A stretch of DNA of 64,000 nt from an uncultured Acidobacteriota bacterium. Its GTDB lineage: Bacteria; Acidobacteriota; UBA6911. This document shows, piece by piece, positions 1-64,000 of the stretch. A program made the translations under genes and the position numbers. Within the stretch, counting starts at the first letter, position 1. Each line of letters begins with the position of its first letter. A model generated the notes under the pieces. The model did not search any database. It had not been told where the DNA came from and saw nothing but the letters and a program-made list of their open reading frames with translations. Where the stretch lies: positions 256,001 to 320,000 of the forward strand of contig CAWEJX010000007.1 of assembly GCA_963809485.1 (NCBI GenBank), given 5' to 3'.

Positions 1-2
1 AG

Positions 3-1688
3 ATGTCGGACCAGGTTCTGGATGCCATGGATCTGGAGCGGGAGCGCGGCATCACCATTAAAGCGCACTCCGTCCGTCTGAATTACTGTGCCGCAAACGG
101 CGAGGACTATATCCTCAACCTGATCGACACGCCGGGGCACGTAGATTTCTCCTATGAAGTCTCCCGGAGCCTTTCAGCCTGCGAGGGCGCACTGCTCGTC
201 GTGGACGCTTCCCAGGGCGTCGAGGCTCAGACCCTCGCCAACACCTACCTGGCCCTGGATCACCACCTCGAGATCGTGCCCGTCATCAACAAAATCGATT
301 TGCCGGGCGCGGAAATCCCGCGCATCAGGGACCAGATAGAAAATATCATCGGGCTGGACGCCAAGGACGCCATTCTTGCCAGCGCCAAGGAGGGAATCGG
401 CACCGAAGAAATCCTTGAGGCGATCGTGCACCGGCTGCCTCCGCCGCAGGGTGAGTATGACCGGCCGCTGAAGGCTTTGATTTTCGACTCCTGGTTCGAT
501 TCCTATCGGGGAGTGATCGTGCAGGTGCGCGTCATCGACGGCACGCTGCGCAAGGGGCAGAAGATCCGGATGGTCGCAACCGCCCAGGTCTTCACCGTCG
601 AGCAGGTGGGCGTCCTCACCCCCAAGCTCCTGGAGGTGGAGGAGCTGTCGGTGGGGGAGGTGGGTTATGTGATCGCCAACATCAAGCGTGTCGCCGACAC
701 ACGCATCGGGGACACCGTCACGGAGGACGCCCGGCCGACGCCCGAGCCTTTCCCCGGATTCCAGGAAGTGAAGCCCATGGTTTTTGCGGGGCTCTACCCG
801 ACCGACAATGCTTACTATGAGGCTCTCCGCGACGCTCTCTCGAAGCTGCAGCTGAATGATTCGGCCTTTTATTATGAACCGGACACATCGGGCGCCCTGG
901 GATTCGGATTCCGCTGCGGCTTTCTCGGACTGCTGCACATGGAGATCGTGCAGGAACGCCTGGAGCGCGAATTCAACCTTTCATTGATCACTACGGCTCC
1001 GGGGGTGCGGTACCGTATTACGACGCACAAAGGCGAAACGTTTGAAATTCACAATCCCTCGAAGCTTCCGGAAGCAGGCGAGATCGCCAAATTCGAAGAG
1101 CCGATGATCAAGGCCATGATTCTCACCAACGACGAGTACGTCGGACCGATTCTCAAACTGGCCGAGGAAAAACGCGGAGTGCAGAAGGGCTTCGAATACA
1201 TCACGAAGAACCGGGTCCTGATCACCTACGAGCTCCCGCTGAACGAGATCGTCCTGGATTTTTACGACCGGATGAAATCGGCATCCAGAGGCTATGCCTC
1301 TCTGGACTACCATTTTTGCGGATACCAGGAATCCCGTCTGGTCCGGCTGGATATCCTGGTGTCCGGAGAGCCGGTGGATGCGCTCTCCCTGATTGTTCAT
1401 CAGGACACGTCCGTGGTTCGGGGGAGAGCCCTGGCAGCAAAAATGAAGGAGCTGATTCCCCGGCAAATGTTCGAGGTTGTCATACAGGCTGCCATCGGCA
1501 ACAAAATCCTGGCGCGTGAAGTGGTCCGGCCCATGCGGAAGAACGTGCTGGCAAAGTGCTACGGGGGCGACATCACGAGAAAAAGAAAGCTGCTGGAAAA
1601 ACAAAAGGAAGGCAAAAAGCGGATGAAGCGTCTGGGCAAGGTCGAAATTCCGCAGGAAGCGTTCCTGGCAATCCTAAAAGTGGAGTGA
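3..1688 (+). CDS. lepA: Elongation factor 4 (LepA), 5' end outside the window
   Basis: [24 protein letters not shown] GTPase motifs; C-terminal [25 protein letters not shown]; the P-loop-containing N-terminus is missing. Confidence 0.98.
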
Positions 1689-1808
1689 AGTCTAGCCGAG
1701 GAAAAGAAGCCGGGAAAAAAGGAATCATGAAGTCTGTACTTCAGTTTTAAACTGGGAACTCTGAACTGGAAACTGAATTTCTTGAACCATTCAGATATAC
1801 AATTTCCC

Positions 1809-1841
1809 AGGTAATTGACCGGCCAATCGCTGCCTATTTTT
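1809..1841. repeat. Left end of element: AGGTA direct repeat plus two inverted-repeat boxes
   Basis: AGGTA|ATTGACCGGCCAA|TC|GCTGCCTATTTTT; the inner box contains the recombinase stop codon. Confidence 0.8.
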
Positions 1842-2982
1842 CTTCTCCAGCCGATCCTGAAGGGTGGAGTTTTTTCAGTTTGCTTGACACCTTGGCAAGC
1901 CGATTGATGAGGCGCTGCATTGTAAGCTGTTGTTTTGAAGCGTTGAGGCCTCGCCGATTCATTTCGAGGAAGTGCATCGCATCGGCAATGCACTGGAGAG
2001 CACGGATATGAGGGTGTACGGATTGGTTACGGGGATTGCTGCGTTGCGGCAGCTGGTAGAGGTTGGCCAGGTTGGCTCGGGCCGAACTATATTCGCGTTG
2101 TAGATCTACCTGACTCACCTCTACATAACGCATTGTCATTTCGATTTTTGTATGTCCGAGGAGTGTTTTGACTGCAGGCAGGCTGGCGCCGCCGCGGAGC
2201 ATCTCGGTCGCAAAAGTATGTCTCATTTGATGCGTCGTGATTCGGGACGCACTGCAGTTTGCTTTTCGGGCCGCTTTCCTGATCATCGCGACCATTTGGC
2301 TATACGAAGGACGGGAGCCATCTTCGCGCATTAGCAAGAAGGTGGATAATTTTCTGGCCTTAGCCGGGGCTCGATTGCGCAAATCATCGAGGTGTTCAAT
2401 AAGACTACGGCTATGGGCGTCCAAGGGAACCAATCTTTCCGTATGCATCTTGCCGAGAGGGACGCGGATTGCCCACTGTTGATCGCCCAGATCCCGGAAG
2501 CAATCGACTGCGAGATTCAAACATTCACCAACGCGCATACCGGTGGCACGCATGAGAAGCAGCGCAGTTGCTTCAACGGTGCCTTTTTTGCGGAGTTCTT
2601 CGCAAATGAGGCGATCATCTTCGGGCGAGAGGGGCCGGGGAAGGTACTTGTCCAGGTGTGGGAAGTCTCGGCGAACGATGAGGTTTTCTCTTATTCGGTC
2701 TATTCCTTCATCGGCAAGGTCGCGAAGGCACTTGCGTAGCTCATAGAGTTGGTGGAGACGGGTGCAGGTTCGGGAGCTGGCCAAAGTTGAGATCCATCCG
2801 AGGATATGCGGATCCCGCCTGAGTTGGGAGAGCTTATGAATCTCGGGGTGGTTTTGTTTGAGGAAGCGCATGAAGCCATTCAAAGTGCTTCGATACCGAT
2901 ACATCGTGTTTGGCCTGTGAACAATAGCAAGACTCTGAAGATAGGAATCGAAGATCTGTTGAATAGTGCGCGGTTTACTCAT
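1834..2982 (-). CDS. Tyrosine recombinase (XerC/D-like) #2
   Basis: Catalytic set TGMRVGE, GK, HQMRH, LLGH, MTMRY; ATG at 2982 overlaps the upstream stop. Confidence 0.93.
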   Translation of the reverse strand: MSKPRTIQQIFDSYLQSLAIVHRPNTMYRYRSTLNGFMRFLKQNHPEIHKLSQLRRDPHILGWISTLASSRTCTRLHQLYELRKCLRDLADEGIDRIRENLIVRRDFPHLDKYLPRPLSPEDDRLICEELRKKGTVEATALLLMRATGMRVGECLNLAVDCFRDLGDQQWAIRVPLGKMHTERLVPLDAHSRSLIEHLDDLRNRAPAKARKLSTFLLMREDGSRPSYSQMVAMIRKAARKANCSASRITTHQMRHTFATEMLRGGASLPAVKTLLGHTKIEMTMRYVEVSQVDLQREYSSARANLANLYQLPQRSNPRNQSVHPHIRALQCIADAMHFLEMNRRGLNASKQQLTMQRLINRLAKVSSKLKKLHPSGSAGEEK

Positions 2983-4033
2983 CGAAGGAAGCACTCCGGA
3001 GTTGGGCCAACGCTTGCGATCGCTTTTCGACGGCGCGGTGATATTCCCGCCAGACATCCTGGGGAGACAATTCCACGTAGAGCATGGTCGTGTGAATCTG
3101 AGAATGACCCATGAGTCGCATCAGTGCGGGTACTGAAACGCCGGCACGGATCATGTCGGCACCGAAGGTGTGGCGGAACCGATGCGGGTGGGCGTTGATC
3201 GTTTGAGTCGCACGTCGATGGTGACGAAACAACGAACGCAGGCCGGCGGATGTCATCGGTTGGCCGCGCCGCCATCCCTTGAGAGAAAGAAACAGGAGGG
3301 GCGACCCGAAAGCAGGCCGTTCGAATTCGAGATAACGCCTAAGAACCCGAATGATCGCATCTGCCAATGGCAGAACCCGCTGTCTGTTTCCTTTGCCACG
3401 AACAAAGATCTGAGTCTCGGAAAGCCGCAAATCTTCGAGCCGGAGTTGGATCGTTTCATGGGAACGCAGGCCGTTAAAAAGCATCAATCCCACGAGACTG
3501 AGGTCACGGAAGGTGCGAAAGCTGGACCAGAAACGTGAAACTTCATCAGGCTGGAGGGGGATGACGACTTTTCGAGGTTGTCGTAACCGCAGTCCCGCGA
3601 TTGCGGTGCTGGGTTTTCCTATGCCCATTGGACTTCGTCTCTTGTATCGGGTTTGCACACTGGCGCGAGTTCTGGGGACTTCCTTCTGGTAGTAGAATCG
3701 GTACAGGGATCGGACAACCACCAAACGATGATTGACCGTAGGCGGCGACGGCTTGGGTTCGTTTTCAAGTTGGTATCGAACGTAATCGAGCAGACGAAGC
3801 TCGTTGAGAGTGGATAGACTCGGCCAGCGAGAACCGTGTAACCACCAACGGACGAAGTTCAACAGATCGAACCCATACGAGCGCAAGGAACGGACGGAAA
3901 GGTTGCGCAGGTACTGGGCATCCAGAAAATCATTGATGAAACGGACCGGCTGGTCCTTAGAATCCAAGAGTTGATAGGGAGACATGCCCGCAGGGCCGGA
4001 TGGGTAACGAATGAGATGAAAAGGCGGGGTCAT
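2975..4033 (-). CDS. Tyrosine recombinase (XerC/D-like) #1
   Basis: GLRSHE, GKG, HRFRH, LMGH, TTMLY; ATGA overlap with the primase stop; GGAGG upstream. Confidence 0.93.
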   Translation of the reverse strand: MTPPFHLIRYPSGPAGMSPYQLLDSKDQPVRFINDFLDAQYLRNLSVRSLRSYGFDLLNFVRWWLHGSRWPSLSTLNELRLLDYVRYQLENEPKPSPPTVNHRLVVVRSLYRFYYQKEVPRTRASVQTRYKRRSPMGIGKPSTAIAGLRLRQPRKVVIPLQPDEVSRFWSSFRTFRDLSLVGLMLFNGLRSHETIQLRLEDLRLSETQIFVRGKGNRQRVLPLADAIIRVLRRYLEFERPAFGSPLLFLSLKGWRRGQPMTSAGLRSLFRHHRRATQTINAHPHRFRHTFGADMIRAGVSVPALMRLMGHSQIHTTMLYVELSPQDVWREYHRAVEKRSQALAQLRSASFDE

Positions 4034-5037
4034 ACACATTGTGCTTCCTCCAGACATCTTGTGAAATCAGCAGCGGTGGCTCCGGAAACAAAGAAACTAT
4101 TGGGATCATGGTTTTCCGGAAGCGGTACGATCTTCGATTGCAGACCGGCCTCCCGGAGTTGCCGTGCCAGTTTCAAAGCAGCGCGTTGACCGGCAGCATT
4201 CGTATCCGAGTCAAAAGCAATGAAGATCTGTCTATTGAGATCGTCGCATAGTTGGGCAAACTGCTTGCCTGTCAGGTGGCAGCCGAGAGCGCTGGTTGTA
4301 TTGCGAAAGCCAGCCTGCCAGAGAACCGCAAGATCGAAAAGGCCTTCCACCAGGATAACGTTGGGAGCATTGTGAATCGACTCCCATGCGACCAGGCCGA
4401 TCCTAACACGAGGCAGAAATCGATGTGGCGGCGGGGGACCGATGCTGCGTCCGTACAGATTGACGATGCGGTTCTGATCGAGACAAGGAAAGACGATGCG
4501 GTGAAAGAAGGTGTCATGCCCCTTTTGATTTATCAATCCAAGATTCACGAGCCGGTCGTAATTGTGGCCGCATACCGATAACAGGTGCCCACGCAAACTG
4601 CCGCCTGGCGCATAGCCCAATCGAAGGTGACGTAATATCTCTGGATCCCGCAATCCGCGTTGGTGAAGATAGTTCATCGCTTCCTGGTGGTGCTGCAACT
4701 GATACTGGTAAAAAGCGACCGTATCGCGGAGGAGGTCGTCATCACCCCTGAGCTTGTCCCATTCTCCGGCCAGCCGTGCGACGCTATCGCGGAAAGAAAG
4801 GTTGAAGTAGACCTGGACGAAGCGAATCAAGTCGCCGCCATAGCCACAGCCATGGCAGTGAAAAAGATTTTTCTCGGCGTTGACATAGAACGACGGCTGG
4901 GTCTCGGAGTGCAGCGGGCACAATCCAACATATTCGTTCCCTGAACCCACAGGACGGCCAGTCCAATTGAGGCGTTTGAGATAATCCAACAGTGGAAGAT
5001 CGCGCTTAAGTTTTTCCACTTCCTTGCAGTTTGCCAT
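4030..5037 (-). CDS. DnaG-like primase (CHC2 zinc finger + TOPRIM), no C-terminal helicase-binding domain
   Basis: CPLH...CHGC zinc finger; VEGLFD and FDSD TOPRIM acidic motifs; DPN motif; about 335 aa. Confidence 0.92.
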   Translation of the reverse strand: MANCKEVEKLKRDLPLLDYLKRLNWTGRPVGSGNEYVGLCPLHSETQPSFYVNAEKNLFHCHGCGYGGDLIRFVQVYFNLSFRDSVARLAGEWDKLRGDDDLLRDTVAFYQYQLQHHQEAMNYLHQRGLRDPEILRHLRLGYAPGGSLRGHLLSVCGHNYDRLVNLGLINQKGHDTFFHRIVFPCLDQNRIVNLYGRSIGPPPPHRFLPRVRIGLVAWESIHNAPNVILVEGLFDLAVLWQAGFRNTTSALGCHLTGKQFAQLCDDLNRQIFIAFDSDTNAAGQRAALKLARQLREAGLQSKIVPLPENHDPNSFFVSGATAADFTRCLEEAQCV

Positions 5038-5420
5038 CAGAGCCTCCGGACGGGAACGCCTGTTCGGCCGCAAATGATGCAGGCGATACGTTCGAGAGGG
5101 TTTGCTCTCGCAGATCCGACGTTCCCTGACTTTGATGGATCGATCCTGACATTACTGTCTTGGCTTCTGGAACCCTGATACGTCACGCTTTTTTTATTGG
5201 ACTGGCGCAGACGATAGTTGCGCTGGTGGTCTCGATGGTCGAGTTTGCCTAAGGGACTTTGCCGGTAGCGTCTATTCGCTTCGCGCAGTTGGTGCCGGCG
5301 GGCGCGGTCCCGACATGCCTGACTGCAGTAGTGCTGTCCGCGATCGCAGTGACTGCAGATATGGAATATCTTGCCGCACCCCGCGGCATGGCAAGATCGT
5401 TGCCGGAGGATGAGTTCCAG
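5037..5420 (-). CDS. Cys-rich putative zinc-binding protein, 127 aa (not in ORF track; CTG start)
   Basis: Manual translation LELILRQRSCHAAGCGKIFHICSHCDRGQHYCSQACRDRARRHQLREANRRYRQ...VTYQGS...ACIICGRTGVPVRRL*; TGA overlaps the primase ATG; AAGGA about 10 nt upstream of CTG. Confidence 0.75.
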   Translation of the reverse strand: MELILRQRSCHAAGCGKIFHICSHCDRGQHYCSQACRDRARRHQLREANRRYRQSPLGKLDHRDHQRNYRLRQSNKKSVTYQGSRSQDSNVRIDPSKSGNVGSARANPLERIACIICGRTGVPVRRL

Positions 5421-5494
5421 GGGCCAATCGTCCTTTCCCGAAGGCGGGACTCGACAACGGCCCCCATGTCATGGCACGCTAAAGACGACTTTGG

Positions 5495-5562
5495 TTCTGG
5501 GAGCTTTAACCGGGCTCTTGGAATTTAGCCTCGATCGTTACAGCGGTCGGGGCTTTCTTTTT
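5495..5562 (+). terminator. Two hairpins plus U-tract on the strand antisense to the element genes
   Basis: AGCCTCGATCG...CGGTCGGGGCT followed by TTCTTTTT; stems need G-U pairs that exist only on the + strand. Confidence 0.55.
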
Positions 5563-5667
5563 CCGCCTTTCACGCCGCCACGATATCACCACCAGGGCTC
5601 AAGAAATCTATTGCAGTTACCCAGAAGCAAAGAACACGGCTGAATAAAAGAGAAACCAGCTGAAAGA

Positions 5668-5730
5668 AAAAATAGGCAGCCACTCCTGGGCTGGTTTAGA
5701 AAAAACGACATTTTGGCCGGTTAATAGGTA
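5668..5730. repeat. Right end of element: two inverted-repeat boxes plus AGGTA direct repeat
   Basis: AAAAATAGGCAGC (5668-5680), 32-nt spacer, TTGGCCGGTTAAT (5713-5725), AGGTA (5726-5730). Confidence 0.8.
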
Positions 5731-5863
5731 AGTATCTTTTACATGGTTTTTGATATTGTTATACCCTATACCGATGTCTGAACGCCGTTGGAGGCATTCG
5801 GGCGTGGCAGCTCAAATAAGATATAAGGACGGTCCTTCATCCGGCCGATCAGAAGGGCATTCC

Positions 5864-6268
5864 ATGGGGGAACCAAGGCATATGCGACCTAAATACCTCA
5901 TCCTGCGGGATTGCCAGGGCAAAGGGCTCTTTGGCTGTCTGTTGTCGCTTGTCCTGATGGGAGTGGCGATCTTCCTGGCTATCAAGCTCGGCCCCATGTA
6001 TTACGCGAACTACAACCTGGAAGCCGACGTCGAAACCGAAGCAAGCCGCGCAGGAGCCCGTTTCCTCGACAATGACACGATCATCAACGACATCCTGGTC
6101 ATGGCGAAAAAAAACGAAATTAGGCTCACGAAGGAAAACGTCACCGTGGAGCGTTTTGCCGGCCAGATCCACATCGAGATACGCTATGCCGTTCCGGCCG
6201 ATTTCTTGTTCTTCAAGCGGGACATGAATTTTGAAATATCGGCTTCGAGCTTCATCGGCACATTGTGA
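5864..6268 (+). CDS. DUF4845-like single-TM protein
   Basis: Pilin-like N-terminal hydrophobic segment (QGKGLFGCLLSLVLMGVAIFLAIKLGPMYY); size and lepA neighbourhood fit; start uncertain. Confidence 0.6.
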   Translation: MGEPRHMRPKYLILRDCQGKGLFGCLLSLVLMGVAIFLAIKLGPMYYANYNLEADVETEASRAGARFLDNDTIINDILVMAKKNEIRLTKENVTVERFAGQIHIEIRYAVPADFLFFKRDMNFEISASSFIGTL

Positions 6269-6356
6269 CGCTTCAGCCTCCCCGGCCATCGCCCGATTCT
6301 TGATACATACTTAAGCAACCGCGTATCCAAGGAATTTACGAAAAGCTCTTACGAAC

Positions 6357-6437
6357 CGCAGAATGTCGAATAATGAATGATGAATTTCGAAGTCCGGCCC
6401 AAACTTCTGCGGTTCGACATTCGTCATTCGATATTCG
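6357..6437. repeat. Inverted pair of degenerate heptamer arrays
   Basis: GAATGTCGAATAATGAATGATGAATTTCGAAGT facing ACTTCTGCGGTTCGACATTCGTCATTCGATATTCG, between convergent genes. Confidence 0.6.
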
Positions 6438-6480
6438 TATTTGCTGCCTCGCCGGCAGAACCGGGGGATAGCCCTGCATA

Positions 6481-7156
6481 TTAGGTAGCATACACAACCT
6501 CAAGACCCATCATGTCGGCCAGCTCCTGCATCTCCCGGGTATAATCCCCGTATACCATGGATAGATGGCTTCCAAAATCGCTCAGCTTACGCAAGCATTC
6601 CCGGGCATCAGGAACTTTTAAATGGGCTGCCAGCGAACAACCGATCAGGGTGCCTTTGTTGAAGCCGGTGCAGCCAATAACTTCGCCCTTTGCGAGATAC
6701 ATCTTTGTCCGGCTCCAGCCTGGCCAGCCGTTCCGGATGAATCCAGAAGTCTTCGGAATACTCCAGGAGCACCGGGTCCAGCAACTGCATATCCGGGCCC
6801 AGGTTTTCTCTGAGTTCTTTTGCAAATTCCTTCACACCGGTTTCCGCGTCGGCCCTCTCCTGCTCCGGTGTCCTGCCGTATGCCAGGCTCCACCATGCCG
6901 CCACGTCGATCATGTTTTCAGTCTTAGCCGACTTCGGCCTTTCTCCGACTGAAGGCCGGCACGGCCCTAAACAAACATCGGTATGGATGATGGGAGAATA
7001 GACCGGTTTGACGGCAAGTTTGATATCCAGAGGACGGTCTATCGGTCCTTTGGCAAATTCAGTCCGCTGCGGAGGATCCTTCGCATTCGCAGAATTTGAA
7101 AGCACCAGGGATCCTGCAGCAACGCCGACGCTTCCCAGAAAATCCCGTCTTTTCAT
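6481..7156 (-). pseudogene. Tat-exported L-fucose/sugar isomerase-like protein, internally deleted
   Basis: Twin-arginine signal MKRRDFL; C-terminal HLSMVYGDY...ADMMGLEV motif is in another frame, joined near 6703. Confidence 0.55.
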
Positions 7157-7218
7157 GATTCATTCTCCAAGTGAGGTTTGGAAAAGCTGATCGTAAATTC
7201 TCGTGCCAATGAGTCCTG

Positions 7219-7995
7219 CTACTGCTTGACGGCGGTATACGTGGTGGTGGCGCCTTGCACCTTGTTCTCCCTCCTGATAGACATGGTCTTCCCGTCAGCG
7301 GACACTGTATCGTGAATCACGCTCACAATCTTCCCGTCCTGTTTAATGGTTGAAACGATCGAGCGGTCGTCTGCCTTTGTCAGCGAGACCGTAATGCCGG
7401 GAGGAACCCCTTTGATCGGATAGTCCTTGCCGTCAAATTTTACATCGAACAATTCGCCGGTGGAATCCGAGTACATCAAGCCATCGCCTGTGCTTTTAAA
7501 CGTGAATGTCAGTGCGTTTTCTGAAGCCTCAACCTTCTGTATGCGCCAGGAGCCTGAGGCAGCATGCGATCCCGATGGACCGGCGGCGACGCGGATATAA
7601 CTTTCCTTCGCCGTAATCGGCTGCTTGCTTGCAAGAGGGTACTCGGTGTACTCAAGCGTGGTGGTTTTGCCGTCTGGAGAAACGGCGCTCCTGGACGACT
7701 CGACAACTCTCCCATCCTTTTTGCCAACGGTCTCCACTATTCTGTCGTTTACGACCTTGACAGCCAACGTGTCGAGGTCTTTGGATCCGGGCACAGCCTG
7801 GTCTGTGCCGTCAGCTTTGACGTTGATCTTCGGCACCGCGCTGGGGATTTGAAACCTTCCGTCCTGCAGCACGATAACCGTAGGCTTGTCCGGGAATTTG
7901 GCCGTGTTCAGGTCAACCCTCCAGGTGCCGTCAAACGGACTTTGTGCTGCCCAGGCGAAGACCGGCAGCAGCATTGAAAGCCATAATCTCTTCAT
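7219..7995 (-). CDS. Secreted beta-rich protein with two internal repeats (lipocalin-like)
   Basis: Signal peptide MKRLWLSMLLPVFAWA; GTW/GSW and VSPDGKT/VSADGKT repeated. Confidence 0.75.
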   Translation of the reverse strand: MKRLWLSMLLPVFAWAAQSPFDGTWRVDLNTAKFPDKPTVIVLQDGRFQIPSAVPKINVKADGTDQAVPGSKDLDTLAVKVVNDRIVETVGKKDGRVVESSRSAVSPDGKTTTLEYTEYPLASKQPITAKESYIRVAAGPSGSHAASGSWRIQKVEASENALTFTFKSTGDGLMYSDSTGELFDVKFDGKDYPIKGVPPGITVSLTKADDRSIVSTIKQDGKIVSVIHDTVSADGKTMSIRRENKVQGATTTYTAVKQ

Positions 7996-8033
7996 TTTCT
8001 TTCCCCTTTCTGAGTGAAATGTGTTTTTTGAGA

Positions 8034-8261
8034 CTACGGGATCGTAATAAACGGACATCCTGGGACAGAGTCGATCAGCGCCGACATAAGGCGCAGTACC
8101 AGGACAGTCCCGCAAACCAGAACGATAAAACATGCGACGATGAACCAAAGGAGAAAGGCGTTCAGTATCCAGGCTGCCAGGCGTCTGGCATCAGGCGCTT
8201 GTATCTGCCAGCGCTGCCTCAGCGCCTCGCCGATCGGGATCAGATCTCCTTCATCCGGCAT
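8034..8261 (-). CDS. Small membrane protein
   Basis: Long hydrophobic segment; co-oriented with neighbours. Confidence 0.4.
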   Translation of the reverse strand: MPDEGDLIPIGEALRQRWQIQAPDARRLAAWILNAFLLWFIVACFIVLVCGTVLVLRLMSALIDSVPGCPFITIP

Positions 8262-8311
8262 GCGATCTCCAGAGTTGTTTCACAGACGCTGTGTAAAAAC
8301 CGTAGAGCCGA

Positions 8312-8512
8312 TCATTCTTCGGGCTCCTCTTCCGGTCCGTTCCGTTTTTTGTCTATCCTGGCGAGGATGCCCCAGAGTTCCTCGATTGTGTCAAACGCCC
8401 GCTTCCCTTCCGTGCCTACCTGTTCGACCGTTCCCACAAACCGGTGGGCACTGCGCCTGTTATGGCGGTAGATCCGGACAATGTAATCGTCCGAGAAAGC
8501 CGATCGCGTCAT
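8312..8512 (-). CDS. Small hypothetical protein downstream of the BTAD regulator
   Basis: 66 aa, YIVRIYR...VGTVE...AFDTIEELWGIL; co-oriented directly after the regulator. Confidence 0.6.
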   Translation of the reverse strand: MTRSAFSDDYIVRIYRHNRRSAHRFVGTVEQVGTEGKRAFDTIEELWGILARIDKKRNGPEEEPEE

Positions 8513-8547
8513 GGGGCTAATAAAAACCCGGATGACTCACAGATGGC

Positions 8548-11500
8548 TCACAGATTGGAGGAAGCGATGAAATTTTCTTTGATTTTTTTGTAGAGCTTCT
8601 CGGTTCCCGGGGAGGGAGTAATTCCGAGTACGAAGGAAAGGGTTTGCTTGCAGCGCATGTACATCGACAGGGCTTCGCTTTTCTGGCCGAGGTGAAGATG
8701 GCACTCCATGGCGTGCCGGTAGAGTTCCTCGGCCAGATTATCCAGGTCCAGGCCCTTTTGATAGCAGTCAAGGGCGTCCTGCCACCTGCCGGTCTGCTCG
8801 TACAGGCCGCCCAGCCACTTGATGTTTCCAAGGAACTTCGTCCTCAAACGCTCCCGCAGCGATAGAGCCCAGGGTTCATCGGTCTCGCCGGCCAGGAAGT
8901 GTCCGGCGTAAATCCCCATGGCCCTCTGAGCCGCATGAAAGGCGCGTTCGGTTTCCCTTTCAGTTTTCGCAAGATCGACGAACCTTTCGAAGACCCGTAG
9001 ATCGACCCAGCACTGCCGGTCATCCAAAGTGAGGCGGCCGTCGCGCAGCTGCAGAGCCTGCGGACATCCCAGAAGGGCCCGCAAGCGCTGCAGGTTCACC
9101 TCAAAGGAATGATGCGCCGCATCCCCCTCGGCCTCGGGCCACAGGATATCGGCAATCGCCTCCTCCCTCACACCTTTCCCGCCGAGAGCAAGCAGGACCT
9201 TCAGGAGGTCGAGCGGCTTCTTCCTGGCCTTCCGCGAAAACTCGATGGCTTCCCCATCCCGATGGATTTCGAATCGTCCAAGAGTGTAGATCCTGATCGC
9301 CCAAGGCCACTTGTCAATTTCCAGAGGGGGCGTGTCGGGCAAAAGATGGAGGGTCCGGACAAGTTCCTGAACATACGGCACTTCGATATCATGTTCCAGC
9401 GCCTTTGCGCACAAGCGCGCGAGCACGGCCGGCTGCCAATGGAGCATGATCGTCTTGTACTGATGCTCCACTCCTATTTTCATCGCAGACCGGAGCGCCC
9501 CCACCGCCCGCTTTTCTTTCTCTGCATCGAACAGAAAGTGCGCTTCATCGAGCAGGGAAAAATAGGCGAAATAGGGAGAGCTTCCCATTTTGGAAATAAT
9601 CCGTTTGGTCTTCGAGACCTGGAGAAGGGCCGCCTCATGGTCCCCTTTCGCATGCCGGATTTTGGCGATGAGCTGGCGAATGAGGATTTCGGGGATTGGA
9701 GTAGAGCATTCCTGGCTCATCTGCAGCGCTTTCTCAGCAAGAGCGAGGGCATGATGCAATTTGCCGCCAAGGAAGTGAATCCATCCCGAAATGTATGGAT
9801 GCATATTGGACATGGCGCGCGGCGTTCTAGAGGCGATGGCTTCCATCTTTTGAAGGAACTGCTCAGCCAGTGCCGTATCGTTCATGGACAGAGCCGCGGA
9901 AGACGCCAGTGCGTAGACAAAAGCATCCTGTATATGAATCCCATTCTTTCCCGCCAGTTCGATCACTTCTCCGGCCAAAACAATTGCGGACTGAAGCTCG
10001 GAGGACTGAAACAGCTTCGGCCTCATTTCCGTGACTTTCCAGACAATCAAGGACAGGGGGGTGGCGGAAATGGAGAGCGTCATCGCTTTCGCCTGCTTCA
10101 CCAGAGGGTGCATATTGCCCAAATCCCCGAGCCAGAAGAAGTACGTGACGCTATTTGAGATCGCCTGAAGCCGCAGGCTGTCATCACCTATTTCCGACAG
10201 CAGCCCCACAGCCCGATCCAGCCACTTCCGCACATTCGGGCGGGGCGGAATGGCCCAGGTAAAAAGCCCGACCACGCTTGCCGCTACCCGGGCCTCAATC
10301 TCAGGAGAAGGGAATACCGGGTGGTCGCGAAGCCGGGTCTCGAACCATTCAAACCACGAGGTCAGAGGGGTGAAGTTGTCCCACGCGAGAAGTATGCTGT
10401 CGACCGCGCCGGACCAGGCGAGAAGCGTTCCGGTCACGTCGTTTTGAGCCTCGAAAAGATGAAAGGCCTTTTCGAAACAGGCCGTGCTTTGCAGCGGGCT
10501 TTGGGGCATGAAGCACACGGCCCTCCAGTAGAGAAGCCAGGGAGATGTACTCAGGCCTTCAGGAGGCATTGCCGCCAGCCATTTTTCGACGACCTTGTAC
10601 CTGCCCTGAGAGATAAGCGCCGGCGCCTGAGCAAGGATGAAACGGGCCAGGTTGTTCCAATCCGTTGTCTGGATAAGAAGCTCCGCCGCACCCTCGGTAT
10701 CTCCCGACGACTCGAGCAGGCGCGCCGTCTTGGCCAAAATGGCCGTAATCTGAGCTGGCGTCATTTCGCTTCTGGCGCGGCTTACAAGAAATTCCCTCAA
10801 GAGCTGATGGTAACGAAAGACCGGTTCCGGAGAATGGTCCCGTTCGGTGAAATAGCTGTTTCGCGTCAGCCGGGAAAGAATAGCGGCTGCATTCGAAAGG
10901 CCGGTGAGTTCTTTGGCCATGCTCACTGTGATTCTGGGCAGGAAAGCCGTTTTGAGCAGGAACACTTGCAGTTCCCTGTCGATTCGGGCGAAGAACTGAG
11001 TTCCAAAATAGTCGATAATATCTTCGCGGCTCAACTTGCCGGGTTCGTCACGGAAGATTTGCACTTTCATGCTCTCCAGCATGAGCACCAATCCCGCAAC
11101 CCATCCATCTGCATCCAGGTGGAGTCGCCTTATGTTTTCCAGGGGAATCTCCCGTCCCCTCAAACGTGCGATTCCCGCCGTTTCCTCGATGGTGAGGCGG
11201 AGATCGTCCCACCCCAGCAGGTTCATGGCGCCGTTCGCCCGCAAGCGGGTGAGGGCTTGGGGAAAGGCATGACGGCTGATCACAATTATATTGATCCCCT
11301 CCGGTATGGCTTCGAACGCCTTGCCCATCACTTCGTGAAGCTGGGAATCATCGGACGTCGAGTGATAGTTGTCGAAAACCAGAAGGTAGCCGTGCTTAAG
11401 CCTGCCGAAAAGGTTCTCAAAAAAACGCAGCGCAAAAACCGGGACACCCCCCTGCAAATATTCCGGAGTGAGCAGCGGCATCGGTTTCCGGATTCTGGGT

Positions 11501-11838
11501 GCAGCCTTCTTCCCCGCCAGTCCCAAATAATAAAAGAAAGTGGCGGGGTCGCCGTCTCCTTCGTCCATCCGGTACCAGAGATACCGAGCCTTGCGTTCCT
11601 TGAGATAGCTCGCGATGAGCGTCGTTTTGCCTGAACCTGCAGGGCCGGAAACCCAGATCAGAGGCCTGTTTCTTTTTTCGTCAAGGGCGCGAAAAAGCCT
11701 CTCGCGGGGGAAAAATGCCTCTATCCGGGGAAGCGTGACTTTTGCCAGAGAAAGGTCGTTCACCCGGTAGACTTCGCCGATGCTTCTCCGGCCGAGTCGC
11801 TCATCGACGCGATAATGACCCATTTTCCTGCCGGTCAT
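8548..11838 (-). CDS. MalT-like STAND ATPase/TPR transcriptional regulator with C-terminal wHTH-BTAD
   Basis: Walker A GPAGSGKTT; DGDPATFF, GWVAGL, FRYHQL MalT motifs; C-terminal TLGRF...LWPE...RLR...GHFLAG (SARP/BTAD). Confidence 0.9.
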   Translation of the reverse strand: MTGRKMGHYRVDERLGRRSIGEVYRVNDLSLAKVTLPRIEAFFPRERLFRALDEKRNRPLIWVSGPAGSGKTTLIASYLKERKARYLWYRMDEGDGDPATFFYYLGLAGKKAAPRIRKPMPLLTPEYLQGGVPVFALRFFENLFGRLKHGYLLVFDNYHSTSDDSQLHEVMGKAFEAIPEGINIIVISRHAFPQALTRLRANGAMNLLGWDDLRLTIEETAGIARLRGREIPLENIRRLHLDADGWVAGLVLMLESMKVQIFRDEPGKLSREDIIDYFGTQFFARIDRELQVFLLKTAFLPRITVSMAKELTGLSNAAAILSRLTRNSYFTERDHSPEPVFRYHQLLREFLVSRARSEMTPAQITAILAKTARLLESSGDTEGAAELLIQTTDWNNLARFILAQAPALISQGRYKVVEKWLAAMPPEGLSTSPWLLYWRAVCFMPQSPLQSTACFEKAFHLFEAQNDVTGTLLAWSGAVDSILLAWDNFTPLTSWFEWFETRLRDHPVFPSPEIEARVAASVVGLFTWAIPPRPNVRKWLDRAVGLLSEIGDDSLRLQAISNSVTYFFWLGDLGNMHPLVKQAKAMTLSISATPLSLIVWKVTEMRPKLFQSSELQSAIVLAGEVIELAGKNGIHIQDAFVYALASSAALSMNDTALAEQFLQKMEAIASRTPRAMSNMHPYISGWIHFLGGKLHHALALAEKALQMSQECSTPIPEILIRQLIAKIRHAKGDHEAALLQVSKTKRIISKMGSSPYFAYFSLLDEAHFLFDAEKEKRAVGALRSAMKIGVEHQYKTIMLHWQPAVLARLCAKALEHDIEVPYVQELVRTLHLLPDTPPLEIDKWPWAIRIYTLGRFEIHRDGEAIEFSRKARKKPLDLLKVLLALGGKGVREEAIADILWPEAEGDAAHHSFEVNLQRLRALLGCPQALQLRDGRLTLDDRQCWVDLRVFERFVDLAKTERETERAFHAAQRAMGIYAGHFLAGETDEPWALSLRERLRTKFLGNIKWLGGLYEQTGRWQDALDCYQKGLDLDNLAEELYRHAMECHLHLGQKSEALSMYMRCKQTLSFVLGITPSPGTEKLYKKIKENFIASSNL

Positions 11839-12213
11839 GGGGGTCACTCCCTCCAAGCCGCCATTCTGAACAAAGCGATAAGACGAAAATTGAAATTGGG
11901 TCGATTATAACGCCCATGAATTCACAATCAACCCGAATCCGCTATCCGGATCCCGACTCGCCCGCAAATCGGGACTCACACGGCGCTTCCCGCCTGCATC
12001 TCCAGCCGCCTTTTCGCATAAGCCCCGGATGTCACGCCAACCGGAATTACCCGAACCTGATTCCGGCCCTCAGTGGCGCAGAAAACGCTGCGCACCAAAT
12101 CCATAGCCCGGCTTTTGCCGACCCAGATTAGAGGGCGTGGACCTGGGCAAGGCCCGGCGCGGCGACGATGCAAAGCCGCTTGTCTTGATTGGATGTTCCT
12201 GCAGGGCTAAGAT

Positions 12214-13128
12214 GTGAGTATGGAGGTCTCCCACAGAAGGGCATTCCCGGTATTGCGGGCGCGGGTACTGTACGCGAAACCATTACCCAGAGTTTGCCTG
12301 GCCTTGCTTGCTGTTTTTGCGGCGCTGGTTTGCGCCGGGTGCCCGCCCAAGGTAGCCCGGGTCAAGGTGTCGAGCGAGGACATCATCCGCTCCAACGAAG
12401 CTTCCAGGGAAGGTGACGTCGCTTTTGCGCGCAAGGATTTTTACGCCGCGCTGATCAAGTATCTCGAAGCCAGCCGGTTGAATCCCAATAATGAATTCAT
12501 CTTCAACCGGGTGGGAATCACCTATTCCCAGTTGCACTACTATCAGGAAGCGAGCGTCGCCTTTCAGCGCTCGATGGCGCTCAATCTCAAATATCCCTAT
12601 TCCGTCAACAACCTCGGTTCCGTCTATTTCGCTCTCAAAGATCTCAAGAAGGCGGAGAAGTATTTCAGAAAAGCCGTCCGCATGAAGGAAGACGAGCCTT
12701 CTTTCCATATGAACCTGGGATCGCTGTACTTTGAGAGGAGGAAGTTCGACCTCGCGATGGCCGCGTGGCAGAGAGGCCTGACCCTGGACCCCGAGATTTT
12801 GACCAAAAACAGCAGCGTCAGCCTGATAGGAGGCAGCACTCCATCCAAGGAGAGGAGCTATTATCTGGCCCGCCTGTTCGCTTCCGCGGGCAACGTGACC
12901 AGGGCCATAGAAAGCCTCCAGCAGGCGTTTACCGACGGATGGTCCGAAATTGCCGCTATTGAAAAGCAGCCCGACTTCGATCGCATACGCAAGGATGAGC
13001 GGTTCGTCGAGTTTCTTAAAAACCTCGAGGTCCTGATCAGACTTAGGGAGAGCGGCGCATCCGGCGATTCGCAAGGCGTTGCGCTCGAAAAGCGGGCGCC
13101 TGACGGCGGCGCGCAGAAACCGCAATAG
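12214..13128 (+). CDS. TPR-repeat lipoprotein
   Basis: Lipobox-like VCAGC; TPR motifs (NNLGSVY, MNLGSLY); C-terminal DFDRIRKDERF. Confidence 0.8.
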   Translation: MSMEVSHRRAFPVLRARVLYAKPLPRVCLALLAVFAALVCAGCPPKVARVKVSSEDIIRSNEASREGDVAFARKDFYAALIKYLEASRLNPNNEFIFNRVGITYSQLHYYQEASVAFQRSMALNLKYPYSVNNLGSVYFALKDLKKAEKYFRKAVRMKEDEPSFHMNLGSLYFERRKFDLAMAAWQRGLTLDPEILTKNSSVSLIGGSTPSKERSYYLARLFASAGNVTRAIESLQQAFTDGWSEIAAIEKQPDFDRIRKDERFVEFLKNLEVLIRLRESGASGDSQGVALEKRAPDGGAQKPQ

Positions 13129-13132
13129 CGGC

Positions 13133-14104
13133 TTATACGCCGCCGGCGGTTCTGCCGGAGAGCTCGATCATCCAGGCCGCCAGCAGCGGCAGCATAATTT
13201 CGTGATGACCGGTGAGGGGAATGCCCCGTCCCCCGTTTTTTAGCGGCCTTTTGAGAACGTTTTCCGTCGGCCGGTAATGCTGGATGAAATCAAGGTTCGC
13301 GGTGGTGAAGTTCTGCAGCGGCCGGCCGCTGTTTCGCACGAGCGTTACGCTTTTTAAGAATACCTCCGGCAAAACCACGGCGGAACCGCAGTTCAAATAA
13401 ACACCTCCTTCGTTCAATTCCGCCACGAGGCCTGCAAAAAGACGAAAATCCCGGTGGCTGCCCAATCCGATCGCTTCCGGAGAGACGTGGGGATGATTGT
13501 GGATAATGTCCGCCCCTATGGTCACATGAACCGTTACGGGAATGCCGATCCGGTAGGCCTGGAGGACAAGGCTGTATTCGCCATAGGCCGGTTTCATGCC
13601 GGCAAGATGCCGGCCCAGCGATTCGCCTATGCCAAGCCCGTCTGCCACGCCCTCGCGAATGGCCTGGTTGATGCCTTGTCCCGTTTCCTCGGCCATGCCG
13701 AAGGCTCCCGTCTGGAGCTGGGCGTCCACGTCTTCGCTGGTAGACCCGATCAGGGCAATTTCATAATCATGAATGATACCCGATCCGTTCAGCGCCAGGC
13801 CCGACATCAGCCCGCGCCTCATCAGATCGATGAGGATCGGGGAAAGGCCCGTTTTGATGACGTGCCCGCCGGCGCCCCAGAGTATAGCCCTGCCGGCTGC
13901 CTGAGCCCTCAGGACGGCATGGGCGAGCTCCCTGAGATTCTGAGCCCCCAGGATGGAAGGAAAGGTTTCCAGAAATTCCGCAACGCTTCCGCCTTTTGTA
14001 TGGGGTCTGCCAAAGCTCCCCACCGCAACCTTGCTCGAGCGGCTGCGTAGTGGATAGGTTTGTATTCTGTCGAGGCCGAAAGGTTTCGTGCGGTATTTGG
14101 ACAT
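13133..14104 (-). CDS. Deoxyhypusine-synthase-like fold protein
   Basis: GGHVIKTG, FGMAEETG, GSAVVLPEVFLK, GHHEIM motifs. Confidence 0.7.
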   Translation of the reverse strand: MSKYRTKPFGLDRIQTYPLRSRSSKVAVGSFGRPHTKGGSVAEFLETFPSILGAQNLRELAHAVLRAQAAGRAILWGAGGHVIKTGLSPILIDLMRRGLMSGLALNGSGIIHDYEIALIGSTSEDVDAQLQTGAFGMAEETGQGINQAIREGVADGLGIGESLGRHLAGMKPAYGEYSLVLQAYRIGIPVTVHVTIGADIIHNHPHVSPEAIGLGSHRDFRLFAGLVAELNEGGVYLNCGSAVVLPEVFLKSVTLVRNSGRPLQNFTTANLDFIQHYRPTENVLKRPLKNGGRGIPLTGHHEIMLPLLAAWMIELSGRTAGGV

Positions 14105-14110
14105 GATCGA

Positions 14111-14695
14111 TCACAGTCCTTTCATGTTTTCATCCGTCAACTGGCATAGAAGGTGGCCGACCATGATGTGAACTTCCTGAATTCGCGCAGACAGTTGGTG
14201 CGGGACATTCAGGTTATATCGAACCCTGGATGCCAGCCGCCCGCCATCCCTGCCGGTCAGGCCGACAGTGACCATCCCAAGCTCCTCTGCGGCCTCGGTT
14301 GCGCGCAGCACATTGGGGGAGTTTCCGCTCGTTGATAGCGCAAATGCGATATCGCCCTTGCAGCCCAGCGCGCGCACCTGACGGACAAAAACCTGCTCGA
14401 ACCCGTAATCGTTTCCCACTGCCGTCAGAACCGACGTATCCGTAGTCAGCGCGACGGCGGGCATCGGCCGCCGTTCCCGCTGGAACCTGCCAACCCATTC
14501 GGCGGCCAGGTGCTGGGCGTCCGCCGCGCTGCCGCCATTTCCGTAGAGGAGCATCTTGTTGCCGTTCTCCAGCGCCGAACAGATTTCCCGCACAATCCGG
14601 GCAATGAGCTCTTCGTTGTCGCGGAAAAAAGCCCTCTGGAGCTCCAGGCTCTCAGCCACAGTTTTTCGGATGGTTTCGATCATGGACTCAAACAT
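14111..14695 (-). CDS. gmhA: Phosphoheptose isomerase
   Basis: GNGGSAADAQH, NDYG, STSGNSPN, RIQEVH. Confidence 0.95.
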   Translation of the reverse strand: MFESMIETIRKTVAESLELQRAFFRDNEELIARIVREICSALENGNKMLLYGNGGSAADAQHLAAEWVGRFQRERRPMPAVALTTDTSVLTAVGNDYGFEQVFVRQVRALGCKGDIAFALSTSGNSPNVLRATEAAEELGMVTVGLTGRDGGRLASRVRYNLNVPHQLSARIQEVHIMVGHLLCQLTDENMKGL

Positions 14696-14860
14696 CGGTC
14701 AGCCTGTGAGGGATGTCAAGTCATAAAAAACGGATTCGAAATTCGGAATTCGAGTCTGTGAGAAACCGGGGCCGCGGTCTTTCAATACTTTGGCGCGGAT
14801 TGACTCGCATGCCCCTATCTGTTAGATTAGGCCATTTATAGCCTCTGGAGAACTTCTCCA

Positions 14861-17530
14861 ATGTTCGGTGCGATTCTCACCAAAATAGTCGGCAGCAAAA
14901 ACGATCGCGATCTGAAGCAGATAACTCCTATCGTTCAGCGCATCAGCGACCTTGAAGCCGAGATGGCGCAGCGGTCCGACGTCGAGCTGGCCGGGCTTAC
15001 GCCCAAATTCCGCGAGCGCCTTGCCAACGGGGAGGCCCTGGACGACATCCTCCCGGAAGCTTTCGCGGCCGTGCGGGAGGTCGGCAAGCGAACCCTGAAC
15101 ATGAGACACTTCGATGTCCAGCTTATCGGTGGAGTCGTCCTCCACCGGGGGCGCATAGCCGAGATGAAAACCGGTGAAGGGAAAACGCTGGTCGCCACGC
15201 TGCCGGCCTACCTGAATGCGCTGGAAGGAAAAGGCGTTCACATCGTCACCGTCAACGACTACCTGGCCGGACGCGACGCCGAATGGATGGGCAAAATTTA
15301 CCAGGCGCTCGGTTTGACCGTAGGCTGCGTCCAGCACCCCCTGACGGACGAAGAACGCAAGACCGCGTACGCCTACGACATCACTTACGGCACGAACAAC
15401 GAACTGGGATTCGATTACCTCCGCGACAACATGAAGTATGAGCTGAAGGATTGTGTCCAGCGGGGATTCAACTTCGCCATCGTCGACGAAGTGGATTCCA
15501 TCCTCATCGATGAGGCGAGGACACCGCTCATCATTTCAGGGCCCGCCGAGGAATCCACAGACAAATACTTTAAAGTGGACCGGATCGTGCCCAGGCTGAG
15601 GCGGGACATCGATTACCAGGTGGACGAGAAGGCCAGGACGGTGAACCTGACCGAGGAGGGGGTTGAGAAGGCCGAGAAGCTGCTCAATGTCGGCAACCTG
15701 TTCGAGCCGCAGAATATGGACTGGGTCCACCATACCTACCAGGCCCTGAAAGCCCATCTGCTTTTCAAGCGGGATGTGGACTACATGGTCAAGGACGGGG
15801 AAGTGGTCATCGTCGACGAATTCACCGGCAGGCTGATGCCGGGACGGCGGTACAGCGACGGTTTGCACCAGGCGCTCGAAGCCAAGGAAAACGTCAAAAT
15901 CGAGCGGGAAAACCAGACCCTCGCCACGATCACTTTTCAGAACTATTTCCGCATGTACAAAAAGCTGTCCGGCATGACCGGAACCGCTGAAACCGAGGCG
16001 GAGGAGTTCTATAAAATATACAAGCTGGAAGTGAATGTAATCCCCACCAACAGAACCCTCATCCGCACGGAATTCCCGGACATCATCTACCGGACGGAGC
16101 GTGAGAAGTACAACGCCGTCGTCGAGGAAATCAAGGATTTATATGAGAGGGGCCGGCCCGTCCTGGTAGGGACGATCTCGATTGAAAAATCGGAGAAGCT
16201 GAGCGTATTGCTGAAAAGGCAGGGCATTCCCCATGTCGTTTTGAATGCCAAATACCACGCCAAGGAAGCGGAAATAGTCGCGCAGGCCGGCCGCAGAAAG
16301 GCTGTCACGATCGCCACCAACATGGCAGGGCGCGGGACGGACATCCTCCTGGGGGGTAATCCCGAGTTTCTCACACTGCAGGCGCTGCGTGAGAAAGGCC
16401 TGGACGCCTCGACAATGCCCAAGGAGGAGTACGAACGCATCCGAAACCATTGGACGGAGGTCTGCCCCAAAGAACACGACGCGGTGGTCGGGCTGGGCGG
16501 GCTGCACATCCTCGGGACGGAGCGCCACGAGGCGCGGCGCATCGACAACCAGCTGCGCGGACGGTCCGGCAGGCAGGGAGATCCGGGCTCATCCAGGTTC
16601 TATCTTTCATTGGAAGATGACCTCATGAGGATCTTCGCCAGCGACCGCATTTCGGGCATCATGCAATCGCTGGGGATGGAAGAAGGCGTCCCGATCGAAA
16701 GCAAACTCATCACGCGCCAGATCGAAAGAGCCCAGAAACAGGTGGAAGCCAGGAATTTCGAAATCCGCAAACACCTCCTGGAATACGACGACGTAATGAA
16801 CAAGCAGCGGGAAGCGATTTACGCGATCAGGCGGGAGCTTCTGGAGGGGGCGGATCAGAGAGAATATATCCTGGAACTGGCCAACGACATCATGAGCGAT
16901 CTGCTGGACAGGCACACTCCCAGGGAAAAGCCTGTCGATACCTGGGACCTGGAGGGCCTTCGCGTCAGCGCCGGAAACCAGTTTGGCTTCGACATGGCTC
17001 AGCTCGGCATCGATGGCAAGGATGCGGGCTATCAGGAACTCGCGGGAAAACTGCTGGATAATGTCCGGAAGATTTACGAGGACAAGGAGAAGCGGTTCGG
17101 CACGGAATATATCAGGTTCCAGGAACGCATGATCATGCTGCAGGTCCTGGACATGCAGTGGAAAGACCACCTGTATAATCTCGATCATTTGAAGGAAGGC
17201 ATCGGCCTTCGCGGTTACGGTCAGCGGGATCCACTCATAGAATATAAAAAAGAAAGCTTCGACATGTTTGAAGCGCTGCGGACCCGCATAGAGGAGGAAA
17301 CGATCCGTTTTCTCTATCTTTTCGAGCCGATAAGCAGGGAAGAACAGAATGCCCGCGAACGGGAGCGCGAGGACGCGCGCCGGAAAGCTCAAAGGCAGCA
17401 GGACCTGGTTTACAGCGCAGGGGATTCGGCCTCCGCAGCCCCTGCAAAACGGGAAATGGCCAAAGTCGGAAGAAACGATCCTTGCCCGTGCGGCAGCGGC
17501 AAAAAATTCAAGAAATGTCACGGTGCGTAG
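14861..17530 (+). CDS. secA: Preprotein translocase subunit SecA
   Basis: [57 protein letters not shown]. Confidence 0.99.
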
Positions 17531-17536
17531 GGCTGA

Positions 17537-19060
<1,524 letters not shown>

Positions 19061-19069
19061 CCCAGACAA

Positions 19070-19219
19070 ATTACGAATGACGAATGACGAATCAAAAAGC
19101 CTTAAATAGAGCTTCTTCCATATAACTAAATCTGTAATCTGTCTGTCCCGGCATGGCTTTCCAGGAGCATTCACAGGATGTCTGTTTCAATTCGTAAATC
19201 GTCACTCGTAATTCGTAAT
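19070..19219. repeat. Inverted pair of heptamer arrays after guaB
   Basis: ATTACGAATGACGAATGACGAA facing TTCGTAAATCGTCACTCGTAATTCGTAAT. Confidence 0.65.
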
Positions 19220-19286
19220 TTTGTTTAGACTTTTCCACTCATACACAAATCCTTAAACATAGCTCCCTGTTTCGAGGAATCCATTA

Positions 19287-19862
19287 ATGGCAGAAACCGA
19301 GGAAGCTGTCCGACGATTTCTCGAGGGGGAAGAAGAGGCTTTCGATCGGATTGTGCGGCGCTGGGAGAGGAAGGTTTACAACCTTGCCTGGCGCATGCTT
19401 GGCAACCGAGAAGACGCCCAGGATGTAACTCAGGAAACTTTTCTTTCCATCTTCAAGTCAATAAAGAATTTGCGGGATCCGGACAGATTTTCGGCTTGGC
19501 TGTATCAGATCACCCTGAATCATTGTCGGGCCAGGTGGAAATCACGCGCCTCGAATTTGGCCGTCGAGGATTCACTTTCCTCAGAGGCCGGAGAGGAAGG
19601 AGAAAACCCTTTATCCGCGCTGTCGGCTCCGGCGAAAGCCGATTCATTGGAGGCCATGGACCTGATACGGAAAGCATTGGCCGGCCTCAGCGAGGATCAC
19701 CGAACCGCCGTGATTCTAAAGGAGTATATGGGGCTCAGCCTCGAGGAGTTGGCGCAGGTCATGGGATGCCCTCTTTCCACGGCGAAGTCGCGCCTTTACC
19801 ATGGGCTCCGGGAAGTGCAGGAAAACCTGATTCGCCTCGGAATTAAGCCTCGCTCTCAGTAG
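19287..19862 (+). CDS. ECF sigma factor
   Basis: DAQDVTQETF, FSAWLYQI, region 4 STAKSRLYHG. Confidence 0.93.
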   Translation: MAETEEAVRRFLEGEEEAFDRIVRRWERKVYNLAWRMLGNREDAQDVTQETFLSIFKSIKNLRDPDRFSAWLYQITLNHCRARWKSRASNLAVEDSLSSEAGEEGENPLSALSAPAKADSLEAMDLIRKALAGLSEDHRTAVILKEYMGLSLEELAQVMGCPLSTAKSRLYHGLREVQENLIRLGIKPRSQ

Positions 19863-19930
19863 AGGCAGCCTCCCGGCCGCCGTTGCATGATGAGAAGCGA
19901 TAAACAGACATTTAACAAGGAACGATCGCC

Positions 19931-20482
19931 ATGCGCTGTGAAGAAATCCAGGAACGTTTCGTGGAAGCCCTGTATGATGAGTACAGCGGTTCACCGGAAA
20001 GTGCTGATTTAAGAGAACATTTGCGAACTTGCGCCGCCTGCCGCGCTGAACTGGACGAATTGAAACAGACACGGAAGTCATTGGGGCTCTGGAGGGACGA
20101 GCCTCCCCTGCAAAGCATTGCCGTGGCAGGACGGAAACCTCTTGTCCCTGCCGCATCCGGATGGGGATATCTGCGCTATGCAGCCATAGCGGCTTTGGCC
20201 GTGATATCTCTTTTAGCCATTGCAAATACGCAAGTTAAATGGAACAAGGAGGAATTTTCCTTCAGCGCGCGCCTGTGGCCGGCACCTGAAAGCGGGAAAG
20301 ATTACTATACAAAGGACGAAGTTCGCGACCTCCTCAAGCGGTCCCTGGAAGACAGTGAATCCCGCACAAACGAAACCAATTACCTGATGATGCAGAAAGT
20401 GCTGGACACGGTCGAGCAGGATCGATGGATGGACCTGAACCTGATCCGCAACACAGGGGGCAGGTATCAGAATAAAAACTGA
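19931..20482 (+). CDS. Anti-sigma factor (zf-HC2 + TM)
   Basis: HLRTCAAC (HxxxCxxC), one TM helix. Confidence 0.85.
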   Translation: MRCEEIQERFVEALYDEYSGSPESADLREHLRTCAACRAELDELKQTRKSLGLWRDEPPLQSIAVAGRKPLVPAASGWGYLRYAAIAALAVISLLAIANTQVKWNKEEFSFSARLWPAPESGKDYYTKDEVRDLLKRSLEDSESRTNETNYLMMQKVLDTVEQDRWMDLNLIRNTGGRYQNKN

Positions 20483-20511
20483 CTGCTTTTGGGCTCAACA
20501 GGCATATATTC

Positions 20512-21114
20512 ATGGGAGAACCTGGAGTGATCAAAATTGCTTGGATAAAACGACTTGTCACCGCTCTTTTGCTTGCGGCGATTACGGGATCGCCGGCGCA
20601 GGCTGCCGGCGCAAAACAGGAGGATACGAGACAGGAATATGTCTCTGCCCTCCAGGACATCCTGCGATTCGAAGGGATCATTAACGACGTGATCAACAGC
20701 AGTTTCAGCACAAGCCCGTTTGCCGTCGTCCAGAAGCCGAAGGGCGCTTATCTGCAGGGGTACGGCGTCAGTTTTGCATTTCTCGTCAATATTCACCGGG
20801 CCGTGAAGCGCACGCCGTTCGGCACCATCCGGCCCAAAAACGAACCGACCCAGGAGCTGAAAAAGCAGCGAATAGAGGAGTTGAAAGAAAAGCTGATACG
20901 GGTGCTTCAAGATAATGGAGAAAACTTCCGGATACTCCGAAAAGAAGAATATGTCACAATTATAGCTTACCTGGAGGACTGGAATCTTCCGGACGAGCCA
21001 AGCTCGAACAAAACGATCGTTCTGAGCGCGCTCAAGAAGGATCTGGATGAATTCGCACGGCGAAGCGATCGCTTGAAGGAATTCAAACAAAGGATGAAAA
21101 TCGTTGAGTATTAG
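20512..21114 (+). CDS. Exported hypothetical protein
   Basis: Signal peptide; overlaps the gspE start. Confidence 0.75.
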   Translation: MGEPGVIKIAWIKRLVTALLLAAITGSPAQAAGAKQEDTRQEYVSALQDILRFEGIINDVINSSFSTSPFAVVQKPKGAYLQGYGVSFAFLVNIHRAVKRTPFGTIRPKNEPTQELKKQRIEELKEKLIRVLQDNGENFRILRKEEYVTIIAYLEDWNLPDEPSSNKTIVLSALKKDLDEFARRSDRLKEFKQRMKIVEY

Positions 21115-22831
21115 ACTTGAAGCTCTAAAATCCAAGAAGCTCATCGGCCAGGTCTTCCTGGAACGCGGCCTGATCGATGAGGAGGAATTGAGGACCGCCC
21201 TGAACCTGCAGGCGGATTCGCGCGAAAAATTAGGCAAACTTCTGGTGGATCTCGGATATGTCTCCGAAAGAGACTGCCTCGCCATCGTATCCGAGCATCT
21301 CGGGATCCCGGCGATGTCCGCAGCCGACTATCCGCCGGTACCGGTGATCGAAAACCTGCTCACGTTTCGTTTCATGAAACAGTGCAAATTCGTGCCGATC
21401 GCCCTCGAAAACAACGTGCTGACGCTGGCGATGACGGATCCTCTGGACAACGCCACGCTGGATGCGGTCCGACAGTCGACCGGCTACCAGGTAAGGGGCA
21501 TCCTGGGCGCCGAAAGCGAGATCATGGATATTCTTGAAAAATTCTATGGTTCCGCAGCCAGCACCCTTGGAAGGATCATCGAGGGCATCGATGACGGAAA
21601 TATCGAGAACCTCCCGGATGAGATCGAGGATATCGAGCAATTAAAGGACCTCGCGTCCGAAGCCCCCGTGATACGTCTTGTCAATCTCCTGATATCCAAG
21701 GCGATCGAAAATCGCGCGAGCGACATCCACATCGAACCGTTTGAAAAGGACCTGAAGGTGCGCTACCGGATCGACGGTATCCTTCACGACGTCGAGTCGC
21801 CACCCAAAAAGCTGAAAGCGGCTCTGATAAGCCGCGTGAAAATCATGTCCAAGCTGAATATCGCGGAGCGCCGGCTTCCCCAGGACGGAAGGATCAAGCT
21901 GAAGGTCCTGGGAAAGGACATCGACCTGCGTGTTTCGACCTTGCCGACCCTTTACGGGGAGAGCGTGGTCATGCGAATTCTGGACAAGAGCAATACCAGT
22001 CTTTACGATATACGCCGCCTCGGCTTCCCCGAAGACTCACTCAAGGAATTCGAGTCGCTCATACGCCGCCCTCACGGGATTTTTCTGGTCACCGGCCCCA
22101 CGGGCAGCGGCAAAACCACCACGCTGTACAGCGCCCTGAGCACGATCAATCTGCCGGACAAGAAAATCATCACTATCGAAGATCCTATCGAGTACCAGAT
22201 CGACGGAGTGAACCAGATTCACGTGAACGCGCAGATCGGGTTGACGTTTGCGGCCGGCCTGCGGCACATAGTGCGGCAGGATCCCGACGTCATCATGATC
22301 GGGGAAATCCGCGATCTGGAAACGGCCGAGATAGCCATTCGGGCAGCGCTGACCGGGCACCTGGTGTTTTCCACGCTGCACACCAACGACGCTCCGAGCG
22401 CCATAACCCGTCTGGTGGATATGGGAGCGGAGGATTATCTCATCGCCTCTTCCCTGCTGGGGGTGCTGGCGCAGCGCCTGGTCCGGGTTATCTGTCCTGA
22501 CTGCAGGACGGAAGTTCACCCTGTTCCTGAAATGCTGGATGAGATCGGGTTCAGACGCGGCGACCCGAGAAGCGGTCCAGACCGCTTCTATGAAGGGCGC
22601 GGGTGCGAAAGATGCAGCAACACGGGATTTGTCGGCAGAGTCGGCATTTATGAGCTGATGCCGATCAATGACGATATCCGCAAGCTGACCGTGGCCAAAG
22701 CGGATTCGAACCAGATCCTGAAGAAAGCGATCGAAAACGGAATGCGGTCACTCAGGGATGACGGCTGGCTCAAGGTTCGCAAGGGGATCACGAGCATTGC
22801 CGAAGTTCTGCGCGTGACCCAGGAATCCTGA
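21104..22831 (+). CDS. gspE: T2SS ATPase GspE with MshEN-like N-terminus
   Basis: ASDIHIEP, GPTGSGKTTT, RQDPDVIMIGEIRD, CxxC...CxxC. Confidence 0.95.
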   Translation: MSIRLEALKSKKLIGQVFLERGLIDEEELRTALNLQADSREKLGKLLVDLGYVSERDCLAIVSEHLGIPAMSAADYPPVPVIENLLTFRFMKQCKFVPIALENNVLTLAMTDPLDNATLDAVRQSTGYQVRGILGAESEIMDILEKFYGSAASTLGRIIEGIDDGNIENLPDEIEDIEQLKDLASEAPVIRLVNLLISKAIENRASDIHIEPFEKDLKVRYRIDGILHDVESPPKKLKAALISRVKIMSKLNIAERRLPQDGRIKLKVLGKDIDLRVSTLPTLYGESVVMRILDKSNTSLYDIRRLGFPEDSLKEFESLIRRPHGIFLVTGPTGSGKTTTLYSALSTINLPDKKIITIEDPIEYQIDGVNQIHVNAQIGLTFAAGLRHIVRQDPDVIMIGEIRDLETAEIAIRAALTGHLVFSTLHTNDAPSAITRLVDMGAEDYLIASSLLGVLAQRLVRVICPDCRTEVHPVPEMLDEIGFRRGDPRSGPDRFYEGRGCERCSNTGFVGRVGIYELMPINDDIRKLTVAKADSNQILKKAIENGMRSLRDDGWLKVRKGITSIAEVLRVTQES

Positions 22832-22918
22832 TGCCTGTTGGTGAAAAACTGTCGCAAATGATGCAAATCTCACAGAAAATCGGCCTTGATATAGGGTAAT
22901 CTGTGGCTTTTTCCGCAG

Positions 22919-24145
22919 GTGGTTATGCCGGCGTACACCTATAAAGCGAGCACCATGGAGGGAAAGATCGTTGAGGGCGTTATGGAGGCCCAGGACGACG
23001 GAACCGTTTCCCTGAAGCTCCAGGAAATGGGACTGCTCCCGGTCCGTATCGACTCGACCGGTCGCCAAACCCTTCTGAACCGGGAAATCGAGTGGCCGTG
23101 GAAACGCAAAAAGATCAAGCACAAGGACCTTCTGGTTTTCACCCATGAGCTGCACACGCTCGTCCGGTCCGGCTTCCCCCTGGACCGCAGCCTTGCGATT
23201 CTGGGCCAGCTTGCCGAAAGCCCGGCCATGGCCGCGGTGATCCAGGATGTGCTGAAAGAAGTCAAAGGAGGCAAATCTTTTTCCGAGGCTTTGGGAAAAT
23301 ACCCGGCGGTTTTTCCCAAGGTATATGTGAACATGGTGAAAGCGGGCGAGGCCGGAGGAGCGCTGGAGGAGATACTCGCGCGCCTGGCTTCCTATTTGGA
23401 AACCAGCGACGAACTGCGGTCTTACATCCTCGGAGCCATGATTTATCCCGTGCTGCTGTCCGTCGTCGGCATCGTGAGCGTCACCATCCTGACGCTCTTT
23501 GTGGTTCCCAGGTTTGCCTCAATTTTTCAGGACATGGGAGTGCCGCTGCCCTTGCCCATGGCGATCCTTAAGGGCTTGAGTTCCTTCCTCTCCGGGTATT
23601 GGTGGCTTGTCCTTGTCGCGCTGATCCTTGCGGGCTACTACTTTAAACGCTTCAGGGAGAGCGAGCAGGGGCGTCTGAAACTGGACCGGTGGCTGCTTCG
23701 CATCCCTCTCGTCGGGGCCGTGCTGCGAAAGGTCGAGGTGGCGCGTTTTTCGCGGTCCCTGGGGACTCTGCTGCACGGCGGAGTGCCGCTTCTTCAGGCC
23801 ATGACGATCGTGCGCGAGATTATCGGCAACCAGAGCATCGCCATGGCTGTCGAGCCCATCCGCAATGGCATTAAGAAGGGGGAAGGGATCGCGCAGCCGA
23901 TGAAGCAAAGCGCGGTTTTCCCGCCCCTGGCAATGCATCTGATCGAGGTGGGAGAGGAATCCGGGAAACTCGACAGCATGCTGATCCAGGTCGGGGAAGT
24001 CTATGATGTCGAAGTTCGCAACAGCATCAAAAACCTGATCGCGTTTTTCGAGCCGGCGCTCATCCTGCTTATGGGCATCATTATCGGAACCATCGTGGTT
24101 TCCATGCTCATGGCAATATTCAGCATCAACGATATACCGCTATAA
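22919..24145 (+). CDS. gspF: T2SS platform protein GspF
   Basis: AGEAGG, AMIYP, VGEESG, EPALI. Confidence 0.93.
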   Translation: MVMPAYTYKASTMEGKIVEGVMEAQDDGTVSLKLQEMGLLPVRIDSTGRQTLLNREIEWPWKRKKIKHKDLLVFTHELHTLVRSGFPLDRSLAILGQLAESPAMAAVIQDVLKEVKGGKSFSEALGKYPAVFPKVYVNMVKAGEAGGALEEILARLASYLETSDELRSYILGAMIYPVLLSVVGIVSVTILTLFVVPRFASIFQDMGVPLPLPMAILKGLSSFLSGYWWLVLVALILAGYYFKRFRESEQGRLKLDRWLLRIPLVGAVLRKVEVARFSRSLGTLLHGGVPLLQAMTIVREIIGNQSIAMAVEPIRNGIKKGEGIAQPMKQSAVFPPLAMHLIEVGEESGKLDSMLIQVGEVYDVEVRNSIKNLIAFFEPALILLMGIIIGTIVVSMLMAIFSINDIPL

Positions 24146-24196
24146 GAATTGACGATTTTCGGTTGACGGTCGCAGCTTCCGGATTGGGAGGTAAAT

Positions 24197-24619
24197 ATGC
24201 ATGGAGACTTTGATGAGCGCAGGTCCGAGAGAGGATTTTCACTCATAGAGCTGATTGTCGTGCTGGTGATTCTCGGCCTGCTGGCGGCGGTCGTGGCGCC
24301 CAACGTGTACCAGAAGCTCGCAAAGGGCAAGGACCAGATTGCAAAGATTCAGATCAAGGAACTTGAGGGCGCCTTGCAGCTGTATTCGTTTGATATGGGC
24401 CGTTACCCGGATTCGGGCGAGGGATTGGAAGCTTTGATACGGAATCCCGGGAGCGTGGATTCCTGGAAGGGGCCTTACCTGGCAAAGGAGCTGCCCAAAG
24501 ATCCCTGGGGAAGGCTTTACATGTATCGAAGCCCCGGGACGCATGGAGATTTTGATCTGTTTTCCTTGGGAGCGGACGGCGCCGAAGGCGGCGAGGATGA
24601 TATCTGCAGCTGGAAGTGA
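24197..24619 (+). CDS. gspG: Major pseudopilin GspG
   Basis: G|FSLIELIVV, WKGPYL, KDPWG, SLGADG. Confidence 0.96.
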   Translation: MHGDFDERRSERGFSLIELIVVLVILGLLAAVVAPNVYQKLAKGKDQIAKIQIKELEGALQLYSFDMGRYPDSGEGLEALIRNPGSVDSWKGPYLAKELPKDPWGRLYMYRSPGTHGDFDLFSLGADGAEGGEDDICSWK

Positions 24620-24620
24620 C

Positions 24621-25103
24621 ATGAAACCTGCGCGAAACCAGGGATTTACCCTTTTGGAACTGATGATGGTCGTGCTGGTGATCGCGCTGGTGCTGGCTGT
24701 TTCCTATCCATCGCTCTCGCGAGGCTCGACAGCCCTTCATCTGCGGGCCACCGGGCGCGACGTTCTGAATGCCTTCCGGTATGCCCGGGAGAAAGCGGTC
24801 ACCGAACAGACCGGAATGAGGGTCACGGTGGATCCACAGAAACAGGAACTGGTTTTGACCAATGACCTTGGCGAGGGAAGCCGTAAATACGTGCCCCCTC
24901 ATGACGTAAGGTTCCAGCGAATTGCCCTGGGAGGAAGCGAGATTGTGGACCGCTCGATGGTGGTGCGTTTTCTTCCCAACGGCAGTTCGGATCACGCAGA
25001 GATACTTTTGAGATCGGACACAGGCTCTCTTCTCAGGGTCATTACCGATCCCATAACCGGAGGCGCCCGCATCGAATCCGGTTCCGGAGAAAATCGGCCG
25101 TGA
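24621..25103 (+). CDS. gspH: Minor pseudopilin GspH
   Basis: G|FTLLELMMV; FLPNGSS; gene order. Confidence 0.85.
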   Translation: MKPARNQGFTLLELMMVVLVIALVLAVSYPSLSRGSTALHLRATGRDVLNAFRYAREKAVTEQTGMRVTVDPQKQELVLTNDLGEGSRKYVPPHDVRFQRIALGGSEIVDRSMVVRFLPNGSSDHAEILLRSDTGSLLRVITDPITGGARIESGSGENRP

Positions 25104-25597
25104 ATTGCTCAAGCAGGCGAAAAGGCCGCGAATTTCACAAAGCGGTCCGAGGCGGATCGGGGCATCCGGGCAGTGCCGGCTTTACGCTGCTCGAGGTGCT
25201 GGTGGCTCTGACAGTGCTGGCGGTAGGCGCGGCACTTACGATGTCCCTGATTTCCGGATCGCTGGGCAACATCCGGAAGGTGCAGTTGCGGACACGCACC
25301 GTCGAGCATGCACAGTCGGTCATGGAACTTGCCCTGCTCGACGACTCCATTCAGCAGCCTACCGCGTTCACAGGCGATTTCGAGGATGGGACCCGGTGGT
25401 CCGTCCGCGTCGAGGATTATTTTTTGCCGGAGGCTCTGCAAATACCGGAACAGGCGCTTCAGAATATGCCGGTCAAGCTCCTCCACTATACCGTCGAAAT
25501 GATCGGTCCGGATTCCATGGCGCCCGATTATCGATTGCAGACCTTGAAGCTGGTGCGCGTGCAGTCGGAAAATCAACCTGCGAGGTTGCCGCAATGA
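25100..25597 (+). CDS. gspI: Minor pseudopilin GspI
   Basis: G|FTLLEVLVAL; gene order. Confidence 0.85.
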   Translation: MNCSSRRKGREFHKAVRGGSGHPGSAGFTLLEVLVALTVLAVGAALTMSLISGSLGNIRKVQLRTRTVEHAQSVMELALLDDSIQQPTAFTGDFEDGTRWSVRVEDYFLPEALQIPEQALQNMPVKLLHYTVEMIGPDSMAPDYRLQTLKLVRVQSENQPARLPQ

Positions 25598-26337
25598 TCC
25601 TCTCAAACAAGCGTTCAGGAAAATCCGAGGGAGGATTCACGCTGCTGGAAATGCTCATTGCGGTGACTCTTGTCGCCCTGATGGCCGTCGGCCTCTGGGC
25701 CGTATTCACCATAAGCGTCCGCTCCTGGTCCCGAGGCACCCAATTCATCGATGCCAATCAGCGGCACCGGAGCATTCTGGACATGGTTCGAAAACAGCTG
25801 GCCTCAGCCTACGGCCTGTATGGCGAAGCTGAGCAGGAGGAAACCGAACAGGGATCCGCGTCGACCCCGGTGTTGATTTTCAGCGGTGCGCAGGACTCTC
25901 TACGCTTTATCAGTCTGAATTCCCTGCAATTTCAGGAGAGCCCGGGCCTGACTCTTGTTTCCTACGAGGTTGCCCGCGATCTCCAGGGCGACTACGCCCT
26001 GGTCGAGAAGGAAGCGCGCTATCTGGGACAGGCCCCCGGTGAGGAAATCGCCGTCATTCAGAACAGGGCGATTCCCATCTTTGAAAACCTGTCCAGCTGC
26101 ATCTTCGAGTATTTCGATCCGGGCAGCGGCGACAATCCTCCCAGGTGGGTCAGGGAGTGGAATGCGCAGGATATGGGACAGTTGCCCCTGGCCGTTTCGA
26201 TGACTATGATATCCAGGGGCCGTGACGGCAAATCATTGAGCCGGCACATAGTCGTGCCTATCCAGGCAAAGGTCAGCAATTACCGCAGGAATGTCACGAA
26301 TCCATTCGGCGGCAGAAGAGGGGGAGTAATGCAGTAG
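25594..26337 (+). CDS. gspJ: Minor pseudopilin GspJ
   Basis: G|FTLLEMLIAV; ATGA overlap with gspI; WVREW...LPLAV. Confidence 0.85.
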   Translation: MILSNKRSGKSEGGFTLLEMLIAVTLVALMAVGLWAVFTISVRSWSRGTQFIDANQRHRSILDMVRKQLASAYGLYGEAEQEETEQGSASTPVLIFSGAQDSLRFISLNSLQFQESPGLTLVSYEVARDLQGDYALVEKEARYLGQAPGEEIAVIQNRAIPIFENLSSCIFEYFDPGSGDNPPRWVREWNAQDMGQLPLAVSMTMISRGRDGKSLSRHIVVPIQAKVSNYRRNVTNPFGGRRGGVMQ

Positions 26338-26338
26338 T

Positions 26339-26640
26339 TAGTTTCTATCGCGGAACTCGGTTTTTGCGAGGATACCGGATTCTATAGCAGTCGACAGGAT
26401 ATTTGATATTACATGGAAGCCGGAAATTGGAGCCAGGCCGCGTAGCGGCCAGTTGAATTTAGCCGGGCCTTTTAAGGCCTGGATCTGAAGGAGTTAGGAT
26501 TTCCGTCGCGTAGCGACGGTTGAATCTCAGGAGTCGCTACGCGACGCGCTGTTCCAAATACCATGAGTCCCGGCCTTAAAAGGCCGGGCTAAAGTCATAG
26601 TGCCGCTACGCGGCACAAATCAGTTTCGCCACAGAAACCA
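26339..26640 (+). mobile_element. 302-bp MITE/REPIN-like element, copy 1
   Basis: Imperfect terminal IRs TAGTTTCTATCGCGGAACT / AGTTTCGCCACAGAAACCA; internal GTAG-containing palindromes; homologous to 43515-43740 and 57143-57706. Confidence 0.8.
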
Positions 26641-26668
26641 GTTAGTGGTTAATTGTTGGCGAGGGGCG

Positions 26669-27694
26669 ATGAAGGGTAATTTGAGCGAGAGGCCGGGGAA
26701 GCAGGAGGAGCGGGGAGTGATATTGATTGCGCTGCTGTGGATCCTGACTGCATTGTCCGTCATTGCGTTGAGCTTTTCGAGGGAGAGTTTTGTGGAAGTG
26801 GCCGCAGCCCGGAATGCGCAATCGATGGAAGACTCCTATTTCGTGGCGCGAGCCGGAATCGCAACAACCATATACCGGCTGGTGCAAAAGAGGTTTTACC
26901 CGGTTTCTCAGGGCGTGCAGCTTCAGGACACGACCGATGCGATGGACTTGGGAGTTGTGACCGGTCAGCTTGGCGGAGGGGTCTACAGGATCGATATCCA
27001 GGACGAATCGGGTAAAATAAACCTGAATACGGTCCAGGAAGAACAGATGCGCGCCCTGGCTACGGCTTCGGGAATCGATGAGAACGATGCGGGCATTATT
27101 GCCGATTCAATCCTGGACTGGCGCGACACCGATAAACTGCACCGGATCAACGGGGCCGAGGATGACTATTACGAAACACTGGATCCTCCCTACAAGGCCA
27201 GGAACGGAAGGTTTGAAACTGTTGAGGAGTTGCTTCTCGTGAGGGGAGTACGCACGGAATATTTTTACGGCTATCCCGTGAGGCTTCCTGACGGCTCGAT
27301 CGGGTATAAATATGGGCTTTCCCGCTATTGTACGGTTTACTCGCCGAGAAGCCAGGTTAACGTCAACTTTGCGCCTCTGCCGGTCCTTCAGTCTGTGCCC
27401 GGCATGTCTCCGGATGCCGCTCAAGCGATTTATGCCCGGAGGCTGGTCAAGCCGTTCAAGACAATCGAGGAAATAACGCGTGAGCTTTCGGTGAACATAG
27501 CCACGAATTCGCGGCCATTTCTCTCCACGGACCAGACGGGCATCTACACTCTCACGGCTTCCGCGCATTCGCAGCGTTCCAAGGCGCGGCGCGTCCTGCG
27601 CACGGTGATTGCCCTCGACCGCTCGGAGAAAACGCAATATCGGACCCTTTATTGGAACGAAAATGTTCCCGATTATGAAGGCGTAAAACCATGA
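26669..27694 (+). CDS. gspK: Minor pseudopilin GspK
   Basis: G|VILIALLWIL without E5, DESGKINLN, ILDWRD, EELLLVRG. Confidence 0.93.
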   Translation: MKGNLSERPGKQEERGVILIALLWILTALSVIALSFSRESFVEVAAARNAQSMEDSYFVARAGIATTIYRLVQKRFYPVSQGVQLQDTTDAMDLGVVTGQLGGGVYRIDIQDESGKINLNTVQEEQMRALATASGIDENDAGIIADSILDWRDTDKLHRINGAEDDYYETLDPPYKARNGRFETVEELLLVRGVRTEYFYGYPVRLPDGSIGYKYGLSRYCTVYSPRSQVNVNFAPLPVLQSVPGMSPDAAQAIYARRLVKPFKTIEEITRELSVNIATNSRPFLSTDQTGIYTLTASAHSQRSKARRVLRTVIALDRSEKTQYRTLYWNENVPDYEGVKP

Positions 27695-29088
27695 TTTACC
27701 TCAAAACCGGAATCGGGATCGAGCTGCGGGGCGAGGATATGCTGATCTCCGCCCTTCAAAGCAATTTCGCCGGCGAAGTGTTCACGCATTTCAAGCGCAT
27801 TGCGGAATACCGCCAGCGCGACAAGGAAGGACTGCGGAGAGAAATCGCTTTCTTTTTCAAGTCAAAGGGGCTCAGCAAAGAAAACATCGTGCTGGGGATT
27901 CCCCGCAGCGACATCGTGATGCGCCACCTGGATCTGCCCGCAGAAGTCGCGGATAACCTCAAACAGGTTATCCAGTATCAGGTGCAGTCGTTCGAGCCTA
28001 CCGAAGAGGAGCGGTCCTACTACGACTATACCGTGCTCGAGGGGACCGGCAGCAAAAAGAGGCTCTCCGTCCTGCTTGCCATGGTGAAGAAATCCCTTCT
28101 CGACGAGCATCTTCAGCTTCTGCTCGTTCTCGGGATCAAGCCCGTCGCGGTGATCGGAAGCTCCATGGCGCTTTCGAACCTGTTTTCCAGGAAGCAAAAG
28201 GACCTGCGCAACAAAATATACTTTCTTGCGGACCTGACTCCAACTTCCCTCGAGCTCCTGGCTTTGCGGGATGGGGCGTATGTTTACTCCCGCGGGGTTT
28301 CCAAGGAAATCGGCCAGAGCTGGAGCGATCTGATACTGCGCGAAGTTAACGAGGCGGCATCCAAAATCAGGCTTGGGCCCGAGGATGCCCTGGAAAAGAT
28401 CGTTCTCGCCGGGGAAGCTTCGGAAACGGCGCTGGGAGAACTGGAAGCCGACGTGCCCGCCTGCGAGCTTCTGAAAAACTCGGTCAAATTCGAGGCGCCC
28501 GGAGACAATGCGCTTCATTTCCAGGAGGCGGCCTGCTCGCTGGGATTGGCCTACGCCGGAATAGCGCGCGGGCTTCCTGTCAGGATGAACTTCCTGCCCG
28601 ATGAGCTGCGCCGGCGTCAGACACGCTGGGCTTATGTGCCGGCTTTTATTCTGGGCCTGATCATCGTGGCCCTGTTGGCGGCCCTTGGTTTTCACCGCAT
28701 GATCCAGAACCGGGCCCTGATCCAAAGGCTCGATCAGGAAATTTTGTCCTTGAAGGCGCCGGTGGAAAGGGTTCAATCGCTCCAAAGACGCTCGGATGCC
28801 ACGGAAACCAGGATCCGGGCCATCGAGGAAGTTTTCCGAAAGAAAGATATGAACCTGGAGGTTTTGAGGGAGCTGACCTCGATACTTCCTGCCGATACTT
28901 TTTTGAGCACCTACACCTATCGGGACGGAATCATACAAATGGCCGGTTCCAGCGGTTCCGCTCCCGACCTGATCTCGAAGCTTGAAAAATCTCCGCTGCT
29001 GAAAGATGTCACTCAAAAGGGCCAGATTTTCAGAGACGCGCAGACGGGGAAGGAACGGTTCAATTTTGAGGCAAAACTGGAGAGATAA
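27691..29088 (+). CDS. gspL: GspL / PilM-PilN-like assembly protein
   Basis: Actin-like cytoplasmic region, NFLP, TM helix, coiled coil, ferredoxin-like end; gene order. Confidence 0.8.
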   Translation: MIYLKTGIGIELRGEDMLISALQSNFAGEVFTHFKRIAEYRQRDKEGLRREIAFFFKSKGLSKENIVLGIPRSDIVMRHLDLPAEVADNLKQVIQYQVQSFEPTEEERSYYDYTVLEGTGSKKRLSVLLAMVKKSLLDEHLQLLLVLGIKPVAVIGSSMALSNLFSRKQKDLRNKIYFLADLTPTSLELLALRDGAYVYSRGVSKEIGQSWSDLILREVNEAASKIRLGPEDALEKIVLAGEASETALGELEADVPACELLKNSVKFEAPGDNALHFQEAACSLGLAYAGIARGLPVRMNFLPDELRRRQTRWAYVPAFILGLIIVALLAALGFHRMIQNRALIQRLDQEILSLKAPVERVQSLQRRSDATETRIRAIEEVFRKKDMNLEVLRELTSILPADTFLSTYTYRDGIIQMAGSSGSAPDLISKLEKSPLLKDVTQKGQIFRDAQTGKERFNFEAKLER

Positions 29089-29091
29089 GCC

Positions 29092-29679
29092 GTGAAGGTT
29101 ACGCCAAGAGAAAAAAAGGTCATTGCCCTGGCTGCCGTTATCGCCGCCGTCGTAATGGTTTATTTTGCCGTCGACAAGCTGCTTCCGGACGGTGAAGATC
29201 TCTCTCAGACCGTGGAACTCAAGAAGAAAATGCTTCTCAAGCAGCGGGAGACCCTTGGCCGTGAAGAAACCTACAAACAGCGCCTGGAGCAGTACGCGGA
29301 GCACCTCCGGCAGGATCTGACCAAGCTGTTGCCCGGCGACAGCCCGAATGTGGCGAGCGCCGAACTTCAGAAGATACTCAAGGAGTTTGCGGATCAGAGC
29401 TCTGTGGAAATAACCCAGCGGAACACCCTGCCGGCCAAAAAGGCCGAGAACGGTATCCAGCGCGTTTCCGTGCGCATTGAGACAAATTGCACGCCCGAAG
29501 AACTGGTGCAGTTCCTGGCTGCGGTCGAAAATTACGAAAAATTTCTGACGATCGACGAATTCACGATCACGGGCTTCAGGAACCAGCGAAGATATGACAT
29601 ACGGCCCAGCCTGACGATTTCGGGTTACATCCACGCGGAGGAGAAGGAACCCGAAAAGAAGGCGGAAACCGGAGCCTAG
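29092..29679 (+). CDS. gspM: GspM/PilO-like protein
   Basis: TPREK-TM-coiled coil; gene order. Confidence 0.8.
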   Translation: MKVTPREKKVIALAAVIAAVVMVYFAVDKLLPDGEDLSQTVELKKKMLLKQRETLGREETYKQRLEQYAEHLRQDLTKLLPGDSPNVASAELQKILKEFADQSSVEITQRNTLPAKKAENGIQRVSVRIETNCTPEELVQFLAAVENYEKFLTIDEFTITGFRNQRRYDIRPSLTISGYIHAEEKEPEKKAETGA

Positions 29680-29748
29680 CGGAGGCAGCCGGAAGGCCGC
29701 CCTGATTGTAACGCTCGAACACGGAGTTGCCTTAAGGAAGAGGCTGAC

Positions 29749-30618
29749 ATGAGCAAAAAATGGATCGCCATCAACCTGCTGCTGCTTGCAGTCGCGGGAG
29801 CGCTTGCACGGCAGCTTTATGTTTCGGTGCTGCGATTCAATGCGGAAAATAATCTGGCGAAAATACAGCCTGTCCGGGACATGAAGCAGAAGATGACCCA
29901 GGAAAGGCCGCTGCCCAAAATAGCGCCGGCCAAAAAGTATGCCGCAGCGGATTTTGCCGTCATCCCGGAAAAGAACATTTTCGCGGAATCCCGAAGCAAG
30001 GAAGACAAGGTGGAGGAAACCGCTCCTCCGGAACCCCCGCCGCTGGCGCAAAAGCCCATTCTGGTTGGGATCACCATATCCGGCACCCAGCGAATGGCCG
30101 CCATCATCGAGCCGGCAGGCTCGCAGCAAAATCAGAACCGCCGGGCCCAGAACAAACGCATCGGGGACGTTTATCATGGGTACACGATTACGGACATAAC
30201 TTCGGACCGTATCGTGCTCGAAAGCGGCACGCGGAAGGAAATCATTCCTCTTCACGAAGGCTCCAAGCGGAGCCGTGGGGGAAAAACTTCGGTGGTCGCG
30301 ACTCGTGTGGTCTCCATCGGCACAGGAGGAGGAGGCGGCGGGAGCATCCCGGTCTATGTTGTTTCGGAAACCGCCGGCGCAGCAAAGCCGACTGCAGCGC
30401 CCGGAGCGCCGCCGGTGCCTCCCGGCGCAGGCCAACAGGCAGGCAGACTGCCTGCCGGAACAACCGCCCGGCCGGCAGCGGCAGTTGCCCCTCAGCAGCC
30501 GGCAACGCCTGCGCAGCAACGGCCCGCGCAGACGCCCGGGACAGAAGGAACCGATACGCAAAGAGGCCGGGTCATACGGACCCCCTTCGGCAACATTGTC
30601 CGTCCCGACCGGAATTAG
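29749..30618 (+). CDS. GspC-like protein
   Basis: TM, NIF motif, LVGI...AAII...IGD...ITDI...DRIVL HR domain, Pro/Ala-rich tail. Confidence 0.7.
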   Translation: MSKKWIAINLLLLAVAGALARQLYVSVLRFNAENNLAKIQPVRDMKQKMTQERPLPKIAPAKKYAAADFAVIPEKNIFAESRSKEDKVEETAPPEPPPLAQKPILVGITISGTQRMAAIIEPAGSQQNQNRRAQNKRIGDVYHGYTITDITSDRIVLESGTRKEIIPLHEGSKRSRGGKTSVVATRVVSIGTGGGGGGSIPVYVVSETAGAAKPTAAPGAPPVPPGAGQQAGRLPAGTTARPAAAVAPQQPATPAQQRPAQTPGTEGTDTQRGRVIRTPFGNIVRPDRN

Positions 30619-30856
30619 CTATGGATATTTTAGATCTGAAGCATAAGGGAGTTTCCGTAGGGCATTGCAGGACGCAGCCGGGATTTCACCAGGATAAAAC
30701 CGGCTGGGAACCCGTTCCCGATGGCAAGTCCGGGACAGTATGGGTTTCAGGATAGGAATGCTGGCATTGCACCGGCGCCGGATGCGTTCAGGTCCGACGG
30801 GAAGGCGTTGTCAGGATATTGGGTGTTTGCAGCGACTCTCCAAGAGAGGAAGCGTT

Positions 30857-33487
30857 ATGGCCATGATTGTCAATAGATCCCGGAGCGCGATACTTGTGAT
30901 TTTCGCCTCCCTGCTGATGACAGGCAGTTTCTCCCCGGCGGCTGTTCAGGACTCGAACCCCCAGCCGCTTTCGGAACAAGAGAGAAAGGAAGCGCTGGAG
31001 CGCCTGACAAAGCAGATACAAAAGACACAGGCAGAGTCGGGGCAATCGGAAACCGCGATGCCGAGGGTTCGCGCGACAAAGGCGGCCGTGCGCACCGTTG
31101 AGCCCAATCCTCAGGCCGCACCGAGTGCCGCCCAGGCCAAGCCTCAGACGCCAGCGCCCGCTCCCGTCCCTCCCGGAACTCCAAGCCCCGCTCCGTCCGC
31201 TGCGCCCAGCCCTGCTCCGCCTCCCACTCCTATCCCGAGCCCCGTTCCGCGTGATGGAGGCAGAGTTCAGCTGAGCTATGAGAACGCGGACCTCTACGAT
31301 TTCATCAATCAGATCGCCAGCACCCTGGGGCTTACTCCGATCGTGATCGATCCGGATGTGAAGGGGAGCGTTACCATTCAGAGTTCGGCGCCCATGTCCA
31401 AAGACGATGTGCTGCCGCTTTTCAACATGATCCTCAAGAACAACAATGCGGCGCTCGTCAAGGACGGCAACATCTATCAAATCGTGCCGATCTCTTCGGC
31501 GTTGAAGAAGGGCGTCGAATTCATCGAAGTGCTGCCTCCGCCGGCCCAGGGCGGAACCGATCAGGAAAAATCTTCCGGGAAAAAACCTGCCGCGTCTGCC
31601 CCGAAGGCCCCTGTGTCCGCTGCCAGAGCCCAGCAGGAAACGGATCTTTCCAAAGCCCCACGGCTGGCAACTCACGTGATACGGGTTGAGTTCGTTCCCG
31701 TAAAAGACCTGATCGAACCCATCAAGCTGTTCATGACCGAAGGCGGCGTCATCATGCCTTACGAGCGTCTGAACATGCTCATAATCACCGATTACACCGA
31801 CAGCGCCGACAGAGTGCTTCAGATCGTGCGAATGCTCGACGACAGTTACCTGGACCCCGATCTGGTCGAGATGATCAAGATAAAAAACTACGGCTCCGCC
31901 GACCTCTGCGAGGACCTGAAAAAGATCTTCGGCTCCGGGACCAAGGACTCTGCAACCGGCATTTCCTTCGTATCGTTGGACCGCCATAATGCGATTTTTG
32001 CCATGGCCAGCTCCAGGCGCGGCCTGGAAGAAGTGAAGCGCTGGATCAAAGAGCTTGACTCCGAGACGGGCAGAAACATACAGACGTATGTATACGTGGT
32101 TGAAAATTCGACGGCGTCCAACATCGCCATGATGCTGGCCGCTCTATATGGCGGAGATGAATCCGCCGGCGCCTCTTCCGGACAAACGGGCACTACCTAT
32201 GGTGGGGGAGGCGCGTTCGGCCGGTCCCAGGCCGGAGAAACACAAACCGGCGCCCTGGGAAGCGGAACCACGGCGAGCGGCTCCTCCAATCTGGGAAGAG
32301 CTGCTTCGAGCCCGTTCGGCGGCTCCTCCACTTTTCAAAGCGGCGGGTCCTCCATGGGCGGATCCCAGTCCGGATACCAGGGCGGGTATTCCGGCGGATA
32401 TCAGGGGGGCGGCTGGTTCGGCGGCGGACAGCAGCTCGGTCCCCGGCTCACCTCCGCCCCGTCCATCACGTCCCAAATCCTGCGCGGCGGCGTGTTCACA
32501 GGCCTGCAGGACACGGTGAGGCTGGTAGTGGATGATGTGAACAACTCGCTCATAATCCAGGCCACGCAGGCGGATTATGCCTTCATACTGGAAACCATAA
32601 AAAAGATGGACGTGATGCCCCGCCAGGTAATTATCGATGCGCGGATTTTTGCAGTCGACCTTACCGATGCGTTGAGCTTCGGAGTCAGCGGCGTACTCCA
32701 GGGTATAACAACCGATCCGGTCAATCATATTACTAGTGCCAAGCTTGACGCCACGGGAGCTCTGGCCGTCGGCACTTTTGCCTTCGTCGGGGATTCGCGG
32801 GAAATTCTTTTGAAAATAAACGCGTTGCGTGAAAAGACCAAAGTCAAAGTTCTCGAAGCGCCTTCCGTGCTGGCTCTGGATGGAACGGTGGCAAAAATCG
32901 TGGTCGGTTCCGAAATCCCCTACCCCGGGTCAAGCTTCACCTCCAGCGAGGGCAGCACGACACAGAGCGTTCAATACCGGGATACCGGGATATCCCTCAT
33001 CGTCCAGCCCCGCATCTCCGCGTCGGGATCCGTAACTCTGAGCATCGCCCAGGAAGTCAGCAGCGCGGGTGCAGATACTTCATCCGGACCTTCGTTTAGA
33101 AAAAGCAGCGTGGAAACGGTTCTTTCCGTCAAAGATGGCGAGACCGTGGCCATAGCAGGATTGATAAGGGATTCCGATACGTTTGGAAGAGGCGGCATCC
33201 CGTTTTTATCCGATCTGCCAATATTGGGATTCCTCTTCGGCACAACTACCAAAACAGCCGACCGGAGCGAGCTGATCATATTGATTACGCCTCACGTGAT
33301 CCGGACACCCGAGAAATTCCAGGAAATGACCCAGGAGCTGAAAGACTCGCTGAGAAACGTGCGCAAGTACGCGGACGATAAGGAGAAGGAACACATCAAG
33401 GATATGGAGGACGCCCGCGAGGACAGGTATAAAGAAGAGCAGAAGCGGATGAAGCAGACGGAAGTTCCCGAACCCGAGAAGAAGTAA
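30857..33487 (+). CDS. gspD: T2SS secretin GspD
   Basis: N domains (IDPDVKGSVT), QVIIDARI, APSVLALDG, YRDTG, KDGETVAIAGLI, ELIILITPHVI. Confidence 0.95.
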   Translation: MAMIVNRSRSAILVIFASLLMTGSFSPAAVQDSNPQPLSEQERKEALERLTKQIQKTQAESGQSETAMPRVRATKAAVRTVEPNPQAAPSAAQAKPQTPAPAPVPPGTPSPAPSAAPSPAPPPTPIPSPVPRDGGRVQLSYENADLYDFINQIASTLGLTPIVIDPDVKGSVTIQSSAPMSKDDVLPLFNMILKNNNAALVKDGNIYQIVPISSALKKGVEFIEVLPPPAQGGTDQEKSSGKKPAASAPKAPVSAARAQQETDLSKAPRLATHVIRVEFVPVKDLIEPIKLFMTEGGVIMPYERLNMLIITDYTDSADRVLQIVRMLDDSYLDPDLVEMIKIKNYGSADLCEDLKKIFGSGTKDSATGISFVSLDRHNAIFAMASSRRGLEEVKRWIKELDSETGRNIQTYVYVVENSTASNIAMMLAALYGGDESAGASSGQTGTTYGGGGAFGRSQAGETQTGALGSGTTASGSSNLGRAASSPFGGSSTFQSGGSSMGGSQSGYQGGYSGGYQGGGWFGGGQQLGPRLTSAPSITSQILRGGVFTGLQDTVRLVVDDVNNSLIIQATQADYAFILETIKKMDVMPRQVIIDARIFAVDLTDALSFGVSGVLQGITTDPVNHITSAKLDATGALAVGTFAFVGDSREILLKINALREKTKVKVLEAPSVLALDGTVAKIVVGSEIPYPGSSFTSSEGSTTQSVQYRDTGISLIVQPRISASGSVTLSIAQEVSSAGADTSSGPSFRKSSVETVLSVKDGETVAIAGLIRDSDTFGRGGIPFLSDLPILGFLFGTTTKTADRSELIILITPHVIRTPEKFQEMTQELKDSLRNVRKYADDKEKEHIKDMEDAREDRYKEEQKRMKQTEVPEPEKK

Positions 33488-33492
33488 CGGAG

Positions 33493-33516
33493 AAAAGCCA
33501 CCTGCCGGCTTTTTTT
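33493..33516 (+). terminator. Probable intrinsic terminator after gspD
   Basis: AAAAGCC-loop-GGCTTTTTTT. Confidence 0.55.
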
Positions 33517-33529
33517 AACGTGCAAACGT

Positions 33530-36094
33530 TCAACGTTTGACTTCCAGGCTCTTCAAAAACATTTTGAGCTGCGGCTCAGTTGAGGCGCCAGCTCCGCAGC
33601 CTTCAGGGCGGTCTGCCTGGCCAGATCCATATTGCCCCAGTTCACGGTAGATTCGCTGCAAGACGGGACACAGCAGAACCTGGTCCGGAGACATCTGAAG
33701 TTGCTCCTGATAGAGAGCAACTACCGGCGCAAATTGCCTTCTCGAAACATAAATCCCTATGACCTTGTCGTAGTCTGATTTGTCCGGCGGATGGCGATGG
33801 AGCGTTCTTATTGTCTGCCATTCGTTTTCCGCATCCCTCAATCGCCCGGCAGCGACGTACGCTTCGATCAGGCTGATGCGCGATTCGCTGTCTTTCGGAT
33901 CAAGCTGCGAGGCTTCTGCAGCACCGGATACGGCCTCATCAAAGCGCGCCAGGCGCCAATAGCAAATAGGCGCGTTCCAGGAAAAGCCGGGGCCGGTTCG
34001 GGCCCAGGCTCTCCGCTTCCGCAGACAGGATAAACTCTTCTCGGCCAAGAACGCGCCAGACCCGCATCGGATTGCTCGAGCACCCTGAATGTGCTGTTTG
34101 CCAGACTTGAGGCATACATGTAGTGACGCGCATCCGAAGGGTCTTCGGATATTGATTTCTCCAGCAATGCTCACGCCCTTTTCGCCACCTGGGCTCTTTC
34201 TCCAGCGGGAACTTGTCGGCCACCGGCGAGTCGATTGCATAATTGGCAAACTCTTCTCTCACCTGGTATCGCCTGTTGTCGCATGCTCGTCGGCCTGCGG
34301 AAATCTTCAACGGCTGCCTTCGCTATAGACGTAGCGGGAAGCCTGGCGAGCCGGGCTGCACGGCCTTTTCCATCGTCTTCCGCCCGCATCAGGAGTCGAT
34401 TTGAATCTGCAGGTCTCTTCACCGTATAGCAGTATCCGCAGACAAGGATTCCCGCCAATGCGGCAAGCCCCAGCCAGCCCCTCCATGAAATCGCGGATTG
34501 TGCCGAGTCAGGATTACCGCGGCTTCCGCCGGAATCGCATCGGATCTGGCGCAGAGCCAGGCCGCATATGCCAGCGACCATAAAGACGACGCCGTCCGTG
34601 TTCACGGTGTCAAAGGAAAACAGATTCTGCACAAGATATGCCGTCAGCAAGCCGGCGATGGTCAGCGAATCGGAAACATTGCCGTTTCTGCGCCAGCGGC
34701 CGAGCAAACATGCAAAAATCGCGGCGTAGAAACCAAGATATGCGGCCAGTCCCAGGAATCCTGTTGTGGTGCCGATGTCCAGTATTATGTTGTGGGCGCG
34801 ATCAAACCAGTTTTCCGCGGTCGGGCCTCTGAAAAGACGGGCGGGAGCGTGCAGGTCAAAAGCATTGCGATAGTGTTCCGGACCCCACCCGAAAATGGGG
34901 TGGTCCAGGATGCCCCCTATGCCGGCCTTCCAGGCCATGAAACGGTTCTCCTCGAGAGAAGTCGCGGTCAGGCGTGCCAGGAGCGGATTGGCCTTAACCC
35001 ATTCGGCGTTTCTAAAGCTGAGGAGGGCAAGCGGAGAAACGACAAACAGCAAAAGCAGCAGGGCCGCGGCCCACCTCCATTCTCTTCCCGGCGCCTTTCC
35101 AGAGATAGAGGGCCGACATGAAGATAAAGGAGCCTGCCAGGCCGGCCACGGCTGCGCGCGTCTGGCTCAGATTCATCCAGAACAAATAATAGAGAGCCAG
35201 GGCCCCGAAAAAAGCCACACCCGCCCATGCGCTGCTCCGCATGGCAAACCAGAGCAAAGTGAGGCCGTGAAGTACAAAGGCGAAAATGGCTATGGGGAAA
35301 TAATCCAGCCCTGCCGAGAGGATCCGGCCTCCGGATGCGATGTCCCAAACCGCAAGAATGACGTCCGCGGTTATCAGCAGGAGCAGCCATACTTTTGCCG
35401 CGAAAGCGTAAATTTTTTTTCTGTCATTCCGCGTCAGAAAATAGAAGGCGAGGAAAAAATTGAGCAGCATGTGCGCGGCAAAAAAGTTCGGGTTCCCGGT
35501 CGCCCCCTCCACACGGATTTTGTCCGGGGAGAATCGATACAGGAAATCCAGGTGCATGTACTGGATAAGCCCCGTAAGCCCCATGAAGACGCCGGACAGA
35601 AGCGATGCGGTAAAAAGGATCAGCCACTCCCGCTCCTGTCTGAGCGATTGACTCAAGACAAAGAAATAGGCCAGCAGGTACAGCTGCGCGAACATGCCGC
35701 CCATCCTGTTGAAATCGCCCCACCAGCTGTCCCAGGCGCCGCTGCTGACGCCCGGGAGCGAACTGATCAGTGTGACGCCAAAATAAACCAGCAACGCACC
35801 GGTGACCCTGTGCAGCCGCGGCCGGTGCTGCGGCGAAATCAGAGCCAGAATCCCGTAAAGGAGCGCCATCGCCTGGACGGCGACGCGGAACAGGAGGCTC
35901 TTCAGGAAAACGAATGGATAATAAAAATCATAGTTCACCACCAGCGGCAGGAATAAAACAAAGCAGCCCAAAATGAGGATCGTGCATGTGAGATATTTTT
36001 GCCAGCGAATCGCCGCCGGCGCGCCGGGAGATTTTGCAATGGCTTTTGGAGCGTCTTGCCTGAGCTTCTGTGTACGCGATTTGTGTTTGGCCAT
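33530..36094 (-). CDS. O-antigen ligase / O-oligosaccharyltransferase (Wzy_C) with C-terminal TPR; split by frameshifts
   Basis: GATGNPNFFA, SQTRAA, PIFGWGPE, FDRAHN motifs, multi-TM; pieces in several frames between 33.5 and 35.1 kb. Confidence 0.85.
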
Positions 36095-36312
36095 GGGCGC
36101 TATTCTAAACCAGCCTCCCGAACGCACAAAGCCCGGATCAAACACCTGGGTTGATTCCTAGCCTCTGCGCGAGTTTTTTCAACTGCGGCTTCCCGAGCCT
36201 GGCAATTCGTGTCCTTTTTGTTATTGCAGTGAGCGGGCTCACAATTGAATTAACCTCCCGGAATGACTATATTAAATGAAAAGCCATATCGTCTTTTGGA
36301 GGCCACCGAACA

Positions 36313-38670
36313 ATGTTTAACAAAAAGGCGGGACTATTTGTCACAGTGCTGCTCCTGTCGATTTTCGGCGCAGCGCCGGGATTTACCCAGGCGCTATTCA
36401 CCGTGGGGAGTTCGTCGGCTACGGCGGCGGACATCGGCCATACCGAGTTGACGGGATCGCTGACACTGACGGTGGTTGCCGGTTTCACGAATGCTTCATC
36501 CATCCTTGCATCGTACTCCGCGCCCATCACCAATAACTCAGCCGCCGATATTTCAGTCAGCGGTACAGGCGGCCTGTCCGGCATCGATCCAAGCCCGGTA
36601 TTCGAACCGGCCCAAAATGCCATCATCCTAAATGTCCCCGCCGGGGGAACGATTGGAGACCGGATATTGGTTTCCGGAGTCCGCGTGGCAATCGCCGGCC
36701 TTGACGTGCACCAGGTAACGGCAACACTCACCTCCCCGACCGCGGGAGGCAACTCCATCACTGCCGGAGAGCGAATCCCGATCGTGGTCCATGCCGTATC
36801 TCAACCTTTTATTGCGGAGGAAACCACCGATCCGCTCTCCTACGAAAACGGCTCGGTGATCAACTCCTCCGCATCGCTGGTGATCGCCGAAGGATTCGCC
36901 ACTGCCTTCAGCGGCAACACGGGCTTTGGGGGGCAGACGGTCGCCTCCCGGATACGCATTACGCCCTTCAGGGAAATTCCGGAAGGAGTTCAGCTGACCT
37001 TCAATGCGGTCGTCCTGTCGATGAACAGCGGGGCGACGCTCACAACTCTTTCGGGAGCGCCCGAAACGATACCGCGCGGTGACGGCTCAACGGATGTCTT
37101 TTATGAATTTAATCCCGCCACGGGCAGCGATGCCGTCAATGATTCTTTCCAGATCAACGTGACCCTGGCCCTGCTGCCCTCCGCCACATCGGGGACCATC
37201 CGGTTCCAGGCTGCGCTGGTTCCCATCGGCACAGCCGTTCCGGATGCGCAATTTCCTTCCACGGATATTCCCCGCTACGAAGAACGGCTGCTGCCGGATG
37301 AGTCTGAATTGGTCGGCGGTTTTGCCGAGCTTTCCATGCCATTCCGCATGGAAAGCGACGGCACATATACGGGGATAGCATTGACGAACCCGATCAATCT
37401 AAGGGTCAAAGCAACCCTGACGGCCTATGACGACCATGGGAATATGCTTTCCGGCAGCAATATCACCAATCCGGTCACCATTATCCTGCCGAGAAAAGGC
37501 CAGTACGCCCGGCTTGCTTCTGAAGTCTTCGGTGAGGGATTTAACGCCTACTCGGCGGGCACAATCCGCGTTACAGGAAGCACCCCGGAGCTCCCGGGCT
37601 TCTATCTGATCGGAGACGTATCCGGGCCTCATCTCGACGGCGGCACCGCCAACATCGAGGCGGCAAAATTCTGGTACATACCCCTGATTTTCCGCCAGGG
37701 CGAATCTCCCTTCAATCTGCTGGAACTGTTTAATCCCGGGGACTCGGAAGCAACTGTCACTCTCCGGCTGAGGGATTCGCAGGGAAGTCAGGCAGCAGCA
37801 GTCACGCGAAAAATGGCGCCAAACAGCTCGTTTGTGCAGGATGTCCGCGATGTATTCGACATTGATTTCGGCGCCTTCAGCGGCGGCCACATAAAGGGAG
37901 AATCCGATGAGGCGGTCGTAGCCCGCAGCACGTTCGGAAATACGCTCGAGTCCAATACACTGGCAGCCCAGGTGCAGGCTTCCCTGCAATCCTATCACGT
38001 CCCCCATTTCGCTACGGGAGGACAGTACTCGACCGAACTGACCATCGTGAATACCCATGGCACCAGGAAAGCGGAGATTGCTCTGACACTGCTGGACGAC
38101 GCCGGCCAGCCCATATCGATCGGCGGGAATCCGGCCAATATTGAAATACTCCCGGGCGCTCAATTCAGCGGGACGCTTGCGGAGCTCTTCCCTGAACTTG
38201 GCCCGGACCTGGTAACCGGGTCAATACGTGCGGATGTAAAAGGCATCCTCTTTGGCCCGTTTATATCCGTTCCAAGCCTGGCCGGCTCTGTCCGGTTCCT
38301 GGCAAGCGACGGATCTGCCTCGGCCGCGATTCCGTTTTTCCTCAAGCTATCCGAAGATTTCGTATACTCGCACGTGGCAGAGGGCCAGGGGTGGTTTACC
38401 GGCGTGGCCGTGCTCAACCCGAACAGAGTTCAGAACAACCTGATTTTGGAGGTATATGACAGGGAAGGCGGGCTCATTGGGTCCTTTACATCCTTGCTTC
38501 AGCCCGGGGAACGATTTTCCAAGCTGATCCATGAGCTTGTCTCGGATGCGGCGGGTCAAACAGGCGGATACATCAGGATCACCAGCGACAAGCCGCTGGC
38601 AAGCTTCGCCCTGTTCGGGACCGATGACCTGCGTTCTCTGAGCGCGATACCGCCGCAGGGCTTGCCCTGA
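36313..38670 (+). CDS. Secreted S-layer-like paralog with four C-terminal repeats
   Basis: Signal peptide; N-half aligns by eye with 40013-41449; repeats TGIALTNP / NLLELFNP / TELTIVNT / TGVAVLNP. Confidence 0.8.
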   Translation: MFNKKAGLFVTVLLLSIFGAAPGFTQALFTVGSSSATAADIGHTELTGSLTLTVVAGFTNASSILASYSAPITNNSAADISVSGTGGLSGIDPSPVFEPAQNAIILNVPAGGTIGDRILVSGVRVAIAGLDVHQVTATLTSPTAGGNSITAGERIPIVVHAVSQPFIAEETTDPLSYENGSVINSSASLVIAEGFATAFSGNTGFGGQTVASRIRITPFREIPEGVQLTFNAVVLSMNSGATLTTLSGAPETIPRGDGSTDVFYEFNPATGSDAVNDSFQINVTLALLPSATSGTIRFQAALVPIGTAVPDAQFPSTDIPRYEERLLPDESELVGGFAELSMPFRMESDGTYTGIALTNPINLRVKATLTAYDDHGNMLSGSNITNPVTIILPRKGQYARLASEVFGEGFNAYSAGTIRVTGSTPELPGFYLIGDVSGPHLDGGTANIEAAKFWYIPLIFRQGESPFNLLELFNPGDSEATVTLRLRDSQGSQAAAVTRKMAPNSSFVQDVRDVFDIDFGAFSGGHIKGESDEAVVARSTFGNTLESNTLAAQVQASLQSYHVPHFATGGQYSTELTIVNTHGTRKAEIALTLLDDAGQPISIGGNPANIEILPGAQFSGTLAELFPELGPDLVTGSIRADVKGILFGPFISVPSLAGSVRFLASDGSASAAIPFFLKLSEDFVYSHVAEGQGWFTGVAVLNPNRVQNNLILEVYDREGGLIGSFTSLLQPGERFSKLIHELVSDAAGQTGGYIRITSDKPLASFALFGTDDLRSLSAIPPQGLP

Positions 38671-38726
38671 AAAGCTGCACGCGGAGACGCGGAGTTCGCG
38701 GATGGAAAAAATGCTGACTCCGAGGG

Positions 38727-39905
38727 CTATCGGTCGGGCAGGTCGATTTTGTTTTTGCGGATCAGCTCCTGAAGCTCTCTGTTTTTGGCGGGATCCATGC
38801 TGCTGTCCATTTTCGTCTTGACTGGATTCACCAGGATGCCGACAACGACGCTCGGCATCCCGTCGACCGGCTGCCCGAAGCCGATCGTCACGGAATCCCG
38901 CGTATTTGGCGAAGCCGTATCGATGCCGGCAAGAGCATTGACTTTCACCTGGAGCTGCCCACCGGCGGGAATGGTGGCCGGCAGCTGCTCGATGGAAAAC
39001 CTGCCGGTTGCGCTGTAAAAGTCCTTCAACACGAGTTCCGACTTTGAGTTGTTTCGAACCAGGACTGCCTTCTCGCGATCGCCCTTCGCAAACTGCAGGC
39101 TTTTCGGAACAACCGAAACCGGCACATATACATTTCCCTGCACCACGATTTCAAAAGGAACTACCGCGCCCTTCCGCTGTGCGACCAGAACCACCTTTTC
39201 TTTGACTGCACCCTCATAGTTGTAGACCGGTACATCAATGATCAGATCCCGTTGTCCGGGCTGAAGAAATGCTCCTTTTATACCTTTGACAACAAAGCCG
39301 GGCGCTGAATTCTTCAGCGTGACAAAGAGCGGCTCGGTTCCTGCAAGAGAGTACTTGACGCTGAGCGGGACAACGGCCCGGCCGCGCACCGTGCCGAAAT
39401 CGAGGACGGTTTTTTCCAGATGCAACGCCTCCCGAACTTCTTTTTCCAAATCGGCGTTTTTCTGGGCGTTCGCCTGCTTGGGCGAAGAAGCCTGAATTGG
39501 AATGGGCGTTTCCTTGAAGTCCCGATACCAGTTGCCATTCTGATAGCGCCAGGTATCCGTCACAGGCCAGTCCATCGCTCGAGCGACGGGCGGCACCGTG
39601 CGCTTGACGATGACGATTGCCTTCGCCTCAGTCCTGTCGGCGGAAAACTCCAGCGATTTTAGACGCGGATCTTTGAAGGCAGGGATAGTCCCGGCGCCGA
39701 AAGCCTCCCGATCACCAGGAGCGATAAATTCGGCGGCCTGCAACTTCTTTCGCTGCGACAGGAGGTTCCAATAGCTGTCGATTCGCGTCACCAGGAGATC
39801 CAGCGACGGACGGACGGGAGAAGCATCGGGCTCTGCCGTCTGCGCCGGTGAAGGAATTGAGAAACACAGCAAAATAGCAAAAGCAAATACTCTCGATAGC
39901 ATCAT
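38727..39905 (-). CDS. Exported protein with C-terminal Ig-like (ASH/PapD-like) domains
   Basis: Signal peptide; LDFGTV and VSVVPKSLQF...VLVRNNS...ATIPAG patterns. Confidence 0.7.
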   Translation of the reverse strand: MMLSRVFAFAILLCFSIPSPAQTAEPDASPVRPSLDLLVTRIDSYWNLLSQRKKLQAAEFIAPGDREAFGAGTIPAFKDPRLKSLEFSADRTEAKAIVIVKRTVPPVARAMDWPVTDTWRYQNGNWYRDFKETPIPIQASSPKQANAQKNADLEKEVREALHLEKTVLDFGTVRGRAVVPLSVKYSLAGTEPLFVTLKNSAPGFVVKGIKGAFLQPGQRDLIIDVPVYNYEGAVKEKVVLVAQRKGAVVPFEIVVQGNVYVPVSVVPKSLQFAKGDREKAVLVRNNSKSELVLKDFYSATGRFSIEQLPATIPAGGQLQVKVNALAGIDTASPNTRDSVTIGFGQPVDGMPSVVVGILVNPVKTKMDSSMDPAKNRELQELIRKNKIDLPDR

Positions 39906-39953
39906 TGCAAATTGCCCTTACGCTCGAAAGACCTCAAACATTCACAAAGGGGC

Positions 39954-39990
39954 AAAAAAAAGGAGCTAGCTTTTGGGGCTAGCTCCTTTT
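39954..39990. terminator. Strong intrinsic terminator after the S-layer-like gene
   Basis: Perfect 13-bp stem AAAAGGAGCTAGC/GCTAGCTCCTTTT with a U8 tract on the minus strand. Confidence 0.85.
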
Positions 39991-40012
39991 GACAGCCGTT
40001 GAACAACCTAAA

Positions 40013-41449
40013 CTAGTTGTCCAGCTTTTCTACTACCGGACGACCCGGAAGCTCGGTATCGATCACCAGCATCAGCGCGCCGTGCGTGAAATCGATAAAG
40101 TTGCTGACAAAGTATTCACCGTGAGCATTCGTGAAATTCGTCTTCACGAAAATGTATCCGGTGAAATCTGCCCAGCCAGTCTCAAGAAGCAATTCCGACA
40201 GCAGCACGGTATACATGCCGCCACTGGGAACTTTGCCGGCAGCGTTTAATCCCTGTCCGGGAGAGCCGGTTGTGGTGGTATAGGTGAACTGGTCACCTTC
40301 TCGCGAATAGAAATAGAAGGTGATCGCGCCATCCTGCGGGAATGTTTCCATACCCCCAGTAAAGCCCATGTCTTCAAGACCAGGATCCGTGGTGGTATTT
40401 GCTATGGCAATACCTGTGTCGTATCCTTCCCAATTCACGGCGTACGGCAGCAGCAGCATGGAGCTGCCGGACGAAATCTGTACCAGTGAATTCGCTGCAG
40501 TGAGAACGTCTGCCGCATAGCTCGGCCTTGTGCCATTGTAAATGCCTGTGGGTTCCACCTTGGCGAGCGTGGCTTTAACCGTAATCGTTCCGAGCTCTAC
40601 GGGGGTGGTAGCACAGATCTCAACAGGAACCTCCAAGGTTTCAATGGCCAGCGGGTTCGTGTCGGTGGTGACCATGTAGTAGATGTAAAGGTTGGTGCTG
40701 GAGTGGCCGAGGCTTGTGGGACCCGTAGCAACTCCGAACGCATCTACCTGGGTGAAGTTACCCGATGCTGCGGGGAAAGACAGCGTTATTCCGGACGGTG
40801 GCAGGGTGAACTCAAACCGAACCCTCGTGGCGGAATTCTGAGAAGCCTCGCTGGCTGCCGTTACGCCGAATGCATTGAGGTAGCCCTCTTCTGCCTCCAG
40901 GTAGGCTGTCCCGCAACCGCCGCCAAAGATGGCATTGAAGCTCACCGGATCCAAAACCTCAAACGAAGCGAGTCCGGGGGCAATCGAGTTGACCACCCGC
41001 ACGACAGTCTCACCAGCTGTGATCAAATTGTTGGTTGAGGAGATGTTCGCATCCAGTGTCTGCAATCCTGTGCCATATACCGATACTCTGATTCCGGTTA
41101 CACGGAAGGTGTAAGGCGCCGGTATCGCATGCATGATTCCCAGCACCAGCGTGTTTCCTGTGGATGAAAGCACCGAGACGTCGGTTGTCGGCACCGGTGT
41201 GCTGCCCTGGAAAACACCGCCGGGGTGGAAGGTGATGTTGGCACCGTAGTTGATCGAGATCGTGCCTGTTACAAGGTCAGGCGAATCAACTACTGTGGTA
41301 AATGATATGTCACCGGTTTTCTCGGACAGCCCGCTTCTGGTCACGGTCGTCACCGGGGTGCTGCCTACGGTGAATGTGGCCTGGGCGAATGCAGCCGCCG
41401 AGAGAGCCAGGAACATAACAGCTGCTATCAGAATGGTTTTTGTCTTCAT
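40013..41449 (-). CDS. Secreted Thr/Gly/Val-rich putative S-layer or major surface protein
   Basis: Signal peptide AAAFA|Q; few basic residues; LLLPY...YDTGIAIANTT...FTGYIF...FTNAHG C-terminal domain; own promoter and terminator. Confidence 0.75.
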   Translation of the reverse strand: MKTKTILIAAVMFLALSAAAFAQATFTVGSTPVTTVTRSGLSEKTGDISFTTVVDSPDLVTGTISINYGANITFHPGGVFQGSTPVPTTDVSVLSSTGNTLVLGIMHAIPAPYTFRVTGIRVSVYGTGLQTLDANISSTNNLITAGETVVRVVNSIAPGLASFEVLDPVSFNAIFGGGCGTAYLEAEEGYLNAFGVTAASEASQNSATRVRFEFTLPPSGITLSFPAASGNFTQVDAFGVATGPTSLGHSSTNLYIYYMVTTDTNPLAIETLEVPVEICATTPVELGTITVKATLAKVEPTGIYNGTRPSYAADVLTAANSLVQISSGSSMLLLPYAVNWEGYDTGIAIANTTTDPGLEDMGFTGGMETFPQDGAITFYFYSREGDQFTYTTTTGSPGQGLNAAGKVPSGGMYTVLLSELLLETGWADFTGYIFVKTNFTNAHGEYFVSNFIDFTHGALMLVIDTELPGRPVVEKLDN

Positions 41450-41615
41450 CTACAACTGCTCCTTTGCAAAGAGAGGTGAGGCGACGCGCCCCACAAGATT
41501 CAACTTTAAGCTTTCTACTAGAAATTGCACACCAACGACTGCAAGGACGCCGCTGATACCATCCATTGCCATGTCGGCCGGACTATGACCAGTCTGCCTG
41601 ACAGGAACGGCCAAC

Positions 41616-41645
41616 ACTTTAACCGACACAAGTCCTGCATGTCAA
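41616..41645 (-). promoter_or_regulatory. Sigma70-type promoter of the S-layer-like gene
   Basis: TTGACA-18 nt-TAAAGT on the minus strand, about 160 nt upstream of the ATG; AAAGGAG RBS. Confidence 0.65.
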
Positions 41646-41787
41646 GAGTTTTGCGGGGCTTCCCGCACGGATCTGCCGAACATGGCAACATACTGGGATA
41701 CAGATGCGCCACCCTGAAAAAAGTGGCTGGAAATCTTCGCCACTTTTTGAGGGGGTGGTCATCTATATGAGTGTATAATGCGGCCCG

Positions 41788-42378
41788 ATGAATCAACCGC
41801 CGGATAACCGCAGGCTGGTAATGGAAGCTCGAAACGGCAGTCAGGATGCCTTTAGAGCTATTTATGAATGTTATGGAGCACGCATTCATAACTTTCTTTA
41901 TCGGCTGCTGGGATCAAAAAGCGAAGCAGAAGATGCAACCCAGCAGACTTTTTTAATCGCGCTTCACCGGCTCGGGACGCTTCGGGATCCCAATTTGCTG
42001 GAATCCTGGATTTACCGTATCGCCCGGAACGAGGTTTATCAGAAGTTCCGGCAAAAAGAGGTTGATTCGCTGGATGATGACGGCTTGAAGCCTTTTGCGG
42101 AGAGAGCCCGCGACACGCGGTTGCACGGAGAACCCGAGAAGGCTCTCCTGAATGAAGAGTTGGGCGAGGCCTTACAGTCCGCCCTGAACAGTTTGCCCCT
42201 GAAAATGCGCGAAGTTTTCATTCTGGCGGTCATTGATGAGATGAGTTACCAGGAAATCAGCGGGATCGTGGGGCGGTCGCTGCTTTCGGTGAAAACCGAT
42301 ATCTATCGCGCACGGATGATGGCTAAGGAAAAACTGAGCCGCTATACGGTAATGAGCCGGAAGATAGTGGCAACCTAG
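41788..42378 (+). CDS. ECF sigma factor (possibly leaderless)
   Basis: EAEDATQQTF, SWIYRIARN, SVKTDIYRAR; TATAAT ends 8 nt before the ATG, no SD. Confidence 0.92.
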   Translation: MNQPPDNRRLVMEARNGSQDAFRAIYECYGARIHNFLYRLLGSKSEAEDATQQTFLIALHRLGTLRDPNLLESWIYRIARNEVYQKFRQKEVDSLDDDGLKPFAERARDTRLHGEPEKALLNEELGEALQSALNSLPLKMREVFILAVIDEMSYQEISGIVGRSLLSVKTDIYRARMMAKEKLSRYTVMSRKIVAT

Positions 42379-42389
42379 AGCAAAGCATC

Positions 42390-42902
42390 ATGCAGCATAT
42401 CGAGGAAGAACAACTGTCGGCCTTCATCGACGATCAGCTTATGGGCGAGGAGATCCTTGCGGTTGAATCGCACCTGCGGGTTTGCAGCGATTGCCGGGCT
42501 GTTTTGGACGAAATGAATGCAGTGACCCTCCTGTTCCAGGAATCGGAACGCGTAGCGCCGTCGCCTTTTTTGTGGAACCGAATCTCAGCAAATCTTAATA
42601 AAAAGGATCCGGCCCGGGGTTGGGTTGCCGCTATCCTCGAGAGCTTGCATCCACACAGGCGTGGTTTAAGCGCCGCGGCTGCGGCGCTGACCCTGCTTCT
42701 GGCCGTCGGGATTACATTCCTTTACGAAAACTCCCGCCAGGTTGCCGAGCAGGCCGCACTGGCGGCTATCGACCAGACGTACAAGAACCTGGCTGCCCAG
42801 GACCCTGATGCCTATAATCCTTTTGCTTCAGGATCTCTGAACGAGCACGAAAATCCCTTCAGCAGTTTTCTTTCAGGCGGCCGCACGGCTCAGGGAAATT
42901 GA
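42390..42902 (+). CDS. Anti-sigma factor (zf-HC2 + TM)
   Basis: H...LSAFID...HLRVCSDC; TM helix. Confidence 0.88.
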   Translation: MQHIEEEQLSAFIDDQLMGEEILAVESHLRVCSDCRAVLDEMNAVTLLFQESERVAPSPFLWNRISANLNKKDPARGWVAAILESLHPHRRGLSAAAAALTLLLAVGITFLYENSRQVAEQAALAAIDQTYKNLAAQDPDAYNPFASGSLNEHENPFSSFLSGGRTAQGN

Positions 42903-42927
42903 GAAGGAGTAAGGAGGCCTAAGTCAT

Positions 42928-43386
42928 ATGAGGACCGCTTCTGCCTTCGCCATAATCATAGGCCTGCTATTCGCCGCGCCTGCCGCGCAGCCGGCTATCG
43001 ATGAAGTTTTTGCGCAAAGCGTCCAGATGGGCGTCGATCAGGCGCTGTCGATTGCGGAGAAACAGCACGAAATCGCCCGGCTCCTGATCAAGGAAGGCCG
43101 CTTCGACCGGGTCATCCCCGAGATGAAGAAGATTCTCGATCTGAATCTCCAGGGAGAATATGAACAGCCCGTGGCAAAGTCGGCCGGTTTCATCGCGTAC
43201 CTCCTGGCCGAAAACAAGCAATATTCTCTCGGCCATGAACTGCTGGATGAAACCCTGGCCAGGATGCGCCTGAGTGGAAACATCGCATCCCTTCTGAAAA
43301 TAAAGGCATACATCTACAAGGCTGAAGGGAAACTCGGGAAGGCTATCGAGACGCTGGAAAAGTCCGTGGAAATTGAGCGGCAATAA
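42928..43386 (+). CDS. Exported TPR-like protein
   Basis: Signal peptide, helical repeats, strong RBS. Confidence 0.7.
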   Translation: MRTASAFAIIIGLLFAAPAAQPAIDEVFAQSVQMGVDQALSIAEKQHEIARLLIKEGRFDRVIPEMKKILDLNLQGEYEQPVAKSAGFIAYLLAENKQYSLGHELLDETLARMRLSGNIASLLKIKAYIYKAEGKLGKAIETLEKSVEIERQ

Positions 43387-43514
43387 ACGCTGCGTCGATG
43401 AGTATGCGCTTATCACCCATCCCCCACCCACATACTCTCGTTTCGCGTAAATCGCGATTTAACTCTATTTTGCATGTTATACGAATTTTGTGGGCATTGG
43501 ATCCAAAGAAGCCT

Positions 43515-43740
43515 GAAGCCGGAAAATGGAGCCAGGCCGCGTAGCGGCCAGCTGAATTTAGCCAGGCCTTTTTAAGGCCTGGATCTAAGCGAGTTGGGTT
43601 TTCCGTCGCGTAGCGACGGTTGAATCTCAGGCGTCGCTACGCGACGCTCTGTTCCCAATACCATGGCTCCCGGCCTTGAAAGGCCGGGCTAAAATCATGT
43701 CGCCGCTACGCGGCGCAAACCATTTTCGGAGCAGAAGCTA
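43515..43740 (+). mobile_element. MITE/REPIN-like element, copy 2 (one end missing)
   Basis: Same palindrome series as 26416-26640. Confidence 0.8.
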
Positions 43741-43950
43741 ATTAAGGATTCCTGATTCTGACTCCTGGCTTCTCATTATTAAGGCTAAATATATTTGCGG
43801 AACTCAACGATATGTCGGTTGAGCCTAAATATAATCAGGAGTGGGAGAAAGAGGAGAATGTGCAAATTTTTCCCTTGCTCCTGAGGGCTGACAGGTTACA
43901 GAATAGGAAAGCTTGACTTGCGCATTTCGTTTCCTGTTTTGGGATTGCCA

Positions 43951-45442
43951 ATGAAGAGGGTGGTGTTTTGTTCGTGCAGGGGTGGCGGCTTCAGGCTATT
44001 GCGCCTGGCTGTTTGCCTTATTCCTTTACTGTTCTCCGGCTGTTTTGATGAACAGTCGCCGATGGAAAAGTCGGCGAAGGGGAACGTTTTGGGAATATCG
44101 GCCATAAGCCGTTTTTTCACCTTTGGCCGGACTGTATCCACCGCAAACCCGGAATCAGGTGCTGCCGCTGAAGATCCCGGATCTTTTGTGGGCGGTTTTT
44201 CGGGCCTATCGGATTCTGCCGAAGGAATTCCCGAACTGAGCATCGCGATGCCGGAATATCTCGGCGAGGCTCCGGGCGATTTGGCAGGCGTATTCCAGCC
44301 TGTCCGGGAGTCAATTGCGCTGCCCGACGCGACTTCCGGCAAAAAGGAATCCAATATTTCGTCCATCGCTTCGTTTGTGCTTAACAGCCCTTTCAACCAG
44401 CTCTTCTCCTCGCTTTTCCAGTCGGCGAAGAGCGACGACGCCGCTACGTCCGGAAAGGACGATCCTCCGAATCCGTTCACGGAAGCCAGGCAGAAGCATG
44501 CGGCTTCGGCCGATTCTTCGGCTTCGGGCACAAAAGCGGATACCCAGGCGGATAAAAAGTCAGAGACGCAGTCATCGTCCGAAACCTCAAAGGCGGAATC
44601 GGCCGATTCCGCCAACGGTGCCCTCCGGCTCGGGAGCCGCGGCAGCCGCCTGGTTCACCATCATCGGCGACTTCGACGGTTCCGGAACGCTCCAGGCGAT
44701 TCCGGCCAGGCGCATCAGTGACACGGGATTTATCTCTGAAGACGGGGAGCGCGATTTCAGTCTCCACATAAATCCTGCGGCTGCTCAGCAGCAACGCTCC
44801 TTCTATATTGACGACTTGAACGCTGATGAAACTCCTGACCTCCTTGTTACGGGCAGGATATCCTTGTTCGGGGTTGTGCTGCTGGGAGACGGCAAAGGTG
44901 GCTATAAACTGGTCGACAGCTTTTTGACAGGATTTGAACCTGTTGTGCCAAGCGCGGGACCATTTCGAGACGGCTACCGGGATATCCTGACAGTCAACAC
45001 CCGTACGGGCGTGCTGATGACGTGGCATGCCACGGATCGATACCGCTTATCTCAAACGGAGGAACTGTCTTTCGTGCCCGATTACGTCCTGCACCTTGTG
45101 GCACAGGACACGGCCGCGGAGTTCCTCATGGCTGCGCGGGTTGGAGGCGAAGAGCGGATACTGAGCTGGTCGGATGACAGCCGCCTCCGGGCGACGGCCC
45201 AAACGTTGCCTGCGGAAGCCCTTGCTTTAAAAATCGATTTGGGCTCAGATTCGTTGAGGGCCTACCAGGTAGGAGATTACGCCTCGATCGTTCTGACCAG
45301 CCAGGGCCAGTCCTTCAACGTCGCCAATCTGCGTTTGTTCCCCCGGGTATTCCTGGTGATCGGCGACCTGCAGCACCGCGGCAAAACCGATGTAGCCGTG
45401 GGAAATCTGCAGTCCTTCACCCCATCCCAAAAAGGCCGCTGA
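43951..45442 (+). CDS. Lipoprotein with FG-GAP/VCBS-like motifs; frameshift near 44.6 kb
   Basis: Lipobox LFSGC; GDFDGSG, DDLNADETPDL, LGDGKGG. Confidence 0.6.
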
Positions 45443-45792
45443 TAAAAACCGCCGGCAGATCCCCTGCGCAATTTATCATTGTCTTTTCTCACGCGGAGAC
45501 GCGGAGACCGCGGAGGATAAAATTGTTTTCTCCGCGGCCTCCGCGTGAGGAAGATATATTCCTGCCAGGCAGCGCATTGTTTTATCTTCAAATTCTGTGA
45601 TACAAACACCCAGCTTTTTGTTATTTTGGCAAATTTTTTGATCTGCGCGCCTGCGGACGGCTTTACAAGCCGTCCGCATAACGGCGCGGCCGTCTTGCGA
45701 ATTTGCATTTATTTGGTTGCGGCCACCCGGCCGCGCCGCGTAATCTTTTGGCAGGTTTTTTCCTTGCCGAAAAATCCTGAAAAAGGGAATTC

Positions 45793-46583
45793 ATGAGCGT
45801 CGTAGTCGGATTTAACAAATCTGCTCCATCCAAAGGCCTTCAGCGCGTGCAGGCTACGTACACGGTCCGGGAGATTAGCCGCCAATTCGGCCTCAGCGAG
45901 CAGTCGATCCGCCGATGGACGCGCGAGGGTGTGATTCCGGCCGCATCCGCCTCAATGGAAGAGGATCCGCGCTATGATTTTCAGGCTCTTACGGTTTTCC
46001 GCCGTGTCCGTGAAATGAGGAGCCGCGGGCTTACGGCGCGTCAGATCGAGGCCGAGCTTCACGGACAACTCAGTTTATTCCCTGAAAAGGGGGGCGGCTT
46101 ATTCAGCTGCCCATCCGTTTGAGCCCATTTGAAGAAGCGCTGCTGTTGCACGAGAAGGGGGACAAGAGGGCTACCGAAATGTATGCAAAAGCCATCCTCC
46201 GCGGGGAGTGCACGGCGGACGCCTACTGCAACCTCGGCATTCTCGACTATGAGGAGAACAACATACCCGGCGCATTTGATCACTTCACCAACGCGCTCCG
46301 GCACGATCCGCGGCACTTCGAGGCGCACTTTAATCTGGCGCATCTTTACTTCGAAGCCGGCGATTTCCGGCTTGCCCGCCTCCATTACGAAATATCCGCA
46401 GTCATAGAACCCCGGTCGGCGAGCGTGCATTTCAACCTGGGGCTCGTGCACGCCATCGATGGAAACCTGGTTGCGGCGATTGCATCGCTCGGCAGGGCTA
46501 AGGAAAATGCCACAGAAGAGGAGTTGACCCAGGTCAACGAGCTTCTATCCAGCCTGTTGAACGCAAAGGACGATCTAAAGTAA
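45793..46583 (+). CDS. MerR-type HTH + TPR protein; frameshift in a G-run
   Basis: YTVREISRQFGLSEQSIRRW; TPRs (AYCNLG, AHFNLA); G6 at 46089-46094 restores the frame if G7. Confidence 0.8.
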
Positions 46584-47214
46584 AAGGGGGACAGTCACGA
46601 ATGTCCCCTTTGAGAGGCACACGGGCGGAGTTCTGCCCTGCTCTCCTGCCCAAAGGGGACACTGGTGACTGTCCGCCTTTTGCTACTCTCTGGGCCATGC
46701 GAGCTTCTCTTTCGCGCGTCAGATGCGGAACGATCCCGAGGAGGCGCTCGATCAGCATCAGCTGTCCGCGATGGTGCATCTCGTGCTCCTTGACGGAAAG
46801 GATCATTTCCAGCCGGCTTTTGTATGCGGGCGTGGCTCCTTCCGGCATGTTGAACCTCTGACCGAGGAATTCATCGGATACCCCGTCGACCCAGCCGGCC
46901 CATTTCTCGCCTTCCTTGCGCAATAAATCGATGATCTCGGCTTTGGTTCTGGGTTGCCCCTCCTCCGCCATGACCTGTTTCATCATAGAAGTGAAATCGA
47001 GGCCGTCATAGGACGTTCGCTTTTCGACGGCATGCAGCTGATATTGGAAGCGGCTCGCCAAAGCAATATGAGTCAGCAGTTGGGCCACGCTGCGATATTC
47101 CGGCACAGGCTTAAAACCATATTTGTCCTCCGGAATATCCTGGGCTATGAGAATAGTGTTCCCACGCACGGTCCGGCTGCTTGCAGCAAGTTCCTTCGCA
47201 CCATAATACACCAT
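46534..47214 (-). CDS. DinB family protein
   Basis: FKP...SVAQLLTHIA and HEMHHRGQL. Confidence 0.88.
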   Translation of the reverse strand: MVYYGAKELAASSRTVRGNTILIAQDIPEDKYGFKPVPEYRSVAQLLTHIALASRFQYQLHAVEKRTSYDGLDFTSMMKQVMAEEGQPRTKAEIIDLLRKEGEKWAGWVDGVSDEFLGQRFNMPEGATPAYKSRLEMILSVKEHEMHHRGQLMLIERLLGIVPHLTREREARMAQRVAKGGQSPVSPLGRRAGQNSARVPLKGDIRDCPPFTLDRPLRSTGWIEAR

Positions 47215-47331
47215 ACTCAACTCTCCTTTTGAGATACATCACTGACTTGGATGATATTATACCTATCACCTGTAATGGGGATTCAATTCGTCAATCGTCA
47301 TTCGCAATTCGTAATTACAAGGAGGTGCACC

Positions 47332-48356
47332 ATGCCAATCCCTGAAACAATGCACGCCATGGTCCTCGAGGCGCCCGGAAGTTCCCTGGTTTGCCGCGAG
47401 ATGCCGGTGCCGCAGCCGGGCCCGGATCAGGTTCTGATCAAGGTTCATGCCTGCGGCGTATGCCGGACAGACCTGCACGTAGTGGACGGCGAGTTGCCGG
47501 ATCCCAAACTGCCGATCGTGCCGGGGCATGAAATCGTCGGAAGCGTCGTGGAAACCGGCGCGAAGGTAAAGTCCATAAAGACCGGCGACAGGATCGGGGT
47601 CCCTTGGCTGGGGTATACGTGCGGCAAATGCACCTTTTGCCGGACCGGCCGGGAAAATCTGTGCGACAGTCCGAAATTCACGGGATATACGCTCGACGGC
47701 GGCTATGCCGAATACACGGTTGCCGACACACGATACTGCTTCCCGCTGCCGGAGGGTTACAGCGATACTGCCGCGGCGCCTCTGCTGTGCGCCGGATTGA
47801 TCGGATACCGTTCTTACCGTATGGCGGGAGAATGCGCAGCGCCTGGGAATCTACGGTTTCGGGGGCGCAGCGCACATCGTCGCCCAGGTGCCGTTTACCA
47901 GCACCGGCACGTCTTTGCTTTCACGCGGCCCGGGGATACCGCCGCGCAGAAATTCGCTCTCCGGTTAGGGGCGGTCTGGGCGGGAGATTCGACCGAAATG
48001 CCGCCGGAACCGCTGGATGCCGCAATTATTTTCGCGCCCGTAGGCTCGCTGCTTCCGGCTGCTCTCCGTGCCACTATCAAAGGAGGCACGGTTATTTGCG
48101 GGGGCATTCACATGAGCGATATTCCAAGCTTCCCTACAGCCTGCTCTGGGAAGAGAGAACGGTCCGTTCCGTGGCAAACCTGACGCGCGAAGACGGCGAG
48201 GAACTTCTCGCGATCGCTCCGAAGGTTCCCGTAAAAACCGAGGTGGAGGTTTTTCCGCTGACCGAAGCAAATGAAGCCCTGGCCCGTTTGCGCGAAGGCA
48301 ACCTGCAGGGCGCCGCTGTGCTAATTACGAATTACGAATTACGAATTACGAATTGA
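47332..48356 (+). CDS. Zinc-dependent alcohol dehydrogenase family protein; frameshifted
   Basis: CGVCRTDLH, GHEIVG, CGKCTFC...C, APLLCAGLIG; GIYGFG motif lies in a shifted frame. Confidence 0.9.
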
Positions 48357-48487
48357 AAAATACGGTGTGGGGCATTATCAGCAGCCGGGTTTTCTTTCCA
48401 AGCCCCGGGACGGTCTTAGCCCTCACACCGCAAATCACCCACAACCCGGCCGTATGATTTCATTCGTAATTCGTCATTCGTAATTCG
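48322..48487. repeat. Inverted pair of heptamer arrays between convergent adh and metK
   Basis: (AATTACG)x4 at 48323-48350 facing ATTCGTAATTCGTCATTCGTAATTCG; a further array at 47284-47317. Confidence 0.75.
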
Positions 48488-48489
48488 GT

Positions 48490-49629
48490 TTACTCTTCCC
48501 ACGGCAAACCGGGTTTGCCGAAATGGCCGTAGTTCGTCGTTTGACGGTAATGGGGCGGAGCATCTTGAAACGCTCGATAATCGCCGCCGGACGGAAATCC
48601 AGTCTTGACAAATTCGGCCGCCACCTGGCATCCCCGGTTCCGAACGTATCCACTTTGACCGACAGAGGATGCGCCTCGCCTATGGCGTAGGAAATCTGGA
48701 TTTCCGCCTTGCTCGCCAGTTTCTGTCTTGACCAGTTGTCGCGCGATATAGCGGCAAGAAATACGCCCCGCTGCGGTCCACTTTGGAGGGGTCCTTGCCG
48801 CTGAATGCGCCTCCGCCGTGTCGACCGACCCGCCGTAGGTATCCACGATTATTTTTCTTCCGGTTACACCGGCATCGGCAGAGGGACCGCCATGGATGAA
48901 ACTTCCGGTGGGATTGACATGAAAACGAATCTTCTTCGTGAACCAGTCGCCGAGCACACGCGGCGCCAGGGATCCAGTCACGTAAGCAATGATAGCTTCA
49001 CGGGTGAGATTGGGAGCATGCTGCGGGGAGACAATCACATTCGTAACCGCAATCGGTTTGTTGTCCTTCATAAACGACCGAAACCTGCGTTTTCCCGTCG
49101 GGCCGCAGCCAGGGCGCTGTGCCGTTTTTGCGATCTTCGGCTAATCCCCTGGCCAAGCCGGTGGGCCAGCAGAATCGGCAGCGGCATCAGCTCGGGAGTC
49201 TCGTCCGTGGCATAGCCGAACATGATTCCCTGATCGCCGGCTCCCTGTTCGTGTTCGACATTCTGCTCGAGGTTCACTCCCTGCGCAATTTCAGGGATTG
49301 CCTGGACACAAACTGAAGACGTTGACGCCGTCGGCGTTGAATGCAGCGGATGGATCGGCATAACCGATTTCATCGAATGGCCTGACGGGCAACGGCTTCA
49401 TGATCCACGATACTCTTGGATGTAATTTCCCCGCGATGACGACGGAATTCTTCTTTGCAGAGCACTTCGCAGGCAACCCGGCTCCTGGGATCCTTCTGCA
49501 GATAGGCGTCGAGGATTGAATCCGCGATATAGTCGCACACCTTGTCCGGGTGCCCTTCGGTCACCGATTCGGAGGTAAACATGTGTATTGGCCTGCGGAA
49601 GGATTTTCAACAGCACGGGTTTTAGTCAT
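48490..49629 (-). CDS. metK: S-adenosylmethionine synthetase; multiple frameshifts
   Basis: [44 protein letters not shown]...PWE. Confidence 0.93.
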
Positions 49630-49805
49630 CGATGGTTGCTCCAGATTCTATAATGGTCTCTCGATCCAGGCTTCCTCGGATCGTTCCGGGACCACACTAT
49701 TGTCTATACTTTGAAGTGCATGTCAAGGATAGCCGATCCATGGCAAACAGCAAAAGATGCCACAGATTGAGCAGATTTTACAGTTAAAATAAGCAGGAGG
49801 GCAAA

Positions 49806-50710
49806 GTGTTCAATTCAAAGGAAGCCGCCGCAGGCGTTTGATGGAACAGCCGATGCCGGCCGAGTGGAGCGCCATCGTCCGGCGAAGAATCCGCTATATT
49901 TCACCTCCTGCCGGCGGAAAATCAGGAACTGCTCGAGGCGTTCATAAGGGTTTTCCTTGATGAGAAACCCTTCGAGGGCTGCGCCGACCTGGAGATCAGC
50001 GACGAGATCCGGCTGACCATCGCCGGCTATGCATGCGTCCTGCTGCTGGGCGGCCGAGCGATATGTATCCCAAACTCCGCACGATACTCGTGTATCCCCG
50101 CGCCTACCTGGCTCCGCATACCAGCCATGGGCCTGGAGGCATCATCAGTGAAGGCCTTCAAGGACGCTCCGGCGAATCCTGGTCGATGGGAAATATCGTG
50201 CTGTCCTGGGAGGATGTCTTGAGAGACGCGGGAAATCCCCGAAAAGGGCGGAATGTGGTTTTTCACGAATTCGCCCATCAGCTCGACTATGAGTCGGGTT
50301 CTGCCCAGGGGGCACCGGTTTTACCGCGCGGTACCAGCTATTCGGATTGGGCGAGGGTGTTTGAACGGGAATACGAAGCGCTGATCGATTCCGCGGAGGA
50401 AGGCAGGCTGAGTGTACTGGATAAATACGGCGCGACAAATCCCGCGGAGTTCTTCGCCGTCGCAACCGAGTGTTTTTTTCTGAAATCTGCGGATCTCGAA
50501 TCGAATCATCCGGAGCTTTACCGGCAGTTGAAGTTATACCGGCAGGACCCTATACGATATTTCCAGCCTCAAGCTGATCTAAATCAAGTTGTCAGCGTTC
50601 CTCAGCGCTTTTGTCAGCGTATGTCAGCGTTACCAATCCAGGAGCTGTCAAGCTTTGTTGGTCCTCCCAAAAACCGGGCCAATAATGTGATCTGGAATAC
50701 AAATCCCTGA
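49806..50710 (+). CDS. MtfA-like zinc peptidase (M90); frameshifted, 3' end uncertain
   Basis: NVVFHEFAHQLD, YGATNPAEFFAVATECFF; AGGAGG before GTG 49806. Confidence 0.85.
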
Positions 50711-51723
50711 ACAATATATTCAATATATTCGATCTTCTCGACCAGAACCTCTTCCGATCACTCACTCACAGCATTTGGAAGCATGAATTCCGGATCCGCA
50801 CAAATCCATTGATTGGGATTCAAAGGACCGTAACTCCCATATGCGATGAGCTTTTCAATAGGATGGCGAAAGAGGATATATCTGCTTTACTGCCTAATGG
50901 GATGGCAGTTCTCCAGGACTGTCCGACGGACGTTCACAGTTTAAGCAGAAGGTATCCGAAAAGCATTCCTCCCCCGGCCAATTCTCACATCCCGCTGCAA
51001 AGTATTGTGAATAATTCAGATAATCCATTGAAACATTCTCGCTAATGCCTATATCATTATTATCATTCACCGGCGCGTTTCCCGAAAACCTCTACCTTTC
51101 GGCCACCAATTTGCTCCTGGCGAAACAGCTGAGTCCGGGGACCTCCCGCCAAAGATGGGAAAGCTGGCGGCAAAATCATTATTGAAGTCGTCCGCATACA
51201 TTCCGATAAGAATATGCTGGGCGGTGATTATTCGCCTTACACGGTGTTTTGTAGCTAAAGAAAGCCCAGAAAGGGAAGGCCATTTGCATTCAGAAATTTG
51301 GATATCTCTCAGGAAAAACCGTAATATCGGCATCCTGAAACAGGATATCAGTGGCCCCAAGAATTCCGATAAAAATTGCTATTCCATTTTTATAGAATAG
51401 GTTACAATCAGCTCCGCAAGACAGCAATGAGTTGTTTTTTTTGGCTCAATAATTGCTTTTCAACAGCGGGGTATTTTAGTATCGAATTTTATTGGTACGG
51501 AAACATCCGGCACAGGCTCCTTCATGAGCATGCGGAGGGAGTGTTGTTAGCGGAGCGTTTTGGCATTTCAACGCAAGCTATATTTGTTTGCTTTGGCAAT
51601 CGATAGTCAGCTTTCAAACGATGCGGCTTTTATTGGAAACCTGAATGCGGACAAACGCAGGCGGATTTCCAATAAAGCAGATGCATTGAAGATTCCAACA
51701 AAGAGCACGAAGGAGGGCTACAG

Positions 51724-54700
51724 ATGATGTTTTTCAGAGTTAGAAATTCCATGAATCCCGTACGGTATGTGCTTGCGGCGTTCATGGTGTTTTTGCTGTG
51801 CGGGATGGCGATGGCGCAGCAGGAGACGGGGCAGATTTCCGGAACCATCAAAGATCCGTCCGGTGCGGTAGTTCCGGATGTCGCCGTGCAGGTGCGTAGC
51901 GTGGCTACATCTCAGGAGCGCACGGCGACCACGAGCGGCTCCGGATCTTACACTGTCACGAACCTGCTTCCCGGCAACTATTCCGTCACGGTATCCAAAG
52001 CCGGATTCACACGGCCAAGATGCAGGTCGAGGTCAATGTCGGCGGCAAGTCAACCGCGGACTTCACCCTTGCGGTCGGCTCGTCCGCCACGACCATCGAG
52101 AGTGGTCGGCGGGGCGGTCGAGCAGGTAAACGTCGAAACGCAGGTGTTGATGGATGTCGTCAACGACGAAGCAGGTAGAGAATCTTCCGACCCTGACGCG
52201 CAATCCGTACGATCTTGTGGCCATCGGCGGCAACGTCGCTCCGGCCGATCCCGACGGCACGACCGCGGAACGGGCTATTCAATCAACGGACAGCGCTCGG
52301 CCAGCACGAACATGCTTCTCGACGGTTCGGACAATAACGACAGTTTTACGGCGACTGTGGGGCAGTCCGTGCCTCTCGATTCGGTTCAGGAGTTCAGCGT
52401 CGTGTCGAGCAGCTTCACCGCCGAATACGGACGTGCCAGCGGCGGCGTGATCAACGTGGCGACGAAATCGGGAAGCAACAGCTTCCATGGATCGCCTACG
52501 AGTTCAACCGCGTCTCCGCGCTCGCGTCCAACGGTTTTGACAACAACGCCTATGAAATCCGAAAGGGGTCTTTACGCGCAACCAGTTCGGGTACTCGATC
52601 GGCGGTCCGATCGTCAAGGACAAGCTATTCTTCTTCAACAATACCGAATGGTTCCGCGTCCGGAGCGGGTCGACCACAACCGCGCTTGTACCGACCTCGC
52701 AGCTGATAGCCGCATCCGCTCCGGCGACGCAGGATTTCTTCAAGCCTACGGCACGTTGAAGAGCGGCTTGATATTGGGAAAACCTATACAAGGGTGAAAT
52801 CCCCGACCTCTGTCCCGCAGGCTGGGCTCTGTGCGAGCCTCTCTCCCACCACGCCCGTCTGGCAAACCGTGAGCTATCCGGTTCCGGCCGATGCCGGTGG
52901 CGGAGATCCGCGAAATGAGTACCAGACCGTCGCCCGGGTCGACTACAACATGAGTCCGAACACGACGATCTACGGCCGCTATGCGCTCCAGAAGCCAGGA
53001 TGCCTTTGCGGGAACCAACGCCGAAAGCCCCTATCAGGGATTTGATGCCGGATACACCACGTTCAACCAGAACTATCTCCTTTCGGTGACACACACGTTC
53101 AGCCCCAGGCTGGTATCGCAGTCAAAGGTCGTCTTTAACCGCCTGAATCAGCTGCAGCCGCTCGGCGAGCAGCCGGCCACCAATACCTTGTATCTGACCG
53201 GCGGCACCGCGTCTATTCTGGGAATTCAGACGGCTCTGCCCGGCTATCTGCCCTACACCCCCGGCAGCGCCATACCCTTCGGAGGCCCGCAGAACCTGGG
53301 CCAGCTCTATGAGGACGTCAGCTGGATCAAGGGGAACCACACCTTCCGCTTCGGCGGTTCCTACATTTACCTCCGGGACAACCGGGCCTTCGGCGCCTAC
53401 GCGTACGCGGTGGAGCAGCTGGGGAAAAACCTTGCCTCAGGAATGGAGAATTTCCTGAAAGGCCAACTCGTTAACTACACTGCTGCCGTCTATCCGCAGG
53501 GCAAGTATCCTGGAGATACGGTGACCTGCCGGTCGGGCCGCCCGACTTCACGCGCAGCAACCGCTACCACGATTTCGCGCTTTTACGGCCAGGACACCTG
53601 GCGCTTAGGCTCCGGGCTAACCTTGAACCTGGGCTTGCGCTGGGAATACTATCGGCGTGCAGCACAACAAGGATCCCAAGAAGGATTCGAACTTCTACCT
53701 GGGCAGCGGGCCCTCCATGGAAGAGCGGATCAAGAATGGACAAGTCATGCTGGCTCCCGACAGCCCCTACGGCGGGCTCTGGGCCAAGGATCTCAACAAC
53801 CTCGGCCCCCGCGTCGGCATTGCCTGGGATGTTTCGGCAACGGCAAGACAAGCCTCCGCGGCGGCTACGGCATCAGCTACGAGCGGAACTTCGGCAACGT
53901 CACCTTCAACGTGATTCAGAATCCGCCGAACTATGCACGGTGTCGATCCTTCCCGGCCGATGTGGGGGGAATATCCTCCCATCTATACGGCGCCGGCTCG
54001 GTCCGCTCGCGGGATCCACGGGATCGAAGATTCTCCGCGCGCCAGCCTCCGGGCCGTCGACGAGAATATCAAGAAATGCCTATGCCCACTACCTGGAGCG
54101 TGGCTCTGGGAGCAGGAGATCGCCGCGCAACACGGTCTTCAGCCTGGAGTACAGCGGTTCGAAAGGCGTAGGCCTCTATGGATCACCAGAGAGAACATGC
54201 CGGGCTCGTGGAATGCTTACACCAAGACTGTGGGTTCGGTTGGGCGGAGAGGCATCATACCTGAACCCCAGTACAGCGGTTATCAACTACCGTACGGCAG
54301 GCGGCTTTTCGCGCTACCACGCCATGATCGCCGGCTTGAGGAGCCGGGATCTTTTCAGCAAGGGCCTGCAGTTCGAGGTCAATTACACCTGGGCACATTC
54401 GATCGACAACCTGAGTTCAACCTTCAGCGAATCGCTCGAACAACTTCAATCTGGGATTCCTCGATCCGCGCAATCCCGAGCTTGACACCGGCGACGCCGA
54501 TTTCGACGTCCGCCACCGGGTAGCGCATCAGCGCCATCTGGGACATCCCGTTTGCCCGCAACCTCGGCGGGGTCGGCGAAGACCAGGTCCTGGACGGCTG
54601 GAGCCTTGGCTCCCATCATCCACTTCCGCACCGGGACGCCGTTCACCATCTTCGACTGCACCAACGGTTACTACATGTGCAACCGTATGCTGATCGTGAA

Positions 54701-55135
54701 TCCGGCGGGACGCCGCTCAGAAGGGTCCCGAGAATCCGGCGGCTGTTTCCGACTACGCCCAACTCTTTCAATTGACCTCGATATCAGCGCGCAAGCGGGT
54801 GGTGTCGGGGCTAGCGCTACTACAATCCCTACACGGACACCGCTGATTTCGGTCCTTATCCTGCCAACATGTCCCGGAGAAATGCCTTACCGGAGGCCGG
54901 GGTCTTATAATTTCGATCTCGGCATTTACAAGAATTTCAGCTTGAAGGAACGAGGCTACACGCTCCAGTTCCGTGCCGAGTTCTACAACCTTTTCAATCA
55001 CGCCAACTCTGGACATCGACTGGATGGTCATGCGGATATCTCTTCGCAGCGATTATGCATCCCGGGATGCGTGGTGTCACTAATCTGGCCGAGGAACGCA
55101 GGAACATCCAGTTCGCTCTGAAGTTCCTCTTCTAG
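51724..55135 (+). CDS. TonB-dependent receptor with carboxypeptidase-regulatory N-domain; many frameshifts
   Basis: GQISGTIKDPSGAVV, SVQEFSV...AEYGRASGGVINVATKSGSN, QDTWR...LTLNLGLRWEY, C-terminal RNIQFALKFLF*. Confidence 0.9.
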
Positions 55136-55160
55136 CCTGCTTCAGAGAAGCTTCTCATCA

Positions 55161-55191
55161 AAGGCCCCGGCGCAAGTCGGGGCCTTTTTTT
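55161..55191 (+). terminator. Intrinsic terminator
   Basis: AAGGCCCCGGC-GCAA-GTCGGGGCCTTTTTTT. Confidence 0.85.
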
Positions 55192-55355
55192 GGTTAGGAT
55201 TGCGAAGGCGCGAATATAAGGCGCGCGACATGTGAGGACGGATGTCCCAAGTCCGTCTCAAAACTGGCACAATTTCGCGGTCGTTCATTTTTATAGGGGC
55301 GGCCTTCCGAGGCCATTGTAGAACTCGAAATTTTTGGGGAATTCAGGGAAGGCTA

Positions 55356-55549
55356 AGGCCCGGAGGCCGTAAGAAAATATCCGGGGGCGCAAGCCCCCGG
55401 ATAGGACTTGCATTCAACGAGAGCCCCGATAGGGGCGAAAGGTTTTTGTATAAATTATTTACCTGTTTCGCCCCTGCCGGGGCTTTTTTTATAATTGCCC
55501 AACCCCCGGGCTTACGCCCGGGGCTATTCTCTGCCGGCCCTCCGGGCCT
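55356..55549. repeat. REP/REPIN-like compound inverted repeat (second family)
   Basis: AGGCCCGGAGG...CCTCCGGGCCT outer arms; inner palindromes CCGGGGGCGCAAGCCCCCGG, GCCCCGATAGGGGC, CCCCGGGCTTACGCCCGGGG. Confidence 0.7.
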
Positions 55550-55630
55550 CAGGTCGCGAATGGAAGCGAATGCTATGGTTTTGCATCGGGCTCTTCAGGC
55601 CGCTGCTGCATAAACTCAGGCATTGATCCC

Positions 55631-57106
55631 ATGAGAGCCACGGCGATGATTTGGAGGTTATCCCTCATCCGGTTTTTGGCAGCAGGTCTGCTGGTTTCGG
55701 GAGTTCTTCTCTCGACAGCTGCCCAGGCCCCAAAACGAGAGAACGCCGGCCGTGCCGTATCCATCCCCTTCGAGGAAGCACAGCGTATCGTGAAGGCGTT
55801 GGGCGACAGCGCACCTCCCGAGCTTCGCGCCAAAGATTCAGGAGCTTCGGCAAAATCCTGGCCGGCCTGGGTCGCCCGGCACAATGCGGCGGTCCGGGAG
55901 CGTATGGAGCGCGGAGACGAAGACTTGCTGGGCAATTTTTTGCTTTTCGGAACTTCCTTTACCACTCAGCTCCGCATGACACCCAAGGACCTCGCCCCGA
56001 TGAGCCAATCCCCGGCCAGCGGCGCTTCTACCGATGTCGGGTCTCTCGCCGGTAAGGTGCTGGATGCGCGGCTGAACGATTTTATGCGAGCCGTGGAAAC
56101 CCCTGGGACAAATGATCGGCTTACGTATCTGCACCGGTTGATCCGGAAGAAGGGCTACAGTTTTTCCGGCGCCGGCGCACGGGCAAAGCTCAGACAGTAC
56201 CTTATCGCAAACCTGCTGAGAGTGCTCGGCGAACAGGAGAGCTTCGCAAAAGCGCGCGCCCAGGCTCTTGGATTGGGAGATTCGACCGCCGAGTTTGCCG
56301 CCCGCTCCACCCTGTACCGTTCGCGCGGCCTCTCGGTCGATACCGCGCTTTTCCCGAGCTATGCCATTGAAGAGTCGCTGAAGGCCATGCAGGCGCGCGG
56401 CCTGTTGACGGGCGTAAACCGTGCAGCCGTCATCGGGCCGGGCCTGGATTTCGCCGACAAGCAGGGAGGCTACGACTTTTATCCCGAACAGACCCTTCAG
56501 CCATTCGCCCTGATCGATTCGCTCGCGCGGCTTGGCCTGTTCCGGGCGGAAAAGCTCGAAGTAGCGGCGATCGATATCAGCCCGCAGGTGACCAGCCATC
56601 TGTCAGCCGCGCGGCAGCGCGCCCGGCGTGGCGTCCCTTATATCTCGCAGTTGCCGCGTGACCTCGATTCCACGTGGAAGCCCGGGACTATTTCATACTG
56701 GGAGCGGTTCGGCAGTCATATCGGGGCGTCGGCGAAACCGAGCGCGCTTCCGCCCGGGATCAAGCGCCTGGAAATGCGCGCGGTGAGCATCCGGCCGGAT
56801 GTGGTCCTTCGTATCACTCCATGCGAGATGAATATTGTTCTCCAGCGTCTGGATGCGCCGGAGGCCGGGAAATTCGATTTGATCGTGGCCACAAACATAC
56901 TGATCTACTACGACGTCTTCGAACAAAGCCTGGCCCTCTCCAATATCGCCCATATGCTCAAGCCGGGTGGTTTCCTGCTTTCAAATAACGCCCTCATGGA
57001 ATTTCCCGGCTCGCCGCTTCGTTCCGTCGACTATCTCACGGTCGTTTACTCCGACGACCGCCCCGACGACGGCGATCACATCGTCTGGTATCAGCGCCAG
57101 CCGTGA
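55631..57106 (+). CDS. Class I SAM-dependent methyltransferase-like protein with N-terminal signal
   Basis: VIGPGLDF, IDIS, FDLIVATNILIYYD, MLKPGGFLL. Confidence 0.75.
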   Translation: MRATAMIWRLSLIRFLAAGLLVSGVLLSTAAQAPKRENAGRAVSIPFEEAQRIVKALGDSAPPELRAKDSGASAKSWPAWVARHNAAVRERMERGDEDLLGNFLLFGTSFTTQLRMTPKDLAPMSQSPASGASTDVGSLAGKVLDARLNDFMRAVETPGTNDRLTYLHRLIRKKGYSFSGAGARAKLRQYLIANLLRVLGEQESFAKARAQALGLGDSTAEFAARSTLYRSRGLSVDTALFPSYAIEESLKAMQARGLLTGVNRAAVIGPGLDFADKQGGYDFYPEQTLQPFALIDSLARLGLFRAEKLEVAAIDISPQVTSHLSAARQRARRGVPYISQLPRDLDSTWKPGTISYWERFGSHIGASAKPSALPPGIKRLEMRAVSIRPDVVLRITPCEMNIVLQRLDAPEAGKFDLIVATNILIYYDVFEQSLALSNIAHMLKPGGFLLSNNALMEFPGSPLRSVDYLTVVYSDDRPDDGDHIVWYQRQP

Positions 57107-57142
57107 CAATCAAAACAGCCAGAGACGAGAACAAAACTTGAT

Positions 57143-57706
57143 TAGTTTCTGTCGCAAAACTGGTTTGCGCCGCGTAGCGGCACTGTGATTTTAGCCCGGC
57201 CTTTCAAGGCCGGGATCCATGGTATTGAGAACAGCGCGTCGCGTAGCGACGCCTGAGATTCAACCGTCGCTACGCGACGGAAAACATAATCCCTTTAGAT
57301 CCAGGCCTTAAAAGGCCTGGCTAAATTCAACTGGCCGCTACGCGGCCTGGCTCCAATTTGCGGCTTCTATGTAATATCAAATATCCTATCGACTGTAATA
57401 AAATCCGGTTTCCTCGCGAAACTGGTTTGTGCCGCGTAGCGGCACTATGATTTTAGCCCGGCCTTTCAAGGCCGGGAACAATGGTACAGCGAGCAGCGCG
57501 TCGCGTAGCGACGCCTGAGATTCAACCGTCGCTACGCGACGGAAAACATAATCCCTTTAGATCCAGGCCTTAAAAGGCCTGGCTAAATTCAACTGGCCGC
57601 TACGCGGCCTGGCTCCAATTTGCGGCTTCTATGTAATATCAAATATCCTATCGACTGTAATAAAATCCGGTTTCCTCGCGAAACCCGAGTTTCGCGACAG
57701 AAACTA
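57143..57706 (-). mobile_element. MITE/REPIN-like element, copy 3, with a 262-bp internal tandem duplication
   Basis: Terminal IRs TAGTTTCTGTCGCAAAACT / AGTTTCGCGACAGAAACTA; period 262 (57159 vs 57421); 564 = 302 + 262. Confidence 0.85.
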
Positions 57707-57777
57707 AATAAATTTCAGAGATTGGAAATTGCGGATAAGCACGCCGCCGGCATAGCAAATGTGCGAAAATAGGTTCT

Positions 57778-58980
57778 ATGAAAAATGTCTTTCCCCTGAT
57801 TCTGTACGTTCTATGGATTTTACTGCCGGCTTCACGGCTGCAGGCTCAGGATCTGCGTGATCCCCGCTTCATGGAGCGGGCCCAGGCCGGATTTGCGGAT
57901 ATATATAATTTCGACTATGCCCAGGCCCGGCAGGTTTTTGCCTCCCTGGAGAAGGAGTACCCGCAGCACCCCGCCCCCCCTTTATACCTGGCTTCTATCG
58001 TCTGGCTCGAGGAGATGCTTCGCCGCCAGGACCTATCGCTGAATCGCTTCGTGTATCCATCCTATTTCTCAGTTAAAACCGAACAGGAAATGCCTTCTCA
58101 GGAGCGGGATGCCTTTTTCAGGCATATTCAAAAATGCGAAGCCCTGGCCAACACGATCCTGAAAAAAAACAGCCATGATAAGGACAGCCGCTATTTCCTG
58201 GGCACATCCTATGGGCTGCGCTCCTGCTTTGCCATCACCATCGACCACAGCCTTCGATCCGCATACAGCAACGGCACAAAAGCGTACGAACTCACCCGGC
58301 AGCTGACCCAGGAAGATCCGGACTATTACGACGCTTATCTGACGGTCGGTATTTACGAATACGTCGTCGGAAGCATTCCCTGGTACCTGAAGTGGATGGC
58401 TTTCATGGTAGGGGCGCGCGGCGACAAGGAAAAGGGGCTGGAGCATTTGAGGCTGGCTTCCGAAAAGGGCCAGTACATGAAAAATGAAGCGCTGCTGGTC
58501 CAGATGGTATTAAATGTCCGCGAGCATCGTTATAGCCAGGCTCTGCAGATCGCCAACGACTTGAGCCGCAGGTTTCCAAGGAACTTTCTGTTCGCCCTGA
58601 GCGCCGCCCAGATTTCCCGTCTGTCCGGACAGAAAGACCAGGCAGTCGCGATCCTTCTGCAGGTGGAAAAACGGGTCGAATCCAGGGAACCCAATTTTGA
58701 CAAGATACCCGTCCGGATATTCCGCTATGACCTGGGCCGCGAGCTGATGGATATGGGAAAGCTGGACCTGGCTCAAGAGCGGTTCCTCAAGGCTATCGGC
58801 GATTCTCAAACACCGGCGCGAGAAAGGGCCCTGTCACACTTGAGGATGGGCCGGATCCTGGAATGGCGCGGAAAGAACAGCGAGGCTGCTCAGCAATACC
58901 GGACCGTCCTCTCACTGGCGGATGTCGAGAACTCCCACGACCAGGCCAGACAGTCTCTGGCCAGGCTGAACCGCGATTGA
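57778..58980 (+). CDS. Exported TPR protein
   Basis: Signal peptide; helical repeats; DPDYYDAYL. Confidence 0.8.
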   Translation: MKNVFPLILYVLWILLPASRLQAQDLRDPRFMERAQAGFADIYNFDYAQARQVFASLEKEYPQHPAPPLYLASIVWLEEMLRRQDLSLNRFVYPSYFSVKTEQEMPSQERDAFFRHIQKCEALANTILKKNSHDKDSRYFLGTSYGLRSCFAITIDHSLRSAYSNGTKAYELTRQLTQEDPDYYDAYLTVGIYEYVVGSIPWYLKWMAFMVGARGDKEKGLEHLRLASEKGQYMKNEALLVQMVLNVREHRYSQALQIANDLSRRFPRNFLFALSAAQISRLSGQKDQAVAILLQVEKRVESREPNFDKIPVRIFRYDLGRELMDMGKLDLAQERFLKAIGDSQTPARERALSHLRMGRILEWRGKNSEAAQQYRTVLSLADVENSHDQARQSLARLNRD

Positions 58981-59119
58981 CTTTCAACCACGAAATAAAC
59001 GAAATACACAAAAATCCAGCTTCGTGTATTTGGTGTATTTCGTGGTTATAAATTTATATTTGCCTTGGAAATCCGGCCAGCAGAGCGATATCCTCGATTT
59101 TTCGGACAGAGGATAACTT

Positions 59120-60694
59120 ATGACTAAGCGGATGGCTCATGTCCTGTTGATTTTCCTGGTCTTCGGACTGGCACTGACAGCGGGTGAAAAAATCGACTCG
59201 GACACGAACTGGAAGATCCGCCGGGAAGCCACGGATAATTCCCATATTATGTTCCTGCTGCATTATCTCACGGATATCCATGGACCGCGCTTAACCGGAT
59301 CGCCCGGTTTCACCGCAGCCTGCACCTGGGCGATGGACCAATTGAAGCAGTGGGGCATGCAGAACGAACACCTCGAGAAGTGGGACTTCGCTCATCCCGG
59401 ATGGGGAAGCGACCGTTATTCCGTCAGGGTGGTGTCTCCTTTCCGGTCCATTTTGGACGCCCGGGTGATCGCGTGGACTCCGGGCACAAACGGAACCGTA
59501 CGGGCGCCGGTCATACAGATGACGCTTCCCGAAAAGCCGACCCAGGAAATACTTGCTGCTTACCTGGATCGCCATCGGGAAAATGTGCGGGGAAAAATCG
59601 TTCTTGCCGGCGCCCACAAGGCGATCCCGATTGCATTCAATTTCCCTTCTAAACGGCGCGATGAATCCGAGTTGAGGACGCAGTACGACCCGGTAAATCC
59701 CGCTCCGGCCGGCCCCCCCCGAGCAGCCGAACAGGCGGCCGATGGGCCCAAAATCCTGGAGCCGCGGGAGATTGACGAAAAAATCGACGCTTTCCTGGTT
59801 GAAGCAGGCGCTTTGGTCAAAGTGGTCGATGCTGCGCGCGAGCACGGCCAGATAGGCGTTTCCGCCAACCGGAGCTATAACTGTTCCAGGGCCGTTCCCG
59901 GCATCGTGATCCGGAACGAAGACTACGGCCGGGTCACGCGTGCGCTTTCCGATGGGACGCCTGTGGAAATGGAGATCGAGATCGTCAATTCCATTTATGA
60001 CATCCAGCCTTCCTTGAATGTCATAGCGGAAATTCCCGGGACCGACAGGCTGCAGGAAGTGGTGATGCTGGGGGCTCACATTGACTCATGGCATATCGGT
60101 ACAGGTGCGACGGACAACGCCTCGGGCGTGGCTGTCATGATGGAATCGATGCGCGTTCTTCAAAAGCTCGGCGTCAAGCCCAGGCGGACCATTCGCATTG
60201 CATTGTGGGGAGGAGAGGAGCAGGGATTGCTTGGGTCCCAGGCCTATGTCAAAGATCATTTCGGGACTTTTGAAGCGCCCAAACCGGAATTTAACAGCCT
60301 GTCCGCTTACATAAACATCGACTCCGGCACGGGCCGCATACGCGGCGCTTCCGTATTCGGGCCTCCTGCCGCCGCCGCGATTCTGCGAGAGACGCTGGCT
60401 CCGTTCGCAGACATGGGAGTCGTGGGAGCAAATTCCGGAAATGACCGCAACCACCGCGGGACGGACAGCACCTCTTTTTCCTGGGCCGGGCTGGCGGGAA
60501 TCAACCTGTCGCAGGATCCGCTGGAATATTTCAGCCACTCCTGGCACACGGATTTGGATACAAACGAAAGGGTGCTGGAAGGCGATCTCAAACAATGCGT
60601 GATTGCCGCCGCTTCACTGGCTTACCACCTTGCCATGCGCGATGAAATGGTCCCGCGCTTCACTGGCGAAACCATGCCCAAACCCGGAAAATAG
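59120..60694 (+). CDS. M28 family peptidase (carboxypeptidase Q-like)
   Basis: GPRLTGS, GAHIDSW, GATDNASG, GEEQGLLGS, WHT. Confidence 0.92.
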   Translation: MTKRMAHVLLIFLVFGLALTAGEKIDSDTNWKIRREATDNSHIMFLLHYLTDIHGPRLTGSPGFTAACTWAMDQLKQWGMQNEHLEKWDFAHPGWGSDRYSVRVVSPFRSILDARVIAWTPGTNGTVRAPVIQMTLPEKPTQEILAAYLDRHRENVRGKIVLAGAHKAIPIAFNFPSKRRDESELRTQYDPVNPAPAGPPRAAEQAADGPKILEPREIDEKIDAFLVEAGALVKVVDAAREHGQIGVSANRSYNCSRAVPGIVIRNEDYGRVTRALSDGTPVEMEIEIVNSIYDIQPSLNVIAEIPGTDRLQEVVMLGAHIDSWHIGTGATDNASGVAVMMESMRVLQKLGVKPRRTIRIALWGGEEQGLLGSQAYVKDHFGTFEAPKPEFNSLSAYINIDSGTGRIRGASVFGPPAAAAILRETLAPFADMGVVGANSGNDRNHRGTDSTSFSWAGLAGINLSQDPLEYFSHSWHTDLDTNERVLEGDLKQCVIAAASLAYHLAMRDEMVPRFTGETMPKPGK

Positions 60695-60841
60695 GCAAGG
60701 AACCCAAATTTTGGCGAGGATGGCGCGACAGTCGTTTTGGGGCCGAGTCTGGAGGCGCGTCCATAAATTATAACGCTGACCCACGCCGATAAACGCTGAC
60801 GTACGCGGAAAAATTAGAAATTAATATTATTTTCTCAGCAG

Positions 60842-62968
60842 TTAATGTTGTTTGGGTGAGGAATTCCGGCCGAGAAGGCGGGTGGCGCGCGCGACAACGT
60901 TATCCACGGTATAGCCGAATTTTTCGAAGACGACCTTGGAGGGCGCCGAGGCGCCGAAATGGTCCATGCAGATTATATTTCCGCCATCCCCGGTGTACTT
61001 GCGCCACCCCTGGGAAACTCCCGCCTCGACTGCCAGCCGCGCTTTTGCCGAGGGAGGCAGGACTTCATCCCGGTATTCCCGGGACTGGGCGTCAAAAAGC
61101 TCCCAGCTGGGCATCGAAACGGTGCGTGCGGCAATGCCTTGCTGCGCCAAACTATTCTGGGCGGCAAGCGCCAGGCTCACTTCCGATCCCGATGCGATCA
61201 AAATTATATCGGGCTTCCCCCCCGGCGCCTCCGAGAGAATGTACGCACCCCTGCGCAAGCCCTCGGCAGGCCCTAAAAGCTCCCGGTCGAGGGTGGGGAC
61301 TTCCTGCCGGGTCAAAACCAAGGCCACCGGGCAGCATCGGCTTTCGATAGCAACGCGCCAGGCTACGGCCGTTTCGTTCGCATCGCAGGGTCGAAGGACC
61401 GTCAGGCCCGGGATGGTGCGCAGCGCAGCCAGTTGCTCGACCGGCTGGTGCGTCGGACCGTCTTCGCCCACCCCGATGCTGTCGTGGGTAAAAACAAAAA
61501 TGACGCCGAGACCCATGAGTGCGGCAAGCCGTATGGAAGGGCGCATGTAATCTGAAAAAACAAAAAATGTTGCCGCATAGGGAAGTATCCCGCCGTGCGC
61601 CGCCATTCCATTCGCAATGGAGCCCATCGCGTGCTCGCGAACCCCAAAGTGAACATTGCGCCCCTCGTAGCCCCATGCGCTGCCTATCGATCCCTGCCTG
61701 TCCGCGGGCGCATAGTCCGGATTCTGGAAATCGCCCCCGCCCTTAATCACCGTGTGCGTCGAAGGATTCAGATCCGCGGATCCACCGATCAGCGAAGGAA
61801 GCCCGGCAGCCACGGCATTCATAACCTTTCCCGACGCGACACGCGTCGCCATCCCTTTGGCGTCCGCCGGGAAGGAGGGAATGGCCGCATCCCATTTATC
61901 AGGTAGCTCGCCCCGCATCGCCCGTTGAAATTCCAGCGAAAGATCCGGGAATTCTCGGGAATACTCCGCAAGCCGGCGGCTCCAGCCGGACTCCGCTTCG
62001 CGGCCTCGTTCCACGGCCTTACGGAAGAAGCCGAGCGCCTTATCCGGAACGTAAAACAGGGGCTCGACAGGCCATCCCAGATTTTGCTTGGTCAGCTTCA
62101 CCTCCTCGACGCCCAGCGGGGATCCATGGGATTCGAAGGAATCCTGTTTGTGCGGAGAGCCGTAACCAATGTGCGTTCGGACCAGAATCAACGAAGGCCG
62201 GGCGGTTTCGGCACGGGCAGTCTCAATAGAACGCTCGATCGCGCCTAAGTCGTTGCCGTTGTCGACCGTAACCGTATGCCAGCCGCAGGCCTCGAACCGG
62301 CGGGCTCGATCCTCGCTGAACGTGATATCGGTTGCAGCCGCCAGCGAAATGCGGTTGTCATCGTACAGGCAGATCAATTTGCCGAGCCTCAGATGCCCCG
62401 CAAGAGATGCCGCCTCATAGGCTACCCCCTCCATGAGGTCGCCGTCTCCCGCGATGACATAGGTGTAATGGTTGACGACTTCATGGCCCGGCCGGTTATA
62501 GCGCGTTGCCAGGTAGGCCTCCGCAATCGCCATCCCCACGGCATTTGCCAATCCCTGTCCAAGCGGACCCGTCGTAGTCTCGACACCGGGCGTCAAGCCG
62601 CGTTCCGGATGGCCGGGAGTCAGGCTTCCCCATTGACGGAAATTTTTGATCTGTTCGAGCGGGAGGTTGTACCCCGTCAAATAGAGCAGGCTATACAGCA
62701 GCATGGATCCGTGGCCGGCGGAAAGGACGAAACGGTCCCGGTCCCACCACTGGGGATTCGCCGGATTATGCCTGAGGAATCTCGTCCAGAGAGCATAGGC
62801 CATGGGCGCCGCCCCCAGAGGCAATCCGGGGTGCCCGCTGTTCGCTTTCTGAACTGCGTCCACGGACAGGAAACGGATGGTATGAATGCACAATTCGTCC
62901 AGCGAAAGGGCTTCCGGGGGGAGGGCCTCCGGAGGGAGGGCCGAAGAAATGCTTGAACTATCAGTCAT
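60842..62968 (-). CDS. tkt: Transketolase
   Basis: [33 protein letters not shown]. Confidence 0.98.
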
Positions 62969-63174
62969 GCGAATACCCCGCTAATCGATGAATCTGCCGC
63001 CGTTAAAGGATCGTAGACGCGAGCAGGAACGCGATTTCGGATTAAGGCATCCGGAATTAAAGGCAAAATTTAAATTGCCGCGCGCCGGATGTCAAACGTT
63101 GATTGGCGCTCCCAGAAATCCTGTTTGTTGAGAGCGGAAGTTATCTATAATGGCTCTTCTCAAGGAGACTGTAT

Positions 63175-63663
63175 ATGCGCGTCGTGCTTGGTTCCGATCA
63201 TGCCGGTTTTGAAATGAAAGAAAAGATTGCTGTCCACGTCCGGGAGATGGGACATCAGGTGCTGGATGTCGGCACGAACAGTGATGCGCCGGTGGACTAT
63301 CCGGACTATGCCGAGGCCGTGGCCAATGCCATTTTGAATCATGAGGCCGAGCGGGGGATCCTGGTCTGCGGAAGCGGCGTGGGTGCCGCGGTGGCGGCAA
63401 ACAAAATTCCCGGCATACGGGCGGCGACCTGCCACGACTGCTATTCGGCGCATCAGGGCGTGGAGCACGACGACATCAACATCCTTGTGCTTGGAGCCAG
63501 GGTCATTGCGAATGCCCTTGCATACGACCTGGTCTGGATGTTCCTGGGCGCGCAGTTTTCCGGAGAGGAACGGCATTTGCGCCGGCTGGCAAAAGTACAG
63601 GAACTGGAAAAGAAATACCGCGCTTCCGACACGGACACCCCGCATCATGATCCTGTTGACTGA
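63175..63663 (+). CDS. rpiB: Ribose-5-phosphate isomerase B
   Basis: GSDHAG, DYPD, CGSGVG, ANKIPGIRAA, RHLRR. Confidence 0.96.
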   Translation: MRVVLGSDHAGFEMKEKIAVHVREMGHQVLDVGTNSDAPVDYPDYAEAVANAILNHEAERGILVCGSGVGAAVAANKIPGIRAATCHDCYSAHQGVEHDDINILVLGARVIANALAYDLVWMFLGAQFSGEERHLRRLAKVQELEKKYRASDTDTPHHDPVD

Positions 63664-63692
63664 AATATCATGAAGTGATAAAACATTTCTTC

Positions 63693-63959
63693 ATGACACG
63701 TCCTCTGCAAATATATCTAGATGATTTGGAGTTCGAGCGGCTGGAAAAGTGGGCTGATGCGCGGGGATGGACCAAATCCCGCGCTGTGCGCGCTGCGCTC
63801 CGCGCGTTGACTCGAACCGAGGGAGAAGATCCTCTTCTCTCCGCCAGCGGGATGATCGATGCTCTTCCGGAGGACCTCAGCGAGCAGTTCGATCGATACT
63901 TGCACGAAACCTATATTGCCGAAAAGAGGTCCGGGTATCGCAAGAAGCGCAGAAAGTAA
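63693..63959 (+). CDS. Ribbon-helix-helix antitoxin (VapB-like)
   Basis: LQIYL...KSRAVRAAL; DLSEQFDRYL; precedes a PIN gene. Confidence 0.75.
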   Translation: MTRPLQIYLDDLEFERLEKWADARGWTKSRAVRAALRALTRTEGEDPLLSASGMIDALPEDLSEQFDRYLHETYIAEKRSGYRKKRRK

Positions 63960-64000
63960 CCTTGTATTCATCGACAGCAGCGCCTGGATCGGTCTTTTCA
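63937..64000 (+). CDS. PIN-domain toxin (VapC-like), truncated by the window end
   Basis: Frame reads ...LVFIDSSAWIGLF, the PIN N-terminal motif; start codon uncertain. Confidence 0.65.
   Translation, partial: MARSAESNLVFIDSSAWIGLF

What the first reader, a model, noticed from the sequence alone, without database searches (positions are those of the whole stretch)
1809..5730. Compact integrative element: Zn-finger protein + DnaG-like primase + two tyrosine recombinases, with defined ends
Seen: four overlapping minus-strand genes fill a 3,912-bp unit. It is bounded by 13-bp terminal inverted repeats (12/13) and a 5-bp AGGTA direct repeat. Both recombinases keep the R-K-H-R-H-Y residues. Known: RIT elements carry three tyrosine recombinases and no primase, while phage satellites and ICEs usually pair one integrase with larger replication modules. 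Inference: this is a minimal transposable or integrative class in which a XerC/D-like pair excises a circle and a primase lacking the helicase-binding domain primes its replication or copy-out. There is no helicase, capsid or conjugation gene. I do not recognise this architecture as a named family.
Basis: partly seen in the sequence, partly recalled or inferred. Interest (0 to 1): 0.9.

Follow-up and report, generated by a model that had tools for sequence, protein, structure and literature searches.

The report
Primase-carrying tyrosine-recombinase transposon family
This is a 3.9-kb jumping gene, present twice in this bacterium and widespread in soil metagenomes, that moves with a Tn554-like pair of tyrosine recombinases and unusually carries its own DNA primase.

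Summary
Window 1814-5725 is a 3,912-bp unit with 12/13 terminal inverted repeats, AGGTA on both sides and four co-oriented minus-strand genes. A second 100% identical copy lies on another contig. The closest relative genome has the empty site with one AGGTA. Only this genome, 1 of 30 in its genus, carries the element.

It belongs to a large family. Of 80 related loci, 59 keep the intact order primase, recombinase A, recombinase B. The ends carry the conserved repeat TTGGCCGGT(C/T)AA, and median length is 3,961 bp.

- The recombinases are not generic XerC/D. A tree and reciprocal BLAST place B with Tn554 TnpB and A with actinobacterial Tn554-like TnpA.
- The 5-bp "direct repeat" is not a duplication. 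The primase-side 5-mer travels with the element and the other 5-mer belongs to the target (copy 2: TTGTA versus AGGTA). This resembles Tn554 and SE elements.
- The Cys-rich gene has no canonical start, yet it is under purifying selection.

The primase keeps its catalytic motifs (dN/dS about 0.1), but its role in replicating a transposition intermediate is inferred. No circle junction was found. Eight literature searches found no description of this architecture.

The parts
1714..1808 (.). Target context. This is the 3' part of a dispersed repeat of about 75-95 bp whose copies end in ...TTTYC(C/G)AG(G)TAAG. The element sits at its end.
   Evidence: One search listed about 20 further matches to window 1714-1808 in G000 and more in relatives. 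One search aligned eight copies.
1809..1813 (.). AGGTA on the recombinase-B side. It is read as the target's own 5-mer (attB spacer).
   Evidence: The empty site in G006 has one AGGTA. In copy 2 this position reads TTGTA.
1814..1826 (.). Terminal inverted repeat at the recombinase-B end, ATTGACCGGCCAA.
   Evidence: The motif is conserved in 49 of 49 loci where both ends were found.
1829..1841 (.). Subterminal 13-bp repeat GCTGCCTATTTTT, 2 bp inside the terminal repeat. It is a candidate accessory recombinase-binding site.
   Evidence: I14: perfect inverted match to 5668-5680.
1834..2982 (-). Recombinase B, TnpB-like, 382 aa from the ATG at 2982. The open frame reaches 3057. It lacks the N-terminal extension of about 225 aa found in Tn554-type TnpB.
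   Evidence: Pfam 6e-31. Catalytic residues are in place. It scores 115-129 bits to actinobacterial TnpB-like proteins and 73 bits to Tn554 TnpB. It forms a clade with TnpB at 100/99. The start is inferred from the ATGAGTAA overlap with the recombinase A stop.
2975..4033 (-). Recombinase A, TnpA-like, 352 aa from the ATG at 4033. The open frame reaches 4057.
   Evidence: Pfam 2.3e-31. It matches a XerC-like chain at 1.6e-23. It scores 171 bits, 35% identity over 331 aa, to actinobacterial TnpA-like protein and 81 bits to Tn554 TnpA. It forms a clade with actinobacterial TnpA at 100/98. The start is inferred from the ATGA overlap with the primase stop.
4030..5037 (-). DnaG-type primase of 335 aa: CHC2 zinc ribbon, N-terminal catalytic subdomain and Toprim. 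It has no C-terminal helicase-binding domain.
   Evidence: It aligns to Aquifex DnaG 2au3 at 1.1e-36 over residues 6-316. The 335-aa form matches the called protein P0001. C40, H43, C61, C64, E231, D276 and D278 are invariant in 16 family members. dN/dS is 0.08-0.13.
5040..5468 (-). Cys-rich open frame (CxxxxC...CxxC...YCSxxC...CxxC). Its stop at 5037-5039 overlaps the primase ATG (TGATG). No Pfam family matches and there is no canonical start in frame.
   Evidence: The alignment A2 has invariant Cys residues. dN/dS is 0.19-0.30. The AF2 model shows a zinc ribbon plus a helical hairpin, mean pLDDT 70.9. Foldseek found no match.
5420..5423 (-). C-run (GGGG on the + strand). Here the frame that starts at ATG 5467 (MGAVVESRL...) is one base out of register with the Cys-rich frame.
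   Evidence: L023, L108 and L024 are in frame. The window, L105 and L107 are offset in the same (-1) class.
5668..5680 (.). Subterminal 13-bp repeat, partner of 1829-1841. Here it lies 32 bp inside the terminal repeat.
   Evidence: I14.
5713..5725 (.). Terminal inverted repeat at the primase end, TTGGCCGGTTAAT.
5726..5730 (.). AGGTA on the primase side. It is read as a spacer that travels with the element.
   Evidence: It is identical (AGGTAAG) in both genomic copies although the flanks differ. In 7 of 7 multi-copy sets the primase-side 5-mer is constant.

Best explanation
Window 1814-5730 is an active member of a widespread family of cargo-free transposons of about 4 kb. They move by tyrosine-recombinase site-specific recombination and carry their own DnaG-type primase.

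Shown:
- The element is mobile. There are two identical copies and an empty site in a relative.
- Its gene order and its ends are conserved across the family.
- Its two recombinases are the two partners of the Tn554-type TnpA/TnpB module.
- It inserts in one orientation next to a short preferred sequence (TTTYCS-AGGTA-AGTWT).
- The 5-mer on the primase side stays with the element, while the 5-mer on the recombinase side is the target's.

Inferred, with my odds:
- About 0.75: TnpA-like and TnpB-like proteins bind the 13-bp terminal repeats, and perhaps the subterminal repeats. They join the two ends into a circular or figure-eight intermediate whose junction is repeat, 5-bp spacer, repeat. They then recombine that junction with a target that resembles the spacer.
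- About 0.4: the primase acts on this intermediate, priming DNA synthesis so that the donor copy is kept. This would be copy-out, as proposed for SE elements and suspected for Tn554.
- The small Cys-rich zinc protein, or a DUF6431 protein in the main subfamily, is an accessory DNA-binding or directionality factor in place of TnpC.

The overall confidence of 0.55 is for the whole statement. The 'shown' part alone I hold at about 0.9.
For: Mobility.
- A 100% identical copy lies at G000:C4:215000-218919 with unrelated flanks.
- Relative G006 reads through the site with one AGGTA. L018 106-213 matches window 1714-1814 and L018 208-351 matches window 5726-5870.
- 0 of 29 other genomes of the genus carry the element.
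- Pairs of copies 98.2-100% identical over about 3.97-4.0 kb occur in six other assemblies (L084/85/86, L059/62/63, L069/70, L101/102, L050/53, L041/42, L073/87).

Family.
- 261 related stretches were found in species-representative genomes and 80 were kept.
- Of those 80, 59 have the intact order primase, A, B. Eight are cut by contig ends, 11 are disrupted but in the same order, and 2 have the primase alone.
- Both ends carrying the ACCGGCCAA / TTGGCCGGT motif were found in 49 loci. Median length is 3,961 bp.

Recombinases.
- Catalytic residues are in place.
- BLAST is reciprocal, A with TnpA-like and B with TnpB-like. A scores 171 and 81 bits against 36-54 bits to TnpB. B scores 115-129 and 73 bits against 55-66 bits to TnpA. 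RIT proteins score at most 63 bits.
- The tree supports these groupings at 100/99 and 100/98.

Spacer behaviour.
- Flanking 5-mers match 5/5 in 19 of 49 loci, 4/5 in 13, 3/5 in 15 and 2/5 in 2. The mean is 4.0, against 1.83 for shuffled pairs with a maximum of 2.41 in 2,000 shuffles.
- In 7 of 7 multi-copy sets the primase-side 5-mer is constant. The recombinase-side 5-mer differs in 5 of 7.
- SE elements and Tn554 show the same asymmetry (PMC10214605, passages).

Genes under selection.
- dN/dS is 0.08-0.13 for the primase, 0.06-0.19 for A, 0.13-0.16 for B and 0.19-0.30 for the Cys-rich frame.
- The primase zinc ligands and the Toprim E and DxD residues are invariant.
- Gene overlaps of 1, 4 and 8 nt suggest one translationally coupled operon.
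Against: - Nothing here shows a circular or figure-eight form, or any primase activity. The copy-out role is an argument from gene content and from two copies being present.
- Two copies could also arise from cut-and-paste across a replication fork.
- No empty site could be found for copy 2, because G006 differs over the adjacent 100 bp.
- True Tn554 TnpA sits on a long, unresolved branch. It does not group specifically with recombinase A in the tree.
- Recombinase B lacks the TnpB N-terminal extension and there is no TnpC/DUF6262 gene.
- The Cys-rich frame has no canonical start in the window element, and its N-terminal part is out of frame.
- 13 of 80 related loci are disrupted or incomplete.
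- The family is rare per genome: 2 of 401 sampled genomes of the phylum, with only 5 candidates scored per genome.
Confidence: 0.55

Rival explanations
1. Integrative mini-replicon. The recombinases excise a double-stranded circle by ordinary cut-out. The primase acts as the initiator that lets the circle persist for a time as a small plasmid before it re-integrates.
For: The primase is conserved and under purifying selection. Many relatives lie on contigs of 2-5 kb. Tycheposons combine an integrase with an optional replication module (preprint 10.1101/2020.12.28.424599, passages).
Against: There is no Rep or initiator, helicase or partition gene, and no iteron array was seen. Every short contig with both ends shows chromosomal flanks, not a permuted circle: 0 junctions in all held loci. 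Short contigs are what repeats produce in assemblies.
Confidence: 0.2
2. The primase serves horizontal transfer rather than transposition. It would make the complementary strand after the element enters a new cell as single-stranded DNA, as plasmid-borne primases do after conjugation.
For: The patchy spread points to frequent transfer. Only 1 of 30 genomes in the genus carries the element. Ten of 80 loci lie in bins labelled outside Acidobacteriota, and three of those (L084-L086) are on contigs of 167-449 kb. The role of plasmid primases is recalled knowledge, not tested here.
Against: There is no relaxase, oriT-like feature or coupling protein in the 3.9 kb. The element would depend wholly on other vehicles. 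Bin labels of short contigs are unreliable.
Confidence: 0.1
3. The primase and the zinc protein act structurally, not enzymatically. They would be DNA-binding partners that replace the missing TnpB N-terminal extension and TnpC in the recombination complex.
For: Recombinase B lacks about 225 N-terminal residues of TnpB, and TnpC is absent. The accessory gene is swapped between subfamilies: Cys-rich versus DUF6431, with hhalign probability 8.7%.
Against: The metal-binding Toprim residues E231, D276 and D278 and the CHC2 ligands are invariant in 16 of 16 sequences at 59-83% identity. That argues for retained catalysis.
Confidence: 0.1
4. It is a decayed remnant of a larger prophage, satellite or ICE, and the ends are fortuitous.
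For: Integrase-plus-primase pairs are common in satellites and islands (recalled).
Against: The same unit of about 3.96 kb with the same ends was found in 49 loci. Identical copies occur within genomes. A precise empty site exists. There are no extra genes inside.
Confidence: 0.02

Closest known systems
Tn554 (Staphylococcus) and the actinobacterial Tn554-related tnpA-tnpB(-tnpC) elements (Van Houdt et al. 2012, PMC3414803)
   Same: - Two adjacent, co-oriented tyrosine recombinases in the order short TnpA-like then TnpB-like, with both catalytic motifs intact.
- Reciprocal sequence affinity, and tree support for B with TnpB including true Tn554 TnpB.
- Insertion at preferred sites.
- One junction keeps a 5-6 bp sequence brought by the element while the other keeps the target's (PMC10214605 passages).
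   Different: - Recombinase B has 382 aa instead of 630-655, with no N-terminal extension.
- There is no TnpC/DUF6262 gene.
- A DnaG-type primase and a zinc protein lie upstream in the same operon.
- The 13-bp terminal inverted repeats are clear and conserved.
- There is no cargo.
- Hosts are mainly Acidobacteriota MAGs.
- Identity to Tn554 proteins is only 26-27%.
[quoted passage not shown]
   Same: - Two catalytic tyrosine recombinases.
- Imperfect terminal inverted repeats of 13-19 bp.
- A short spacer copied to one end of the new insertion.
- A proposed copy-out route that needs replication (passages).
   Different: - SEs have four core genes (intA, tfp, intB, srap) and carry cargo.
- The word 'primase' does not occur in the main text of PMC10214605.
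- No SE sequence was compared here.
RIT (recombinase in trio) elements
   Same: Compact, cargo-free units of overlapping tyrosine-recombinase genes between inverted repeats.
   Different: RITs have three recombinases and no primase. RitA, RitB and RitC score at most 63 bits to A or B and form separate clades. A RIT trio is itself inserted inside recombinase A of two family members, L080 and L082.
Tycheposons (Prochlorococcus; preprint 10.1101/2020.12.28.424599)
   Same: Integrative elements that combine a tyrosine recombinase with an optional small replication module that can include a primase (passages).
   Different: Tycheposons have one integrase of their own lineage, tRNA-gene targets, cargo or packaging genes, and no terminal inverted repeats of this kind. 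No sequence comparison was done here.
Bacterial DnaG primase
   Same: CHC2 zinc ribbon, N-terminal catalytic subdomain and Toprim.
   Different: It has 335 aa and ends just after Toprim. The helicase-binding C-terminal domain is absent. It scores 181 bits against the TIGR01391 cut-off of 283.6.

Membership tests
Tn554-type transposons | Adjacent tnpA-like and tnpB-like tyrosine recombinase genes, same strand, A before B | tested here: met
   Reciprocal BLAST. Tree: B with the TnpB clade at 100/99, A with actinobacterial TnpA at 100/98. True Tn554 TnpA is unresolved on a long branch.
Tn554-type transposons | Large TnpB (about 630 aa) with a long N-terminal extension | tested here: not met
   Recombinase B has 382 aa, or 407 at most. 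It aligns to residues 228-555 of the 651-655-aa TnpB-like proteins.
Tn554-type transposons | TnpC (DUF6262) gene after tnpB | tested here: not met
   There is no ORF after recombinase B before the end. Tn554 TnpC finds nothing in the element's proteins. The paper notes that some actinobacterial relatives also lack TnpC.
Tn554-type transposons | No true target duplication; a short junction sequence is carried to the new site | tested here: met
   Copy 2 has TTGTA versus AGGTA. The primase-side 5-mer is constant in 7 of 7 multi-copy sets and the other side varies in 5 of 7. What Tn554 itself does is taken from passages in PMC10214605.
RIT elements | Three adjacent overlapping tyrosine recombinase genes (ritA, ritB, ritC) | tested here: not met
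   There are two recombinases plus a primase. Scores to a RIT trio are at most 63 bits. The clades are separate.
BIM (bipartite module) | One recombinase plus a conserved second protein (SMC-domain protein) | tested here: not met
   The definition comes from PMC3414803 passages. No such gene is present here.
SE elements / GInts | Four core genes: intA, tfp, intB, srap, or ginA-D (two catalytic recombinases, a non-catalytic recombinase-fold protein and a small protein) | tested here: not met
   The gene content differs. No SE or GInt sequences were at hand, so homology of the recombinases was not tested.
Tyrosine recombinases | Catalytic R, K, HxxR, H/W, Y | tested here: met
   Alignments to 4a8e and 9i5v chain 14 show GLRSHE/GKGNRQR/HRFRH/GHS..LY in A and GMRVGE/GKMHTER/HQMRH/GHT..RY in B.
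DnaG-type primases | CHC2 zinc ribbon and Toprim with the conserved Glu and DxD | tested here: met
   Pfam. Invariant C40, H43, C61, C64, E231, D276 and D278. 2au3 alignment.
DnaG-type primases | C-terminal helicase (DnaB)-binding domain | tested here: not met
   The protein ends at residue 335, just after Toprim. No further domain was found.
Tycheposons | Lineage-specific single integrase, tRNA target, cargo | tested here: not met
   There are two recombinases, no tRNA at either copy (for copy 2; one search found no Rfam family in window 1-9000) and no cargo. Integrase lineage was not compared.

The most novel reading that the evidence does not exclude
This family would be the first bacterial tyrosine-recombinase transposon that brings its own replication-priming enzyme. 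TnpA-like and TnpB-like proteins would exchange only one strand pair at the ends, and the element's primase would start synthesis on the resulting intermediate. Transposition would then be obligatorily replicative (copy-out, paste-in). If so, the family is a natural minimal system in which the long-unresolved Tn554/SE mechanism can be taken apart. Its Cys-rich gene may also be expressed by an unconventional start or a -1 frameshift.
Probability: 0.35. Interest if true: 0.85.

Novelty: new variant of a known kind. Interest (0 to 1): 0.7.

Why it matters
How Tn554, SE elements, GInts and RITs actually move is still open. A 2023 paper I read in passages (PMC10214605) marks the movement of GInts, RITs and Tn554-related elements as not tested, and copy-out as only likely for SEs.

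Here is a cargo-free unit of four genes. It has sharply defined ends, known target sequences and many natural variants. It is related to Tn554 by its recombinases, but it adds a primase. That points directly to DNA synthesis as part of the cycle and gives a simple handle to test it, namely primase active-site mutants.

The family is abundant in soil Acidobacteriota assemblies. There it probably breaks assemblies into contigs of about 4 kb and is annotated only as 'DNA primase' and 'integrase'. A name and an end-finding rule would improve annotation.

Its short, specific target and small size could make it a useful insertion tool for bacteria that are hard to manipulate.

Tried and rejected
- Circle junction. 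I looked for end-to-end junctions (right repeat, 9-17 nt, left repeat) in the window and all held loci and found 0. A pattern scan of viral contigs also found 0.
- Public runs. Four runs hold small shares of the stretch (0.05-0.15), all as Logan contigs, and no RNA holder is listed. Laid on window 1500-6000 they gave only scraps of 150-240 nt. There was no joint at either end, and one unrelated 348-nt skip in one run. This says nothing for or against a circle or expression. One contig of run X2 covers 5235-5476 without any difference. The 4-base C-run is therefore the same in that assembly, which may come from the same sample.
- Empty site for copy 2. G006 matches the right flank only from 102 nt outward, and the sequence next to the element differs. 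No empty site was obtained.
- Function of the Cys-rich protein. It has no Pfam or NCBIfam family. Foldseek against PDB gave no match at E <= 0.001. It shows no profile similarity to the DUF6431 protein of the main subfamily (probability 8.7%). Only 7 called homologues exist in the protein collection.
- Promoter and terminator scan. Counts are at shuffle level: 4 against 2.6 and 6 against 4.4. Rfam found 0 families in window 1-9000.
- BIM, RIT, SE/GInt and tycheposon membership was rejected (see the membership table).
- Plasmid collection. There are no close relatives. The primase reaches at most 32.7% identity and the recombinases at most 38.5%.
- Literature. Eight searches listed no paper on a primase joined to two tyrosine recombinases. 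Subscription journals are not covered, for example Ricker et al. 2013 on RITs and the original Tn554 papers. Supplementary tables are closed. The Tn554-like and RIT lists of PMC3414803 and the datasets of PMC8138268 could contain such elements unnoticed.

Full report
**1. The observation**

Reading window 1600-6000 and the repeat search confirm the stated anatomy.
- ATTGACCGGCCAA at 1814-1826 and TTGGCCGGTTAAT at 5713-5725 are 12/13 complementary.
- AGGTA lies just outside each repeat, at 1809-1813 and 5726-5730.
- The repeat-to-repeat unit is 3,912 bp.
- A second, perfect 13-bp inverted repeat (GCTGCCTATTTTT) lies 2 bp inside the left end and 32 bp inside the right end (I14).

All coding capacity is on the minus strand.
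- A Cys-rich frame at 5040-5468.
- A primase at 4030-5037: CHC2 zinc ribbon, DNAG_N and Toprim. The 335-aa form equals the called protein P0001.
- Recombinase A at 2975-4033.
- Recombinase B at 1834-2982.

The stops and starts overlap by 1 nt (TGATG), 4 nt (ATGA) and 8 nt (ATGAGTAA). This looks like one translationally coupled operon. The starts of A and B are my inference from these overlaps.

Both recombinases align to solved XerC-like, XerD and XerA chains with R, K, HxxR, H and Y present. The primase aligns to Aquifex DnaG (2au3, 1.1e-36) over residues 6-316 and ends shortly after Toprim. The helicase-binding domain is therefore absent. The flanks are lepA (3-1688) and a weak DUF4845-like gene (5750-6268).

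**2. It is mobile**

- A DNA search of the window's own assembly found a second copy, 100% identical, at G000:C4:215000-218919. Its flanking genes are unrelated.
- The closest relative genome (G006; 95% identical in lepA) has a contig that reads through the insertion point. L018 106-213 matches window 1714-1814 and L018 208-351 matches window 5726-5870. The two matches overlap on a single AGGTAA.
- With a family profile at E <= 1e-80, only G000 of the 30 genomes of its genus holds the primase, in two copies.
- In an even sample of its phylum, 2 of 401 genomes do. This is a lower bound, because only 5 candidates per genome were scored.

The element is therefore a recent arrival that has since moved once within this genome.

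**3. It is a family**

- The primase has many relatives of 329-376 aa. All 120 listed hits have E <= 1e-123 and 57-100% identity, and most sit on contigs of 1-5 kb. The total of 6,013 at E <= 0.001 will include ordinary DnaG proteins.
- A scan of one genome per species found 261 related stretches, and 80 were kept.
  - 70 of the 80 come from assemblies labelled as Acidobacteriota lineages.
  - 10 come from bins with other labels: Planctomycetota, Nitrospirota, Verrucomicrobiota, Xanthobacteraceae, Hyphomicrobiales, Methylomirabilota, Acidimicrobiia (three loci) and Aestuariivirga.
- tblastn with the window's proteins gave the following.
  - 59 of 80 have the intact order primase, A, B.
  - 8 are cut by a contig end.
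  - 11 have the same order but are split or partial. Two of these have a 3.4-kb insertion in A.
  - 2 (L034, L060) have the primase without recombinases.
- Copies within one assembly are 98.2-100% identical over 3.97-4.0 kb and then diverge abruptly.
- In 49 loci both ends could be found with a simple motif search. All carry (A/T)TTAACCGGCCAA on the primase side and TTGGCCGGT(C/T)AA on the recombinase side. Lengths run from 3,777 to 4,310 bp with a median of 3,961 bp.
- The gene upstream of the primase differs between subfamilies.
  - The window's subfamily (L023, L024, L026, L036, L105, L107, L108) has the Cys-rich protein.
  - The larger subfamily has a DUF6431 zinc protein (1e-10).
  - The two are not detectably related.

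**4. What the recombinases are**

In the plasmid collection the best matches of A and B are pairs of adjacent recombinases on actinobacterial plasmids. Van Houdt et al. described these as Tn554-related (PMC3414803, passages).

I fetched four comparison sets:
- one such pair (L103);
- a second TnpB-like gene followed by a DUF6262 gene (L116);
- a RIT trio (L115);
- a genuine Tn554 on S. aureus plasmid pWBG4, with tnpA of 361 aa, tnpB of 630 aa and a DUF6262 tnpC, followed by ant(9)-Ia and erm(A) (L117).

| Query | Subject | Bits | Detail |
|---|---|---|---|
| A | actinobacterial TnpA-like | 171 | 35% over 331 aa |
| A | Tn554 TnpA | 81 | |
| A | TnpB proteins | 36-54 | |
| B | actinobacterial TnpB-like | 115-129 | 30-32% over 326-336 aa, aligned to residues 228-555 |
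| B | Tn554 TnpB | 73 | |
| B | TnpA proteins | 55-66 | |
| A or B | RIT proteins | at most 63 | |

A maximum-likelihood tree of 31 sequences used nine family members each for A and B. I picked eight loci across the subfamilies by hand, in addition to the window. The three TnpB proteins were trimmed of their N-terminal extension. The host's own XerC and XerD were included. The tree gives these results:
- B with the TnpB clade, at 100/99.
- A with the actinobacterial TnpA, at 100/98.
- RitA, RitB, RitC and Xer apart.
- True Tn554 TnpA on a long branch whose place is unresolved.

The element therefore carries the two-recombinase module of the Tn554 lineage, in the same gene order. However, B lacks the N-terminal extension and there is no TnpC.

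**5. The 5-bp 'direct repeat'**

- Copy 1 has AGGTA on both sides. Copy 2 has TTGTA on the recombinase side and AGGTA(AG) on the primase side.
- Across the family the two flanking 5-mers are alike but often not identical.

| Matches out of 5 | Loci (of 49) |
|---|---|
| 5 | 19 |
| 4 | 13 |
| 3 | 15 |
| 2 | 2 |

- The mean is 4.0. Randomly re-paired ends give 1.83, with a maximum of 2.41 in 2,000 shuffles. At least L070 and L074 are probably mis-called ends.
- The differences sit mostly in the last two positions.
- In seven sets of copies from one assembly the primase-side 5-mer is the same in 7 of 7. The recombinase-side 5-mer differs in 5 of 7.
- The simplest reading is that the primase-side 5-mer is the spacer of the element's joined ends and travels with it. 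The recombinase-side 5-mer is the target's own sequence, chosen because it resembles the spacer.
- The inserted DNA in the window is then 1814-5730 (3,917 bp). This is what the comparison with G006 shows.
- SE elements and Tn554-related elements show the same asymmetry: target sequence next to the recombinase-proximal end, carried sequence at the other end (PMC10214605, passages). The title of Murphy and Lofdahl 1984, seen there in the reference list, states that Tn554 makes no target duplication.
- The target is specific. The window copy, L105 and L023 come from different assemblies and have 77-83% primase identity. All three sit in TTTYC(C/G)-AGGTA-AGT(A/T)T, in the same orientation.
- In the window this motif is the end of a dispersed repeat with about 20 further matches in the genome.

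**6. Are the genes functional?**

- Against five to seven relatives of 73-85% protein identity, dN/dS is as follows.

| Gene | dN/dS |
|---|---|
| Primase | 0.08-0.13 |
| Recombinase A | 0.06-0.19 |
| Recombinase B | 0.13-0.16 |
| Cys-rich frame, from LELIL onward | 0.19-0.30 |

- In 16 primases the four zinc ligands and the Toprim Glu and DxD residues are invariant.
- The Cys-rich frame is odd.
  - It has no ATG, GTG or TTG start in the window.
  - The ATG at 5467 opens MGAVVESRLRERTIGP in another frame. This would join the Cys-rich frame by a -1 shift at the C-run 5420-5423.
  - L023, L108 and L024 have this part in frame. The window, L105 and L107 are offset by independent indels of the same class.
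  - The initiator itself is present only in the window, L023 and L026.
  - Gene callers almost never call it: 7 homologues in the protein collection.
  - Its AF2 model has a confident zinc ribbon and helical hairpin (residues 20-90; mean pLDDT 70.9). It has no fold match.
  - How it is translated is unexplained.

**7. Mechanism**

Shown: mobility, conserved ends, the Tn554-type recombinase pair, target preference and the carried spacer.

Inferred: the two recombinases synapse the terminal repeats and join them with the 5-bp spacer between. They then recombine this junction with a target.

The primase is the new feature. It lacks a helicase-binding domain, and the element has no initiator, helicase or polymerase. 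It therefore most likely supplies primers on a DNA form that the host replisome does not prime by itself. Two candidates are a single-stranded bridge or circle made by one-strand exchange, as proposed for SEs, and the excised circle. I give the copy-out version about 0.4.

The rivals are transient plasmid-like replication, priming after single-strand transfer, and a structural role. They are listed with their tests. I found no junction molecules, so none of this is shown.

**8. Known or new**

BIM, RIT, SE/GInt and tycheposon definitions are not met (see the membership table). The element meets the recombinase-pair and junction features of the Tn554 group. It fails on TnpB size and TnpC, and it adds the primase and zinc-protein genes and clear inverted repeats.

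Eight full-text searches gave no description of a primase joined to two tyrosine recombinases. The library lacks most subscription papers, and supplements were closed.

I rate it a new variant of a known kind, with interest 0.7. It is widespread, compact and previously unnoticed. It bears directly on the unresolved way in which Tn554-like elements move.

Noticed in passing
window 1714-1808; also G000:C7:384716-384789, C6:16012-16072, C20:257415-257481 and others: This is a dispersed repeat of about 75-95 bp (...ACTGGGAACTCTGAACTGGAAACTGAATTTCTT..ATTCAGATATACAATTTTCCGAGTAAG). It has about 20 matches in G000 and more in genus relatives, usually just upstream of genes. Its 3' end is the element's preferred target. 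Its own function (promoter, leader or REP-like) is unknown.
   Followed up: partly
L080 8869-12304 and L082 8869-12304: A 3.4-kb RIT element (three overlapping recombinase genes of 412, 317 and 358 aa) is inserted inside recombinase A of two copies of a family member on one contig. The RIT segment is 99.8% identical but in opposite orientation in the two copies. This suggests in-place inversion or two insertions at the same point.
   Followed up: partly
window 5420-5480 and the same region of L023, L024, L105, L107, L108: The stretch upstream of the zinc-finger codons is as conserved at the nucleotide level as the coding genes, whichever frame it is in. It contains a possible UUCG-loop hairpin (seen by eye, not folded) and a GATTGGCC motif like the terminal repeat. 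It could be a cis-acting site rather than coding sequence.
   Followed up: partly
L073/L074 (one record), copies at about 1248-5230 and 6087-10020: Two copies of a family member lie tail to tail in inverted orientation, about 850 bp apart.
   Followed up: no
G000:C20:1019918-1026575: A cluster of seven XerD-like matches lies within 6.7 kb on both strands in the window's genome. It may be two RIT-like trios or another multi-recombinase element.
   Followed up: no
G000:C7:196565-197344 and G000:C9:142242-143021: Two XerD-like open frames of 298 aa have identical scores on different contigs. They may belong to another repeated recombinase-bearing element.
   Followed up: no
L002 5461-5532 and 5545-5586 (right of copy 2): Two further short dispersed sequences lie here. 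One stretch of about 72 nt is 85-88% conserved in five other genomes of the genus. One repeat of about 40 nt has many copies in G000 and G006. No tRNA was found in L002.
   Followed up: no
G000:C19:41168-41906: An array of 25-30-nt matches to the core of the dispersed repeat (window about 1746-1775) alternates in orientation at spacings of about 35-130 bp.
   Followed up: no
L034 and L060: These loci carry family-type primase genes (55% identity) with 2.9-3.8 kb of downstream sequence but no adjacent recombinases. They may be a different context for this primase or decayed copies.
   Followed up: no
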